Positions 1 through 43,167 of a DNA stretch of 43,167 nucleotides are shown piece by piece. This stretch comes from a virus (taxonomy: Duplodnaviria > Caudoviricetes), in IMG/VR virus record IMGVR_UViG_3300025381_000028, positions 1 through 43,167 of that record, one strand, 5' to 3'. Each line of letters starts with the position of its first letter. The stretch's first letter is position 1. A program made the translations under genes and the position numbers. Below the pieces are notes generated by a model that was not told where the DNA came from, searched no databases, and saw nothing but the letters and a program-made list of their open reading frames with translations.

Positions 1-418
1 GGTTCTTCGTGAGTGTATTGAACTTCAGCTTAAGAAGTCTCAAGATTATCAAAATCCCAATTCAAATGTAGTTCAAGCAATGCATTATCGTCGTGGTGTT
101 GATACCATTCATGATATTATGCATGGTAAGATGCTTCGTGCTCAATCGCTAATTGAAGCTAATGGCATTACTAACTTTGAATCTCTTGAAGATACCTATA
201 AGGATCTTATCAATTATGCCAGCTTTGCTGTATCATATCTCCGTGGTAAGATGGAAGGTCAAGATCCAAATCGGGATATGTATAATCGTAAAATAATGAA
301 GTTTACTCAAGATCCTTTTACTGTGAATGAACATGCAAATGGTCAACTATCAACTGGTGGTGCTACTATTAAAGGAATGGGTTTTTATGTAGAAAATGGT
401 GGAACGATCCGCGGATGA
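1..418 (+). CDS. Nucleotide-modification-associated domain protein (Nmad1/DUF1599-like), 5' truncated
   Basis: Frame is open from nt 2 (VLRECIELQLKKSQDYQNP...); KxxDY and EDTYKDLINYA motifs typical of MazG-like helical Nmad1 proteins; overlaps start of the hydroxymethylase gene. Confidence 0.65.
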   Translation, partial: VLRECIELQLKKSQDYQNPNSNVVQAMHYRRGVDTIHDIMHGKMLRAQSLIEANGITNFESLEDTYKDLINYASFAVSYLRGKMEGQDPNRDMYNRKIMKFTQDPFTVNEHANGQLSTGGATIKGMGFYVENGGTIRG

Positions 419-1125
419 TGCATTCAACAGTTGAAGATATTCGTAATTATTTCAAGGATGCTCTTGCTCTAGAAGAATTTGTGATTGATAAGACTGGTGT
501 AAAAACCATTGAGCTTATCAATGCAAGCTTTATTGCAGATGAAGAATCTATCTTCGGTGAACCTAATCATGACTATATTCGTCGTGAAATTGATTGGTAT
601 CTCAGCAAGTCCCTGAATGTAAATGATATTCCCGGTAAGGTTCCAGAAATCTGGAAGCAAGTTGCGGATAATAAGGGTAATATCAATTCCAATTATGGCT
701 GGTGTATCTTCTCACCTGAAAATGGTTTTATGAGCTATCATAATATCTTTGCTCTTGAAGCATTTAAAGATATTAATAGTGATTGTCAATATAATCGTGT
801 TCGTGATGAACTTATTGCAAATCCTAATTCTCGTCGTGCTGTAATGATTTATACTCGACCAGAAATGTGGTTGGATTATAATCGCAATGGTCGTTCAGAT
901 TTTATGTGCACTAATACTGTTCAATATCTGATCCGTGATAATCAACTTCATTCTATTGTTCAAATGCGAAGCAATGATGTTGTCTTCGGTTATCGCAATG
1001 ATTATGCATGGCAAAAGTTTGTTCTTGATAGTCTTGCTGCTGAATTACATATGCATCCCGGAAATATCTATTGGAATGTTGGATCTCTTCATGTATATGA
1101 AAGACACTTTGGAATGGTAGTATGA
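415..1125 (+). CDS. gp42: dCMP hydroxymethylase (T4 gp42 type)
   Basis: DKTGVKTIE, INSNYGW, DFMCTNTVQYLIR, MRSNDVVFGYRNDYAWQ, WNVGSLHVY match T4 gp42; Asp at the position that is Asn in thymidylate synthases indicates dCMP specificity. Confidence 0.93.
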   Translation: MMHSTVEDIRNYFKDALALEEFVIDKTGVKTIELINASFIADEESIFGEPNHDYIRREIDWYLSKSLNVNDIPGKVPEIWKQVADNKGNINSNYGWCIFSPENGFMSYHNIFALEAFKDINSDCQYNRVRDELIANPNSRRAVMIYTRPEMWLDYNRNGRSDFMCTNTVQYLIRDNQLHSIVQMRSNDVVFGYRNDYAWQKFVLDSLAAELHMHPGNIYWNVGSLHVYERHFGMVV

Positions 1126-1562
1126 CTGATTGGAATAAACGATTTCTAGAACTTGCAAAGCATATTTCAACTTGGAGCAAAGACCCAAGTCGACAGATTG
1201 GTGCTGTAATTGTCGGTGGTGATCGTCAGATTCTTTCAGTAGGATATAATGGATTTCCTCGAGGAATTAAAGATGATTCTAGACTTCTTGATAGAGAAAC
1301 CAAGTATACTCTGATTGTTCATGCTGAGATGAATGCTATATACAATGCAACATATAATGGAATCAAGCTTGAAGGCTCGACATTGTATGTAACTGGATTG
1401 CCTGTATGCTCTGATTGTGCTAAGGGTGTAATCCAAGTAGGTATTAAAAAGGTAGTTCTTCCAAAGGATATTGATCTTTCTAAGAATTCTCTTTGGACAG
1501 AATCTTGGTATAAATCTTGTAAAATGTTTACTGATGCTGGTGTTGAGTGGGAATTTGCATGA
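1122..1562 (+). CDS. cd: dCMP deaminase
   Basis: SKDPSRQIGAVIV, GYNGFP, HAEMNA and PVCSDC zinc motifs. Confidence 0.95.
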   Translation: MTDWNKRFLELAKHISTWSKDPSRQIGAVIVGGDRQILSVGYNGFPRGIKDDSRLLDRETKYTLIVHAEMNAIYNATYNGIKLEGSTLYVTGLPVCSDCAKGVIQVGIKKVVLPKDIDLSKNSLWTESWYKSCKMFTDAGVEWEFA

Positions 1563-2797
1563 AGATTGCGGTTATCTTAGGACGTGGTATTGAGGGTTGC
1601 GGTGTAACTCGTAATGCTATTGAGTTTGTTAGACATTATCCAAATTCAAAGGTTTTTGCTATCAATGATAAGAAGTGGCCTCGCCACAATTCTTTGAAGC
1701 TTGATGCTAAGCTTTTTAATTGTGCAACTCATGCTGAGATGCTGGCTATTGCTAATGAAATTAATAAGGACTTTGAAGCTGTAGTTGTATACTCTGTTCC
1801 TTCTCTTAAGCACAGTGATGAATGTGTTAATAATTTTGTTGAGCTTCTAACTCTTATTAAGCATCCTAAGTCAATGATCCAAGTCGATCATAACAATGCA
1901 TCTATTATTCGTAATGCACGTCTTGCAGATGTTTGTAATGCAATGGATCTTATTATGACTCATTCACTTCATGGTGCATTTGCTGGTTGGTGTGAAAAGA
2001 ATAATGTATCAACTCCTTTGACTACCATGGGTGTTGGTTTTGATTATGAAGCACATAAGACAAAGTGGTGGAAGCCTATTGAACAGCAACAATCCAATAT
2101 GGTTAAGTGGATTGGTCGTTGTGCTATGTGGAAAGGTCCCGTTGAAATTGTTAAGTTGCATAATGATTACCTAAGGCAGCATAACTTTATTACGACTCTG
2201 GAAGGTCTCGAAGCTTCTGTGCAAAGTCTTCTTGTGACCCATGAAGACGGTTTTAAGAAATCTATCAAGCGGGATGTACAAGAATATATTCGTGGTAGAA
2301 ATCGTGCACTTGCTAGAAATCATTATAATAAAGAAGTTCCAGGTTCTGCTCCATATCTTTATCCTGACTTCAAGAATGAAGATTGTATGGATAGACTTTC
2401 TCGTTCCGCATTTGGTTCAGATCTTTATAACCTGAAGCCTCAGTATTATGGTAATAATATCGAGTATTGTCATGCTGAAGTTATTGCATGTGGTACTGTT
2501 CCTATTTTTCATAAGCATTTTGGTGATCACATTATTCATCCTAAGACTGGTAATCCAGCAACTCAAGATGATACCGGTGTAATTTGGTATAATGCTCAAA
2601 ATCCAGAAGAAACTGCTAACCAAATTCTTAACGTATATAATAATATGACTCTTCGAGATGAGATGCGAAATAAGGCTTTTGAATACTGGAAAGGTCATTC
2701 AGATTCAAGCATAGTCTTTACGGATATAATCAAGAAAGTTACAACTGCTAAGAAGCATGAAAAAATTAGTCTTAATCTAGAAAGGTTCTTTTCTTGA
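1559..2797 (+). CDS. agt: DNA alpha-glucosyltransferase-like (GT-B)
   Basis: GRGIEGCGVT, WIGRxxxWKG, EGLE, EYxHxExxACGTVPIF match T4 alpha-glucosyltransferase; start moved to ATG 1559 (ATGA overlap with cd stop). Confidence 0.88.
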   Translation: MKIAVILGRGIEGCGVTRNAIEFVRHYPNSKVFAINDKKWPRHNSLKLDAKLFNCATHAEMLAIANEINKDFEAVVVYSVPSLKHSDECVNNFVELLTLIKHPKSMIQVDHNNASIIRNARLADVCNAMDLIMTHSLHGAFAGWCEKNNVSTPLTTMGVGFDYEAHKTKWWKPIEQQQSNMVKWIGRCAMWKGPVEIVKLHNDYLRQHNFITTLEGLEASVQSLLVTHEDGFKKSIKRDVQEYIRGRNRALARNHYNKEVPGSAPYLYPDFKNEDCMDRLSRSAFGSDLYNLKPQYYGNNIEYCHAEVIACGTVPIFHKHFGDHIIHPKTGNPATQDDTGVIWYNAQNPEETANQILNVYNNMTLRDEMRNKAFEYWKGHSDSSIVFTDIIKKVTTAKKHEKISLNLERFFS

Positions 2798-4020
2798 ATT
2801 ATACACACGCATCAATTATTCCACTTATCGGTGGTGTTGCCCTAGCCCAGCATGAAGATAGCGGCCAAGCTCCTGAGTATATGATGACATATGAAGGCTT
2901 TCAAGCTAATGAAAGTCATATTCTTAATCATTATAGAAATGCTTATAATGTTGAGATGCCTTATTATTATCTCGATGCATTAGAACAGCCTAAGCTTAAA
3001 AGCGTAGATGTAGTTAATAGTGTGTGTCCTTGTGCTGGACTTTCACAGTTATCCGCAGGATTTGGTGATCACAACCAAAACAATCAATGGATGATTAAGA
3101 CTGCAACTTATGTTTTAGGTACTCTTAAGCCTCGTGTATTCTGGGGAGAAAATGCTCCAGGATTTGCTGGAAAGATTGGTCAAAATGTAAGAAATACCCT
3201 ATATAAGATTGGTAGGGATAATGGTTATACTATGTCGGTTTATAGAACTCGGTCTCTATTACATGGTACACCTCAAGTTCGCGAAAGATCTTTCTATTTC
3301 TTTTGGAAAGAAACTGATAAGACACCTTTACTTGGTTATTTTAATAGACCATGGACTAAGATTGAAGATCTTATTCGCAATGTAAAAGCAAATTCTCAAA
3401 TGGAACCTATTAATCATAGAATTCCATCAGAATCAGATCCATATTATCGCTTTATCTTAGAAGAAGTTTTTGGCGGAATCTCACATAGAGAATTCTCAAA
3501 CGAAAAGTTAGGATTTCTTCGAGTTAGAAGTAATGATGTATTCTCGTTTATTGAATCTCAAGGTTATAGTTATAATCGGGTTGCTGATTGGCTAAAGTCT
3601 AAAGGTTATGAGCGTGAATATGAAAAGTGCATGTATAAGTATGATAAGCTTCAGTCTGGTAAAAATATCATGCGCCGCGGAACAATTATTCCTAAGGATT
3701 ACATTGGTGCTTTCGTAGGACATTATCCTACATGTTTAACCCATCCAGATGAAGATAGATATATCACATATCGTGAAGCCATGTCAATTATGGGTATGCC
3801 AGAAAACTTTGAATTACTAAATCCAAAGAAAAGCTATAATCATATTTGTCAAAGCGTTCCAGTAAAGACTGCTTTAGATATGTGCTCAGAAATCTCAAAA
3901 TATCTCAATGGAGAACTTGAGATGATTAACTCTACATACACTTATCAGTACAATCATAGTCAAACACACGAGATTGAATCTGATGAACCCACACTCACAT
4001 TAGAAAACTTTTTTAATTAA
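2794..4020 (+). CDS. C5-cytosine DNA methyltransferase-fold protein with atypical cofactor motifs
   Basis: Motif IV CPCAGLS, VI GENAPG, VIII PQVRER, IX RYITYREAMSIMGMPENF; motif I reads IPLIGG and motif X reads ICQSVP; TTG start overlapping agt stop. Confidence 0.85.
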   Translation: MNYTHASIIPLIGGVALAQHEDSGQAPEYMMTYEGFQANESHILNHYRNAYNVEMPYYYLDALEQPKLKSVDVVNSVCPCAGLSQLSAGFGDHNQNNQWMIKTATYVLGTLKPRVFWGENAPGFAGKIGQNVRNTLYKIGRDNGYTMSVYRTRSLLHGTPQVRERSFYFFWKETDKTPLLGYFNRPWTKIEDLIRNVKANSQMEPINHRIPSESDPYYRFILEEVFGGISHREFSNEKLGFLRVRSNDVFSFIESQGYSYNRVADWLKSKGYEREYEKCMYKYDKLQSGKNIMRRGTIIPKDYIGAFVGHYPTCLTHPDEDRYITYREAMSIMGMPENFELLNPKKSYNHICQSVPVKTALDMCSEISKYLNGELEMINSTYTYQYNHSQTHEIESDEPTLTLENFFN

Positions 4021-4025
4021 GGAAC

Positions 4026-4334
4026 GTGATGGATCCGAACATTCAGTATAAATATAATGAGCCTAAGACTCTTAAAGACATTCAAGATTATATTGAATCT
4101 ACTTATGCTCAGCATTATTCTCAAAATAAATTTCAAGCAACAGAGTTTATTATTGACAGTGGATATGGTGATGGGTTTTGCTTAGGGAATATGCAAAAAT
4201 ACACTCAGCGCTATGGAAAAAAAGGCAATCCAGAGGATTGGCGTAAAGACATTATGAAAGTCATGCACTATGCAATAATGATGTTGTATGTGCATGATCT
4301 AAATTATAACAAGGAAAATATTAATGGAAATTGA
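4026..4334 (+). CDS. DUF3310-like protein (family includes T7 gp1.7 nucleotide kinase)
   Basis: HY...GFCLGNMQKYxxRYGKK...DIMKVMHYA pattern. Confidence 0.7.
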   Translation: MMDPNIQYKYNEPKTLKDIQDYIESTYAQHYSQNKFQATEFIIDSGYGDGFCLGNMQKYTQRYGKKGNPEDWRKDIMKVMHYAIMMLYVHDLNYNKENINGN

Positions 4335-4737
4335 TGATCCAATTGCATTAGTTCTGAATGTAACACCTATAAATTTTGTTATGTCAGATGATGTAATAGA
4401 TCCAAATGAAAATAATTTTAATATTCCATGGAATAAAAATACTGTTGGTTTACAAGAAGCCTGGAATAAAGGATTAACTACAACTCAACAAGTAAGAAAA
4501 AATATTTCCATTGGAACAAAAATAGCTATGAATAAAATTGATCCTTCTGTTAAAGCTGAATATTATAAAAATAGAGATTCATGCCAAAAACGTAGATGGA
4601 TGAATAAAAATGGAAAGCATGTAAGAATTCCATTTCATCAAATAAATGAATATATTAAAAATGGTTGGAGTGAAGGCAGATTAATGTCTAAAGATTCCAA
4701 TGGTAAATTTAGCGGAGTTATAAATTATGGAAATTAA
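4324..4737 (+). CDS. Homing-endonuclease-derived DNA-binding protein (NUMOD3-like), no catalytic domain seen
   Basis: PWNK/AWNKG repeats, RKNISIG, RWMNKNG...GWSEGR C-terminal module; very AT-rich; no GIY-YIG or HNH motif. Confidence 0.6.
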   Translation: MEIDDPIALVLNVTPINFVMSDDVIDPNENNFNIPWNKNTVGLQEAWNKGLTTTQQVRKNISIGTKIAMNKIDPSVKAEYYKNRDSCQKRRWMNKNGKHVRIPFHQINEYIKNGWSEGRLMSKDSNGKFSGVINYGN

Positions 4738-5575
4738 AGTTGAAATGGACGAGCTTAGAAAGAAAAAGCTCTTTGTTTCCGTACCTATGTATGGTGGCCA
4801 ATGTGCCGGTATGTTCTGTAGATCGACAAACGATCTTTCTGCAGCAGCAGTACATTATGGAATTGAAGTAAAGTTTTATTATCTGTTTAATGAATCTCTA
4901 ATCACAAGAGCAAGAAATTATTGTACAGATGAATTCCTTCGTTCAGACTGTACACACATGATGTTCATTGACTCCGATATTGGATTCAATGCTCAAGACG
5001 TTATTGCAATGTTGGCTCTAATGTCGACAGAAGATAATGAATATGATATTCTGTGCGCACCTTATCCTAAGAAGTGTATTGCTTGGGAAAAGATCAAGAT
5101 GGCAGTGGATCGTGGTATTGCTGATACTGATGCTAATGCTCTTGAAAATTATGTTGGTGACTATGTATTCAACCCAGTCGGCAACAAGAGCGAGATTCCT
5201 ATTGGTGAACCAGTAGAAGTTCTTGAATCTGGTACTGGATTCATGATGATCAAGCGTGAAACTCTTGAAGCATATGCAGCAGCATATCCTGAGTATTCAT
5301 ACAAGCCAGATCACGTTCGTACTGCACACTTTGATGGCAGCCGCGAAATTACTGCATTCTTTGATTGTATCATTGATCCAGAAACTAAGAGATATCTGTC
5401 AGAAGATTATATGTTCTGTCAACAAGCACGTAAGGCCAACCTTAAGGTTTGGCTCTGCCCATGGATTCGACTGCAACACGTAGGATCCTATATTTTTGGT
5501 GGCTCTCTTGCTGATCTTGCAGCTATTGGAGCTTCTGCAACCGTCGATCCAACAAAGCTTGGTAAAAAGAAGTAA
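4727..5575 (+). CDS. GT-A fold (GT2-like) glycosyltransferase
   Basis: VSVPMYGG, ESLITRARN, FIDSDI (DxD), GTGFMMIKR, YLSEDYMFC, HVG. Confidence 0.85.
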   Translation: MEIKVEMDELRKKKLFVSVPMYGGQCAGMFCRSTNDLSAAAVHYGIEVKFYYLFNESLITRARNYCTDEFLRSDCTHMMFIDSDIGFNAQDVIAMLALMSTEDNEYDILCAPYPKKCIAWEKIKMAVDRGIADTDANALENYVGDYVFNPVGNKSEIPIGEPVEVLESGTGFMMIKRETLEAYAAAYPEYSYKPDHVRTAHFDGSREITAFFDCIIDPETKRYLSEDYMFCQQARKANLKVWLCPWIRLQHVGSYIFGGSLADLAAIGASATVDPTKLGKKK

Positions 5576-5588
5576 TTAGGAGAAATAA

Positions 5589-6029
5589 ATGCCTACACTA
5601 TTAGACCTCATTAATGCAGACCTGCAAAAGGCTTGGAATGCAGTAACCCATGAAACTCAAAAGGATGTAGTTCTTGTTGAAGCTGTTGCTTCAATTCTTT
5701 GGGATGACTTCAAGATCATTCTGACTGGAATGCTTCCTTCTCAGTATGCTATTCTTAAGAATCTTGTTATTCGGATTCTTCCAAGTGTAGCTACTGGGGA
5801 TATTGCAGCTATTGAAGTTCTCGTTCTTCAAGCTGCTGAAGTTGAAGAACTTGGTTGGATCAAGAATCTGGCTTCACATGTTCTTACAGCCGCAATTGCT
5901 CTGATTCTTGCTGCTCTGAATAATCAGCCTCTGGTTCCTATTCAGCCTCCAGTTCAGACTAATCCAAATACTGCCCCAGTAGTTCCAGTTACAGGTGGTA
6001 GCACAAATCCAGGTACATTTCTTAGCTAA
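5589..6029 (+). CDS. Hypothetical protein, hydrophobic helix followed by Pro/Thr-rich tail
   Basis: Strong SD (AGGAG), phage-like codon usage, followed by terminator. Confidence 0.75.
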   Translation: MPTLLDLINADLQKAWNAVTHETQKDVVLVEAVASILWDDFKIILTGMLPSQYAILKNLVIRILPSVATGDIAAIEVLVLQAAEVEELGWIKNLASHVLTAAIALILAALNNQPLVPIQPPVQTNPNTAPVVPVTGGSTNPGTFLS

Positions 6030-6056
6030 GACTATATCTTGGATTATAAGGTTAAA

Positions 6057-6084
6057 GAAAAGAGGAGTGTAAACTCCTCTTTTC
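6057..6084 (+). terminator. Rho-independent terminator
   Basis: 12-bp perfect stem GAAAAGAGGAGT-gtaa-ACTCCTCTTTTC. Confidence 0.8.
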
Positions 6085-6086
6085 CC

Positions 6087-6115
6087 TTTACATTTATTCG
6101 TGAATATTGTATAAT
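6087..6115 (+). promoter_or_regulatory. Sigma70-like early promoter for 45-44-62-regA
   Basis: TTTACA-N17-TATAAT. Confidence 0.8.
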
Positions 6116-6144
6116 ATATTATAGTTCCACTTTTGGAGAATATT

Positions 6145-6789
6145 ATGAAGCTTAGTGAACGTACTCTACAAGTTCTGAAGAACTTTTCTACTATCAATCC
6201 AACAATTTTCATTAGAGCTGGTAATGAAATTAGAACTATTGCTCCAACAAAGTCTATGTTTGCTCAAGCAACTGTTCCTGAATCCTTTCCTAAGGATTTT
6301 GCAATTTATGAACTCTCAAGGTTTCTAGGAGTTATTTCTCTTTTCACAGATCCAGATTTCGATTTTCAAGACAAGTATGTGACCGTTAGTTCTGGTAAGC
6401 AACGTGTTAATTACACTTATGCAAATCCAGAAATGGTTGACTCGCCTTCAAAGAAGACCAATAACTTCCCAGATCCAGTTGCAACATTTACTCTGACATC
6501 TGAAAGTCTCTCAGCTATATCTAAGGCTGGTGCAATTCTTCAAATGCCTGATGTTGCAATCACTGGTGCTGATGGAGTTATTACTATCTCAGCTATCAAC
6601 TCGAAGGAATCTACTTCAGATACTTTCAAGCTTGAAGTTGGTGAAACTAATGAAGATTTTCAAGTTATTCTTAAGCCTGAAAACTTGAAGCTGATCCCAG
6701 CAGAATATCAAGTATCTATTACAACTGCTGGTATTTGTTGGTTTGAAACTAGCGATCTGACTTATTGGATTGCTTGCCTTAGTAAGTAA
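6145..6789 (+). CDS. gp45: Sliding clamp
   Basis: MKLSERTLQVLKNFSTIN N-terminus, FAIYELSRFL; GGAG SD before ATG 6145; synteny with 44/62. Confidence 0.95.
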   Translation: MKLSERTLQVLKNFSTINPTIFIRAGNEIRTIAPTKSMFAQATVPESFPKDFAIYELSRFLGVISLFTDPDFDFQDKYVTVSSGKQRVNYTYANPEMVDSPSKKTNNFPDPVATFTLTSESLSAISKAGAILQMPDVAITGADGVITISAINSKESTSDTFKLEVGETNEDFQVILKPENLKLIPAEYQVSITTAGICWFETSDLTYWIACLSK

Positions 6790-6803
6790 AAGGAAATTAT
6801 ATT

Positions 6804-7742
6804 ATGATGGATCAATTCCTCTGGACCGAGAAGTATCGGCCTAGAAAGATTAGTGATACAATTCTACCTGAAACCCTTAAAACTACTTTTCAACAATTCG
6901 TCGATCAAAAGAATATTCCAAATCTAATTCTTACCGGTACTGCTGGTATTGGTAAGACTACTGTTGCTCGAGCTATGCTTGATGAACTGGAGGCGGATTA
7001 TATTGTCATCAACGGATCTATGAATGGCAATATCGACACCCTGAGAAATGAAATTCAGAACTTTGCTTCTACAGTTTCATTCTCAGGTGGTCGTAAATAT
7101 GTTATTCTTGATGAGGCTGACTATCTGAATGCAAATTCAACTCAGCCGGCTCTCCGCAATTTCATGGAAGAATTTTCCAAGAATTGTGGATTTATCATGA
7201 CTTGTAATTTCAAGAATAAGATTATTGAACCTCTGCACTCGCGGTGTTCTGTAATTGAGTTCAAGATCAATAAATCTGATATGCCTACTATGGCTGCTCA
7301 ATTTATGAAGCGAGCTAAGCAAATTCTTAGTACTGAAAACGTAGAATTTGATCCAGCTGCACTTGCTGCTGTTATCAGTAAGCATCTTCCAGATTGGCGC
7401 CGTATTCTAAATGAACTTCAGAGGTATTCTGCTATTGGTAGAATTGATTCTGGAATTCTTTCTAATTTTAATGATGCTGTATTTGAACTTTTGGTAAAGC
7501 ACTTGTCTGACAAGAACTTTCCAATGGTTCGTAAGTGGGTAGCAGAACATATTGATATTGATACAACTGAGTTGTTCAAAAAGCTTTATGATACTGCTTA
7601 TGATTATTTGCAACCAACTTCTGTCCCTCAACTTGTTATTCATCTTGCTGAGTATCAGTATAAGGCAGCATTTGTTGCAGATCAAGAAATAAACCTTGTA
7701 TCTTGTTTAACTGAAATCCTTGCGGATTGTGAATTCAAATGA
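6804..7742 (+). CDS. gp44: Clamp loader large subunit (AAA+)
   Basis: WTEKYRP, GTAGIGKTT, ILDEAD, HSRC. Confidence 0.97.
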   Translation: MMDQFLWTEKYRPRKISDTILPETLKTTFQQFVDQKNIPNLILTGTAGIGKTTVARAMLDELEADYIVINGSMNGNIDTLRNEIQNFASTVSFSGGRKYVILDEADYLNANSTQPALRNFMEEFSKNCGFIMTCNFKNKIIEPLHSRCSVIEFKINKSDMPTMAAQFMKRAKQILSTENVEFDPAALAAVISKHLPDWRRILNELQRYSAIGRIDSGILSNFNDAVFELLVKHLSDKNFPMVRKWVAEHIDIDTTELFKKLYDTAYDYLQPTSVPQLVIHLAEYQYKAAFVADQEINLVSCLTEILADCEFK

Positions 7743-8134
7743 GTGGTAATCCTTTTGATTATATTAACGCTATTTCACAATCCAAGGTGGATTTGATAAG
7801 AACTGCAGAAGATCAAAAGGAAGCAGAACGTAAGTATAATTCATATTTAGTAAACAAAGGTCTATCATACTTTATTGATACGGTCCTGTATGCTAATGAA
7901 ATGAATATGTACCACGAAATTGATTCCAAACTTAAGAATGATTATCTGATAAATACTATTAGATCTAAGAAGCGTTTTGCTAAATGGGTCAAACCGGTGT
8001 CTGTAGATGATCTAGGCTTGGTTCAGTCTTATTATAACTATAGTTATGAAAAGGCCCGCCAAGCTCTTTCTATTTTGTCTGAAGATCAACTGTCAGTACT
8101 TAGAGGTAAAAAAGAACAAGGCGGAATTAAATGA
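7739..8134 (+). CDS. gp62: Clamp loader small subunit
   Basis: YxxYLVNKGLS, ANEMN, KKRFAKW; position after 44. Confidence 0.92.
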   Translation: MSGNPFDYINAISQSKVDLIRTAEDQKEAERKYNSYLVNKGLSYFIDTVLYANEMNMYHEIDSKLKNDYLINTIRSKKRFAKWVKPVSVDDLGLVQSYYNYSYEKARQALSILSEDQLSVLRGKKEQGGIK

Positions 8135-8526
8135 GCAATTTAATAGATTCCATGATTGAAGTCTATCTACCTAATAGAGATGACTTTTTGAAAGTTAAAG
8201 AAACTTTAACTAGAATTGGTGTTGCATCCAAAAAGGATAATACGCTGTATCAGTCATGCCATATATTGCACAAGCAAGGACGTTATTATATCGTTCACTT
8301 CAAAGAACTGTTTTCTCTGGATGGCAAGAACGCAGACTTTTCCGATAATGATATTGCAAGAAGAAATACAATTGCAAATCTTTTAGCTGAATGGGGTTTA
8401 GTAAATTTAGCTGATCCTCAGAAATCACAAGATAATGTGGCTCAGATTGGTCAGATTAAAATTATTCCATTTAAAGATAAAAGTAAATGGGAACTAAAGA
8501 GTAAGTACAATATTGGGAATAGATAA
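8131..8526 (+). CDS. regA: Translational repressor RegA
   Basis: DFLKVKETLTRIGVAS, LYQSCHILHKQGRYYIVHFKELF. Confidence 0.97.
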   Translation: MSNLIDSMIEVYLPNRDDFLKVKETLTRIGVASKKDNTLYQSCHILHKQGRYYIVHFKELFSLDGKNADFSDNDIARRNTIANLLAEWGLVNLADPQKSQDNVAQIGQIKIIPFKDKSKWELKSKYNIGNR

Positions 8527-8702
8527 TGTGGATTGTGAATGATAATCCTGACTTCATAAAAGTTGTTAGTAAACATCAATTTGTATGTTCTTGGGATGTA
8601 TTTGGTAATGAAGAAGTAATATATAGATTAGTTAAAAAGCCAAAGTGGCTAGTTCGTGTAATGACACGTATCATTTTTGGATCAAAGTGGAAGTACTTTT
8701 GA
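8526..8702 (+). CDS. Small hypothetical protein (58 aa, not in ORF track)
   Basis: MWIVNDNPDF...GSKWKYF; TAATG coupling to regA; fills the gap. Confidence 0.65.
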   Translation: MWIVNDNPDFIKVVSKHQFVCSWDVFGNEEVIYRLVKKPKWLVRVMTRIIFGSKWKYF

Positions 8703-8725
8703 TCTTTTCATAATAGGAGAAATAA

Positions 8726-9340
8726 ATGAAGACTTTTATTATCGCTGCAGCTATTGCAGTTCTTAGTGCTGTATCTGCTCAAGCAGAAGGTACTGTAACC
8801 GGATCAGCTCTGTTTTCCGGTGGAAATACTCGGCATGGTTTTGATCAGTATGGTCTGCGTTATAACAATGCAAATCAAGTTCTTGACTACGGTGTTGCTC
8901 TTGAAAGCCGTCAGAGCGAAAAGAATGGCCCAGATGCAACTTTTTTCTCGGGTCGTGTTGGTACCTCTCTTCCTGCATGGCGCGGATTTACCACTAAGGT
9001 AAACGTCGAAGCTGGTGAACAAGTTGCTTCAGGTTATCATGCCGGATTCTATGGCTATGGTGTTAAGACCTCGCATCAACTTGCACCTGCAGTATTCAAT
9101 GTTTATGGTGTAAACGTTGGTCCTTTTGACTTCCGTGCTGGTCTTCAGCATCGTGAAGGTTGGAATGCTGCTTCTCTGAATGAAACTCAAGTTTCAGGTG
9201 GCGTTGCTGCTGCTCTGCCAGGTTCTACTGAAGCTGCTCTGAGCCTCGTTAATACCCGTCTGCGTGGTTATCAATTTTTTGATCGTGACCACAAGACAAA
9301 TTCTACCGGTCTTATGGTAACTGTTGCTCATAAGTTCTAA
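8726..9340 (+). CDS. Predicted outer-membrane beta-barrel protein
   Basis: Sec signal peptide ending AQA, amphipathic Gly/aromatic-rich strands, terminal Phe (VTVAHKF). Confidence 0.75.
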   Translation: MKTFIIAAAIAVLSAVSAQAEGTVTGSALFSGGNTRHGFDQYGLRYNNANQVLDYGVALESRQSEKNGPDATFFSGRVGTSLPAWRGFTTKVNVEAGEQVASGYHAGFYGYGVKTSHQLAPAVFNVYGVNVGPFDFRAGLQHREGWNAASLNETQVSGGVAAALPGSTEAALSLVNTRLRGYQFFDRDHKTNSTGLMVTVAHKF

Positions 9341-9348
9341 GATTTGTT

Positions 9349-9356
9349 AATAAATA
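9349..9356 (+). promoter_or_regulatory. T4-type late promoter variant upstream of hsp20
   Basis: AATAAATA immediately before the structured leader. Confidence 0.55.
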
Positions 9357-9414
9357 GTTCTGCCGATGCTTTCGAGGTCGGCAGGACTTATTCTTGCTTT
9401 CAAAGGAGAAACAA
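9357..9414 (+). promoter_or_regulatory. ROSE-like RNA thermometer in hsp20 5' UTR
   Basis: 5' hairpin 9357-9387, then TTCTTGCT-ttcaa-AGGAGAA (9391-9410): UUGCU motif with bulged G paired across the SD. Confidence 0.75.
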
Positions 9415-9894
9415 ATGAAGACTTTTTACGACACTGCCTATACACCACATTTTTCGCGTTATACTATTGGATTTGATCCACTTCTTGATAAGTTGGCAGC
9501 ATTTACTGCTAACACTGTGGTAAAGACATCCAACTTTCCCCCATATAACGTAAAGAAATTAGAAGAAAATAAGTATCTTATTGAACTTGCTGTAGCAGGT
9601 TATACAAAGACAGATATCATCATTGAATATAACAATGGTGAACTTATTGTAAAATCTAACACTACTCAAGAAGCAGATTCTTCTGAGTATATTTGGCAAG
9701 GAATTGCTAAAAGAGCATTCTCCCATAAGTTTACACTTGCTGATACGATTTTAGTAAAATCAGCAACTATGACTAATGGTCTATTAAAGATCTTCTTGGA
9801 AAATATTATTCCAGATGAAAAGAAGCCAAGACAAATTGAAATTGATGATGAAGAAAAAGCACATCAAGAATTCTTGGCAGAGACAATGCGATAA
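9415..9894 (+). CDS. hsp20: Small heat-shock protein Hsp20 (IbpA-like)
   Basis: IGFD, FPPYNV, IELAVAG, GIAKRAF, NGLLKI, KPRQIEI; ATG 9415 after AGGAG. Confidence 0.96.
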   Translation: MKTFYDTAYTPHFSRYTIGFDPLLDKLAAFTANTVVKTSNFPPYNVKKLEENKYLIELAVAGYTKTDIIIEYNNGELIVKSNTTQEADSSEYIWQGIAKRAFSHKFTLADTILVKSATMTNGLLKIFLENIIPDEKKPRQIEIDDEEKAHQEFLAETMR

Positions 9895-9898
9895 TGAG

Positions 9899-9929
9899 AA
9901 TAGGGGAGAGAAATCTCCCCTATTTTTTT
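9899..9929. terminator. Terminator between convergent hsp20 and endolysin
   Basis: AATAGGGGAGA-gaaa-TCTCCCCTATT plus T-run. Confidence 0.85.
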
Positions 9930-10542
9930 ATGTTGATAATAAAACTTTTTGTGCAATATTAAAGAAGTTAATTCTGTTTTGCAGATTTCTCATACTAGGA
10001 TTAATGACCTTTGTAATAGAAGCATTATCTAGTTTATCGGCAAAATCGTTTAACCCATGATAATTCCAAAACCATCCGGCAGATACTGCTGCGCCTTCAA
10101 TAGTTTCTAGATATGTGGTTGTTTCATCAAGAGTCTTTTGTAATGAGTGAGCAAGAAGAATATAATTACCTTTGAATGTAATTTGGATCAACCCTCTACC
10201 ACGATATCTCCAACCATCGCCTGATGCTTCATTGCCATTACCATACTTACTTGCATAAACTTTATTTGCAATCATTTCAGGATTATGTGCATATTGTTGA
10301 GCAGTTGTAGCATTAAATGTATGTGGGAATGTACTCAGTAAACCCGACATAGAATAATTAAGATTTTCTACAACAGCATTAAAGTATTGTGATTCTGTTA
10401 TAATCTGACCAAGAAACGATGCTTGTCTTAATGGAGTATTGATTTGATACATATCAAAGGTTTTATTTAATGCATCAACATAGTTTGCACAATGCGCAAT
10501 ATTAGGTGCGCAAATAGTTTCTAATTGTTGTGGAGTAAGCAT
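9928..10542 (-). CDS. Glycoside hydrolase family 19 endolysin
   Basis: FLGQxxxES, ENLNYS, ANKVY, GDGWRYRGRGLIQIT, SAGWFW. Confidence 0.93.
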   Translation of the reverse strand: MLTPQQLETICAPNIAHCANYVDALNKTFDMYQINTPLRQASFLGQIITESQYFNAVVENLNYSMSGLLSTFPHTFNATTAQQYAHNPEMIANKVYASKYGNGNEASGDGWRYRGRGLIQITFKGNYILLAHSLQKTLDETTTYLETIEGAAVSAGWFWNYHGLNDFADKLDNASITKVINPSMRNLQNRINFFNIAQKVLLST

Positions 10543-10548
10543 TTTTTG

Positions 10549-10578
10549 TTTCCAATTAATTATGATCTGTGGTATAAT
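10549..10578 (+). promoter_or_regulatory. Sigma70-like promoter for gene 43
   Basis: TTTCCA-N18-TATAAT with TGn extended -10. Confidence 0.6.
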
Positions 10579-10603
10579 ATAGAATATATATTTAGGAGGA
10601 TCT

Positions 10604-13105
10604 ATGGCTGCATATTACACTGATGTTAGTATTCGTGGCAATTACATCTACTATCGTGGTAGGGATAATGGTCGGCGAGTTCAAAAGCGCGTTGAATATA
10701 AACCTTATATGTTTATTCCTTCACGAAATAAAGATTCACAATATAGATCTCTCTTTGGTCAAAGCCTTGATAAGCTTGAACTTGATAGCATTCGTGGTGC
10801 CAGAGATTTTGTAAAGAAATATGAAGATGTTGATGGCTTTGAAGTCTTTGGTCTTGACCGTTACATCTATACCTATCTCAATGATAGATTTCCCAATGAA
10901 ATTAATTATGATCCTAATGAAATTAATACTGTAGCAATCGACATCGAAGTTGATTCTTCAGATGGATTTCCAAATATTGAACGTGCAGATAGAGAAATTA
11001 CAGCAATTTCTATGAAGCGCCGTAATACGGTTATGGCATTTGGTTGTGGTGATTATGAACCTGCTGAAGGCGTGCTGTATGTAAAATGTAAAGATGAAAA
11101 GTCTCTTCTTTATAAGTTTCTTGATCTTTGGAATCAGTGGGATGTTGATATTGTAACTGGTTGGCACATTGAACTCTTTGATATTCCATATATTGTTAAC
11201 CGTGTCAAAGTAGTACTCGGTGAAGAAGCTATCAAGAAGCTATCACCATGGGAAATCATTGAAGAAGACACTATTTTCCAAAACAACAAAGAACAAAAGA
11301 CTTATAAGATCAAAGGTGTATGTATCCTTGACTATGAACAGTTGTATCGTAAGTTTACTTACACAAACCAAGAATCTTATAAACTTGACCATATTGCTTT
11401 TGTTGAACTTGGTGAAAGAAAGCTGGATTATAGCGAATATGAAGGTCTACATGATCTTTATCAACGTAACTTCCAAAAGTTCATGGAGTATAACGTACAC
11501 GATGTGCTGCTGATTGACCGTCTTGAAAAAAAGATGGGTCTGATCAGTCTTGCCTTGACTGTTGCTTATGATGCTAAGATCAATTACTCTGATGTGTTTA
11601 CTTCTGTGCGTCTGTGGGATGTTATTATTCATAATCATCTGTTCAAGAAAAATATTATTATTTCTAAGAATAAGGTTACAAAGAAGTATGATCAGTTTGC
11701 TGGTGCATATGTAAAAGATCCTATTGTTGGAATGCATAAGCATACTGCATCATTTGACGTGGAAAGTCTGTATCCTTCTCTTATTGTTCAGTATAATATT
11801 TCTCCCGAAACATTCAGAGGCCGTATTCATAATATGCCTTCTGTTGATAGTCTTGTGCGTGGAGACTTTGATAATACGACTATTCAGCAAAAGTGTATTG
11901 AAGAAAACGTAGCGATTACTGCAAATGGATGTCTTTGGGATAAGGACATCAAAGGTATTTTTCCAGAGCTTGTCGAAAAGATGATGAGTGAAAGAAAGAT
12001 GTATAAACGTATGATGCTTGATGCTCAAAAAGAATATCAAGAAAATCCATCAGTTGATCTTGAGAATAAAATCTCTAAGTATAATAATCTTCAAATGGCT
12101 CGAAAGATTCAGCTCAACTCTCTTTATGGTGCACTTGGAAATCAATACTTCAGGTGGTTCCAAATTGAATTTGCGGAAGCAATTACTCTTACAGGTCAGC
12201 TTGCAATCCGTTGGACTGAACGACATATCAATACATTCTTGAATAAGACTCTCAATACTACAAATATTGATCGTGTTATTGCAATTGATACTGACTCGGT
12301 TTATCTTAATCTAAATGATCTTGTCAAATCAATGGTCAAGAATTATACGACAGAAAAAGCTATTGATTTTATGGATAAAGCTTGCGGAACAGTTATTCAA
12401 GAAGTAATTAACAAAAGCTTTAATGATCTTGTACAATATACTAATGCTTATACTCCATTCCTGAAAATGAAGCGAGAAGCTTTGGCAGATAAGGGAATAT
12501 GGACTGCAAAGAAGAGGTATATACTTAATGTATACGACAATGAAGGCGTAAGATATAAAGAACCTAAGCTTAAGATGATGGGTATCGAAGCCGTCAAATC
12601 ATCAACACCTTCATCTTGTCGAGAAAAAATTAAAGACACACTTAAAATTATTATGAAAGGTACAGAAGAAGATGTCATCAAAACAATCGAAGAATTCAGA
12701 AGTGAGTTCAAAAAGCTCCCGTTCGAAGAAATCGCATTCCCCAGAGGATGTAACAATCTCACGGAATACAAGGACAAAGATCTCATATACAAAAAAGGAA
12801 CTCCTATCCATGTCCGCGGTGCATTGGTGTTTAACAATCTACTTCAATCAAAGCAACTCGAAAACAGAATCGAGCTTGTAAAAGAAGGCGAGAAGATTAA
12901 GTTCTGTTATCTTAAACTTCCAAACCCTCTTCGTGAGAATGTAATCTCGGTAGTAAATACTTTGCCGAGACAATTAGACCTTGACAAATATATTGACTAT
13001 GAGTTACAATTTACTAAAGCATATCTCGAACCAATTAAAAGTATACTTGATGTAATTGGATATTCTACCGAGAAGCGTGCTACACTTTCAGATTTTTTTG
13101 GATAA
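10604..13105 (+). CDS. gp43: Family B DNA polymerase
   Basis: DIE exonuclease I, SFDVESLYPS, KIQLNSLYG, DTDS, KKRY; C-terminal TLSDFFG. Confidence 0.98.
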   Translation: MAAYYTDVSIRGNYIYYRGRDNGRRVQKRVEYKPYMFIPSRNKDSQYRSLFGQSLDKLELDSIRGARDFVKKYEDVDGFEVFGLDRYIYTYLNDRFPNEINYDPNEINTVAIDIEVDSSDGFPNIERADREITAISMKRRNTVMAFGCGDYEPAEGVLYVKCKDEKSLLYKFLDLWNQWDVDIVTGWHIELFDIPYIVNRVKVVLGEEAIKKLSPWEIIEEDTIFQNNKEQKTYKIKGVCILDYEQLYRKFTYTNQESYKLDHIAFVELGERKLDYSEYEGLHDLYQRNFQKFMEYNVHDVLLIDRLEKKMGLISLALTVAYDAKINYSDVFTSVRLWDVIIHNHLFKKNIIISKNKVTKKYDQFAGAYVKDPIVGMHKHTASFDVESLYPSLIVQYNISPETFRGRIHNMPSVDSLVRGDFDNTTIQQKCIEENVAITANGCLWDKDIKGIFPELVEKMMSERKMYKRMMLDAQKEYQENPSVDLENKISKYNNLQMARKIQLNSLYGALGNQYFRWFQIEFAEAITLTGQLAIRWTERHINTFLNKTLNTTNIDRVIAIDTDSVYLNLNDLVKSMVKNYTTEKAIDFMDKACGTVIQEVINKSFNDLVQYTNAYTPFLKMKREALADKGIWTAKKRYILNVYDNEGVRYKEPKLKMMGIEAVKSSTPSSCREKIKDTLKIIMKGTEEDVIKTIEEFRSEFKKLPFEEIAFPRGCNNLTEYKDKDLIYKKGTPIHVRGALVFNNLLQSKQLENRIELVKEGEKIKFCYLKLPNPLRENVISVVNTLPRQLDLDKYIDYELQFTKAYLEPIKSILDVIGYSTEKRATLSDFFG

Positions 13106-13114
13106 GGAATTAAA

Positions 13115-14161
13115 ATGAGTCTTCTACTTAAGCTTAAGAAAAATTCTACTATTAAAGAAACAGATATTCTTACTGAGTCAAATCTGTTTAATGATAAGGA
13201 TATGGTTACAACACGAGTTCCTATGATTAATGTTGCCTTGTCGGGTGATCTTAATGGTGGACTTACTCCCGGTCTTACAATGTGGGCTGGACCATCCAAA
13301 CACTTCAAGACAGCCTTCTCACTTCTTATGGCAAAGTCATATATGGATAAGTATCCTGAGTCTGTGCTGTTGTTCTATGACTCAGAATTTGGTACTCCTA
13401 AGGCATACTTTGAGTCTTTTGAGATTGATATGAACCGTGTACTGCATACTCCTATTGTTGATATTGAACGACTGAAGTTTGATGTCGTACAACAGCTTGA
13501 AGAAATTAACCGCGGTGATAAGGTAATTATCATTATCGACTCGATTGGTAACCTTGCTTCAAAGAAGGAAGTTGAGGATGCAAAGGAACAAAAGTCGGTG
13601 GCTGACATGTCTCGAGCAAAGCAAATCAAGTCTTTGTTCAGAATGGTTACACCTTATTTGACTCTTAAGGACATTCCAATGATTGTCGTAAATCATACTT
13701 ATATGACCATGGAAATGTTTGCAAAGCCAGTTGTTTCAGGTGGTACCGGTTCTTATTACTCAGCAGATAATATCTTTATTATCGGCCGTCAACAAGATAA
13801 GGATGGTAAGGAACTTATGGGTTACCATTTTATTATCAATGTTGAAAAGTCTCGATATGTAAAGGAAAAGTCAAAGATTCCAATTACAGTATCGCATAAT
13901 GGTGGTATCTCGAAGTGGTCTGGTTTGCTTGACGTGGCCGTTGAAGGCGGGTTTGTTGTAAAGCCTTCAAATGGTTGGTATTCAAGAGTAGATTCAGAAA
14001 CTGGTGAAATTGAAGCTAAGAAGTTCCGTGAAAAGGATACTAATACTAAGGATTTCTGGGATCAAGTACTCAAGGATGTCAAGTTTAATCAATATATAAA
14101 GAATACTTATGCTGTATCCCATGGTAATATTCTTCAAGAAGAAGAAGGAGAAATTGGTTGA
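13115..14161 (+). CDS. uvsX: RecA-like recombinase
   Basis: AGPSKHFKT, FYDSEFG, DSIGNLASKKE, NHTY. Confidence 0.97.
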   Translation: MSLLLKLKKNSTIKETDILTESNLFNDKDMVTTRVPMINVALSGDLNGGLTPGLTMWAGPSKHFKTAFSLLMAKSYMDKYPESVLLFYDSEFGTPKAYFESFEIDMNRVLHTPIVDIERLKFDVVQQLEEINRGDKVIIIIDSIGNLASKKEVEDAKEQKSVADMSRAKQIKSLFRMVTPYLTLKDIPMIVVNHTYMTMEMFAKPVVSGGTGSYYSADNIFIIGRQQDKDGKELMGYHFIINVEKSRYVKEKSKIPITVSHNGGISKWSGLLDVAVEGGFVVKPSNGWYSRVDSETGEIEAKKFREKDTNTKDFWDQVLKDVKFNQYIKNTYAVSHGNILQEEEGEIG

Positions 14162-15573
14162 TTGAGAACACAATTCTTGCACATCTGATTAACAACGAAG
14201 CTTATACAAGAAAGGTTATTCCATATATCAAGAATGAATATTTTTCTAATGAAAGCAATAAGATTATCTATGGTGCAGTAAAGAATTATCTCGACAAGTA
14301 TAATTCCGTGCCTTCTATTGAAGCACTGAGAATTGATATTGATAAGATTAATGGTATTCCTGCCCAAGTTTATAATAATATTGAAGAAACTCTTGGTGGA
14401 ATTAACTATGATGCAACCACAGACTTTAATTGGCTTGTAGATGAAACTGAAAAGTATTGTCAAGAACGTGCAGTATATAATGCTATTGCTGAGTCTATTA
14501 CAATCATTGATGGCAAGTCTAAAGATAAGGGTAAGGGATCAATCCCACAAATTCTTTCTGAAGCACTTGCCATTTCTTTTGATGAAAGCGTTGGCCACGA
14601 CTTCTTGTCTGACTCAGCTTCTCGTTATGAGTTTTATCATCAAAAGGAACAAAGAATTCCATTTGATCTAAATTATTTTAATGTTATTACTCGTGGTGGT
14701 TTGCCAAGAAAGACTCTCAATGTTATTCTTGCAGGCACCGGTGTGGGTAAGACTATGTTCATGTGTCATATGGCTGCATCTAATCTTATGGCTGGTGCTA
14801 ATGTATTGTATATTACAATGGAAATGGCTGAAGAAAAGATTGCAGAACGTATTGACTCAAATCTACTTAATGTGACTGTAGATGAACTTAAGGTTCTGCC
14901 AAAAGATGCTTATGAAAAGAAAATGGATCGTCTGAGATCTAAGTGTAAGGGTCGACTGATTATTAAGGAATATCCAACATCTGTTGCTGGCAGTGCTAAC
15001 TTCAGACATCTTATTCAGGAACTCAAACTGAAAAAGAAGTTTACTCCTGATATTATCTACATCGATTATTTGAATATTTGTGCTTCATCTCGTATGAAGA
15101 TGGGCAATGCAGTCAATAGTTACATTTATATTAAGGCAATTGCTGAAGAAATTCGTGGTCTTGCTGTTGAGTTTGAAGTACCAATTGTTACTGCAACTCA
15201 AACTAATCGTGATGGCTTCAATAGTTCTGATGTGGATCTTACAAATACATCTGAAAGTTTTGGCCTTCCGGCAACTGCTGACTTGATGTTTGCTTTGATT
15301 TCTACTGATGAACTAGAAGAAATTCATCAGCTTCTGGTCAAACAACTTAAGAATCGTTATAATGATCTTAATACTCATAAATCATTTGTTATCGGCGTTG
15401 ACCGTTCCAGAATGAAACTCTATGATGTCGAATCATCAGCTCAAAATACATTTGATGATACTGGACCTGTCATGGATAATACTGGATACGGTCAACGCCT
15501 TGATGAAGATCAAAACATGAAGTTTGTAACTAAGAAAGCTGGTCGTAAAGACTTTTCAACTATTAAGACTTAA
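14158..15573 (+). CDS. gp41: Replicative DnaB-like helicase
   Basis: AGTGVGKT, ITMEMAEE, IDYLNI, ATQTNR, SESFGLPATAD, QLKNRY. Confidence 0.97.
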   Translation: MIENTILAHLINNEAYTRKVIPYIKNEYFSNESNKIIYGAVKNYLDKYNSVPSIEALRIDIDKINGIPAQVYNNIEETLGGINYDATTDFNWLVDETEKYCQERAVYNAIAESITIIDGKSKDKGKGSIPQILSEALAISFDESVGHDFLSDSASRYEFYHQKEQRIPFDLNYFNVITRGGLPRKTLNVILAGTGVGKTMFMCHMAASNLMAGANVLYITMEMAEEKIAERIDSNLLNVTVDELKVLPKDAYEKKMDRLRSKCKGRLIIKEYPTSVAGSANFRHLIQELKLKKKFTPDIIYIDYLNICASSRMKMGNAVNSYIYIKAIAEEIRGLAVEFEVPIVTATQTNRDGFNSSDVDLTNTSESFGLPATADLMFALISTDELEEIHQLLVKQLKNRYNDLNTHKSFVIGVDRSRMKLYDVESSAQNTFDDTGPVMDNTGYGQRLDEDQNMKFVTKKAGRKDFSTIKT

Positions 15574-16318
15574 AGTTTGTTGAAAGATCTTGTACCAGTT
15601 CATTCCAAGTCAGATGATTTGGGGCTATATTTTGTTTATTGACCCAGTCAGTGCTTAGAACAGCCCAGGCTTCTTCAACATACTTGCTCCAGAATCCCCA
15701 GGTCATCTGCTTGACTTCACCCCAGGTAATAACTACTGGACCAATTGCATTATAACCTACGACTGGTACAGCATGACCACCCCATGAACCTGGTGCAGCA
15801 TTAGGACCAACTGATTCAGCCCAAATATCTTGATTTTGTGCTGTAATAGGAAGAGCTACACCAATATAGCATACATCAAATAGATATACACATAGCTTAA
15901 GCTGATTGATTTGACTAACTTCTACGGCAAGATAATTATTAATCTTATGACCGCCAATACCATGCCACTTCCAATAGCTAAGAACATTTCTTTCTACTGC
16001 GCCACGATCTGTATTAGGATCGCGTGGATTATATCCCGTAATAGCAGAATACATTTGTAAAATTACTGCGTCTGATAAATCAACTTCTTTTGATTGAGCT
16101 AAATGAGTCCATTTCTGAATACAGTGACCTGCAGAAGCAATTGTGCAATCGCCAACACGATCATTAGCCATCATAGGCCAATGAGAAATATCAGTATAAT
16201 CTGTAACAGTAGCTGGAACATTTATAGACTCTGCAGTCATGTATGCTGCAAGATATTTTGTTTCTGGAGAATGCTCTGCAGGCAATTTTCCTAATTTCAT
16301 TTGACTATGATCTACCAT
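15563..16318 (-). CDS. Papain-like (C1-type) cysteine peptidase
   Basis: NDRVGDCTIA (Cys), GGHAVPVVGY (His), ITWG; start placed at ATG 16318 after AAGGA. Confidence 0.8.
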   Translation of the reverse strand: MVDHSQMKLGKLPAEHSPETKYLAAYMTAESINVPATVTDYTDISHWPMMANDRVGDCTIASAGHCIQKWTHLAQSKEVDLSDAVILQMYSAITGYNPRDPNTDRGAVERNVLSYWKWHGIGGHKINNYLAVEVSQINQLKLCVYLFDVCYIGVALPITAQNQDIWAESVGPNAAPGSWGGHAVPVVGYNAIGPVVITWGEVKQMTWGFWSKYVEEAWAVLSTDWVNKQNIAPNHLTWNELVQDLSTNFKS

Positions 16319-16347
16319 GATTAATTCCTTTTTAATGGCCACAGAGA

Positions 16348-16355
16348 TATTTATA
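16348..16355 (-). promoter_or_regulatory. T4-type late promoter for the peptidase
   Basis: Perfect TATAAATA on minus strand. Confidence 0.8.
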
Positions 16356-16384
16356 TTTACATTAATTCATAACCAATATATAAT
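16356..16384 (+). promoter_or_regulatory. Sigma70-like promoter for tRNA operon
   Basis: TTTACA-N17-TATAAT, 12 nt upstream of tRNA-Arg. Confidence 0.8.
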
Positions 16385-16396
16385 CAATAAGACAAT

Positions 16397-16473
16397 GACT
16401 ACGTAGCTCAGTTGGATAGAGCAACAGCCTTCTAAGCTGTGGGTCGCTGGTTCGAATCCAGCCGTGGTCGCCA
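16397..16473 (+). tRNA. tRNA-Arg(UCU)
   Basis: Full cloverleaf; ACAGC-CTTCTAA-GCTGT anticodon arm; GGTTCGAATCC; encoded CCA. Confidence 0.97.
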
Positions 16474-16477
16474 TTAT

Positions 16478-16567
16478 GGAAGCGTGACCGAGTGGTTTAA
16501 GGTACTGGTCTTGAAAACCAGCGAGGGTGAAAATCCTCCGTGAGTTCGAATCTCACCGCTTCCGCCA
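16478..16567 (+). tRNA. tRNA-Ser(UGA)
   Basis: GGAAGCG/CGCTTCC acceptor, CTGGT-CTTGAAA-ACCAG, long variable arm, G73, CCA. Confidence 0.97.
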
Positions 16568-16587
16568 AACTTTTGTGGAGTTATATT

Positions 16588-16902
16588 ATGCCTTATTCGA
16601 TGTATAGAACAAAAGATGGTATGGGTGATTCTGGTCCTCTATCTTTGGCTCTCATTCCTGTTCGTGATGAAGAAGGACTGTTTTTCAAGTATGAAGAAGA
16701 ATATAATGCTCGTCCTCGTGTAGGTGTTGTAATGCGAGTTGGATCAATGATGGCTCGTTCATTTCAGCAGCAAGATTGGTGGCAAACTACTCTCATTACT
16801 GAAATTACAGACGAATGGGAAGAAACAGACGAGGATGGTAATGTGACTGAGTGTGTTCGGTTTAAGACTGGCAACTCAACTTATTATTGGAAAAAGTTCT
16901 AA
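16588..16902 (+). CDS. Hypothetical phage protein
   Basis: GGAG SD before ATG 16588; longer ORF call overlaps the tRNA. Confidence 0.8.
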   Translation: MPYSMYRTKDGMGDSGPLSLALIPVRDEEGLFFKYEEEYNARPRVGVVMRVGSMMARSFQQQDWWQTTLITEITDEWEETDEDGNVTECVRFKTGNSTYYWKKF

Positions 16903-17114
16903 TGAAAACATATTTGTATCTTGAACAAGGTGAACATTGGACTAAGGATGTAATACACACTGTTACTGAGAAAGATATTCTTGATGCATACTGGCCAGTT
17001 TGGTATCCATTGATGGTAAAAAAGTATGGCGAAGGTCATGAATTTATCACTGAAGAAAATTGTATTGCGGATTTTGTAACTGTTAATTGGGCATGGGAAA
17101 AACCAGATGACTGA
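16902..17114 (+). CDS. Hypothetical phage protein
   Basis: TAATG coupling to previous gene. Confidence 0.75.
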   Translation: MKTYLYLEQGEHWTKDVIHTVTEKDILDAYWPVWYPLMVKKYGEGHEFITEENCIADFVTVNWAWEKPDD

Positions 17115-17361
17115 AACAGAAAAAGAACTAGAAAGATATAGAAATGGTTACCAAGGCTCTTGCTATGCATGTGAACCTGTGGGTATGCTAAATCAACGAC
17201 TACGTGAACTCATTGGAGAGTTTTTCAAGCTGCTTGATACGGTAGAAGAATCAAACAGTGGTCATGAGTTTCATCCTGTGCAGATTACTTGTTCTAGAGT
17301 CATGATGATGGAACCTCTTAATAAAGTTTTGAAAGAAATGAAAGAACAAGTCAATGAGTGA
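17107..17361 (+). CDS. Hypothetical protein
   Basis: 8-nt overlap in tightly packed operon; CxxC motif. Confidence 0.7.
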   Translation: MTETEKELERYRNGYQGSCYACEPVGMLNQRLRELIGEFFKLLDTVEESNSGHEFHPVQITCSRVMMMEPLNKVLKEMKEQVNE

Positions 17362-17524
17362 ATATACAAAAAAACTTACTGCTGAACAACTTATTCGGTT
17401 TATTGCCACAGACTATGTTGAGTTGAGTCACGATAAAATCGTTTGGCAACGTGATGATCATATAATGATTTGCCGTGAATGGATGTTGAATAATCTACTG
17501 GAGAAAAAAGATGAGAACATTTGA
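17354..17524 (+). CDS. Small hypothetical protein (56 aa, not in ORF track)
   Basis: MSEYTKKLTAEQLIRFIATDYVELSHDK...; fills the gap with overlaps at both ends. Confidence 0.65.
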   Translation: MSEYTKKLTAEQLIRFIATDYVELSHDKIVWQRDDHIMICREWMLNNLLEKKDENI

Positions 17525-17735
17525 ATTTAGAATGACAGAATATAAAGAAAACAGTAGTCTTGATGATGCTGTTAGTGTTGGAGAAATTAATTCAGAATCA
17601 ATCAGCCACCATTTTTCAGGTACAGATTTAAGTGTAGATGATCTTCTTTATCACTTTATGAAGTATTTGAAAGCTTGTGATTATTGTTTTAGAATAGATG
17701 ACACTTTGGAGGTAGTTAATAACTACAATGAATAA
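17511..17735 (+). CDS. Hypothetical protein
   Basis: GGAG SD, operon packing. Confidence 0.75.
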   Translation: MRTFEFRMTEYKENSSLDDAVSVGEINSESISHHFSGTDLSVDDLLYHFMKYLKACDYCFRIDDTLEVVNNYNE

Positions 17736-18015
17736 GTATTTGGTTGAAACCATTTCTGTTTTTAGAATTAGATATGTTGTAGAAGCACAAGAAGAATCTC
17801 ATGCTCTTGATGAAGTAGTTATGAATAATACTGGTGAATATAACGACGATTGGCACGAGTTTTCACAAAAGCATATCAGTGAAGATATTGTTTCATCTCG
17901 TCCATTGACAGATAATGAATTCTTTGATATATTTGATAAGGATAATGATTATCTCAAAACCTGGACTAAAGAACAGAAGCTAAAATTTATCAACGTAATT
18001 AATTATAAGGATTAA
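17728..18015 (+). CDS. Hypothetical phage protein
   Basis: Overlapping start, operon packing. Confidence 0.75.
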   Translation: MNKYLVETISVFRIRYVVEAQEESHALDEVVMNNTGEYNDDWHEFSQKHISEDIVSSRPLTDNEFFDIFDKDNDYLKTWTKEQKLKFINVINYKD

Positions 18016-18016
18016 T

Positions 18017-19021
18017 ATGTATAAGTTTAAGAGTACTGAAGTAGAACTTGATTATGATGATGTTTTGATTTGTCCTAATTATAGGTCGCATATTAATTCT
18101 AGATCAGAAGTTAGTCTTGTAAAGAAGTTTACATTTAAGCATTCTGGTTTTTGTTATGAAACTGTTCCAATTATTGCTGCTAATATGAATGGTATTGGAA
18201 CAAAGCATATGGCTGAAGCAATGGCTTATCATACTTGTATGGTAGCTTATACTAAGACAGTTTCTCCAAATGCGTACTCTTACAATAATACTTTTTATAC
18301 TATTGGTGTCAATGAAGCTTTAACTGATATTCTTAATAAGACACCAAATTTTATCAATGTTGATATTGCAAATGGACATATGATTGCTCTTCTTAATAGA
18401 GTAAGAGAACTCCGTCAGCTATTTCCCATGTCAGTTATTATGGCTGGAAATGTTGTCAGCGGATATATGACCACTCAGCTTATTGATGCTGGAGCAGATA
18501 TTGTAAAGGTTGGTATTGGCCCTGGTTCAGTATGTACGACTCGTCTCAAGACTGGAGTCGGTCGACCACAACTTAGTGCTATTGCTGAATGTGCTGAAGC
18601 TGCTCAAAAGATGGGCGCTCATATTTGTGCTGATGGTGGATGCAAGAATCCCGGTGATGTCTCAAAGGCCCTTGCTGCTGGTGCTGACTTTGTAATGCTC
18701 GGTGGTATGCTTGCTGGTCATGAAGAAGGACTTGATGATCTTACTTCTGAAATGGTTTGGAATGCTAAAATCAAAGAATATGAAATTCATTTTTATGGAT
18801 CTTCTTCTAAACAAGCAATGGGCACTGTTGCAGAATATAGAACTGATGAAGGCAAGACAGTAAAGATTAAATATAGAGGTTCTGTAAAGAATACTATGCA
18901 AGATATTCTTGGCGGTGTTCGTTCAGCATGCTCTTATGTTGGTGCAAGTAATCTTGAAGAATTTAGGTATGCAACTGTTTTTGTAAGAGTAAATAATACA
19001 CATAATAGGGTTTTTGGTTAA
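18017..19021 (+). CDS. guaC: GMP reductase
   Basis: [66 protein letters not shown]; no CBS domains. Confidence 0.92.
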
Positions 19022-19029
19022 AATAACTA

Positions 19030-19058
19030 TTGACATTTAATTACAAATATATTATATT
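19030..19058 (+). promoter_or_regulatory. Sigma70-like promoter
   Basis: TTGACA-N17-TATATT. Confidence 0.7.
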
Positions 19059-19069
19059 AAGGATATACA

Positions 19070-19225
19070 ATGCAAACACTTTCAAAGGTTGTACAAATCT
19101 GGAATCTGAAAGCTAAGCTTCAAGAAATGGTAGATATGGGTGCACCACCAAAAGAAATTGAAAAGCTAGAAGAAGATATTATATCTCTTCAAACTGATAA
19201 TCTAAGTATTTTTGACGAAGACTAA
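19070..19225 (+). CDS. Small hypothetical protein (51 aa, not in ORF track)
   Basis: AAGGA SD; MQTLSKVVQIWNLKAKLQEM...IFDED. Confidence 0.65.
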   Translation: MQTLSKVVQIWNLKAKLQEMVDMGAPPKEIEKLEEDIISLQTDNLSIFDED

Positions 19226-19228
19226 ATA
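19221..19228 (+). promoter_or_regulatory. Late promoter variant preceding RNA cluster
   Basis: ACTAAATA 3 nt before the structured RNA; same variant occurs at 28776-28783. Confidence 0.55.
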
Positions 19229-19231
19229 GAA

Positions 19232-19396
19232 TTGCTGGGTCCGAGGCGAAGATCGCAAGACCCTAACTACCGAGGGATAGCAGCACCCTAGCAATAGTGC
19301 ACCGCACTGATAAGGCGGGAGTGGCGCAACCACGAAGGCACAGTCTAGGGGGACAGGTTCCGACTAGTCCTTAAACGTGATGGTAGTACCCAGCAA
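19232..19396 (+). ncRNA. Unidentified ~165-nt structured RNA
   Basis: GC-rich, non-coding; closed by TTGCTGGGT/ACCCAGCAA; inner ACTACC/GGTAGT; several hairpins; ends 3 nt before a tRNA. Confidence 0.75.
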
Positions 19397-19399
19397 CAT

Positions 19400-19490
19400 A
19401 GCGAGATGGCAGAGTGGCTGAATGCGGCGGTCTTGAAAACCGTTCTGGGTGATGAGCCCAGCGGGGGTTCAAATCCCTCTCTCGCTGCCA
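19400..19490 (+). tRNA. tRNA-Ser(UGA), second and divergent copy
   Basis: AGCGAGA/TCTCGCT acceptor, GCGGT-CTTGAAA-ACCGT, long variable arm, G73, CCA. Confidence 0.92.
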
Positions 19491-19495
19491 ATTAT

Positions 19496-19576
19496 CGGAG
19501 GCAGGCTGCGTGGAGCAGGAGGTAGGAGTCCATACCTACATATCTCAAGTCTGGTTCAAATCCAGGACCTCCGCCA
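19496..19576 (+). tRNA. Aberrant tRNA-like RNA (anticodon ambiguous, CCA or CAT)
   Basis: Good T-arm TCTGG-TTCAAAT-CCAGG and terminal CCA, but short acceptor stem and 8-nt anticodon loop GTAGG-AGTCCATA-CCTAC. Confidence 0.6.
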
Positions 19577-19583
19577 ATATTAT

Positions 19584-19703
19584 GTCAGTGGAGCCCATGT
19601 AGTCATGGGATTGGATTTAAGGTTGCGTCAAAGTGTGTGAGTCGGGAACCCTAGCATGTCACACCCCAAACTATCCGGGTCTACGTCCGGACCACTGGCG
19701 CCA
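19584..19703 (+). ncRNA. 120-nt tRNA-like RNA with expanded central domain
   Basis: 8-bp acceptor GTCAGTGG/CCACTGGC + G + CCA; 6-bp/4-nt D-arm; TCCGG/CCGGA T-like arm; no canonical anticodon arm. Confidence 0.7.
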
Positions 19704-19705
19704 TA

Positions 19706-19713
19706 TATAAATA
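19706..19713 (+). promoter_or_regulatory. T4-type late promoter for tmRNA
   Basis: TATAAATA. Confidence 0.75.
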
Positions 19714-19714
19714 A

Positions 19715-20036
19715 GTTTGTCTGTTGATCCAGACCAACATCTATTCGGACCGGGGTGCGAATCCCCGCGCCTCCACCATAAACACATTGGTTGCTTGCTA
19801 CTACTTGGAAGAGAGCGAGCTTAGTAAGGTAGAAGCCAAGAATCTACACCAATGTGTTTATGATGGGGGCGACCTAGATTTCGACGGATAGGAAGAGGCG
19901 AGAGTAGGACACGGTAAGGAACGACCGCAAATTAGTCCAAAAAACGTAAATGCCAACGATAACGGTGTAATGGAGTATGCTCTAGCAGCATAATTTCCGG
20001 GGTGGGCAACCGACCTAGCAACAGAACTGGTTGCAC
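19715..20036 (+). ncRNA. ssrA: Circularly permuted two-piece tmRNA
   Basis: Acceptor piece ends CGCCTCC-A-CCA at 19778; intervening 19779-19864; coding piece starts GGGGGCG at 19865 (G3:U70); tag ANDNGVMEYALAA* at 19952-19993; outer ends approximate. Confidence 0.93.
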
Positions 20037-20099
20037 TTTAATATATAGATGGTAGCATTTTGCTACACTCACACACAAACACTCACAAAGGAACTACCT

Positions 20100-20357
20100 A
20101 TGGCACTAACACCCTATGAAATCCGTCTTGAACTTCTTAAGATGGCAAAGGATCTTCTCGTAGAAGAATATCATTCTCAAAAGTCTGCATTAGAACAAGA
20201 ATGGTACAGCAAGACTGAAGTTGAAAAGCATTCTATGCATGAAGGCAAGCCTTATATCTTGCCAGAATATCCAAAGATGCCCGATTATCCTACAGAAAAG
20301 GATATTATGAAGAAGGCTAAGCATCTTAATGGATTTATTTCAAACCAAAAAGATTAA
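20100..20357 (+). CDS. Conserved hypothetical T4-like phage protein
   Basis: AAGGA SD; TPYEIRLELLKMAKD...YPTEKDI...LNGFIS pattern. Confidence 0.8.
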   Translation: MALTPYEIRLELLKMAKDLLVEEYHSQKSALEQEWYSKTEVEKHSMHEGKPYILPEYPKMPDYPTEKDIMKKAKHLNGFISNQKD

Positions 20358-20362
20358 TTTTA

Positions 20363-20401
20363 TATAAATAGTAGATGTCATGGTTAATAGCCATGACATC
20401 T
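20363..20401 (+). promoter_or_regulatory. Late promoter followed by strong leader hairpin
   Basis: TATAAATA 20363-20370; AGATGTCATGG...CCATGACATCT 20373-20401. Confidence 0.7.
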
Positions 20402-20417
20402 TTACAATGGAGTTATT

Positions 20418-20750
20418 ATGAAGAAAACTAGTTTAAATAATTTTGATGGCAAGCTAATTTCAAAAAATGAAGCATTTGCTATTCAAAGTGAAGACTATCT
20501 GTCGAAGCTAGTCGCGAATAAAGTTTATGTATCGCCTCTACAGAATGTCAGAGGCAACATTGAAAGTAGTACCAGTCAGGAAAATATTATTATCATTCTT
20601 GAAGGTATGGGATCAATGGAGGTTAATGGTTCTAGAGTTCCAGTGAATGCTGGAGATGTTCTTCTTCTCAAGAAGAACGATGTCTATACTTTGAGTAATG
20701 ATACTCTAGATACCGTGTTACAATTTGTTTCAGTATTTCCCAAGAAATGA
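20418..20750 (+). CDS. Cupin-domain protein
   Basis: ExxxILEGMGSMEVNG...VNAGDVLL...N; metal-binding His residues absent. Confidence 0.75.
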   Translation: MKKTSLNNFDGKLISKNEAFAIQSEDYLSKLVANKVYVSPLQNVRGNIESSTSQENIIIILEGMGSMEVNGSRVPVNAGDVLLLKKNDVYTLSNDTLDTVLQFVSVFPKK

Positions 20751-20781
20751 ATTGACTTCCTCCTAAAAAGGAGAAGCCAAT

Positions 20782-21330
20782 ATGGTTTTAAAGAAAGACT
20801 ACACGATAGAGGCGTTTACGCTTTTATTCGTTATATTCTGTACTTTGATGACTTTTTATCGTCCAATACAACACCCTGTGCTGGTAGAAAAACCAGTTTA
20901 CATACAAACCCCGCCTAAAGTGGTTTATATATCTCTTAAAGAAAGAGACTGCTTAGCAAACGCAGTATATTATGAGGCGGGCAATCAATCTGAGCTCGGA
21001 ATGAAAGCAGTGGCTCACGTGATTGTTAATAGAACTAAAAGTAATCTTTTCCCAAATACAGCATGTGCTGTAGTAAAGCAAAGATACAACCATCACTGTC
21101 AGTTCTCGTATGTGTGCTTTGGAAAATTAAGAAAACCTGATCCAACGATTTACACTAAAAGTAAATCGGCGGCTGAGGAAGTATTAAAAGGAGAAAAAGA
21201 CTTTACGAAGAACTCATTGTATTATCATGCGTCATATGTAAATCCACAATGGCATAGATACCATTATGCCATGACGATTGGACAACATATGTTTTATAAT
21301 TTAACAGGAACAAAGTATGGCTACAACTAA
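20782..21330 (+). CDS. SleB-like cell wall hydrolase (Hydrolase_2) with N-terminal membrane anchor
   Basis: CLANAVYYEA, VAHVIVNR, FPNTAC, CQFS, YYHA, IGQHMFY. Confidence 0.92.
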   Translation: MVLKKDYTIEAFTLLFVIFCTLMTFYRPIQHPVLVEKPVYIQTPPKVVYISLKERDCLANAVYYEAGNQSELGMKAVAHVIVNRTKSNLFPNTACAVVKQRYNHHCQFSYVCFGKLRKPDPTIYTKSKSAAEEVLKGEKDFTKNSLYYHASYVNPQWHRYHYAMTIGQHMFYNLTGTKYGYN

Positions 21331-21550
21331 CAAGAATAAGTCAAAAGAGTTTTTTGAACATATAGAAGCATTAGTTTGGAAACACGATATTGAATATATC
21401 GATGCTATTGTTATGTACTGTGAAAAGAATAATATTGAACTTGAAAGTATCGGTCCACTGATTAAAAATAATGAAGTCATGAAGGGTAAGGTCCAGATTG
21501 AATTTGAGAATCTTAACTTCTTGCCAAAGACTGCGCGATTAGATATGTAA
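21317..21550 (+). CDS. gp33: Late transcription coactivator
   Basis: YIDAIVMYCEKNNIELE...LNFLP; directly upstream of 59. Confidence 0.88.
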   Translation: MATTNKNKSKEFFEHIEALVWKHDIEYIDAIVMYCEKNNIELESIGPLIKNNEVMKGKVQIEFENLNFLPKTARLDM

Positions 21551-22131
21551 TGGAAGCATTTGAAGCTTATACACTATATCTAGCTCTAAAGCGACATTTC
21601 ACACCCAATAGTGGGTATGACTATTTCAAATATAATGGTAAAACTAATGCTTCTAAAAAAGCTTTAGAGACTAGAAAAGATAGATACTTCTTTCACAAAC
21701 TATCAAAGAAAGCCGATCCATTATATTTTTTGGTTGCAAACTTTATTGAATATGGACACAATATATGGATCGGCGATCTTGTCAATGATAGTAAATATGA
21801 TGACGCATATAATGATTGGTTGAAGAAAAAGGAATCAATATCCTATATTTTTTCACAAGAGTTATCTCAACTTGATGATGATTTAGATAAAAATCTAAAA
21901 ATTGAAGATGGACAATATCCACATCTCTTGACTTTATATTTGAGAAAAAAGATCTGTATAGAAACACTGATACTACTTAATTGCGTATTAACCTTTTTAC
22001 CGAAATGGCAGAAAGAAATTACTGATACCTCACTTTGGCCAGATATATATAATACAGTATTAAAATACTCAAGATTTGTAGATTATGACTTTTTCAAAAT
22101 TAAAAACATTATAAAGGATAGATTTTTATGA
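21550..22131 (+). CDS. gp59: Helicase loader
   Basis: YLALKRHFT..YDYFKYNGK, RKDRYFFHKL, IETLILL. Confidence 0.92.
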   Translation: MEAFEAYTLYLALKRHFTPNSGYDYFKYNGKTNASKKALETRKDRYFFHKLSKKADPLYFLVANFIEYGHNIWIGDLVNDSKYDDAYNDWLKKKESISYIFSQELSQLDDDLDKNLKIEDGQYPHLLTLYLRKKICIETLILLNCVLTFLPKWQKEITDTSLWPDIYNTVLKYSRFVDYDFFKIKNIIKDRFL

Positions 22132-22880
22132 GTTGGATAGATTATGCAAATGAACACGGATTACTCTTTGAGAGTCTAATTTCTTTAAACAAGTATAAGA
22201 CAGTAGTTGAAGTTGGTACAGCATATGCCGCAACTACAAAGTTTTTATGTGCTGGTGCTCAAAAGACTGGTGGTCACGTACACTGTTTTGATCTTTGGGC
22301 TACTCACGGTCTTAATGACCAATTCCATGCATTTTCTTCAAAGGAAGAATGTCAAAGATATTTGACTTCTGAAGAGTTTGATAATTTTACTCTGACTCAG
22401 ATGGATTCTACTTCTCAAGAATTTAGAAATGCGATAGAAGCACTTCCTACAATTGATTTTGCTTTTATTGATGGTTGCCATTCTTATGATGGCGTTCTTA
22501 ATGACTTTAGTGTAATTTATCCAAAGCTATCTGAAGTAGGTACAATTGTATTCCATGATACACTTAGAATTGATGGTTGTCGGGAATTTATGATTGATCT
22601 TAGAACTAAGTTCTTTGATGGTACCTTTGATGTGATAGATATTCCGCATGGTAATGGTGATCGTAGATGTGGCATTTCAATTCTTGCTAAGCGTACATTC
22701 CCAATTGTAGATATGCCATGTGATGAAATCTGTAATCTTGAAAATAGATTAGAAGAAATTTATCAAAAGGAACAAGATTGGTTTAGTAAAGAAGTTGAAA
22801 CCTATCATACAAATATTGTTCCAGTTATTGCACCTAAGCCACCACGGCCAAAGAAATATCTCACATTTAATACTTTATAA
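22128..22880 (+). CDS. Class I SAM-dependent methyltransferase (Methyltransf_24-like)
   Basis: VEVGTAYA, CFDLW, FIDGCHSYDGVLNDF, IVFHD. Confidence 0.85.
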   Translation: MSWIDYANEHGLLFESLISLNKYKTVVEVGTAYAATTKFLCAGAQKTGGHVHCFDLWATHGLNDQFHAFSSKEECQRYLTSEEFDNFTLTQMDSTSQEFRNAIEALPTIDFAFIDGCHSYDGVLNDFSVIYPKLSEVGTIVFHDTLRIDGCREFMIDLRTKFFDGTFDVIDIPHGNGDRRCGISILAKRTFPIVDMPCDEICNLENRLEEIYQKEQDWFSKEVETYHTNIVPVIAPKPPRPKKYLTFNTL

Positions 22881-22909
22881 TTGACATTAATTAGTGAATA
22901 TTTTAATAT
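22881..22909 (+). promoter_or_regulatory. Sigma70-like promoter for tRNA-Gly/gene 32
   Basis: TTGACA-N17-TAATAT. Confidence 0.7.
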
Positions 22910-22920
22910 ATAACTATGTT

Positions 22921-22993
22921 GCGGTATTTCTCCTGGGAGAGGACTCAGCCTTCCAAGCTGACGGAACCGGTTCGAATCCGATATACCGCTCCA
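22921..22993 (+). tRNA. tRNA-Gly(UCC) with atypical D-arm
   Basis: GCGGTAT/ATACCGC acceptor, U73, CCA; TCAGC-CTTCCAA-GCTGA; GGTTCGAATCC. Confidence 0.88.
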
Positions 22994-23038
22994 AATCATA
23001 CACTGCTCATACAACAAACATATAAGGAAATACATACA

Positions 23039-23956
23039 ATGCCTCAAGATTTTGCATCACTAAAGCGTTCGAGCGACTCTTCTCTTTCTAAGCTCACTAA
23101 GGAGCTTGAAAAGATCGGCGCTCCTAATACTAAGGCTTCTGATGAAGACCGTTTCTGGAAGCCAGAAGTAGATAAGGCCGGTAACGGTTCAGCTACAATC
23201 CGCTTCCTTCCGGCTCCTTCTGGAGAAGATCTGCCCTTCATTAGAATCTGGGATCATGGATTCCAGGGTCCTACTGGTAAGTGGTATATTGAAAACTCCC
23301 TGACTACAATTAATCAGCCTGACCCTGTTGCAGAATATAATTCTCAACTGTGGAATATCTCGGATGATGATAATTCTCCGACACGTAAGCAAGCTCGCGA
23401 TCAAAAGCGGCGCCTGCATTTTATTTCTAATATTCTGGTTGTCAAGGATCCTGCTCATCCTGAAAATGAAGGAAAGGTATTCCTTTATAAGTATGGTAAG
23501 AAGATCTTTGATAAGATCAAGGATCTGATGCATCCTCAATTTGAAGATGAAGAAGCCATTGATCCTTTCAATATGTGGACTGGCGCAAACTTCAAGCTTA
23601 AGATTCGTAAGTTTGAAGGCTATCGCAACTATGATAAGTCTGAATTTTCTCCTGCAAGTGCAATTTCAGATGATGATTCTGAACTTGAAAAGATCTGGAA
23701 TAAGTGTTATTCTCTGAACACTTTCCTTGATCCTAGTAACTTCAAGTCTTATGATGATCTCAAGACTAAGCTTAATCTTGTTCTTGATTTGAATAAGGAT
23801 CAACCTAGGCAAGCTCTGCCTACTGCATCTGCTCCTAAGATTAGAGAAAAGGCAGTCGAAAGTCTTCCTGAATCCTCAACACCACCTTGGTCTGTAGAGG
23901 AAGATGAAGATATGTCTTACTTTGCAAAACTTAAGGCGATTGCTGAAGAAGACTAA
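23039..23956 (+). CDS. gp32: Single-stranded DNA-binding protein
   Basis: DRFWKP, IRFLP, HGFQG..GKWYIEN, YGKKIFDKI, GANFKLK, NYDKSEF, acidic tail; start ATG 23039 after TAAGGA. Confidence 0.97.
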   Translation: MPQDFASLKRSSDSSLSKLTKELEKIGAPNTKASDEDRFWKPEVDKAGNGSATIRFLPAPSGEDLPFIRIWDHGFQGPTGKWYIENSLTTINQPDPVAEYNSQLWNISDDDNSPTRKQARDQKRRLHFISNILVVKDPAHPENEGKVFLYKYGKKIFDKIKDLMHPQFEDEEAIDPFNMWTGANFKLKIRKFEGYRNYDKSEFSPASAISDDDSELEKIWNKCYSLNTFLDPSNFKSYDDLKTKLNLVLDLNKDQPRQALPTASAPKIREKAVESLPESSTPPWSVEEDEDMSYFAKLKAIAEED

Positions 23957-23959
23957 GAG

Positions 23960-23988
23960 AAAAGGGGAGCGAAAGCTCCCCTTTTTTT
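23960..23988. terminator. Bidirectional terminator
   Basis: AAAAGGGGAGC-gaaa-GCTCCCCTTTTTTT between convergent genes. Confidence 0.9.
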
Positions 23989-26074
23989 ATGGCGATAGTC
24001 TTTTAAGATCCAATGATCCTCGAGGTGGAATTGTTGGCATATTAATACTTTGTTGTGTCATATTGTTGACAGTTGTCGGAGCATTAACAATGTTTGTACC
24101 AGAACTTGGAGCATAAGAAGTAAGTTTTGATTGAAGATTTTGTTTATTAGCTCTTTCAAGGTTTTGTGTTTGAGAACTAAGAGCTGCAGGTTTCATTCTT
24201 TGTGTATCAGATTGTTTTCCTGATCCAAATACAGACTTTATAAAAGATTCTCCAGTATCATATATACCACGACCTGCGGCGGCTCCACCTGCATTGCCAA
24301 CAATTCCTCCACCAACTTCTCCTACTAAAGTTCCACCAGGGCCTACAGCAGATCCTACAGCACCACCTAGAAGTTGGCCACCAAGGCCACCGAGCGTCGA
24401 TGTACCTCCAACAAATAAAGATTTTCCAAGATTTCCAGATTTTTTATATTCATCGTATGCATCTAATGCTCCACCAATACCAGCGCCTAATATTGGAATA
24501 CCTCTTGAACCAAGTTTTGCTACACCGCTTAAACCAATTTTTGATGCACCTTTTAAGCCAAATCTTTCAGCATATTGAGGTATTTTACCTGCAATTGTAC
24601 GTAGACGTGCACCAAATATAGGTTCTTTTGCACCGCCCTTTACGGCAGCTCCAAATATAGATTCGCCTCCGCCTTTTACTGCAGCTCCAAGGATAGGTTC
24701 TGCTGCGGTTGCTCCAGCAATACCACTAGCAGCAGCTCCAGCGGCTTTAGCACCACCACTAAAAATATTTTTTAATCCTGATCCAAATATAGATTCTGCA
24801 CCACCTTTTACTGCAGATTCAGCTGCAACTTTTTCAGCACCTTCTACTGCACCTTTTGCAGCGCCGCCTTTTAATACTCGACCAATTAAACTACGGCCGC
24901 GGCCAAGAATTTTGGATACACCTCCACCAAGTCTTTTAAGAGCTGCTTCTCCAATAACATTTTCTATTATACTTTTTAGTATATTTCCACCGGGCTTATT
25001 TCCAGATTTACTAGATTCATTTTTTTGAGCATTTTCTTGTTCATTTGATGCAATCTTAATAGGATCTGCTTTTCTAAGTTCAGCCGATTCTTTATTGCGC
25101 TGTTCATTTTTTGATTTAGAAATTTCATCCTTAGCAATATTTTCCGCATCTTTTTCATTAGTATCATCACGCATAGCTTTAACTATAGCTTCTGATAAGT
25201 CATTAAGAACTGATTTATCAATAGACTTGATATTAATATCTGTAATTTTTGTTACTCTAGGATTTCTAGTTTGGCCAGTTTGATTAGATGCAGTTTTAGC
25301 AAATGATGTACTACCTGCTGAAGCAGCTTGTGGTGTTACTGCTGAAGCCGCAGCTTCTTGTTCAGCTTTTGCTTTTTGCTCTTCTTCATGTCTTTTATCT
25401 TTTAAAGAATAAAATGTATCAGATAAAAAGTTAACAGCTTTTGCTGTTACAGGTGCTTGCTGTTCAAGTATATTTCTAAATCTACCATATCTAAGATTTC
25501 TTTCAACAACACCATGTACACGATCACCAGTTTCAGGGTCAACACCACCCTTAAAATAAGTACTGGCACGTTCTTTTGCCATTTGAGTAAATGATGATCT
25601 AAATGATTGTTTATTATTGGTAGTAGAATTAGTATTATTATTTGTAGTTGTAGTATTGGTAATATTTTGAGCTGCTTCTTGAGCTTTCTTTTTCTCAGCT
25701 TCTCTTCTTTCAAGTTCAGCTTTAGCTGCAGCTGTTCTTAAAAATTTATTAGTATCAGCATCACGATAGCGCTTTGTTGCTTCAACATACTCAATATTCT
25801 TTATATTTGTATAGTCTGGTCCAGTAGGTGCTAATGGTGTCTTTACAATATCTGGATTTGTTTTTCTACGTAAAGCACGGCCTTCTGCATCATCAATTCT
25901 ATCAAATATAGTTTTTTTAGAAGAATTGACACGAGTTGCAGCTCGGTCTTTTCTCTCTGCAGAGATTTGATCAGCTAACTTAGCAATAGATTCTGCAAGC
26001 TTTGATAAATTTGATTCTAACTTATCAACTTTATCTTCAAGTTTATCTACAGAACGATTTAATCTTCTATCCAT
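23987..26074 (-). CDS. Putative tape-measure/baseplate-hub protein (gp29-like)
   Basis: Coiled-coil N-half, Gly/Ala-rich repeats and glycine-zipper C-half; position after 26/51. Confidence 0.6.
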   Translation of the reverse strand: MDRRLNRSVDKLEDKVDKLESNLSKLAESIAKLADQISAERKDRAATRVNSSKKTIFDRIDDAEGRALRRKTNPDIVKTPLAPTGPDYTNIKNIEYVEATKRYRDADTNKFLRTAAAKAELERREAEKKKAQEAAQNITNTTTTNNNTNSTTNNKQSFRSSFTQMAKERASTYFKGGVDPETGDRVHGVVERNLRYGRFRNILEQQAPVTAKAVNFLSDTFYSLKDKRHEEEQKAKAEQEAAASAVTPQAASAGSTSFAKTASNQTGQTRNPRVTKITDINIKSIDKSVLNDLSEAIVKAMRDDTNEKDAENIAKDEISKSKNEQRNKESAELRKADPIKIASNEQENAQKNESSKSGNKPGGNILKSIIENVIGEAALKRLGGGVSKILGRGRSLIGRVLKGGAAKGAVEGAEKVAAESAVKGGAESIFGSGLKNIFSGGAKAAGAAASGIAGATAAEPILGAAVKGGGESIFGAAVKGGAKEPIFGARLRTIAGKIPQYAERFGLKGASKIGLSGVAKLGSRGIPILGAGIGGALDAYDEYKKSGNLGKSLFVGGTSTLGGLGGQLLGGAVGSAVGPGGTLVGEVGGGIVGNAGGAAAGRGIYDTGESFIKSVFGSGKQSDTQRMKPAALSSQTQNLERANKQNLQSKLTSYAPSSGTNIVNAPTTVNNMTQQSINMPTIPPRGSLDLKRLSP

Positions 26075-26275
26075 TTATCCGCCTGATTCTCTCATTTGTG
26101 CCATACGTGCATTTTCTTCTTCAATATAATTTTGAAGTAAACCTACATAGATATCACGTTCAAATGGTATAAGGTCTTCAAGTTCACTAATAGAATATTT
26201 ATGTATTTGGATTAAAGAAAAGTTCAAAACATAATAGTTAGCCAAAGATGTATGACTAACTCCTACGAAAAAAAA
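26075..26275 (-). CDS. gp51: gp51-like C-terminal domain, probably made by -1 frameshift from the gp26-like ORF
   Basis: FFFVGVSHTSLANYYVLNFSLIQIHKYSISELEDLIPFERDIYVGLL...; no ATG/GTG before the conserved part; frame opens exactly at a T8 run. Confidence 0.85.
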   Translation of the reverse strand, partial: FFFVGVSHTSLANYYVLNFSLIQIHKYSISELEDLIPFERDIYVGLLQNYIEEENARMAQMRESGG

Positions 26276-26967
26276 TCATCAATACCTAGCAGAGTAATAG
26301 TCTTCTCTGTCCCATTAGAATCTTTATAATGAAGCTCATGCTTGAGTACAGGCATTGTTTCAAAGAAGTTTGCAACATTTTCAAATTGATCTGCTGGAAT
26401 AGATTCAATGAAGTCAACAATTTCTTGATCTGGAACAGTATCAAGTGTATATACTTCTTCAGGACCAAATATACTCTTAATACAAGACTTAACTAAAGCA
26501 ATAAGATCTTCTGTTTTATCACTCTTATCTTTTCTTTCAATAATAGTTTCAACTGTAGGATATTGCATAACCAATCCTAAAGAAGATGATAGATTGATTG
26601 TTGTGCTATGATTAGGATCACGAGTTATTTCGACTGTGTCAAGATCTACTTCAAAAGTATAGATTTTCTTATCATCATTATCTTGATACTTCAATTCAAC
26701 AATATTTCCAACAGATTTTGCTCTGATCTTTAAGAAACAATATTCGAGATCAAAGATTGGTAGCATACCAATATCCATTGGCAAGTTAATAGCACAATTA
26801 TTGACAACCTGACGCATAGCAGTCAACTTATCATTAATGTTTTCGCTTTCTTGAGCAATAAGAAGAATCTTTTCTTCTTTTACTGTGAATGGTCTAAACT
26901 TGAGAGGCTTTTGAGTAGAAGGTAAAGTCAATTCAAATATAGGATAATTAATTTTAGGTAAAGACAT
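26263..26967 (-). CDS. gp26: Baseplate hub assembly protein (gp26-like)
   Basis: MSLPKI..P..ELTLPS, FRPFTVKEEKILL, FDLEYCFLKIRAKSVG, FFETMP, GIDDFF. Confidence 0.9.
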   Translation of the reverse strand: MSLPKINYPIFELTLPSTQKPLKFRPFTVKEEKILLIAQESENINDKLTAMRQVVNNCAINLPMDIGMLPIFDLEYCFLKIRAKSVGNIVELKYQDNDDKKIYTFEVDLDTVEITRDPNHSTTINLSSSLGLVMQYPTVETIIERKDKSDKTEDLIALVKSCIKSIFGPEEVYTLDTVPDQEIVDFIESIPADQFENVANFFETMPVLKHELHYKDSNGTEKTITLLGIDDFFS

Positions 26968-26986
26968 TATTAAAACTCCAAATATA

Positions 26987-27703
26987 TTATATAATTAATG
27001 GGTTACTAGCACTTCTAACAAAAGCATTAAGCCCATTTACAGGATCTACTTGAGGAGATATAGCAGTCAAATTATTTAAGGCCTGGCCTTGTAATTGACT
27101 ACCAATACGTTGAGGTGCTGATGCAGTTTGAGCTATAATCGCTCTTTGTTGAATATATCTAGTAAAATTAAATGTTACACTAAGGCTTACTATTGTATCA
27201 AATGCTGCCCAACTTAAATTTACATCGCTAATGCTAGATGGATATGCTTCAAAAAATTGATAGTTGATAAGCTTATTTTTTGCAGGATCATAATGAACAG
27301 CTTGAAGTGTAGTAGTATACTTATTTTTATATTTTACTAAGTATTGATTAGCTGGAGATTTTTCTACATTGTTGTTATAAATGTAATCTATCCAATCTCT
27401 GAATACTTGAAGTGATTCTCCCTTAGCATCACTTAAGAATACTACATTAAGCTTTCCAAAATTAATTGAAACCGGAAAGCTTTCTTCATATCCAATTGTA
27501 TTTCTTCTAATATTGACGGTCTCAAGATTTACACCAGGAACAGTGACAGCTGATGCAGTCATACTGAGATTTTGAATACCAGTTGGTCCATATGCACTAG
27601 AAACTGCAGTAGGTAAAGTAAATAAAACTTGAAAATGTGTAGCTTGGCTATAACCACCTTGGCCTCTAGCATACGATGAAATATCTGCTATACTAAATGT
27701 CAT
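26987..27703 (-). CDS. gp54: Baseplate-tail tube initiator (gp54-like, tube fold)
   Basis: FFEAYPSSISDVNLSW...LSVTFNF tube-fold C-terminus; synteny. Confidence 0.7.
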   Translation of the reverse strand: MTFSIADISSYARGQGGYSQATHFQVLFTLPTAVSSAYGPTGIQNLSMTASAVTVPGVNLETVNIRRNTIGYEESFPVSINFGKLNVVFLSDAKGESLQVFRDWIDYIYNNNVEKSPANQYLVKYKNKYTTTLQAVHYDPAKNKLINYQFFEAYPSSISDVNLSWAAFDTIVSLSVTFNFTRYIQQRAIIAQTASAPQRIGSQLQGQALNNLTAISPQVDPVNGLNAFVRSASNPLII

Positions 27704-28308
27704 GATCTTAACTTTCTTACGCTATCTGCCCAAACTTTTTGGCTAGTTGCACCAATAAAGTTTTCTGTTGGTAGAAATAAAGCAATATCCCATGTATCTG
27801 GCGATACATATATGAATTTTGATCTAAACTGAGAATATAAATATCTTTTTAAGCATGGTTCATAATATTTCAATTGTGAAACAGAACGAAGTAATCCATA
27901 GCTTAATCTTACTTTTGCTTTTTCAGATAGTTTAGGATCTGAGTTAAATGTATATAATGCATCCATTAGTCTTGCACGTAAAGGTAATGGAAGATAGTGA
28001 AAATTGATTCCAAGAAATCCATCAGAATACAAATTGACTGGAAAAATTATTGGGTATTGGTCATAATATGGAAGAGTTTCTGCATGCTTAGCTTTATATG
28101 CAAACATGTACATATTTCCTGGAAGTATTTTTGTTTGTGCTTGTGATCTTTGATTTAGTAATTGAGTACGATTAACTGAGCTATATGTTTTGGCAATATT
28201 TCTATACCAATCAATAGCTTTCTTTTGAGTTCCAGGAATAAGACCTTTAGCCTTACCTTGGTTAAGAATAGTTGTAAAGATATACTTATCAATCTGCGTA
28301 TTAGCCAT
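27700..28308 (-). CDS. gp2: DNA end protector protein
   Basis: GNMYMFAYKAKH..TLPYYDQYP, FLGINFHYLP..LRA, KRYL, ALFLPTENF. Confidence 0.93.
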   Translation of the reverse strand: MANTQIDKYIFTTILNQGKAKGLIPGTQKKAIDWYRNIAKTYSSVNRTQLLNQRSQAQTKILPGNMYMFAYKAKHAETLPYYDQYPIIFPVNLYSDGFLGINFHYLPLPLRARLMDALYTFNSDPKLSEKAKVRLSYGLLRSVSQLKYYEPCLKRYLYSQFRSKFIYVSPDTWDIALFLPTENFIGATSQKVWADSVRKLRS

Positions 28309-28745
28309 TAAAACTTCAATCCTAGATCTTTTTCTGTAACAATACTGAATGCCCAGCCTTTAGATCTACAAAATGCTTCGGCAGCTTCCCACTTTCTTTT
28401 ATTTATAACATAAGTTTTAACTTCGTTTAGATATACTCTTTCATTCTTACCTCTTTTAGGATGCTGAGTTTGTTTATATGGCTTAATTTCATATACTGCT
28501 TCAGCAATGTTTCCAGTAGGCGTTTTAGTTTTAACATAAAAATCAGGAAAGTATCTATGAATTTTATCATCTAATGGAGATCTATAAGGAACACAAAACT
28601 CTTCAGATGCCCATTGTAATACACTAGGATGATTGTCAAGATATGACATAAACTTAAGTTCCCAACGAGATCTATAAACTATATTGGTAGGATCTCCAAT
28701 ATACTTTGAGGGATTCTTAGGTTTGAATTTTCCTTTGTATGCCAT
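28308..28745 (-). CDS. gp4: Head completion protein (TnsA-like nuclease fold)
   Basis: MAYKGKFKPKNPSKYIGDP, YRSRWE, WASEE, RYFPDF, EIKP, KWEAA. Confidence 0.95.
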   Translation of the reverse strand: MAYKGKFKPKNPSKYIGDPTNIVYRSRWELKFMSYLDNHPSVLQWASEEFCVPYRSPLDDKIHRYFPDFYVKTKTPTGNIAEAVYEIKPYKQTQHPKRGKNERVYLNEVKTYVINKRKWEAAEAFCRSKGWAFSIVTEKDLGLKF

Positions 28746-28753
28746 TTTTTTCT

Positions 28754-28783
28754 TATAAATATATTGACTATTTTATATTTAGT
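28754..28783. promoter_or_regulatory. Divergent late promoters between genes 4 and 48
   Basis: TATAAATA (+) 28754-28761; ACTAAATA (-) 28776-28783. Confidence 0.7.
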
Positions 28784-28793
28784 GGAAAAATAT

Positions 28794-29606
28794 ATGGCAT
28801 CTCCAGAAAAAAAAGTCTCAGATTATCAAAATGGAAAAGCTCCGGTCACGTATTCATTTCCAAGTAATTCTGCAGAACTTAATCATGGATCAACTTTGAT
28901 TCTTTTTAGAAAATATCAAAGAAGATCAGCTTTAACAAAACCTGAAATAACTGCTAAAGCATCTATTCAGTTGCCTATACCTATTCGTGGCTTTACTGAT
29001 AACACTGCTTTAAAATTTGATGCTGTAGAATTAGGACCAGTTATTGGTGGATTATTAAACTCGGGAAGTGTTACTGCTGCTAGAGATGGTGCAATATCAT
29101 TTGCAGGCCGCAGTGTTATATCAAGTCTTGCGGGTATAGGTTCAGAATTTCTTCATGCAGGTACTGCAGAAGCTGGAAGAAGTGCAGTTTCAGACTTATT
29201 AGGTGTAGCTGATAACCCAAACTTATCTTTAATATTTAAAGGCGTAGAACTTAGAAAACACAGTTTTACATGGAGACTGATTGCAAAATCACCAGAAGAA
29301 AATCAGCAATTATCTCAAATCATTTTTACAATGAAGCAATTAGCGCTTCCTAGTAAAGGCGCGTCTGGTTCAGCCTTTTCGTTAGGATATCCACATTTAG
29401 TTGATGTATCGTTTAAGCCAAAAAATTTAATTCCTATGTCACAATTTGGTTCTTTTGTAACCAGCATCAATGTTGATTATTCTGGTGATGGTCATCCTTC
29501 ATTCTTTGAAGACGGTGCACCTACAATTATAGATCTAACTATGAATATAGAAGAAAGATTCATAATGACTACAGAAGATGTTACAAGTTATGGAAAGCCA
29601 TTTTAA
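28794..29606 (+). CDS. gp48: Baseplate tail-tube cap
   Basis: IQLPIP, NPNLSLIFKGVELRKHSFTWRLIAKSPEE, SINVDYS; start at ATG 28794. Confidence 0.85.
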   Translation: MASPEKKVSDYQNGKAPVTYSFPSNSAELNHGSTLILFRKYQRRSALTKPEITAKASIQLPIPIRGFTDNTALKFDAVELGPVIGGLLNSGSVTAARDGAISFAGRSVISSLAGIGSEFLHAGTAEAGRSAVSDLLGVADNPNLSLIFKGVELRKHSFTWRLIAKSPEENQQLSQIIFTMKQLALPSKGASGSAFSLGYPHLVDVSFKPKNLIPMSQFGSFVTSINVDYSGDGHPSFFEDGAPTIIDLTMNIEERFIMTTEDVTSYGKPF

Positions 29607-30469
29607 TGCCAGGATATTTTAATAATTTCCCTATTATAACTTACAATAATAATAAAGCCGTGAATATTACAAAGCGTGCTAAAATTATAGAACTATTCAA
29701 GACTAATGCTGTTGACTTTTATAATTATACAATTAGAAATAATCAGAAGCCAGATTATATTTCTCGTGCTTATTATAATTCACCTGAATATGATTGGATC
29801 ATATTCTTATGTAATAATATATTGGATCCATATTATGATTGGACTCTCAATACTACTGAATTTGAAAGTTATCTTGCAAAAAAATATGAATCTGCTCCAG
29901 GTCTTAATGATGGAATAACTGTTGCACAATCTACAATAGCATATTATAAGCAAACACCTAAAGACTATTATATAAACAATGCAAATAATGATTATGCTGA
30001 TGCAAATGCATATGCGCTTAATCCAGCAAAGTATTCAGGATATTCTAAAATTACATTAGATAATGATGTGCTTTTAACTCCTATAGTTGTACCAGTTGGA
30101 AATATATCATTGACTACAGGATCGACCGTAGTCAATGCAAATAGTTGTTCATTTGCAAATGTTCCAGTTGGTCAAGGGTTATATATATTTTCTAGCAATA
30201 CATCTAATTTTATAGCAAATTATAGTAATGAAATTGGTGTAGTTGCAACTAAGACTAGTAATACACAATTAACATTAAACTATCCATCGACAATTACAAA
30301 TAATAGTTTAACTGTTGCATATGTAACTTGTGGAAATTCTGATTATTATCCTGTAAGTGCATATGAAGATGAAGTTATTAAAAATGAAAATAAGAAGTTT
30401 ATAAAGCTTCTTGATGATTCATTAGTTTCACAAATTGAAAATCAACTGAGTGTGATATTGAATGTCTAA
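29606..30469 (+). CDS. gp53: Baseplate wedge subunit
   Basis: YFNNFP, KPDYISRAYY, WIIFLCNNILDPYYDW, YEDE..NENKKFIKL. Confidence 0.88.
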   Translation: MPGYFNNFPIITYNNNKAVNITKRAKIIELFKTNAVDFYNYTIRNNQKPDYISRAYYNSPEYDWIIFLCNNILDPYYDWTLNTTEFESYLAKKYESAPGLNDGITVAQSTIAYYKQTPKDYYINNANNDYADANAYALNPAKYSGYSKITLDNDVLLTPIVVPVGNISLTTGSTVVNANSCSFANVPVGQGLYIFSSNTSNFIANYSNEIGVVATKTSNTQLTLNYPSTITNNSLTVAYVTCGNSDYYPVSAYEDEVIKNENKKFIKLLDDSLVSQIENQLSVILNV

Positions 30470-32042
30470 TATTAGTGCATCTTCTGATTCCAATGATTCT
30501 ACTGGTTATGGTAATTTTGGATCAATTAAAAGCTTAAAAGTTATGCTTAAAAATGTTGATGGCAGTGCAGCCATTGATATATCTTTGCAAACTACTGAAA
30601 TTGCAATCTACGAAGATATTTTTAGCAAAACTATTTTTGGAACTATGGGAATTAAAGATCCAGTCAATATAATGAATGGATTGGAAAATAAAAGATTTTT
30701 TCCTTTGATTGTTGGTGAAGAATTTATTGAAATTGAATGTGAAGTTTATGGATTTCCACTATTCAAAAGACGCTTTGCTGTAAATGCAATTAAAGATATT
30801 GCTATTGATGCAAAAATGACTACACGTACGTATATGATTGAATTTTGTTCAGAAGAACATTTATTAGATTCTGTTCAACTTGTACAAAAAAGTTATCAAG
30901 ACCAAATTAGTAATATGGTTGAAGATGTATTAAAAACTTATCTATATGTTGATAAAGAATTACCAAACGGTAAGAAAAAGAAAAGTTATGATATTCAACC
31001 AACAAAGGATAAGCAAAATATTGTTATTCCAAGATTATCTCCTCTTGAAACAATGGACTTTTTTGCAAGAAGATCTATTGCAAAAGATACTTTTCAGTCA
31101 TCTTCATATCTATTCTTTGAAAATAAAGATGGATTTAATTTTTGTGATATAGAATATCTTATTAAGCGTGGAAAAGACAAATATTATTCTAATACACCAA
31201 CATATCAATATTTTTATGGTGATCAAAAGATTGTTGAATCTGCAGGATCAGCTGAACCAGCTATTCCAGATGATCAAAGAGCTTTCAAAACTGTTATCAG
31301 TATGACTCAAAAGCATAAATTTGATACTATTGAGAAAATCACAGGTGGATATTTTGAAAGTGATGTTATCTTATATGATTTCTTAAATAAAGATTTCTCA
31401 AATACAACTTTTCAGTTTATTAATGAATACAAAAAGATCAGCACTCTTGGTGCAGGTGGAAATAGTGCAGTAAAAGACGTTGCAGAATCAGCATACCCTG
31501 AAAATAGTATAGATTTTATAAATCAGGTTACATCACAAAATACTAATGGTGGTGGAGTATTAAGTGCTATTGCTGGTATTCTCGGATTACTTGGAAATAA
31601 ACCAGCACCAAAGCATACTAAAACATTTTTTATGGTTTCTGATTCATCTCAACCAAATACATATTTGGATACGATATATACTAATAGAGCATCTTATATG
31701 ACAAGATTCTCTCAAAATATGTTTACGGCTGAAACATATGGAGATCCTAATATTACTGCTGGTGATGTTATTACACTAGATCTTGTCGATCCTATAGGCT
31801 TAGGTGGATCTGGAGAAAATTATAAAAGAAATCCTGATAGATTTTTATCTGGTTATTTTATGATAACATCAATTCAGCATAAAATAACACCAGATTCATA
31901 TCTTATGAAATTTGATATGTTTAAGAATGGATTTTCAAATCCAGTTGTTACGACTAAAAATGGAACTAGACCAGAAGGGGCTGCTGGAGCATATATTAAT
32001 GCTGCTGCTCCAGCAGTAGGACAAAATAAGAAGGTTCAGTAA
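30462..32042 (+). CDS. Baseplate hub protein (gp27-like)
   Basis: IYEDIF, GEEFI, YLFFENKDGFNF, GDPNITAGDVI, SGYFMITSIQH; precedes gene 5. Confidence 0.7.
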   Translation: MSNISASSDSNDSTGYGNFGSIKSLKVMLKNVDGSAAIDISLQTTEIAIYEDIFSKTIFGTMGIKDPVNIMNGLENKRFFPLIVGEEFIEIECEVYGFPLFKRRFAVNAIKDIAIDAKMTTRTYMIEFCSEEHLLDSVQLVQKSYQDQISNMVEDVLKTYLYVDKELPNGKKKKSYDIQPTKDKQNIVIPRLSPLETMDFFARRSIAKDTFQSSSYLFFENKDGFNFCDIEYLIKRGKDKYYSNTPTYQYFYGDQKIVESAGSAEPAIPDDQRAFKTVISMTQKHKFDTIEKITGGYFESDVILYDFLNKDFSNTTFQFINEYKKISTLGAGGNSAVKDVAESAYPENSIDFINQVTSQNTNGGGVLSAIAGILGLLGNKPAPKHTKTFFMVSDSSQPNTYLDTIYTNRASYMTRFSQNMFTAETYGDPNITAGDVITLDLVDPIGLGGSGENYKRNPDRFLSGYFMITSIQHKITPDSYLMKFDMFKNGFSNPVVTTKNGTRPEGAAGAYINAAAPAVGQNKKVQ

Positions 32043-33040
32043 TGATTAGTAATTTTGCCGGAATTGATGGGCATTTTCTTTGGTTTTTTGGAAGAGTTGT
32101 AGATAGAAATGATCCTCTTGCTCTTGGTAGAGTAAGAGTTCGTGTATTTGGAATTCATCCAGATGATACTTCTTTAGTACCAAATGAGCATTTACCATGG
32201 GCAATGCCTATTCAACCTATTACATCTGCAGGTCAGGCAGGTGTTGGTAGGTCTCCTACAGGTATGATGGAAGGAACTCATGTATTTGGTTTCTTTGCTG
32301 ATGGTCGTGATTGTCAGATTCCATTTATCTTAGGAACTATTGCTGGCGGCCAAGGGCATTTTCAGTCTGGACAAAATAGTACATCAAATCCAAACAATAA
32401 TGTTTCTGGAAACGATCAAAATGTTGCAAATCAAAATGATCCTATTGCTAAACTAGAATCAAGCAATTCATCTGCACCGTTTGCTGGTAAGGCAGGTCCT
32501 ATCGGTCGTCAGCTTATGCGAGATTTTGGTTTAACTGATTATCAAGCAGCAGGTATACTTGGAAACTTTGGTAGAGAGTCAAGACTGATTCCAAATATCA
32601 AACAAGCAACACATCAACATCCTCAAATTACATGTGGACCTTGTTTTCCAAAAGGAGCTCTTGCTGGATATGGCTGGGCTCAATGGACAAATCCTGGAAG
32701 AATGGATCTGTTTATTGATTTTGTTCAGAAAAATTTCAATGTTGATATTACTAAAGATTCTGCAACAGATGAGCATAACTATGCATATTTTGTACACGAG
32801 TTAAATACAATATCTGCATATAAGACAATTATTCCTGCTTTAAAGAAAGCTCAAAATATAGATCAGGCTTCTGAAATATTCATGGACAAATATGAAAGAC
32901 CTAGCCCATCTTCAAGAGCATCAAATCTACAAAAAAGTAAAAACTTTGCACTTCAAGCATTGCAATCTATTAATGGATCTTCTGTTCCAATGAGATCTAC
33001 TGCAAAAAACCAAAATAAGGGCGGATCAGGACTTGGCTAA
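32042..33040 (+). CDS. gp5: Central spike N-part: gp5 OB-fold plus phage tail lysozyme domain
   Basis: WFFGRVVDRNDPLALGRVRVRVFGIH, LPWA, GFFADG; QAAGILGNFGRES, GYGWAQWT, YERP. Confidence 0.9.
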   Translation: MISNFAGIDGHFLWFFGRVVDRNDPLALGRVRVRVFGIHPDDTSLVPNEHLPWAMPIQPITSAGQAGVGRSPTGMMEGTHVFGFFADGRDCQIPFILGTIAGGQGHFQSGQNSTSNPNNNVSGNDQNVANQNDPIAKLESSNSSAPFAGKAGPIGRQLMRDFGLTDYQAAGILGNFGRESRLIPNIKQATHQHPQITCGPCFPKGALAGYGWAQWTNPGRMDLFIDFVQKNFNVDITKDSATDEHNYAYFVHELNTISAYKTIIPALKKAQNIDQASEIFMDKYERPSPSSRASNLQKSKNFALQALQSINGSSVPMRSTAKNQNKGGSGLG

Positions 33041-35111
33041 TACTATATCATATCCAAATATTCAAAATTATATTAGTAATGCGTTTTATTCATATGCAAA
33101 CGGTGCTGCATATGTTAGTGGAATAACTGCAAATGATATTCTTAACACTGCTTTAGTAACTCTTATCAATAATACAAATACAGATATAACATCTGCATTT
33201 AGTTTAGAGCAATTAAGCCCTGCTATAAGTTATTTAACGACTACTATTTTAGATTCAGATCCATTATTAAGTACAGCTGCAGATATAGTTGCAAATATAG
33301 TTGATGGAAACATTGTTTCTACACCAATTTTAGATTTTAGTCAATTAGTAAATATTAATAATAATCAAAATATTACATCATTAGTATATACTCCACTTCC
33401 AGATGTAATTACATCAAATTCTTCATCTGATACATATGCAAAATCTACACATGGTTCAACAGTAGATGTATCTCCTTCATTAACTCAGCCTTCAGATATT
33501 ACATTTAATTATAAAGGCTTTGAACCAACACATAGATTTGCTGGACAATATCCATTTGTTCATACTCATAAAACTGAGTCTGGTCATGTTATGGAGCATG
33601 ATGATACTCCAGGTGGTGAACGTATATTGCAATACCATATGTCTGGAACATATGATGAAATGCGTCATGATGGAAGTCGAATTGCAAAAACATCAAATGA
33701 TAACCTTGTTGTTGTTGATGGTGACAACAAACTTTGGGTTGAAGGTTCTGGAGATGTTTATGTAAGAGGAAACATTAAAGTTATATGTCTAAATGATGTT
33801 CATATGGAAGTTGCCGGAAGATTTGAGCTTAATGCTACAGAAGAAGTTAGAATTAAAGGCAAATCTATTCAATTAGAAGCATATAATGGTAATACAAACA
33901 TTTATACTTCAGGAAGTCTTAACTCTTTTACTGGGGTCGATACAAATATATTAACAAAGGGTGGAACTTATATTACTGCGCAAAAAGAATTTGATGTATT
34001 GACACAAGGTAAGGCAAATATTCAGGCTTTGCAAGATATTAATATTAAAACTGACGCACTTGCGTATATGACTGCATTAAGTGGAATGAATTTATTAACT
34101 AATGGTGTTGCAAACTTTACATCACAAGATGATATGAATATATTAACCAATGGAACTGGATATTTTAGCGGTTCAGGTGATATTAACCTCAATGCAGGCG
34201 GTGATTTGAATGAACAAGCAGCAGGAGCAGTAAATATTGATGGATCGTCTGTAAATCTAGATGGTGGTGGAAGTGCTGGTTCTGCATCATCTGCAAGTCC
34301 AGCAGGAACAGCAGTAAAGGCACAAATGGCAATAAAATCTGGATTAGATACTGGTTATAGTAGAGATCAAAGTGCTTCTGTAGAGTCTGTAGTAGAAGAA
34401 TTACTACAGGGATCTTGTGATGATCCAGAACAATTTAGAAAAAATGTTTCTGCTGCTGTTGCAAATGGTAAAATTACACAAGATCAAGCTAATAAGATCT
34501 TAGATCCTTCAAATACACCTCAAGCAGCAAGCGCAGCTGATACTACCGCAGCAAATGCAAAAATTAATCCAAGATCTACTTCAGCAGATGATATTGCTGC
34601 CTTACCAGATTCTTCTATTGGCCCAGGTTTAAGACTAAGTGAACACTTTACATTAGCTGATTTGACTGTAAAGGCTACTTTCTCGCATGAACTTGTACCA
34701 AATCAAGGATTATCAAAGGCAAAACTTGCTTCTAACTTAGCATTGGTTGCAAGAAACTGTTTAGAACCTATTAATGCAAGATGGGGTCCTATTGGAGTCA
34801 ATTCTGCATTTAGACCAGAGTCAGGAAAGAGTCAACATAATACCGGACATGCTATCGATGTAACTTATGGTCTCAGAAGTCAAGATCCACAAACAGTATA
34901 TCAGATTGCACAATGGATTAGAGATAATGTTCTATTTGACCAATTAATCTTAGAATATGGTAGAACACAAATCTGGACACACATTTCATATGATGCATCA
35001 AAAAGACAACAAAGACGAGATATCAGAACTTGCCCACATCCAAGCGCAAGTGAGTATCCATCAGGTTTAATCGTGTATAACTGGAAACCAGGAGCTGCAG
35101 GAAATGGCTAA
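33033..35111 (+). CDS. Central spike C-part: gp5 beta-helix plus C-terminal peptidase M15-type domain
   Basis: YPFVH..TESGHVMEHDDTPGGERI..YHMSGT, 8-residue repeats; LSEHFTL, NSAFR, SQHNTGHAID, DQLILEY, WTHISY; TTG start uncertain. Confidence 0.85.
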   Translation: MANTISYPNIQNYISNAFYSYANGAAYVSGITANDILNTALVTLINNTNTDITSAFSLEQLSPAISYLTTTILDSDPLLSTAADIVANIVDGNIVSTPILDFSQLVNINNNQNITSLVYTPLPDVITSNSSSDTYAKSTHGSTVDVSPSLTQPSDITFNYKGFEPTHRFAGQYPFVHTHKTESGHVMEHDDTPGGERILQYHMSGTYDEMRHDGSRIAKTSNDNLVVVDGDNKLWVEGSGDVYVRGNIKVICLNDVHMEVAGRFELNATEEVRIKGKSIQLEAYNGNTNIYTSGSLNSFTGVDTNILTKGGTYITAQKEFDVLTQGKANIQALQDINIKTDALAYMTALSGMNLLTNGVANFTSQDDMNILTNGTGYFSGSGDINLNAGGDLNEQAAGAVNIDGSSVNLDGGGSAGSASSASPAGTAVKAQMAIKSGLDTGYSRDQSASVESVVEELLQGSCDDPEQFRKNVSAAVANGKITQDQANKILDPSNTPQAASAADTTAANAKINPRSTSADDIAALPDSSIGPGLRLSEHFTLADLTVKATFSHELVPNQGLSKAKLASNLALVARNCLEPINARWGPIGVNSAFRPESGKSQHNTGHAIDVTYGLRSQDPQTVYQIAQWIRDNVLFDQLILEYGRTQIWTHISYDASKRQQRRDIRTCPHPSASEYPSGLIVYNWKPGAAGNG

Positions 35112-35364
35112 TATTGCAAGATTAGGAGACACATCGAGTCATGGTGGGCATATTATTAGTGCATCTGATAATGCAACTGCTGATAATATTGGAATTGCTC
35201 GTACTGGAGACCAACACTCGTGTCCTATAGATGGTCATGGAACCACATCTTTGATTGGAACTGGACGAGCTACTGCAGATGGAAGACAAGTTGTTCGTGT
35301 AGGTGATAGAGCCGGATGCGGAGCAGTTATCACATCCGGCTCACCTAATGTAACTAGTGGTTAA
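35104..35364 (+). CDS. PAAR-repeat spike tip protein (gp5.4-like)
   Basis: IARLGD, IARTGD, VVRVGD..CG...GSPNV. Confidence 0.93.
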   Translation: MANIARLGDTSSHGGHIISASDNATADNIGIARTGDQHSCPIDGHGTTSLIGTGRATADGRQVVRVGDRAGCGAVITSGSPNVTSG

Positions 35365-35708
35365 AATACTTTTCTAAGCTGTAAATTCACATAAAAATTA
35401 GTTGCTGTCGATGTTACAGAAAGATTTCCTGTATTAAGAGCAGTTAAAGGCAAACCGTGTGCGCTATAATCTGCTTGACCGCTATTATTGAATATAGCAA
35501 GAGTGTTTGCATCGCCAGAAAGCTTAATATATCCGCTATCTGCACCCCAAAATACACGTGTAATGGTGAATCCTGTAAGAACTTCTGCAGGAGATGATAG
35601 TGCTACATTACTTACAGAGTTATTTCCGGCAACTACAAGCGTAGTATTCGATGTAAATGTGATTCCAGCTGTCTGAAATGGAATATTTGATGTAAATTTG
35701 TAAGCCAT
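35361..35708 (-). CDS. Hypothetical late (probable virion) protein
   Basis: GAGGA SD, TATAAATA upstream, beta-rich Ser/Thr/Asn composition. Confidence 0.75.
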   Translation of the reverse strand: MAYKFTSNIPFQTAGITFTSNTTLVVAGNNSVSNVALSSPAEVLTGFTITRVFWGADSGYIKLSGDANTLAIFNNSGQADYSAHGLPLTALNTGNLSVTSTATNFYVNLQLRKVF

Positions 35709-35733
35709 AGATCATCCTCTAGTTAATTTATTA

Positions 35734-35741
35734 TATTTATA
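35734..35741 (-). promoter_or_regulatory. T4-type late promoter
   Basis: TATAAATA on minus strand. Confidence 0.75.
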
Positions 35742-35773
35742 AAAGAAAAGCCCCTTACAATTAAGTAAGGGGC
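35741..35773 (-). terminator. Terminator after peroxiredoxin
   Basis: GCCCCTTAC-N6-GTAAGGGGC with minus-strand T-tract. Confidence 0.8.
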
Positions 35774-35811
35774 CCTCTTAAACGATCATTCTTATCTCTG
35801 GTATATTCTAT

Positions 35812-36351
35812 TTATACACTTTGTAAATATTTCATGACATTTTCAGGAGAAGATTCACCATAAGGATCTTCTTCATAATTATGTTGCTTATTTGGTTCAA
35901 TGAACCACTTCTCAATCTTGCCATTGTTGATCACAGCAGCATAGCGCCAAGACCTCATACCAAAGCCAAGGTTGTCCTTATCAACTAGCATATTCATGCC
36001 TTCCGTAAAGTGACCACTGCCATCTGGGATCATCTTTACACGTTCAATATTTTGTGACTTAGCCCATGCATTCATAACAAAAGCATCATTTACTGACACA
36101 CAATAGATTTCATCAATGCCAAACTTGCCAAAATCAAAATGCATACGCTCATAACCAGGTAGTTGATAAGCAGAGCAAGTGGGTGTGAAAGCTCCAGGCA
36201 ATGCGAATAGGATAACTCGCTTGCCACCGAAGTAATCAAAGCTGGTCTTGTCTTCCCAACGGTATGGGTTCGGACCATCAATGCTTTCATCACGTACTCG
36301 AGTCTTAAATGTAACTGAAGGAACTACTGATGGGGGATTTTGATAAAGCAT
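35812..36351 (-). CDS. Peroxiredoxin (Prx5-like)
   Basis: LPGAFTPTCS, SVNDAFVMNAW, IPDGSG, GFGMRSWRYA. Confidence 0.95.
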   Translation of the reverse strand: MLYQNPPSVVPSVTFKTRVRDESIDGPNPYRWEDKTSFDYFGGKRVILFALPGAFTPTCSAYQLPGYERMHFDFGKFGIDEIYCVSVNDAFVMNAWAKSQNIERVKMIPDGSGHFTEGMNMLVDKDNLGFGMRSWRYAAVINNGKIEKWFIEPNKQHNYEEDPYGESSPENVMKYLQSV

Positions 36352-36385
36352 GTTAACTCCATAAATAAAAATAAAAGGTTAAATT

Positions 36386-37036
36386 ATGTATTCATTTACA
36401 AATTTCATTATAGAAAATACAGAAGGTCGTAAAGATCCAAAATCTAAAACGCTTCATGCATTTGATATAGATGAAACTTTATTTGCACACGATCCTTCAA
36501 AAGTAAGAATACATGTAAGAGATAAAAAGACTGGACAAAGAGTAAAATCTTTGACAAATCAAGAATATAATGTTCATAAGTTACATCCAGACCATGAATA
36601 TGATTATAGTGAGTTTAAATCATCTGATGTTTTCAGAAAAAGTGCTCATCCTATTCGTAGTATGATTGCAAAACTTAAGGGTATACATAGACACAATAAG
36701 AATGTTGAATTAGTTACTGCAAGATCAGATATGGATGATCCTAAAGCTTTTGGTCAACACTTAAAAAAGTATGGTATTGATATTGGTAATGTACATGTTC
36801 GTAGATCAGGTAATCTTAAGATTGGATCAGCAGCTGAGAATAAAGCAGCTATGATATCTAGTCTTATTAAGAAGCATGGTTATAATCGAGTTCATCTTTA
36901 TGATGATTCAATGGATAACCTTGAACACTTTCAAAAGCTTAAGCAGCAGCATCCAGATGTTAAGTTTCATGCTCACCATGTTCATCATGATCCAGAAACT
37001 GGACAAACTAAACTTACAACTTTTGAACCAGTATAG
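36386..37036 (+). CDS. HAD-superfamily phosphatase-like protein, probably late
   Basis: AFDIDETLF (DxD), VTAR, K, YDD..N; CATAAATA at 36360-36367. Confidence 0.75.
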   Translation: MYSFTNFIIENTEGRKDPKSKTLHAFDIDETLFAHDPSKVRIHVRDKKTGQRVKSLTNQEYNVHKLHPDHEYDYSEFKSSDVFRKSAHPIRSMIAKLKGIHRHNKNVELVTARSDMDDPKAFGQHLKKYGIDIGNVHVRRSGNLKIGSAAENKAAMISSLIKKHGYNRVHLYDDSMDNLEHFQKLKQQHPDVKFHAHHVHHDPETGQTKLTTFEPV

Positions 37037-37061
37037 ACTATTATACACCAGTTAGGAAGCA

Positions 37062-37499
37062 ATGTCAACAAAAAAAGAGCATGAAGTTAAAGAAAATCTT
37101 GAAGTAGATGTATGGTATCCAGATCATCCACCTAGAACTATTTCAGAAACTTTTTCTTTATCACGAAAAAATATGATTGAAGATAATGCTAATGCATGTT
37201 GTTATATATGCGGAAGTAAAACTGATTTAGAACTGCACCATTTTATTATTGAATGGGCTTTTGCAGATGCTATTGACTGGGATAAAGTAAAAAAAATCTG
37301 CCCCGATTTTAACTGGGCAGATTTTAAGCAAGCATCAGATTTTGTAGATTCAGAATATAATATGCTAGTACTATGTCAAAAACATCATAGACTTAAAAAT
37401 CATGGAATACACAATTTGCCGTATCCAATTTGGAAGATCCAGCAGCTTGTGCAGTCTGATTTTGTTCTGACTGAAGATTCATCTTCTTCAAAGCAATAA
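37062..37499 (+). CDS. HNH-like zinc-finger protein
   Basis: CYICG...LELHH...NMLVLCQKHH. Confidence 0.7.
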   Translation: MSTKKEHEVKENLEVDVWYPDHPPRTISETFSLSRKNMIEDNANACCYICGSKTDLELHHFIIEWAFADAIDWDKVKKICPDFNWADFKQASDFVDSEYNMLVLCQKHHRLKNHGIHNLPYPIWKIQQLVQSDFVLTEDSSSSKQ

Positions 37500-37641
37500 T
37501 ATCTGCTTTCATATCAGCAATAAAGTCTTGCATTACCTCAAGAATTTCATAAGCTTTATCATATTCATTATTCATTGCAAGATCAGCAAGTTGATAAACA
37601 ACTTCTGTAAAATGTGACTCGATCTTTTCAATTTGTTGCAT
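37393..37641 (-). CDS. Hypothetical protein (3' end overlaps HNH gene)
   Basis: TAATG coupling with upstream ORF; helical N-part. Confidence 0.55.
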   Translation of the reverse strand: MQQIEKIESHFTEVVYQLADLAMNNEYDKAYEILEVMQDFIADMKADIIALKKMNLQSEQNQTAQAAGSSKLDTANCVFHDF

Positions 37642-37787
37642 TACATATGTCCAGATTTAATAATATTATATGTAAGAAAAGACATTCCAACAATAAACCC
37701 CCAAAGCATTAAAGAAGCAAATATAGTTACAAAAAAAATCTTTATTCCAGTCCAATTAATTTTAATTTGATACTTAGATTTTTTCAT
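37641..37787 (-). CDS. Small membrane protein (48 aa, not in ORF track)
   Basis: MKKSKYQIKINWTGIKIFFVTIFASLMLWGFIVGMSFL...; one TM helix. Confidence 0.55.
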   Translation of the reverse strand: MKKSKYQIKINWTGIKIFFVTIFASLMLWGFIVGMSFLTYNIIKSGHM

Positions 37788-37887
37788 ATGTGTAACACTT
37801 TCTTTAATAAGCTTAACCATATAGGAAATGTCATGACTATACCCCTAATTTCATTTAGAATGAAAAAAAGTAATACGGTCTTCTTAT

Positions 37888-38097
37888 TTATCTTGAAAAA
37901 GGGTATGTGACACCATCTACTGTAATGACCATAGAATCCCAATTACCAAGATTCAAGGCTTGAACTGCAAGACCGCCAGTTCTAAAATAGTGTTGAATCT
38001 TTAGCATTTCTTCTTCGAGATGGGTTTCATCCAGTTCACCTGTAGTAGAACCAACATCAAAACCATTAAGCTTAAACGTTACTGTAAAATTAACCAT
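37888..38097 (-). CDS. Hypothetical protein
   Basis: AAGGA SD. Confidence 0.7.
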   Translation of the reverse strand: MVNFTVTFKLNGFDVGSTTGELDETHLEEEMLKIQHYFRTGGLAVQALNLGNWDSMVITVDGVTYPFSR

Positions 38098-38111
38098 AAT
38101 ACTTCCTTAAA

Positions 38112-38540
38112 TTAAAAAGATTCTTCAGGAGTCATTGTAACCCTATGCAACTTATAAGCTACTGGAGTATAACATTCCCAAGAATTATTTATAAACAGAT
38201 AGTTATATGTAGATGTACAACCATACTTATTATATTCTTCCATATTCACATAAAGAGTCTGATTTTGATATCCCGGTTTACAATCTCGAGAATAAGCAAC
38301 AATTACATTAGGCTCTGGATTAGAAATAGAATGACCATAACCAGAAGAAGGCTTCATAATAGGCTTAACTGCTCGAATATCTCCAAGAGACACAAGCTTC
38401 AATGCCATATCACGCGTCTTATAAATGATATTCAGAAGAGGAAGCATATCATCGGGGCTTCCATTTTCAGTACAGTTAATGGTTACAACAGTACCATCAT
38501 CATGTTGAAACCCAATAGTGCAATTACCTTGATACCGCAT
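38112..38540 (-). CDS. Hypothetical phage protein
   Basis: TAATG coupling; IG...I.C..G...LVSLGDI..AYSRD..YNYLF..W pattern seen in phage early genes. Confidence 0.7.
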   Translation of the reverse strand: MRYQGNCTIGFQHDDGTVVTINCTENGSPDDMLPLLNIIYKTRDMALKLVSLGDIRAVKPIMKPSSGYGHSISNPEPNVIVAYSRDCKPGYQNQTLYVNMEEYNKYGCTSTYNYLFINNSWECYTPVAYKLHRVTMTPEESF

Positions 38541-38881
38541 TAGCAAAAATCTCCATCAAAAAAATAATAACCTTCATCATCTAGATATGTGCGCTTGTCA
38601 GGCGGGAATATTCCCCACTGTTTACTACTGGCTGTAGTATGATCAAGACCATCTTGTTTACGATCAACCATATCAAAGAAAGCTTGATGAGAAATAAATC
38701 TATTCTCTTCATCAATAATAGCACAATTCAGCAGCCGAGCTTCCCAATCGGCTTTAGTCTTACAGACTGAGCCATTGAATTGGAACTTCCAGCCATGACT
38801 GGACTTACCAATGTGCTCTAGTGTAGGATAGTGACCACAATGCGGACACCGCTCTTCGTGAATGAAATAATTGTTACCCAT
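38540..38881 (-). CDS. Hypothetical phage protein
   Basis: MGNNY, CPHCG, HIGKSSHGWKFQF; GAGGA SD. Confidence 0.75.
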   Translation of the reverse strand: MGNNYFIHEERCPHCGHYPTLEHIGKSSHGWKFQFNGSVCKTKADWEARLLNCAIIDEENRFISHQAFFDMVDRKQDGLDHTTASSKQWGIFPPDKRTYLDDEGYYFFDGDFC

Positions 38882-38908
38882 AATCAATCCTCTGTTGTTA
38901 ATACTATA

Positions 38909-39139
38909 TTAATCTTTTACGGTATTAATGTCAACAGTCTTTTCATAAGAAAAACACAAAGCGGTTGCAATAAAAGATATCATCATACCTAGACTACCAA
39001 TAAGAGCTATGATAAGATCAAACATCATTGCACCATAGATAGCAAATCCAGCAAACATTCCGCTGATCCAACAAAATGCAAGAATCTTCTCGACTTGCTT
39101 ATATGGAATCATAGATGATAAAACTACATCATTCTTCAT
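38909..39139 (-). CDS. Small two-TM membrane protein
   Basis: ATG 39139 right after aldolase stop; two hydrophobic segments. Confidence 0.65.
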   Translation of the reverse strand: MKNDVVLSSMIPYKQVEKILAFCWISGMFAGFAIYGAMMFDLIIALIGSLGMMISFIATALCFSYEKTVDINTVKD

Positions 39140-39140
39140 C

Positions 39141-39761
39141 TTAGTATTTTCCAGATACCAATACAATTTGACAGATGTGTTCAAGACGCTCGATATGTTC
39201 AAAGGCCCGCCAAGGACTAGTGTCGATAGATACCACACCATGACCCTTGATACCTACGATATCATATGCTATATTGCCGTGTTCATCTAGTTCTAGATTC
39301 TCATGACAATAGTCTGCGAGTTCTTGACTAATAGGTGGAACATCAGGTACATTAGGAGCAACGTGTGTATATCGACTAAGTTCTGGAAAATCCTTGGCCA
39401 GATCGCCTAGTTCAATACCTCTATGCATAGCAGCTACGCAATAAGTAGGATGAAAATGCACAACCACTCGAACATCATCTGCATGCTGTCCCATATTCTT
39501 CTGTAAACCAAAGTGAAGAGGAATCTCACCACTCGGTGTCAGATTAGAACTAATATCAGTATACTTTTCTTCTTCCCATGAAGATCCACGAATACCAATC
39601 TTCTTGAATTGGTCAGGTTGCAATGTTTGCTTACGGACACCGCTTGGAGTAATATAGAAATGATCTCGATCATGATGACGGATACTTACATTACCATCTC
39701 GGCTAGTAATCCAGTTCCGACGGTAAGCCTCGATCATAGTATCGCAAATTGTTTCTAGCAC
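39141..39761 (-). CDS. Class II aldolase/adducin-family protein
   Basis: DGNVS, ITPSG, PSGEIPLH, VVHFHP, GHGV. Confidence 0.9.
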   Translation of the reverse strand: MLETICDTMIEAYRRNWITSRDGNVSIRHHDRDHFYITPSGVRKQTLQPDQFKKIGIRGSSWEEEKYTDISSNLTPSGEIPLHFGLQKNMGQHADDVRVVVHFHPTYCVAAMHRGIELGDLAKDFPELSRYTHVAPNVPDVPPISQELADYCHENLELDEHGNIAYDIVGIKGHGVVSIDTSPWRAFEHIERLEHICQIVLVSGKY

Positions 39762-39916
39762 TATTCAATCCTACCTAGACGATGCATGATATTAGAAATC
39801 TTTCTAATCTCGGCTTCATTATTGATGATACTATTCATGTAGAAACCAAGAGCTCTCTTAATCAGAGTAATATCGGCAGTAGCCAAAGCTGCCCTAGGCC
39901 TTTCAGTCTGTGTCAT
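39761..39916 (-). CDS. Small hypothetical protein (51 aa, not in ORF track)
   Basis: GAGGA SD; MTQTERPRAA...MHRLGRIE; coupled at both ends. Confidence 0.7.
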   Translation of the reverse strand: MTQTERPRAALATADITLIKRALGFYMNSIINNEAEIRKISNIMHRLGRIE

Positions 39917-40263
39917 TTAATATCCTCAATCTTATAAGTTGTAGTCGGAACTCGACCATCCATAGTATATGTACTAGAGTCAGAAAGATCAAGCTCTGGA
40001 AATTCTGACTTTACACCGCTATAGTTAGCTTGAAATGATGCAGCATTATAATCTTTAGCACTTATAATAAAAGATTCTCCATATTGTGTAAGCTTATACA
40101 CTTTCATAGGAGTAACTTTATATCTCTTAAACTTGATCTTTTCTTTGAGTTGCTTTTTAGTGTCATTAAAAGAAAGAATCCTATTAAATTCTTCTTCAGG
40201 AAGAGTTGCAAGATTTCCCCAAGAAGCCGGATTAGTACGATTGAATTCTTTAAACATTTTCAT
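39913..40263 (-). CDS. Hypothetical protein
   Basis: Operon packing; start uncertain (40263 or 40257). Confidence 0.65.
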   Translation of the reverse strand: MKMFKEFNRTNPASWGNLATLPEEEFNRILSFNDTKKQLKEKIKFKRYKVTPMKVYKLTQYGESFIISAKDYNAASFQANYSGVKSEFPELDLSDSSTYTMDGRVPTTTYKIEDIK

Positions 40264-40486
40264 TCTCTTCAAGTTGAAGGTCTAGATCAAAAAGATTACC
40301 AATTTCCATAATGATACGCTTATAGACTTCATCTCTATCATAATTAGTACCATCAAAGCAATGCGCAAATGGAGTCAGCTCAAGCTTGAGTTCATCATCA
40401 AAATATACATTTGCTCCTTGTGCATAAGATGGACCACACAATTCACAATCCATCGAGTCATATTGCCATTCAATCCGGATATGCAT
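40250..40486 (-). CDS. Hypothetical protein
   Basis: DCELCG..YAQG..AHC motif; operon packing. Confidence 0.7.
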   Translation of the reverse strand: MHIRIEWQYDSMDCELCGPSYAQGANVYFDDELKLELTPFAHCFDGTNYDRDEVYKRIIMEIGNLFDLDLQLEENENV

Positions 40487-40488
40487 CT

Positions 40489-40911
40489 TTACTTTCTCTT
40501 GAAAAACAAACAGATCACTAAAATAATTATAATAAATTCAAGAAATATTGTCAATGGATTAAACACGACTGTGCTATAATAATTATTCACCACGGGTTCC
40601 ACGCAGCAGCATTTACCAGTTTCACTGGTTGTCGGCGCACTAGGAGCCGCTGTTTTATGAACAGAGGAACGATGCTTATTAATCTGCAGAAACTGGTAAA
40701 CCGTATTCTGTATAGACACAAATTGGTTCTGTTGTACTTCGGTGGTATTAACAGTTACATGCGGAGATGCCTCCACGGGCTTTGAAGCCAAAGGTGGAGG
40801 TGATTCCGTATTATACTGTACGATTGTGTCTTCATCCATAACAGTACTTGCAACGTAACTGCTAGTCCCAAGACTAGGTGGATGAGGTACATGAATATAA
40901 TGTTGTTCCAT
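40489..40911 (-). CDS. Pro/Thr-rich protein with C-terminal membrane anchor
   Basis: C-terminal LTIFLEFIIIILVICLFF-KRK. Confidence 0.6.
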   Translation of the reverse strand: MEQHYIHVPHPPSLGTSSYVASTVMDEDTIVQYNTESPPPLASKPVEASPHVTVNTTEVQQNQFVSIQNTVYQFLQINKHRSSVHKTAAPSAPTTSETGKCCCVEPVVNNYYSTVVFNPLTIFLEFIIIILVICLFFKRK

Positions 40912-40914
40912 TGT

Positions 40915-41535
40915 CTAATCCCAAAGAGCCATGAAGTATTTACCGAATAACTTAGTTCCATTATTGATACGAGCTAGATGCTTATCATATCCCTTGCGGT
41001 CAAATACGTGAGTATCATTAGGACCCTTTTGCATTTCTTCATGATTACCATCTTCAGTAGGTACCCACTTGATATCATGCTCACCGCTATGGAATTGATC
41101 CTCCCAAGTGCCTGAAGCAATTTCGCCAAAGGCAAAGATCATTTCACCTAGGATCCAATCCCAGCGAGCTTCATGATTTGCATCTGTGTCATATTCGTTT
41201 TCCTTTGGTGGAGCAGATGTTGACCGTAGATGTTTAGGCACATCCTTATCATCAGTGAATGGAGACCCATGCTTTGTCTTTTGTAGTTGTTGCAACATAG
41301 GAAGAATGATAACAGACAGTGTGTGATCAGTCGACCAAGTATCATAGTTATGAATCTTGACTTTAATCTTTCTTTGTCTCTTATTGTAGATATATTGACA
41401 GAAACCGGTCAAAGGCGTTTTTGATAGCCAAGACCCAATATTATGCCTCTTATCATCATTAAGAAAAGGAAGAAGCATATCCACAATCTGATATGGACCA
41501 ATCCACTTCTTATATCGGCCAATATAAACTTTCAT
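40915..41535 (-). CDS. Conserved hypothetical phage protein
   Basis: YDTWSTDHTL..IILPML, WDWILGEMIFAF, LFGKYF.ALWD. Confidence 0.8.
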   Translation of the reverse strand: MKVYIGRYKKWIGPYQIVDMLLPFLNDDKRHNIGSWLSKTPLTGFCQYIYNKRQRKIKVKIHNYDTWSTDHTLSVIILPMLQQLQKTKHGSPFTDDKDVPKHLRSTSAPPKENEYDTDANHEARWDWILGEMIFAFGEIASGTWEDQFHSGEHDIKWVPTEDGNHEEMQKGPNDTHVFDRKGYDKHLARINNGTKLFGKYFMALWD

Positions 41536-41780
41536 TCATCACCTCTATTCATCATCTTCTCATAAAGCTCTCTAGAGATCACAGGACCACGAGCCTTCTT
41601 ATACTGCTCTAGTTGGGTTTCTAGTTCAGCGATCTTGTAGCTTTCTACAGCATCACGTAGTTCAAAGTTCTCCTGAAAAAGAGACTCAAGGTCTTGACTG
41701 GCTTGCCGTTCAATTTCATAATACCAGCGACCTGAAGGACTAGTTGCTCTCCATAGCTCTCGTGTTCTATTCAGTTTCAT
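41532..41780 (-). CDS. Hypothetical protein
   Basis: GGAGG SD before ATG 41780. Confidence 0.7.
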   Translation of the reverse strand: MKLNRTRELWRATSPSGRWYYEIERQASQDLESLFQENFELRDAVESYKIAELETQLEQYKKARGPVISRELYEKMMNRGDE

Positions 41781-42282
41781 TGATACCTCCAAGGGCGGCG
41801 AGAATGGCGGCGCTGACATGCGACCCATAACCGTTATTGTTCCAAGCAACTGTTGCCCGTTCTACTGCCTCATCGCTCGTCAAGTGCTCCTTGACAGCAG
41901 CGAGGATGGCGTCGGCGGTCCATCCGGCGGGATAGCCCAGTTCGATAACGTCCTTGATCTTCTCTCTAAGCGTCATGTTACCTCCAAAGGCGCGGCGGGC
42001 TGTCATGCAATCTTGCAGTGTCAGCAACCTACGACCTCCCCTACCGGTATACAACTCAATTTGGTCAAAAGGACGGGTGTTGGCACCATGTGCCCATTCT
42101 TTTCGCGCTTCATCGTCAAGATGATTGTCATCATAGGCGTCAGCGATCTTTACTAAGGGCTCAATCGCCTCCCGCAGCCTCGCATTCTCTGCCTTGAGCG
42201 CCTCGACCTCTTGCCCTGCGCGGATCAACGCCTCCGTCAAATCCGTCTCGGTGACGATTGGTGTGTTAAATTTCATTCTCAT
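41767..42282 (-). CDS. Hypothetical GC-rich mosaic protein
   Basis: GAGGA SD before ATG 42282; internal GGAGG-ATG at 41976; high-GC codons. Confidence 0.65.
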   Translation of the reverse strand: MRMKFNTPIVTETDLTEALIRAGQEVEALKAENARLREAIEPLVKIADAYDDNHLDDEARKEWAHGANTRPFDQIELYTGRGGRRLLTLQDCMTARRAFGGNMTLREKIKDVIELGYPAGWTADAILAAVKEHLTSDEAVERATVAWNNNGYGSHVSAAILAALGGINETE

Positions 42283-42308
42283 AGTATTCCTCTTCGTTTC
42301 CATAATTC

Positions 42309-42337
42309 ATAATAACATATCATGGAATTAATGTCAA
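42309..42337 (-). promoter_or_regulatory. Sigma70-like early promoter
   Basis: TTGACA-N17-TATTAT with TGn extended -10. Confidence 0.8.
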
Positions 42338-42340
42338 CTG

Positions 42341-42508
42341 CTAATGCACTCTAGTGATTTTCTCACAGCGATATCCAGCGACTTCACTGTGGCTCTTTTG
42401 AATATCAGAACCTACAGCAGCACACTCTTGGTATAGAGCAAATGAATGGTGCATCTCAATCACCCATGGACGATCTTTCATCAGTAGTATCAAAATAAAC
42501 TCTATCAT
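42341..42508 (-). CDS. Small hypothetical protein (55 aa, not in ORF track)
   Basis: MIEFILILLMKDRPW...C...YRCEKITRVH; TAATG coupling. Confidence 0.6.
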   Translation of the reverse strand: MIEFILILLMKDRPWVIEMHHSFALYQECAAVGSDIQKSHSEVAGYRCEKITRVH

Positions 42509-42744
42509 TAGATGCCCTTCATCTTTCCATATGCTAAACAGACACGTTTACCCGTTACAGGATCTGGTCCATCTAGTTGCCGATATTTGATAGGCAAGCG
42601 TCTATACTGAGCTAGAGCGTGACGCAGATCAGTAGTGTACACAAAGGTCTTGAATCCACGAGCATCACCGAAGCCATATGGACCAAACCACGGATGGAAT
42701 CCACAACACATACTTCTGCCACCTACTGAATAGTTTTTCTTCAC
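42508..42744 (-). CDS. Hypothetical protein
   Basis: GTG start coupled to upstream stop. Confidence 0.65.
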   Translation of the reverse strand: MKKNYSVGGRSMCCGFHPWFGPYGFGDARGFKTFVYTTDLRHALAQYRRLPIKYRQLDGPDPVTGKRVCLAYGKMKGI

Positions 42745-43061
42745 TAGATCCTCTTTAGGTTTTTGAAATGAGAACTACCAATACTCTTATCCCTAAACTT
42801 TAGCATTGCATGATCTTCAGCAATGGCAAGGATAGTGGCTTGGTGACCGTTAATTGTATGCACTTGGTCACCCACCTGAAGGGGCTGCTCTATCACTTCA
42901 ATGGAGGTGATGGTGGTGTAACGGTCGTTAGTGTCGATACTCCAATCTGATGCGAACCACATGATGGTGTCTTCTGCATCTTTGATCGTCTCCTCAAAAG
43001 TCACCCTCACCCGATCACCAGGCTTGAGGCTCTTGATAGTATCTTCAATAGTCATATTCAT
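42744..43061 (-). CDS. Hypothetical protein with two SH3/KOW-like repeats
   Basis: LKPGDRVRV and LQVGDQVH repeats; start uncertain. Confidence 0.6.
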   Translation of the reverse strand: MNMTIEDTIKSLKPGDRVRVTFEETIKDAEDTIMWFASDWSIDTNDRYTTITSIEVIEQPLQVGDQVHTINGHQATILAIAEDHAMLKFRDKSIGSSHFKNLKRI

Positions 43062-43167
43062 AATCCCTAAACACATAACTCCAAATAGCAAAGATCATAA
43101 TAAAACTCCAACATGTAGAAACAAACAATCCAACAACAGAACCAAACCGAATAAAATTAAAGAAGAT
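43045..43167 (-). CDS. Partial membrane protein (start outside window)
   Basis: Open hydrophobic frame IFFNFIRFGSVVGLFVSTCWSFIMIFAIWSYVF...*. Confidence 0.5.
   Translation of the reverse strand: MFFNFIRFGSVVGLFVSTCWSFIMIFAIWSYVFRDYEYDY

Follow-up and report, generated by a model that had tools for sequence, protein, structure and literature searches.

A hydroxymethylcytosine operon of an uncultured T4-like phage includes a conserved methyltransferase-fold enzyme that may edit hydroxymethylcytosine

Glucosylated hydroxymethylcytosine (glucosyl-hmC) is itself textbook knowledge. Canonical C5-cytosine methyltransferases (C5-MTases) carry a glycine-rich motif I (FxGxG) and a ribose-binding Glu at motif II. 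In T4, the alpha-glucosyltransferase co-purifies with gp45, and the beta-glucosyltransferase is thought to finish the hmC left by the alpha enzyme (PMC13216743). Ordinary C5-MTases can, in vitro, add formaldehyde onto cytosine and couple thiols to hmC (PMC7176277). Also, CmoX, a DNA cytosine C5-carboxymethyltransferase, was described from Synechococcus phage S-B43 (PDB 8YF3), with a ribose-binding role for its Glu47 (PMC12783734), and R..DxD..EDY motifs were found in DNA-acting phage GT-A enzymes and in JGT (bioRxiv 2023.12.21.572611).

Here we analysed IMGVR_UViG_3300025381_000028, DNA of a T4-like uncultured phage (43,167 nt, the whole stretch being referred to as the window). The first-pass annotation described one tightly coupled operon of seven genes, and our analysis confirms it: all seven lie on the + strand within 1-5575, each of the first four junctions is a 4-base start/stop overlap, and the later gaps are +5, -11 and -11. 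The features discussed below are the following:

2..418, + strand, Nmad1/DUF1599 protein; 5' end beyond the window edge (157-aa ORF in L004, a near-identical locus)
415..1125, + strand, dCMP hydroxymethylase, T4 gp42 orthologue (PDB 1b49, E 1.7e-81)
1122..1562, + strand, dCMP deaminase (PF00383, E 1.5e-20)
1559..2797, + strand, DNA alpha-glucosyltransferase (AGT) with a C-terminal extension (PF11440, E 1.8e-30)
2794..4020, + strand, C5-cytosine methyltransferase-fold enzyme, TTG start (PF00145, E 1.1e-18)
4026..4334, + strand, DUF3310 protein, 102 aa (PF11753, E 7.4e-9)
4324..4737, + strand, AT-rich ORF of 137 aa between DUF3310 and GT-A (GC 0.27)
4727..5575, + strand, GT-A-fold glycosyltransferase-like protein (phrog_1574, E 2.4e-64)
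6145..6789, + strand, gp45 sliding clamp (PF09116, E 3.8e-14; phrog_223)
10604..13105, + strand, gp43 DNA polymerase (phrog_262)

The same gene order is found in 70 groups of relatives, so the arrangement is not due to chance. Judging by L004, whose proteins are 99-100% identical to those of the window, the cassette starts upstream of it, with a PRA-PH/MazG-type pyrophosphatase gene directly before Nmad1. The 137-aa ORF is an eighth reading frame, absent from the earlier gene list, with no match in Pfam, PHROG or NCBIfam. It is present only in near-identical loci and missing from L006, whose methyltransferase-fold protein is 80% identical to that of the window, and is likely a recent insertion. 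After the methyltransferase-fold gene, relatives have either DUF3310 or a DexA-like exonuclease (31 vs 30 groups, both in 0/70); this mutual exclusion follows lineage, and we do not read it as a shared function.

The gp42 orthologue is 56.7% identical to T4 gp42. It has the ThyA fold and keeps the catalytic Cys; ThyA positions 143 and 169 (SDFMC and RSND motifs) are both Asp, as is position 177. By the residue rules of PMC13326640, used here to assign the synthase type, Asp177 denotes dCMP preference, and an acidic residue at 143 together with Asp169 denotes the gp42 type. A 5-hydroxy-dCMP synthase of the RB69 type (5hoC) needs Asn at 169 and was rejected, Asp being found there. Orthology and active-site residues thus predict hm-dCMP as the product. 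The dCMP deaminase likely feeds dTMP synthesis via ThyX, which was found in 3/5 relatives, among them the two whose records reach 90% completeness or more; each has only one ThyA-family gene. AGT matches PF11440 over its full length (106.7 bits, curated cut-off 25) and aligns end to end with a Tequatrovirus AGT, with 29% identity over 420 columns; it would glucosylate hmC using host UDP-glucose, the donor predicted from its family. Because of the gp42 residues and this end-to-end alignment, alpha-glucosyl-hmC in the phage DNA is likely, in agreement with the T-even scheme that the first-pass annotation cited for the gp42 and AGT pair.

AGT is encoded in only 22/70 relative groups, which rules it out as a fixed partner of the methyltransferase-fold gene. 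Instead, it occupies a swappable sugar slot: all 56 complete slots hold a glycosyltransferase, the three main types never co-occur, and a quick tree of the methyltransferase-fold enzyme shows at least 16 switches of slot content. The extra genes do not make up a single pathway with AGT. In the operon under study AGT is present and the cassette has no sugar-synthesis genes.

AGT (LERFFS), the methyltransferase-fold enzyme (LENFFN) and gp43 (LSDFFG) share a C-terminal peptide of the L-x-x-F-F type. The tail occurs in the methyltransferase-fold protein of 61/69 groups and in gp43 of 11/12, against 13/1151 background ORFs, and its docking partner is presumed to be gp45.

Upstream of AGT, the Nmad1 protein matches PF07659 slightly below the cut-off (E 3.8e-5, 24.4 bits against 25), and its top Atlas clusters are DUF1599 at 0.93. 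Nmad1, present in 33 groups, alternates with a PF18909 dATP/dGTP diphosphohydrolase, present in 17, the two occurring together in 0/70; it is a likely candidate for a nucleotide pyrophosphatase. A single-sequence model is helical, but with a pLDDT of only 56.8, and hhalign comparisons of Nmad1, DUF3310, PRA-PH, PF18909 and the glycosyltransferases gave no match with shallow profiles that failed even for AGT against the beta-GT-like enzyme. A dCTPase role, as first proposed for Nmad1, is doubtful because other dCTPase candidates accompany it: a PRA-PH gene lies upstream in 27 of the 33 groups with Nmad1, and in phage Muldoon, where Nmad1 is adjacent to gp42, a gp56-type dCTPase is encoded as well. 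From family and synteny, PRA-PH would likely remove dCTP and Nmad1 would likely clean a further nucleotide pool.

DUF3310 is homologous to the C-terminal half of the T7 gp1.7 nucleotide kinase (PF11753 in both, 33% over 90 aa), which makes a general dNMP kinase a plausible candidate function. A gp1-type dNMP kinase (PF21448) was found in 0/12 related records, two of which are 90% complete or better, the window itself covering 43 kb of the genome. Either DUF3310 or a host kinase would then phosphorylate hm-dCMP. The earlier suggestion of an hm-dCMP kinase is therefore plausible in its kinase part, while its hmC-specific part is not sustained, as DUF3310 is common in T4-like cyanophages (of 465 phage records with the domain, 449 are cyanophages).

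The GT-A gene, whose Atlas clusters are glycosyltransferase-2-like and Anp1, is present in 65/70 groups upstream of the clamp gene. DLP_6, Cr30 and phiM12, all without gp42, carry it in the equivalent position, and it is unchanged whether the slot holds a gp42 cassette, the TAGT and Tet cassette of DLP_6, the Tet and amino-acid:DNA transferase of Cr30, or the content of phiM12 (canonical ThyA, no Tet match). It is likely a separate core gene of the lineage. That it adds a second sugar to DNA, on glucosyl-hmC or on free hmC, as first suggested, now appears rather doubtful, although this would be compatible with the other readings given below. The gene is coupled to the operon, and its 153 full-length copies keep RARN (153), DxD (147) and EDY (153) as DNA-acting GT-A enzymes and JGT do, although these motifs may not be specific to DNA acceptors; moreover, the Tet/JBP oxygenases of DLP_6 and Cr30 may provide a hydroxymethyl acceptor there too. 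Against it, the gene is the same whatever fills the slot, it gives no match to the TAGT profile (PF20691) at E 0.1 when neighbouring TAGTs reach E 1e-13 to 1e-16, and the polymerase-like tail is found in 0/64 GT-A proteins, though the c15 glycosyltransferase mostly lacks it as well (1/23).

The methyltransferase-fold enzyme belongs to a large family (1867 clusters at 90% identity; 382 representatives at 50% identity, E up to 1e-30). In the main texts of the open-access papers covered, we found no published description of it, and clusters of this kind, or the present GT-A, may be listed in the supplementary material of bioRxiv 2023.12.21.572611 (Figs S9-S13, Table S4). Its AlphaFold model (pLDDT 91.5) superimposes on M.HhaI (1fjx, Z 26.0, rmsd 3.0 over 300 residues), with intact catalytic residues in motifs IV, VI and VIII. 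Among 134 members with 25-58% identity, C80 is conserved in 99% and E119, R163 and R165 in 100%. The cofactor motifs, judged from sequence and not from coordinates, are rebuilt as P10-L11-x-G-G and Q353 (98%, 98% and 99% for P10, L11 and Q353): the motif I position reads (I/V)PL(I/V)GG instead of FxGxG, and Ser/Thr replaces the acidic residue of motif II. An aromatic residue at 33 (Y/F/W, 93%) and Asp61 (72%) are retained, and with them an adenosine cofactor might yet be bound.

The enzyme might instead use a SAM analogue to transfer some other alkyl group, in the way that CmoX uses carboxy-SAM. The model matches CmoX (8yf3, Z 23.1, rmsd 3.8 over 289 residues), the HhaI Asn304 position being changed in both. 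However, we consider it very unlikely: CmoX has an SPPC motif where this family has VCPC, and Arg at that position where this family has Gln (99%), CmoX retains the adenosine-binding Phe and Glu, and no CmoA-like gene was recognised among 34 neighbour proteins.

Regarding its genomic partners, gp42 is on the locus in 56/70 close groups, always with Asp143, the other 14 loci ending before the gene, and readable thymidylate-synthase-family neighbours are of the dCMP type every time. The additional or mixed cytosine mark of the first-pass annotation thus continues to be plausible, resting on the methyltransferase-fold gene and tied to gp42 and not specifically to AGT. In a distant clade a synthase lies within 10 kb in 17/40 groups, 17/17 with Asp143 and Asp177, and no hydroxymethylase was found within 10 kb in 23/40; of 17 whole records searched, 7 have a hydroxymethylase, 3 only canonical-type matches and 7 none (these 11-26% complete). 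The enzyme is also dispensable, being missing beside gp42 in 10/33 gp42 groups; a search run without a positive control gave no match elsewhere in those 10 records, 2 of them at least 90% complete. Dispensability and altered cofactor motifs would suit a catalytically idle protein, a DNA-binding shield or relic, leaving the DNA with only glucosyl-hmC and free hmC. To this we assign the lowest probability of all, as conservation reaches 99-100% for Cys, Glu and the two Arg of the active site and is just as strong for the rebuilt pocket.

Loss of the enzyme goes with the type of sugar transferase. Among 24 slot-intact groups on the gp42 side, it is kept in 14/14 AGT or c15-GT cassettes and in 3/10 beta-GT-like ones (Fisher p 3.5e-4, groups counted without kinship correction, and the 7 losses may reflect few events). 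The pattern is consistent with a sugar transferase that sets how much substrate the enzyme has. We tentatively propose, as a possibility short of a firm expectation, that gp42 and AGT give alpha-glucosyl-hmC in place of cytosine and that the methylase-fold enzyme, probably riding the clamp, finishes AGT-missed hmC on newly replicated phage DNA without SAM. The enzyme would flip free hmC, add Cys80 to C6, and then cap the hydroxymethyl with a small nucleophile or release formaldehyde, and no bare hmC would be left for modification-dependent nucleases. With the same reserve, the whole family may be a SAM-free, clamp-tethered hmC editor, capping hmC (a new base) or stripping it to cytosine (a DNA dehydroxymethylase). 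Several observations weigh against the finishing role: aromatic 33 and Asp61 survive at the cofactor site, the enzyme is dispensable and coexists with a beta-GT-like enzyme in 12/70 close groups, the T-even phages with AGT do without such a gene (only 6 phage records match the family), and 23/40 distant groups show no nearby hydroxymethylase.

Two cultured phages carry homologues with the same rebuilt motifs, Pseudoalteromonas phage vB_Psh_XG4 (30%) and cyanophage S-TIM5 (31%). In XG4 the gene lies in an unannotated cluster, where its neighbours are a gp42-type synthase, a HAD phosphatase, a nucleotidyltransferase and two glycosyltransferases. S-TIM5 has the homologue gp080 (YP_007006143, labelled 'DNA methylase'), an Asp177 synthase with Cys143, ThyX and AGT, with no Tet/JBP found. 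In 2012 Sabehi is said to have found its cytosines after purines all methylated. Stripping at unglucosylated sites would explain such purine-C-only protection. The simplest explanation of purine-C methylation, however, is that the enzyme is a genuine C5 methylase that still depends on SAM, its SAM site having diverged, and that would back-fill 5mC on leaked cytosine, perhaps at RC/GC, and yield mixed glucosyl-hmC/5mC. We regard this as somewhat unlikely. In its favour, the M.HhaI fold is complete and none of the catalytic residues is lost, aromatic 33 and Asp61 remain, the change of Asn304 to Gln is mild, and phage C5-MTs in Tet pathways mostly prefer GpC (bioRxiv 2023.12.21.572611). Nevertheless, Pro-Leu is invariant at the glycine-rich motif and Ser/Thr stands at the ribose-binding Glu, loss tracks the glycosyltransferase type, which should leave the amount of plain cytosine unchanged, and with the Asp177 synthase, ThyX and AGT of S-TIM5 a bisulfite pattern need not mean simple 5mC.

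Additionally, the enzyme could be a DNA-level hydroxymethylase, placing formaldehyde or a folate-borne one-carbon unit onto cytosine behind the fork and so enabling the sugar transferase. M.HhaI converts cytosine to hmC with formaldehyde at ~90% efficiency (PMC7176277), hmC sugar transferases accompany the family, and S-TIM5 has AGT without Tet/JBP. Yet this seems quite unlikely: it would duplicate the work of gp42 wherever dCTP is eliminated, it leaves the loss with beta-GT-like cassettes unexplained, and no donor was identified. An MTase plus Tet route was rejected, with no Tet/JBP match in five carrier genomes, and dinucleotide bias, taken as a trace of site-specific modification, gave no pattern common to carriers.

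What appears to be new here is a widespread partner enzyme that keeps the cytosine-attacking methylase machinery in genomes where no plain cytosine is expected. If our proposal is true, the chemistry of a natural hmC writer, capper or eraser would be new for DNA, it would add a step to phage counter-defence, and it might serve as a tool for mapping hmC. The locus is a simple version of the system, and with AGT and no sugar-synthesis genes it is testable with few genes in E. coli. Furthermore, XG4 and S-TIM5 permit direct nucleoside analysis; no biochemistry for S-TIM5 gp080 or the XG4 cluster was found in the literature.

Compared with the T-even system (gp56, gp42, gp1, cd, alpha-gt, beta-gt), the locus has the same gp42 (57%), AGT (28-29%) and dCMP deaminase, and AGT also lies downstream of gp46/47. 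It differs in being one coupled operon with PRA-PH upstream and a swappable sugar slot, in the near-complete relatives having ThyX instead of a second ThyA and no gp1-type kinase, and in the extra methyltransferase-fold enzyme, matched by no T-even record. That enzyme shares the whole fold, catalytic Cys, Glu-Asn and Gln-x-Arg-x-Arg with M.HhaI and M.HaeIII (PF00145), but at ~15% identity, with rebuilt motifs I, II and X and a polymerase-like tail, and, unlike bacterial C5-MTases, in a genome predicted to be low in plain cytosine. CmoX resembles it as a phage C5-MTase fold with changed cofactor use and an altered Asn304 position; here identity is 16%, the residue is Gln and not Arg, the adenosine-binding motifs are changed too, no CmoA/CmoY was recognised alongside, and the link is to dCMP-level synthases. 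In S-TIM5 the genes are scattered, the synthase has Cys143 and there is no T4-type tail. T7 gp1.7 has DUF3310 in common, the operon ORF being the 102-aa DUF3310 part alone. The C5-MT, 5mYOX/TET and GT pathways (PMC8256090; bioRxiv 2023.12.21.572611) likewise join a C5-MT and GTs in one cluster, with similar GT-A motifs, whereas here hmC would be made before replication by gp42 and the five carrier genomes gave no Tet/JBP match. Finally, the 5-hydroxycytosine systems of RB69, DLP3 and RL38JI also combine a thymidylate-synthase homologue with interchangeable sugar genes, their synthases having Asn169 in place of the Asp169 found here (PMC13326640).

The window holds a T4-like phage fragment of 43 kb with gp45, gp44, gp62, regA, gp43, uvsX, gp41, gp59, gp32 and baseplate genes. 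The seven-gene operon proposed by the first-pass annotation is present, its first five ORFs linked by 4-base overlaps, and it includes an eighth ORF.

1-5575, + strand: eight ORFs, namely Nmad1, a thymidylate-synthase homologue, dCMP deaminase, AGT, the C5-methyltransferase-fold protein MT, DUF3310, a 137-aa orphan and GT-A
4324-4737: the AT-rich 137-aa orphan, between DUF3310 and GT-A

The orphan has no family match, and we take its C-terminal basic stretch to resemble homing-endonuclease DNA-binding modules. In the near-identical locus L004 the cassette reaches further 5', where gp47, gp46, peptide deformylase, a PRA-PH pyrophosphatase and full-length Nmad1 follow one another in that order. 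The fragment also carries the following:

5589-6029: ORF between GT-A and gp45 (146 aa, hydrophobic, Pro/Thr-rich tail), found in closest relatives only, of no family
8726-9340: ORF of 204 aa, outer-membrane beta-barrel-like, aromatic at its C-terminus and with what looks like a signal peptide, no PHROG match; the near-complete relative G002 has a porin-like gene (L212:5561-6223)
18017-19021: host-like dehydrogenase gene (phrog_9582)
22128-22880: Class I SAM methyltransferase (PF13578, E 1.4e-18), coupled between gp59 and gp32
35812-36351: host-like peroxiredoxin gene (phrog_2281)
39141-39761: host-like ORF, function unassigned in phrog_13212

The synthase is an orthologue of T4 gp42 (E 1.7e-81 to PDB 1b49; 56.7% to T4) with Asp at ThyA positions 143, 169 and 177, a set which, by published residue rules, denotes the dCMP substrate and not the 5-hydroxy product (PMC13326640). 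Both relatives that are at least 90% complete encode ThyX and this single ThyA-family gene, so the gp42-type synthase would be free to serve modification. The AGT aligns end to end with Tequatrovirus AGT at 29%. Given the gp42 orthology and the full-length AGT, alpha-glucosyl-hmC is the expected main base.

Clustering at 90% identity reduced the 178 loci collected around MT homologues to 70 groups, with the exclusion of three loci in which no complete MT ORF was obtained. MT co-occurs with gp42, found on the locus in 56/70 groups (the remaining 14 loci stop short of its position), but not specifically with AGT. Asp143 was present in 56/56 gp42-bearing groups and Asp177 in 55/55 with a readable pattern; one group has Cys at 169. 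Between deaminase and MT, every complete slot (56) contains a glycosyltransferase, being AGT in 20, c15 in 21, c37 in 7, TAGT (TET-associated DNA GT-A) in 4 and others in 4. The c15 protein is a GT-B without Pfam match, often beside UDP-galactopyranose mutase, and c37, which we label beta-GT-like by resemblance, often occurs with inositol-phosphate synthase. In these slots AGT, c15 and c37 are mutually exclusive. A quick tree of 66 MT proteins shows at least 16 changes of the slot and places the window MT with c37 cassettes; thus it is AGT that gets exchanged and MT that stays constant beside it. In L008, L009, L012, L017 and L031 the slot genes code for a beta-GT-like enzyme, inositol-phosphate synthase, a protein with the 5-hmdU DNA kinase helical domain and what is probably a HAD phosphatase. 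Elsewhere the slot has galactopyranose mutase, TAGT together with UDP-glucose dehydrogenase, or a gene resembling UDG.

Starting from gp42 (80 loci, 33 groups), MT was present in 20 groups and absent from 10, the other 3 groups being cut short, which counts against its being necessary to gp42 cassettes. A search of those ten MT-less records, run without positive control, gave no MT match elsewhere, two of them being at least 90% complete. In seven of the ten groups the cassette is of the c37 type and nothing else is missing from the slot. Where the genes run unbroken as far as GT-A (24 groups), MT is retained in 14/14 AGT or c15 cassettes vs 3/10 c37 cassettes (Fisher p 3.5e-4, not corrected for kinship), and MT and c37 occur together in 12/70 MT-picked groups.

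The predicted MT structure (pLDDT 91.5) matches M.HhaI along its length (Z 26.0, rmsd 3.0, 300 residues). Over 134 members (25-58% identity) the catalytic residues are C80 (99%), E119 (100%), and R163 and R165 (100%); that MT has no activity is the least probable of the readings we considered. For comparison, canonical C5-MTases carry FxGxG and a ribose-binding Glu. In the same members the cofactor side carries P10 (98%), L11 (98%), F36 (92%), N39 (94%) and Q353 (99%), and so appears rebuilt yet as fixed as the catalytic set. An aromatic at 33 and Asp61 are still present, so an adenosine-bearing cofactor may still be used. Transfer from a SAM analogue would be very improbable.

Should gp42 together with a dCTPase replace cytosine, little substrate would be left for a methylase. 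Since MT retention tracks the type of sugar transferase, leftover hmC is suggested as its substrate, which might be capped or stripped without SAM. The reverse reaction of C5-MTases releases formaldehyde. Work in vitro has ordinary C5-MTases attaching formaldehyde to cytosine and joining thiols to hmC (PMC7176277); hydroxymethylation by MT at the DNA level seems to us improbable. In T4, beta-GT is proposed to act on leftover hmC (PMC13216743). On this chemistry and the transferase-dependent retention we tentatively favour a reading in which MT caps or strips free hmC and needs no SAM, ahead of methylation of stray cytosine, the next most probable.

More distant MT relatives (~30% identical to the window MT) form 82 loci in 40 groups. 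A synthase lies within 10 kb in 17 groups, with Asp143 and Asp177 in 17/17. Whole-record searches of 17 distant-clade records found an Asp-type synthase in 7, canonical-type matches only in 3, and none in 7, those being 11-26% complete. In L293, L294 and L298 a second MT-profile match adjoins the first, and AGT is also present. The sole two matches of this clade in genome collections, L373 (JBBACR010000001.1) and L374 (CAZMXB010000002.1), lie in metagenome-assembled genomes and look like binned phage contigs. Among 50,697 phage records, MT matches occur in six, five of S-TIM5 type plus Pseudoalteromonas phage XG4.

L001:5775-6611: S-TIM5 gp076, annotated thymidylate synthase, with Asp177 and Cys143 conserved across the clade
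L002:100-7552: unannotated cluster of the cultured phage vB_Psh_XG4 (PP712099), with gp42-type synthase, HAD phosphatase, nucleotidyltransferase-kinase, two glycosyltransferases, rebuilt MT and a weak PRA-PH match

In XG4 the gp42-type synthase, sugar-nucleotide genes and two glycosyltransferases stand immediately ahead of MT. A ThyA-family gene occurs in 9/11 S-TIM5-clade records (Asp177 in 8/8 read, Cys at 143), and AGT gives only weak partial matches, in 2/11. S-TIM5 also encodes ThyX and AGT; with these residues and ThyX, gp076 likely acts on dCMP. In Sabehi's account of 2012, all purine-C sites of S-TIM5 are reportedly methylated. On its face this favours methylation of stray cytosine by MT, but the pattern would fit glucosylation at RC with stripping elsewhere as well, and little plain cytosine would be found if gp42 and dCTPase replace it, so we regard this role as rather unlikely.

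DUF3310, suggested as hm-dCMP kinase, shares homology with T7 gp1.7, a protein that carries the annotation nucleotide kinase; a gp1-type kinase was not found in 12 related records, nor dNMP kinase families among 143 of 220 ORFs of G002 (91% complete). This would suit the role, but DUF3310 is not hmC-specific, because the same subfamily occurs in 449 cyanophage records, at most 38 of which could match gp42. The complete relative G001 has small P-loop proteins instead of DUF3310. A nucleotide hydrolase is suggested for Nmad1 by its alternation with a dATP/dGTP diphosphohydrolase domain, the former being present in 33 groups, the latter in 17 and the two together in 0/70; they do meet in a single distant locus (L370). 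The idea that Nmad1 stands in for the dCTPase is doubtful, as 27 of the 33 Nmad1 groups have a PRA-PH gene alongside and the cultured Serratia phage Muldoon (L457:13854-15071), with Nmad1 directly 5' of gp42, also encodes a gp56-type dCTPase. The PRA-PH protein is the more likely dCTPase.

L004:2787-3203, just 5' of window base 1: PRA-PH/MazG-type pyrophosphatase, downstream of peptide deformylase and gp46/gp47

GT-A, found in 65/70 MT groups, keeps R..DxD..EDY motifs, such as DNA-acting GT-As carry (bioRxiv 2023.12.21.572611), and a role on DNA is thus possible, if doubtful. The motifs agree with the proposed second DNA glycosyltransferase; its tie to hmC does not stand, as GT-A occupies the same position in phages DLP_6, Cr30 and phiM12, with no ThyA-family enzyme in the first and canonical Asn177 enzymes in the others. 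The cultured Caulobacter phage Cr30 encodes an amino-acid:DNA transferase in addition to Tet/JBP; in phiM12 no Tet match was obtained.

L023:3496-7786: unannotated DNA-modification cassette filling the glycosyltransferase slot in the cultured Stenotrophomonas phage DLP_6 (KU682439), made up of TAGT, a nucleotidyltransferase and a Tet/JBP oxygenase whose annotation reads SNF2

In the window, MT ends in LENFFN, AGT in LERFFS and gp43 in LSDFFG. Counted by group, such a tail occurs in gp43 (11/12), MT (61/69), AGT (11/22), c37 (11/12), TAGT (4/4) and c15 (1/23), with 0/64 in GT-A and 13/1151 in other ORFs; we infer that the tailed proteins may bind the clamp. T4 alpha-GT is described as co-purifying with gp45 (PMC13216743), although the T-even AGT aligned here is without the tail-bearing extension of the window AGT. 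The core of the system, gp42 plus AGT, is already a known kind. For the rebuilt MT family the literature searched gave no published description; bioRxiv 2023.12.21.572611 refers in bulk to clusters in which ThyS is accompanied by glycosyltransferases, methyltransferases and clamp genes. Phage repurposing of the C5-MTase fold is described for CmoX (PMC12783734), whose Arg is Gln in MT.

Follow-up and report, generated by a model that had tools for sequence, protein, structure and literature searches.

Element A, an uncatalogued structured RNA family heading RNA-gene clusters in T4-like freshwater phages

We find that element A, a 165-nt RNA encoded in a fragment of a T4-like freshwater myovirus, is real and is absent from Rfam. 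It is the founding member of a family of ~160-180-nt structured RNAs of T4-like freshwater phages, so far confined to those myoviruses, and our alignments show that the members share seven nested helices (P1-P7) arranged around nearly invariant junctions. With a probability that we put at about 0.55, element A is the first product of an RNA-only operon, released by RNase P, and a stable, trans-acting member of this uncatalogued family.

The window, meaning the whole stretch of DNA that we analysed, is a complete IMG/VR virus record of 43,167 bp that is estimated to be 25% complete as a genome. The literature on related phages gives SAR11/LD12- and OM43-type bacteria as their hosts. The window encodes the T4 replication genes gp43, UvsX, gp41, gp59, and gp32, together with gp45, gp44, gp62, RegA, baseplate genes, and gp33, the T4-type late coactivator. 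The GC content of the window is ~30-35%, with 45-57% from 19232 to ~20050; element A itself has 55% GC compared with ~32% in the surrounding DNA. An ORF check found no credible reading frame across this RNA island, in which element A is followed by a tRNA-Ser, two tRNA-like RNAs (elements B and C), and a permuted tmRNA (Table 1). All 24 of the sequencing runs listed as carrying the element A stretch are freshwater DNA metagenomes, and none of the 24 is an RNA run.

Table 1. Positions of element A, its structural parts, and the neighbouring features in the window.
Feature	Position	Strand	Description
Sigma-70-like promoter	19030..19058	+	TTGACA-17-TATATT; 11/12 consensus matches, best site in the scan
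TAAATA core of T4-late-promoter-like motif	19223..19228	+	CTAAATAG in the window; 4-5 nt upstream of P1
Element A, type A1	19232..19396	+	structured RNA of 165 nt, the family's founding member; no Rfam match
P1, 5' strand	19233..19240 (pairs 19388-19395)	+	8 bp; 2 pairs compensated; 97.5% of cells paired
J1/2	19241..19265	+	25-nt, almost invariant 5'-side junction; CCGAG..GAAGAUCGCAAGACCCUA in the alignments
P2, 5' strand ACUACC	19266..19271 (pairs GGUAGU 19382-19387)	+	6 bp; 100% paired
P3, 5' strand CCCUAG	19286..19291 (pairs CUAGGG 19345-19350)	+	6 bp; 2 compensated; 100% paired
P4, 5' strand GUGC	19297..19300 (pairs GCAC 19338-19341)	+	4 bp; 3 compensated; 91.7% paired
P5 hairpin CCGC...GCGG	19302..19318	+	4 bp; 2 compensated; 100% paired in the CM-fitted alignment
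P6 hairpin GUGG-CGCAA-CCAC	19321..19333	+	2/4 pairs compensated
P7 hairpin GGAC...GUCC	19351..19370	+	4 bp; 3 compensated; 100% paired
J7/2	19371..19381	+	conserved junction, UUAAACG(N)GAU in the alignment; family form YUYAAACG
RNA cassette (A, tRNA-Ser, B, C)	19233..19707	+	475 nt, common to the window and phage G001
tRNA-Ser(UGA)	19400..19490	+	ARAGORN; Rfam tRNA 57.9 bits
Element B	19496..19577	+	tRNA-like cloverleaf, 8-nt anticodon loop AGUCCAUA
Element C	19584..19703	+	tRNA-like RNA (predicted fold), 3' GCCA
Permuted two-piece tmRNA	19686..20084	+	ARAGORN; tag ANDNGVMEYALAA

Catalogue searches and the extent of the family

The coordinates and sequence of element A agree with an earlier description made from the letters alone (the sequence-only reading), which left the RNA unidentified and recognised no riboswitch or small-ribozyme core in it. 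We compared it with the 4227 covariance models of Rfam 15, both at the gathering score and at E<=10. No family lies over 19232-19396 at the gathering score, and no riboswitch or ribozyme model matches even at E<=10. Two models overlap the element at E<=10: sX4 (17.9 bits vs a threshold of 70), which touches its last 9 nt and lies mainly on the tRNA-Ser, and scr4677 (7.2 bits vs 41, E 5.3), the latter when element A was searched by itself with relaxed filters. The loci holding the other types of the family, A2, A3, and A4, give no Rfam 15 match at either setting; a strong Rfam match is thus missing for all four types, and by this check element A is a new RNA.

Other catalogues gave the same picture. 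A1, A4, and A2 have no blastn match in 50,697 GenBank phage records, and no literature passage that we consulted describes an RNA resembling element A; an RNA without a name cannot be searched for by name. Over element A, the tRNA covariance model gives no match at E<=10, and ARAGORN, at default and relaxed settings, makes no plausible call on the + strand. The 3' end lacks CCA, and the tails 3' of P1 are not conserved across the family. On neither strand does the remainder of the window hold a stretch of 11 nt or longer that is complementary to element A.

The homologues fall into four types, A1-A4, and come from a further 10 IMG/VR contigs in addition to the window and from 2 metagenome contigs; pairwise identity between types is 61-82%. 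All family records are genome fragments, and for all four types the annotated contigs that carry element A belong to T4-like phages. A covariance model built on A1 alone (CM R1) scores A3 at 134.9, A2 at 84.4, and A4 at 79.5 bits, and CM scores over the four types span 79-217 bits. One A1 carrier, phage G001, was found with a pattern that fixes the P5 and P6 loops and leaves the stems free; on the metagenome contigs the same loop pattern returned only the window itself and one further (third) haplotype. Among Logan contigs from four DNA runs, one shares only 19235-19277 with the window and then diverges, which led to A2, and a pattern over the shared 5' junction yielded A3 and A4. A relaxed two-anchor pattern over IMG/VR returned the same 10 stretches again; the large collections were scanned by exact patterns, which may miss more distant members. 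We rejected two pattern matches in genome_contigs as chance, given that their stems are unpaired and ~1 match is expected.

The distribution of element A among related phages is narrow. Loci related to the window through the GMP reductase gene hold identical copies of element A only. Neither blastn nor nhmmer found it in 118 loci that match a pattern for the tmRNA T-arm, and in 80 loci upstream of gp32, from relatives with 52-69% identity, blastn, nhmmer, and the covariance model found no A, tRNA-Ser, B, or C; those 80 loci retain the tmRNA in place. It is likewise missing from 49 of the 50 related phage records that were searched whole with CM R1, and a search with CM R2 over 84 sources (837 kb) returned no type other than these four. 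One of the 118 T-arm loci (L098), 632 nt long and from the same lineage as the window, contains copies of B, C, and the tmRNA.

A shared fold of seven helices around conserved junctions

The 3' strands of P1 and P2 are contiguous, and the two helices flank the conserved 5' junction J1/2. P2 opens onto P3-P4 and onto P7, and P3-P4 leads into a three-way junction with the hairpins P5 and P6. Because the G-U pairs fit the + strand only, we assign element A to that strand. The loop of P6 (YGCAA) is kept in 4 of 4 types; the loop of P7 is variable and carries a 16-nt insertion in A4. Besides the two junctions listed in Table 1, further unpaired stretches are near-invariant, namely J2/3 (GAGGGA) and GAARG after P6. 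The outermost pair, 19232/19396, is missing in one haplotype.

Homologues and a test of covariation had been proposed by the sequence-only reading as the way to check the element; the homologues exist, and covariation is strong in both of the alignments that we made. In the alignment fitted to the covariance model, 96.4% of 221 cells are paired and 18 of the 39 pairs show a compensatory change; 0 of 500 shuffles reach the observed values, and slid controls give 0-3 compensated pairs vs 18. Since a fitted alignment leans towards its own model, a structure-blind alignment matters here. With MAFFT, 93.6% of cells are paired and 16 of 36 pairs are compensated, again with 0 of 500 shuffles reaching this level and at most 3 compensated pairs in the slid controls. 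P2 is a clear example: in A4 it reads AUUGGA/UCCAAU, with 4 of its 6 pairs compensated, and this is seen in the structure-blind alignment too. P5 is 80% paired in the MAFFT alignment, where its loop is misaligned. These statistics rest on four diverged types (6 distinct rows), and several of the compensatory changes stem from single lineages.

Much of the structure that had been drawn from the single sequence survives this comparison. Covariation supports the closing stem (as 19233-19240/19388-19395), and in the adjacent stem ACTACC/GGTAGT (19266-71/19382-87) all 4 variable pairs are compensated in type A4. The three hairpins CCGC/GCGG, GTGG/CCAC, and GGAC/GTCC are borne out in the same way. 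The remaining hairpin, GCAC/GTGC at 19283-19300, does not hold up: it pairs in only 62.5% of family cells. For this reason, we replace it, together with the proposed pseudoknot between CCTAG and CTAGG, with the nested helices P3 and P4; the supposed pseudoknot is better read as P3, an ordinary nested 6-bp helix that encloses P4. A small hairpin at 19246-56, inside J1/2, was considered and rejected, as it is 77.8% paired across the family. A scan of the alignment for further pseudoknots found no stacked covarying candidate; a weak, one-sided hint joins CGC in J1/2 with GCG in the P6 loop.

Folding energy is not significant for element A and is uninformative either way. The minimum free energy is -55.2 kcal/mol (z -1.46), and 20 of 200 shuffled sequences fold equally well. 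The exact structure of the sequence-only reading evaluates to -37.3 kcal/mol, and the thermodynamic ensemble favours the nested pairings CCCUAG 19286-91/CUAGGG 19345-50 and GUGC 19297-300/GCAC 19338-41. It is therefore comparison (that is, covariation) and composition, not thermodynamics, that place element A beyond chance.

Setting and transfer of the RNA cassette

Immediately upstream of element A is a motif resembling a T4 late promoter. In 3 of the 4 types, and in 5 of 6 distinct sequences, 4-5 nt separate P1 from the end of a (C/T)ATAA(A/G)TA-like motif; with the same spacing it reads CATAAATAT in G001, CATAAATAG in L212 and in A3, and TATAAGTA in A2. It is present in three A1 haplotypes, A2, and A3, even where the further flanks are unrelated, and it is absent upstream of A4. 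The consensus of T4 late promoters we take to be TATAAATA, an exact copy of which lies at 19706-19713, at the tmRNA. This constant spacing in three types favours the earlier proposal that a late-promoter variant precedes the element, and the motif before P1 probably acts as a promoter; the gp33 late coactivator encoded in the window is in keeping with this. Further upstream, a sigma-70-like site, a consensus match only, precedes a 51-aa ORF (19070-19225) and is a possible source of early read-through into the RNA island.

The RNA genes on the other side of element A differ among the types. In the window (G000), G001, and G053 (types A1 and A3), P1 is followed at a distance of 3-4 nt by a canonical tRNA-Ser(UGA), a spacing that makes it reasonable to suppose that RNase P would set the 3' end. 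Element B is called by ARAGORN at a relaxed threshold only, as tRNA-?(tcca); in G053 a homologue of B follows A3 and its tRNA-Ser (nhmmer 1.1e-19), and then come an ORF and a permuted tmRNA. Element C has no Rfam or ARAGORN call, and its predicted fold combines an acceptor-like stem of 8 bp with a 6-bp stem capped by a 4-nt loop and with a T-arm-like hairpin. The tmRNA of the window scores 120 bits with tmRNA_permuted and 85.7 bits with alpha_tmRNA. A4 heads a cluster with tRNA-Asn, tRNA-Thr, and tRNA-Gly, and downstream of A2 there are ~250 nt of uncalled, structured-looking RNA with no called tRNA. Given these neighbours 3' of the four types, the family consistently opens RNA-gene clusters, and its downstream partner varies by type: a tRNA-Ser, a non-canonical tRNA-like RNA, or an uncalled RNA. 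In Melnitz/pelagimyophage-type phages, a two-piece tmRNA is reported directly upstream of the late coactivator gene (PMC9004378); in the window the tmRNA is also upstream of gp33, but several ORFs intervene.

The RNA cassette has a history different from that of the genes around it. Over its 475 nt, the window and G001 are 98.3% identical, with 7 mismatches and 1 gap; outside 19233-19707 their flanks are unrelated at the DNA level, and their proteins are 58% (gp32), 46% (gp59), and 61% (gp33) identical. By gp32, G001 is nearer to G053, and by RNA A it is nearer to the window: G001 and G053 share 72% identity in gp32 and 82.5% in RNA A, the window and G001 58% and 97%, and the window and G053 55% and 80.6%. 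The window also has another tRNA-Ser(UGA), at 16478-16567, which differs from the copy in the cassette at 19400-19490. The incongruence between gp32 and the RNA, the sharp boundaries of homology, and the second, different tRNA-Ser(UGA) indicate that the cassette was recently transferred laterally between phages. We draw the same reading from the likely GIY-YIG homing endonuclease beside the block in G001.

That endonuclease is a lead only. In G001, a 199-aa ORF on the reverse strand (P0001) lies exactly between the cassette and the tmRNA, and the named Atlas clusters closest to it are all GIY-YIG (score 0.94, 10/10), which makes it a candidate GIY-YIG homing endonuclease. Sequence searches of Pfam, PHROGs, and the PDB make no GIY-YIG call for it, and its BLASTP comparison with the NUMOD3 ORF of G053 is not significant. 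G053 has, besides this NUMOD3 ORF, a SegE-type GIY-YIG gene nearby, and the tRNA cluster of T4 contains segB. SegB is reported to drive preferred inheritance of the T4 tRNA region (PMC2330249). Homologues of SegB-type endonucleases are described as enriched near phage tRNA genes, and in phage T6 SegB-driven amplification of the tRNA locus is reported to help escape from a tRNA-cleaving defence (PMC13096335).

Possible roles and comparison with known systems

In the reading that we prefer, transcription would begin at the foot of P1, from the late-promoter-like motif; alternatively, element A may be cut out of longer transcripts that read through from the sigma-70-like promoter. RNase P, by cleaving at the tRNA that follows, would set the 3' end, with trimming afterwards, and element A would then persist in free, folded form, its invariant junction core serving to bind a protein, a ligand, or a second RNA. 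Given that it has no downstream ORF and no expression platform, and by analogy, we infer that it acts in trans. The partner of the junction may be tied to the phage takeover of translation; takeover or protection of translation is suggested by the neighbours (a tRNA, tRNA mimics, and a tmRNA) and by the mobility of the cassette, which a neighbouring homing endonuclease may spread.

The main rival, a possible account but one that we consider clearly less probable, is that element A is a cis-acting leader: a sensor akin to a riboswitch, or an element for the processing or stability of the RNA transcript downstream, which would control the output of tRNA, tRNA-like RNA, and tmRNA by, for example, protecting the 5' end or gating the access of RNase P. 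Its position fits this account, since a promoter-like motif immediately precedes it and other RNA genes always follow it directly, as do covarying stems and near-invariant junctions with the classic look of an aptamer, and in the related phage Melnitz the tmRNA gene is reported to have a glutamine riboswitch next to it (PMC9004378). Yet no expression platform is visible, no terminator-like hairpin lies between P1 and the tRNA 3-4 nt on, and the downstream partner is not the same among the types; the glnA riboswitch and all other Rfam riboswitch models fail at E<=10, and 25 invariant junction bases are more than mere stabilisation of the 5' end would require. The same complex fold and highly conserved unpaired nucleotides could belong to a new ribozyme that frees its own 5' end by self-cleavage or acts on the neighbouring tRNA-like RNAs, and transcripts from the sigma-70-like promoter would need a 5' cut at ~19232. 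We regard this as improbable: no Rfam ribozyme model matches (hammerhead, twister, pistol, hatchet, HDV-like), and all helices are nested, in contrast to the double pseudoknots of HDV-like ribozymes. The P5 loop has a hammerhead-like CUGAUAA, but A2-A4 do not conserve it, and 3 of the 4 types would need no 5' cut, given the promoter-like motif at the foot of P1.

More improbable still is a role as a Y-RNA-like or tRNA-mimic module whose partner would be a protein of the Ro60/Rsr type or one that handles tRNAs. The 5' GCUGGGUCCGAGG and 3' CCGACUAGUCC of the window copy resemble what we take to be the ends of metazoan Y RNAs, and the family conserves the 5' GGGUCCGAG; P1 and P2 together look like a coaxial stack of 14 bp whose 3' strand runs on unbroken, an arrangement also seen in the acceptor and T stems of a tRNA, and the neighbours are tRNA mimics. 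But GACUAGUC sits in the variable P7 hairpin of A1 and is absent in A2-A4, and the 5' GGGU pairs with the 3'-terminal ACCC in the covarying helix P1, not with GACUAGUC. The Y_RNA, YrlA, and tRNA models have no match at E<=10, the 3' end has no CCA, and the TROVE domain (PF05731) occurs in 0 of 5 records, a weak point given that those records are only 7-29% complete. The account that we disfavour most strongly holds that element A is non-functional, a decaying remnant of a tRNA or tmRNA gene that hitch-hikes in the cassette. Its rarity, with 10 further IMG/VR contigs and 2 from metagenomes, its absence from 49 of 50 related phage records, and its unexceptional folding energy would all be expected of a remnant; on the other hand, compensatory changes in 7 of 7 helices and near-invariant junctions are the signature of selection on structure, and neither relaxed ARAGORN nor the tRNA model reveals a tRNA remnant on the + strand.

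A bolder proposal, tentative and rather unlikely in our estimate, is that element A is the RNA effector of an anti-defence cassette mobilised by a homing endonuclease, or else a new ribozyme or ligand sensor in tRNA maturation. In the anti-defence version, element A, the tRNA-Ser, and the two tRNA mimics would together neutralise or decoy a host system directed against tRNAs or against the machinery of translation. Phage tRNA loci and SegB-type endonucleases are reported to serve as anti-defence modules (PMC13096335). If true, either version would mean a functional class of RNA without known relatives. Returning to the family as observed, element A has a well-defined fold and an almost invariant 25-nt junction and is exchanged by phages in an RNA-only cassette; at 165 nt it is small enough that the role of the extra RNAs in phage tRNA clusters could become testable.

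The two stable RNAs in the T4 tRNA cluster have been without an assigned role for fifty years. They are RNA C, or species 1, of 139 nt and RNA D, or species 2, of 119 nt; both are annotated as stable and are in a size class similar to that of element A. Like element A, they lie in a T4-type tRNA cluster, on the strand of the tRNAs, hold no ORF, and are presumably freed by tRNA-processing enzymes; they adjoin the GIY-YIG gene segB. However, RNA C ends in a canonical T-arm and an acceptor-like stem, whereas element A has no T-arm, and the T4 RNAs close their cluster, whereas element A opens its own. Homology with rnaC and rnaD was considered and rejected, as CM R2 has no match in the T4 tRNA region (L217) and the folds differ. 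The biological role of rnaC and rnaD is given as unknown in PMC3014915.

Structured RNAs near tRNA or tmRNA genes are also found in other systems. The Melnitz-type glutamine riboswitch is, like element A, a structured RNA near a two-piece tmRNA and upstream of the late coactivator gene, in an equivalent genome neighbourhood of the same phage group, as described in PMC9004378. In contrast, three other RNA genes lie between element A and the tmRNA, element A is roughly three times the size and shows no expression platform, and the glnA RNA model has no match. The 5' motif of element A resembles GGUCCGA, which we take to be that of YrlA and Y RNAs, and YrlA is likewise a modular structured RNA of similar size with tRNA-like modules; here too there is no match with the covariance model, and the putative 3' partner motif is not kept.

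GOLLD and ROOL are described as orphan, complex-folded non-coding RNAs of unknown function that are often found beside tRNA genes and in phages and prophages (PMC5737381). With element A they share only this genomic context. Both exceed it in size by a factor of ~3-5 (581 nt on average for ROOL) and contain pseudoknots, and neither of the two Rfam models matches element A or the loci of A2-A4. Besides the T4 RNAs and GOLLD/ROOL, element A is thus a third, unrelated, and compact RNA associated with phage tRNA genes.

tRNA-like RNAs of the cassette and its relatives

Element B, a tRNA-like cloverleaf, carries an anticodon loop of 8 nt, AGUCCAUA, with a G at the position expected to be U33, and ARAGORN called it at a relaxed threshold only, as tRNA-?(tcca). 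When we compared it with its homologue in G053, the phage carrying type A3 of the structured RNA (element A), the anticodon loop was identical and the acceptor stem was changed on both strands. Two possible readings of element B are a tRNA that reads quadruplets and a decoy tRNA.

The window phage has two clearly different tRNA-Ser(UGA) genes, one in the region 16397-16567 (gene 16478-16567) and one in the cassette (19400-19490). The acceptor stem of the former is similar to those of tRNA-Ser in G053 and in G051, and that of the cassette gene is unlike them.

In phages G051 and G052, the RNAs located after A2 and A4 both look tRNA-like by eye; neither received an ARAGORN or an Rfam call. One has a T-arm, GUUGGUUCGAGUCCAAC, plus acceptor-like pairing; the other has the acceptor GCGGGUG/CACCCGC and a 9-nt anticodon-like loop including CAU.

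Features in and around the RNA island (L, locus in the phage named)
Feature	Location	Strand	Remark
Sigma-70-type promoter, near consensus, TTGACA-17-TATATT	window 19030-19058		precedes 51-aa ORF upstream of RNA island
Element B	window 19496-19577		tRNA-like cloverleaf
Element B homologue, G053	L238 7003-7084	(-)	
Element C	window 19584-19703		120-nt tRNA-like RNA
Exact TATAAATA	window 19706-19713		directly upstream of tmRNA acceptor piece
199-aa ORF, G001	L211 1129-1728	(-)	inserted between RNA cassette and tmRNA
RNA in G051	L236 5556-5808		of the RNAs after A2 and A4
RNA in G052	L237 4845-4919	(-)	of the RNAs after A2 and A4

Transcription and neighboring genes

Given both the TATAAATA match and the sigma-70-type promoter, the RNA island may be transcribed early as well as late. 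Directly upstream of the island lies an auxiliary gene for a GMP reductase/IMPDH-family enzyme (18017-19021). At 1547-4020, among further auxiliary genes, a DNA alpha-glucosyltransferase gene adjoins a C-5 cytosine methylase-like gene, a pairing that suggests that the phage DNA is modified.

The 199-aa ORF of G001, the phage with a near-identical cassette, shows the motif IYLY...KYFGKT in its N-terminal part and zinc-finger-like repeats in its C-terminal part. Its likely product is a GIY-YIG homing endonuclease of the Seg type, a lead that comes only from its nearest named Atlas clusters.

The longest gp32 ORF (22916-23956) overlaps tRNA-Gly(UCC) at 22921-22993. Homology to gp32 begins at about residue 45 of this ORF, so the true start codon is probably farther downstream, near 23048. 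The relatives L129-L133 retain tRNA-Gly directly upstream of gp32.

Element C and tRNA-Sec

Element C was found in the A1 cassette only, that of the window phage and G001, and no model matched it. Its acceptor-like stem has 8 bp, and where the D-arm would sit there is a stem of 6 bp that ends in a 4-nt loop. It also has a long extra arm and a T-arm-like hairpin whose loop is non-canonical, and its G-CCA end is encoded. An 8-bp acceptor together with a D stem of 6 bp is reminiscent of bacterial tRNA-Sec, but element C shows no evident anticodon arm.
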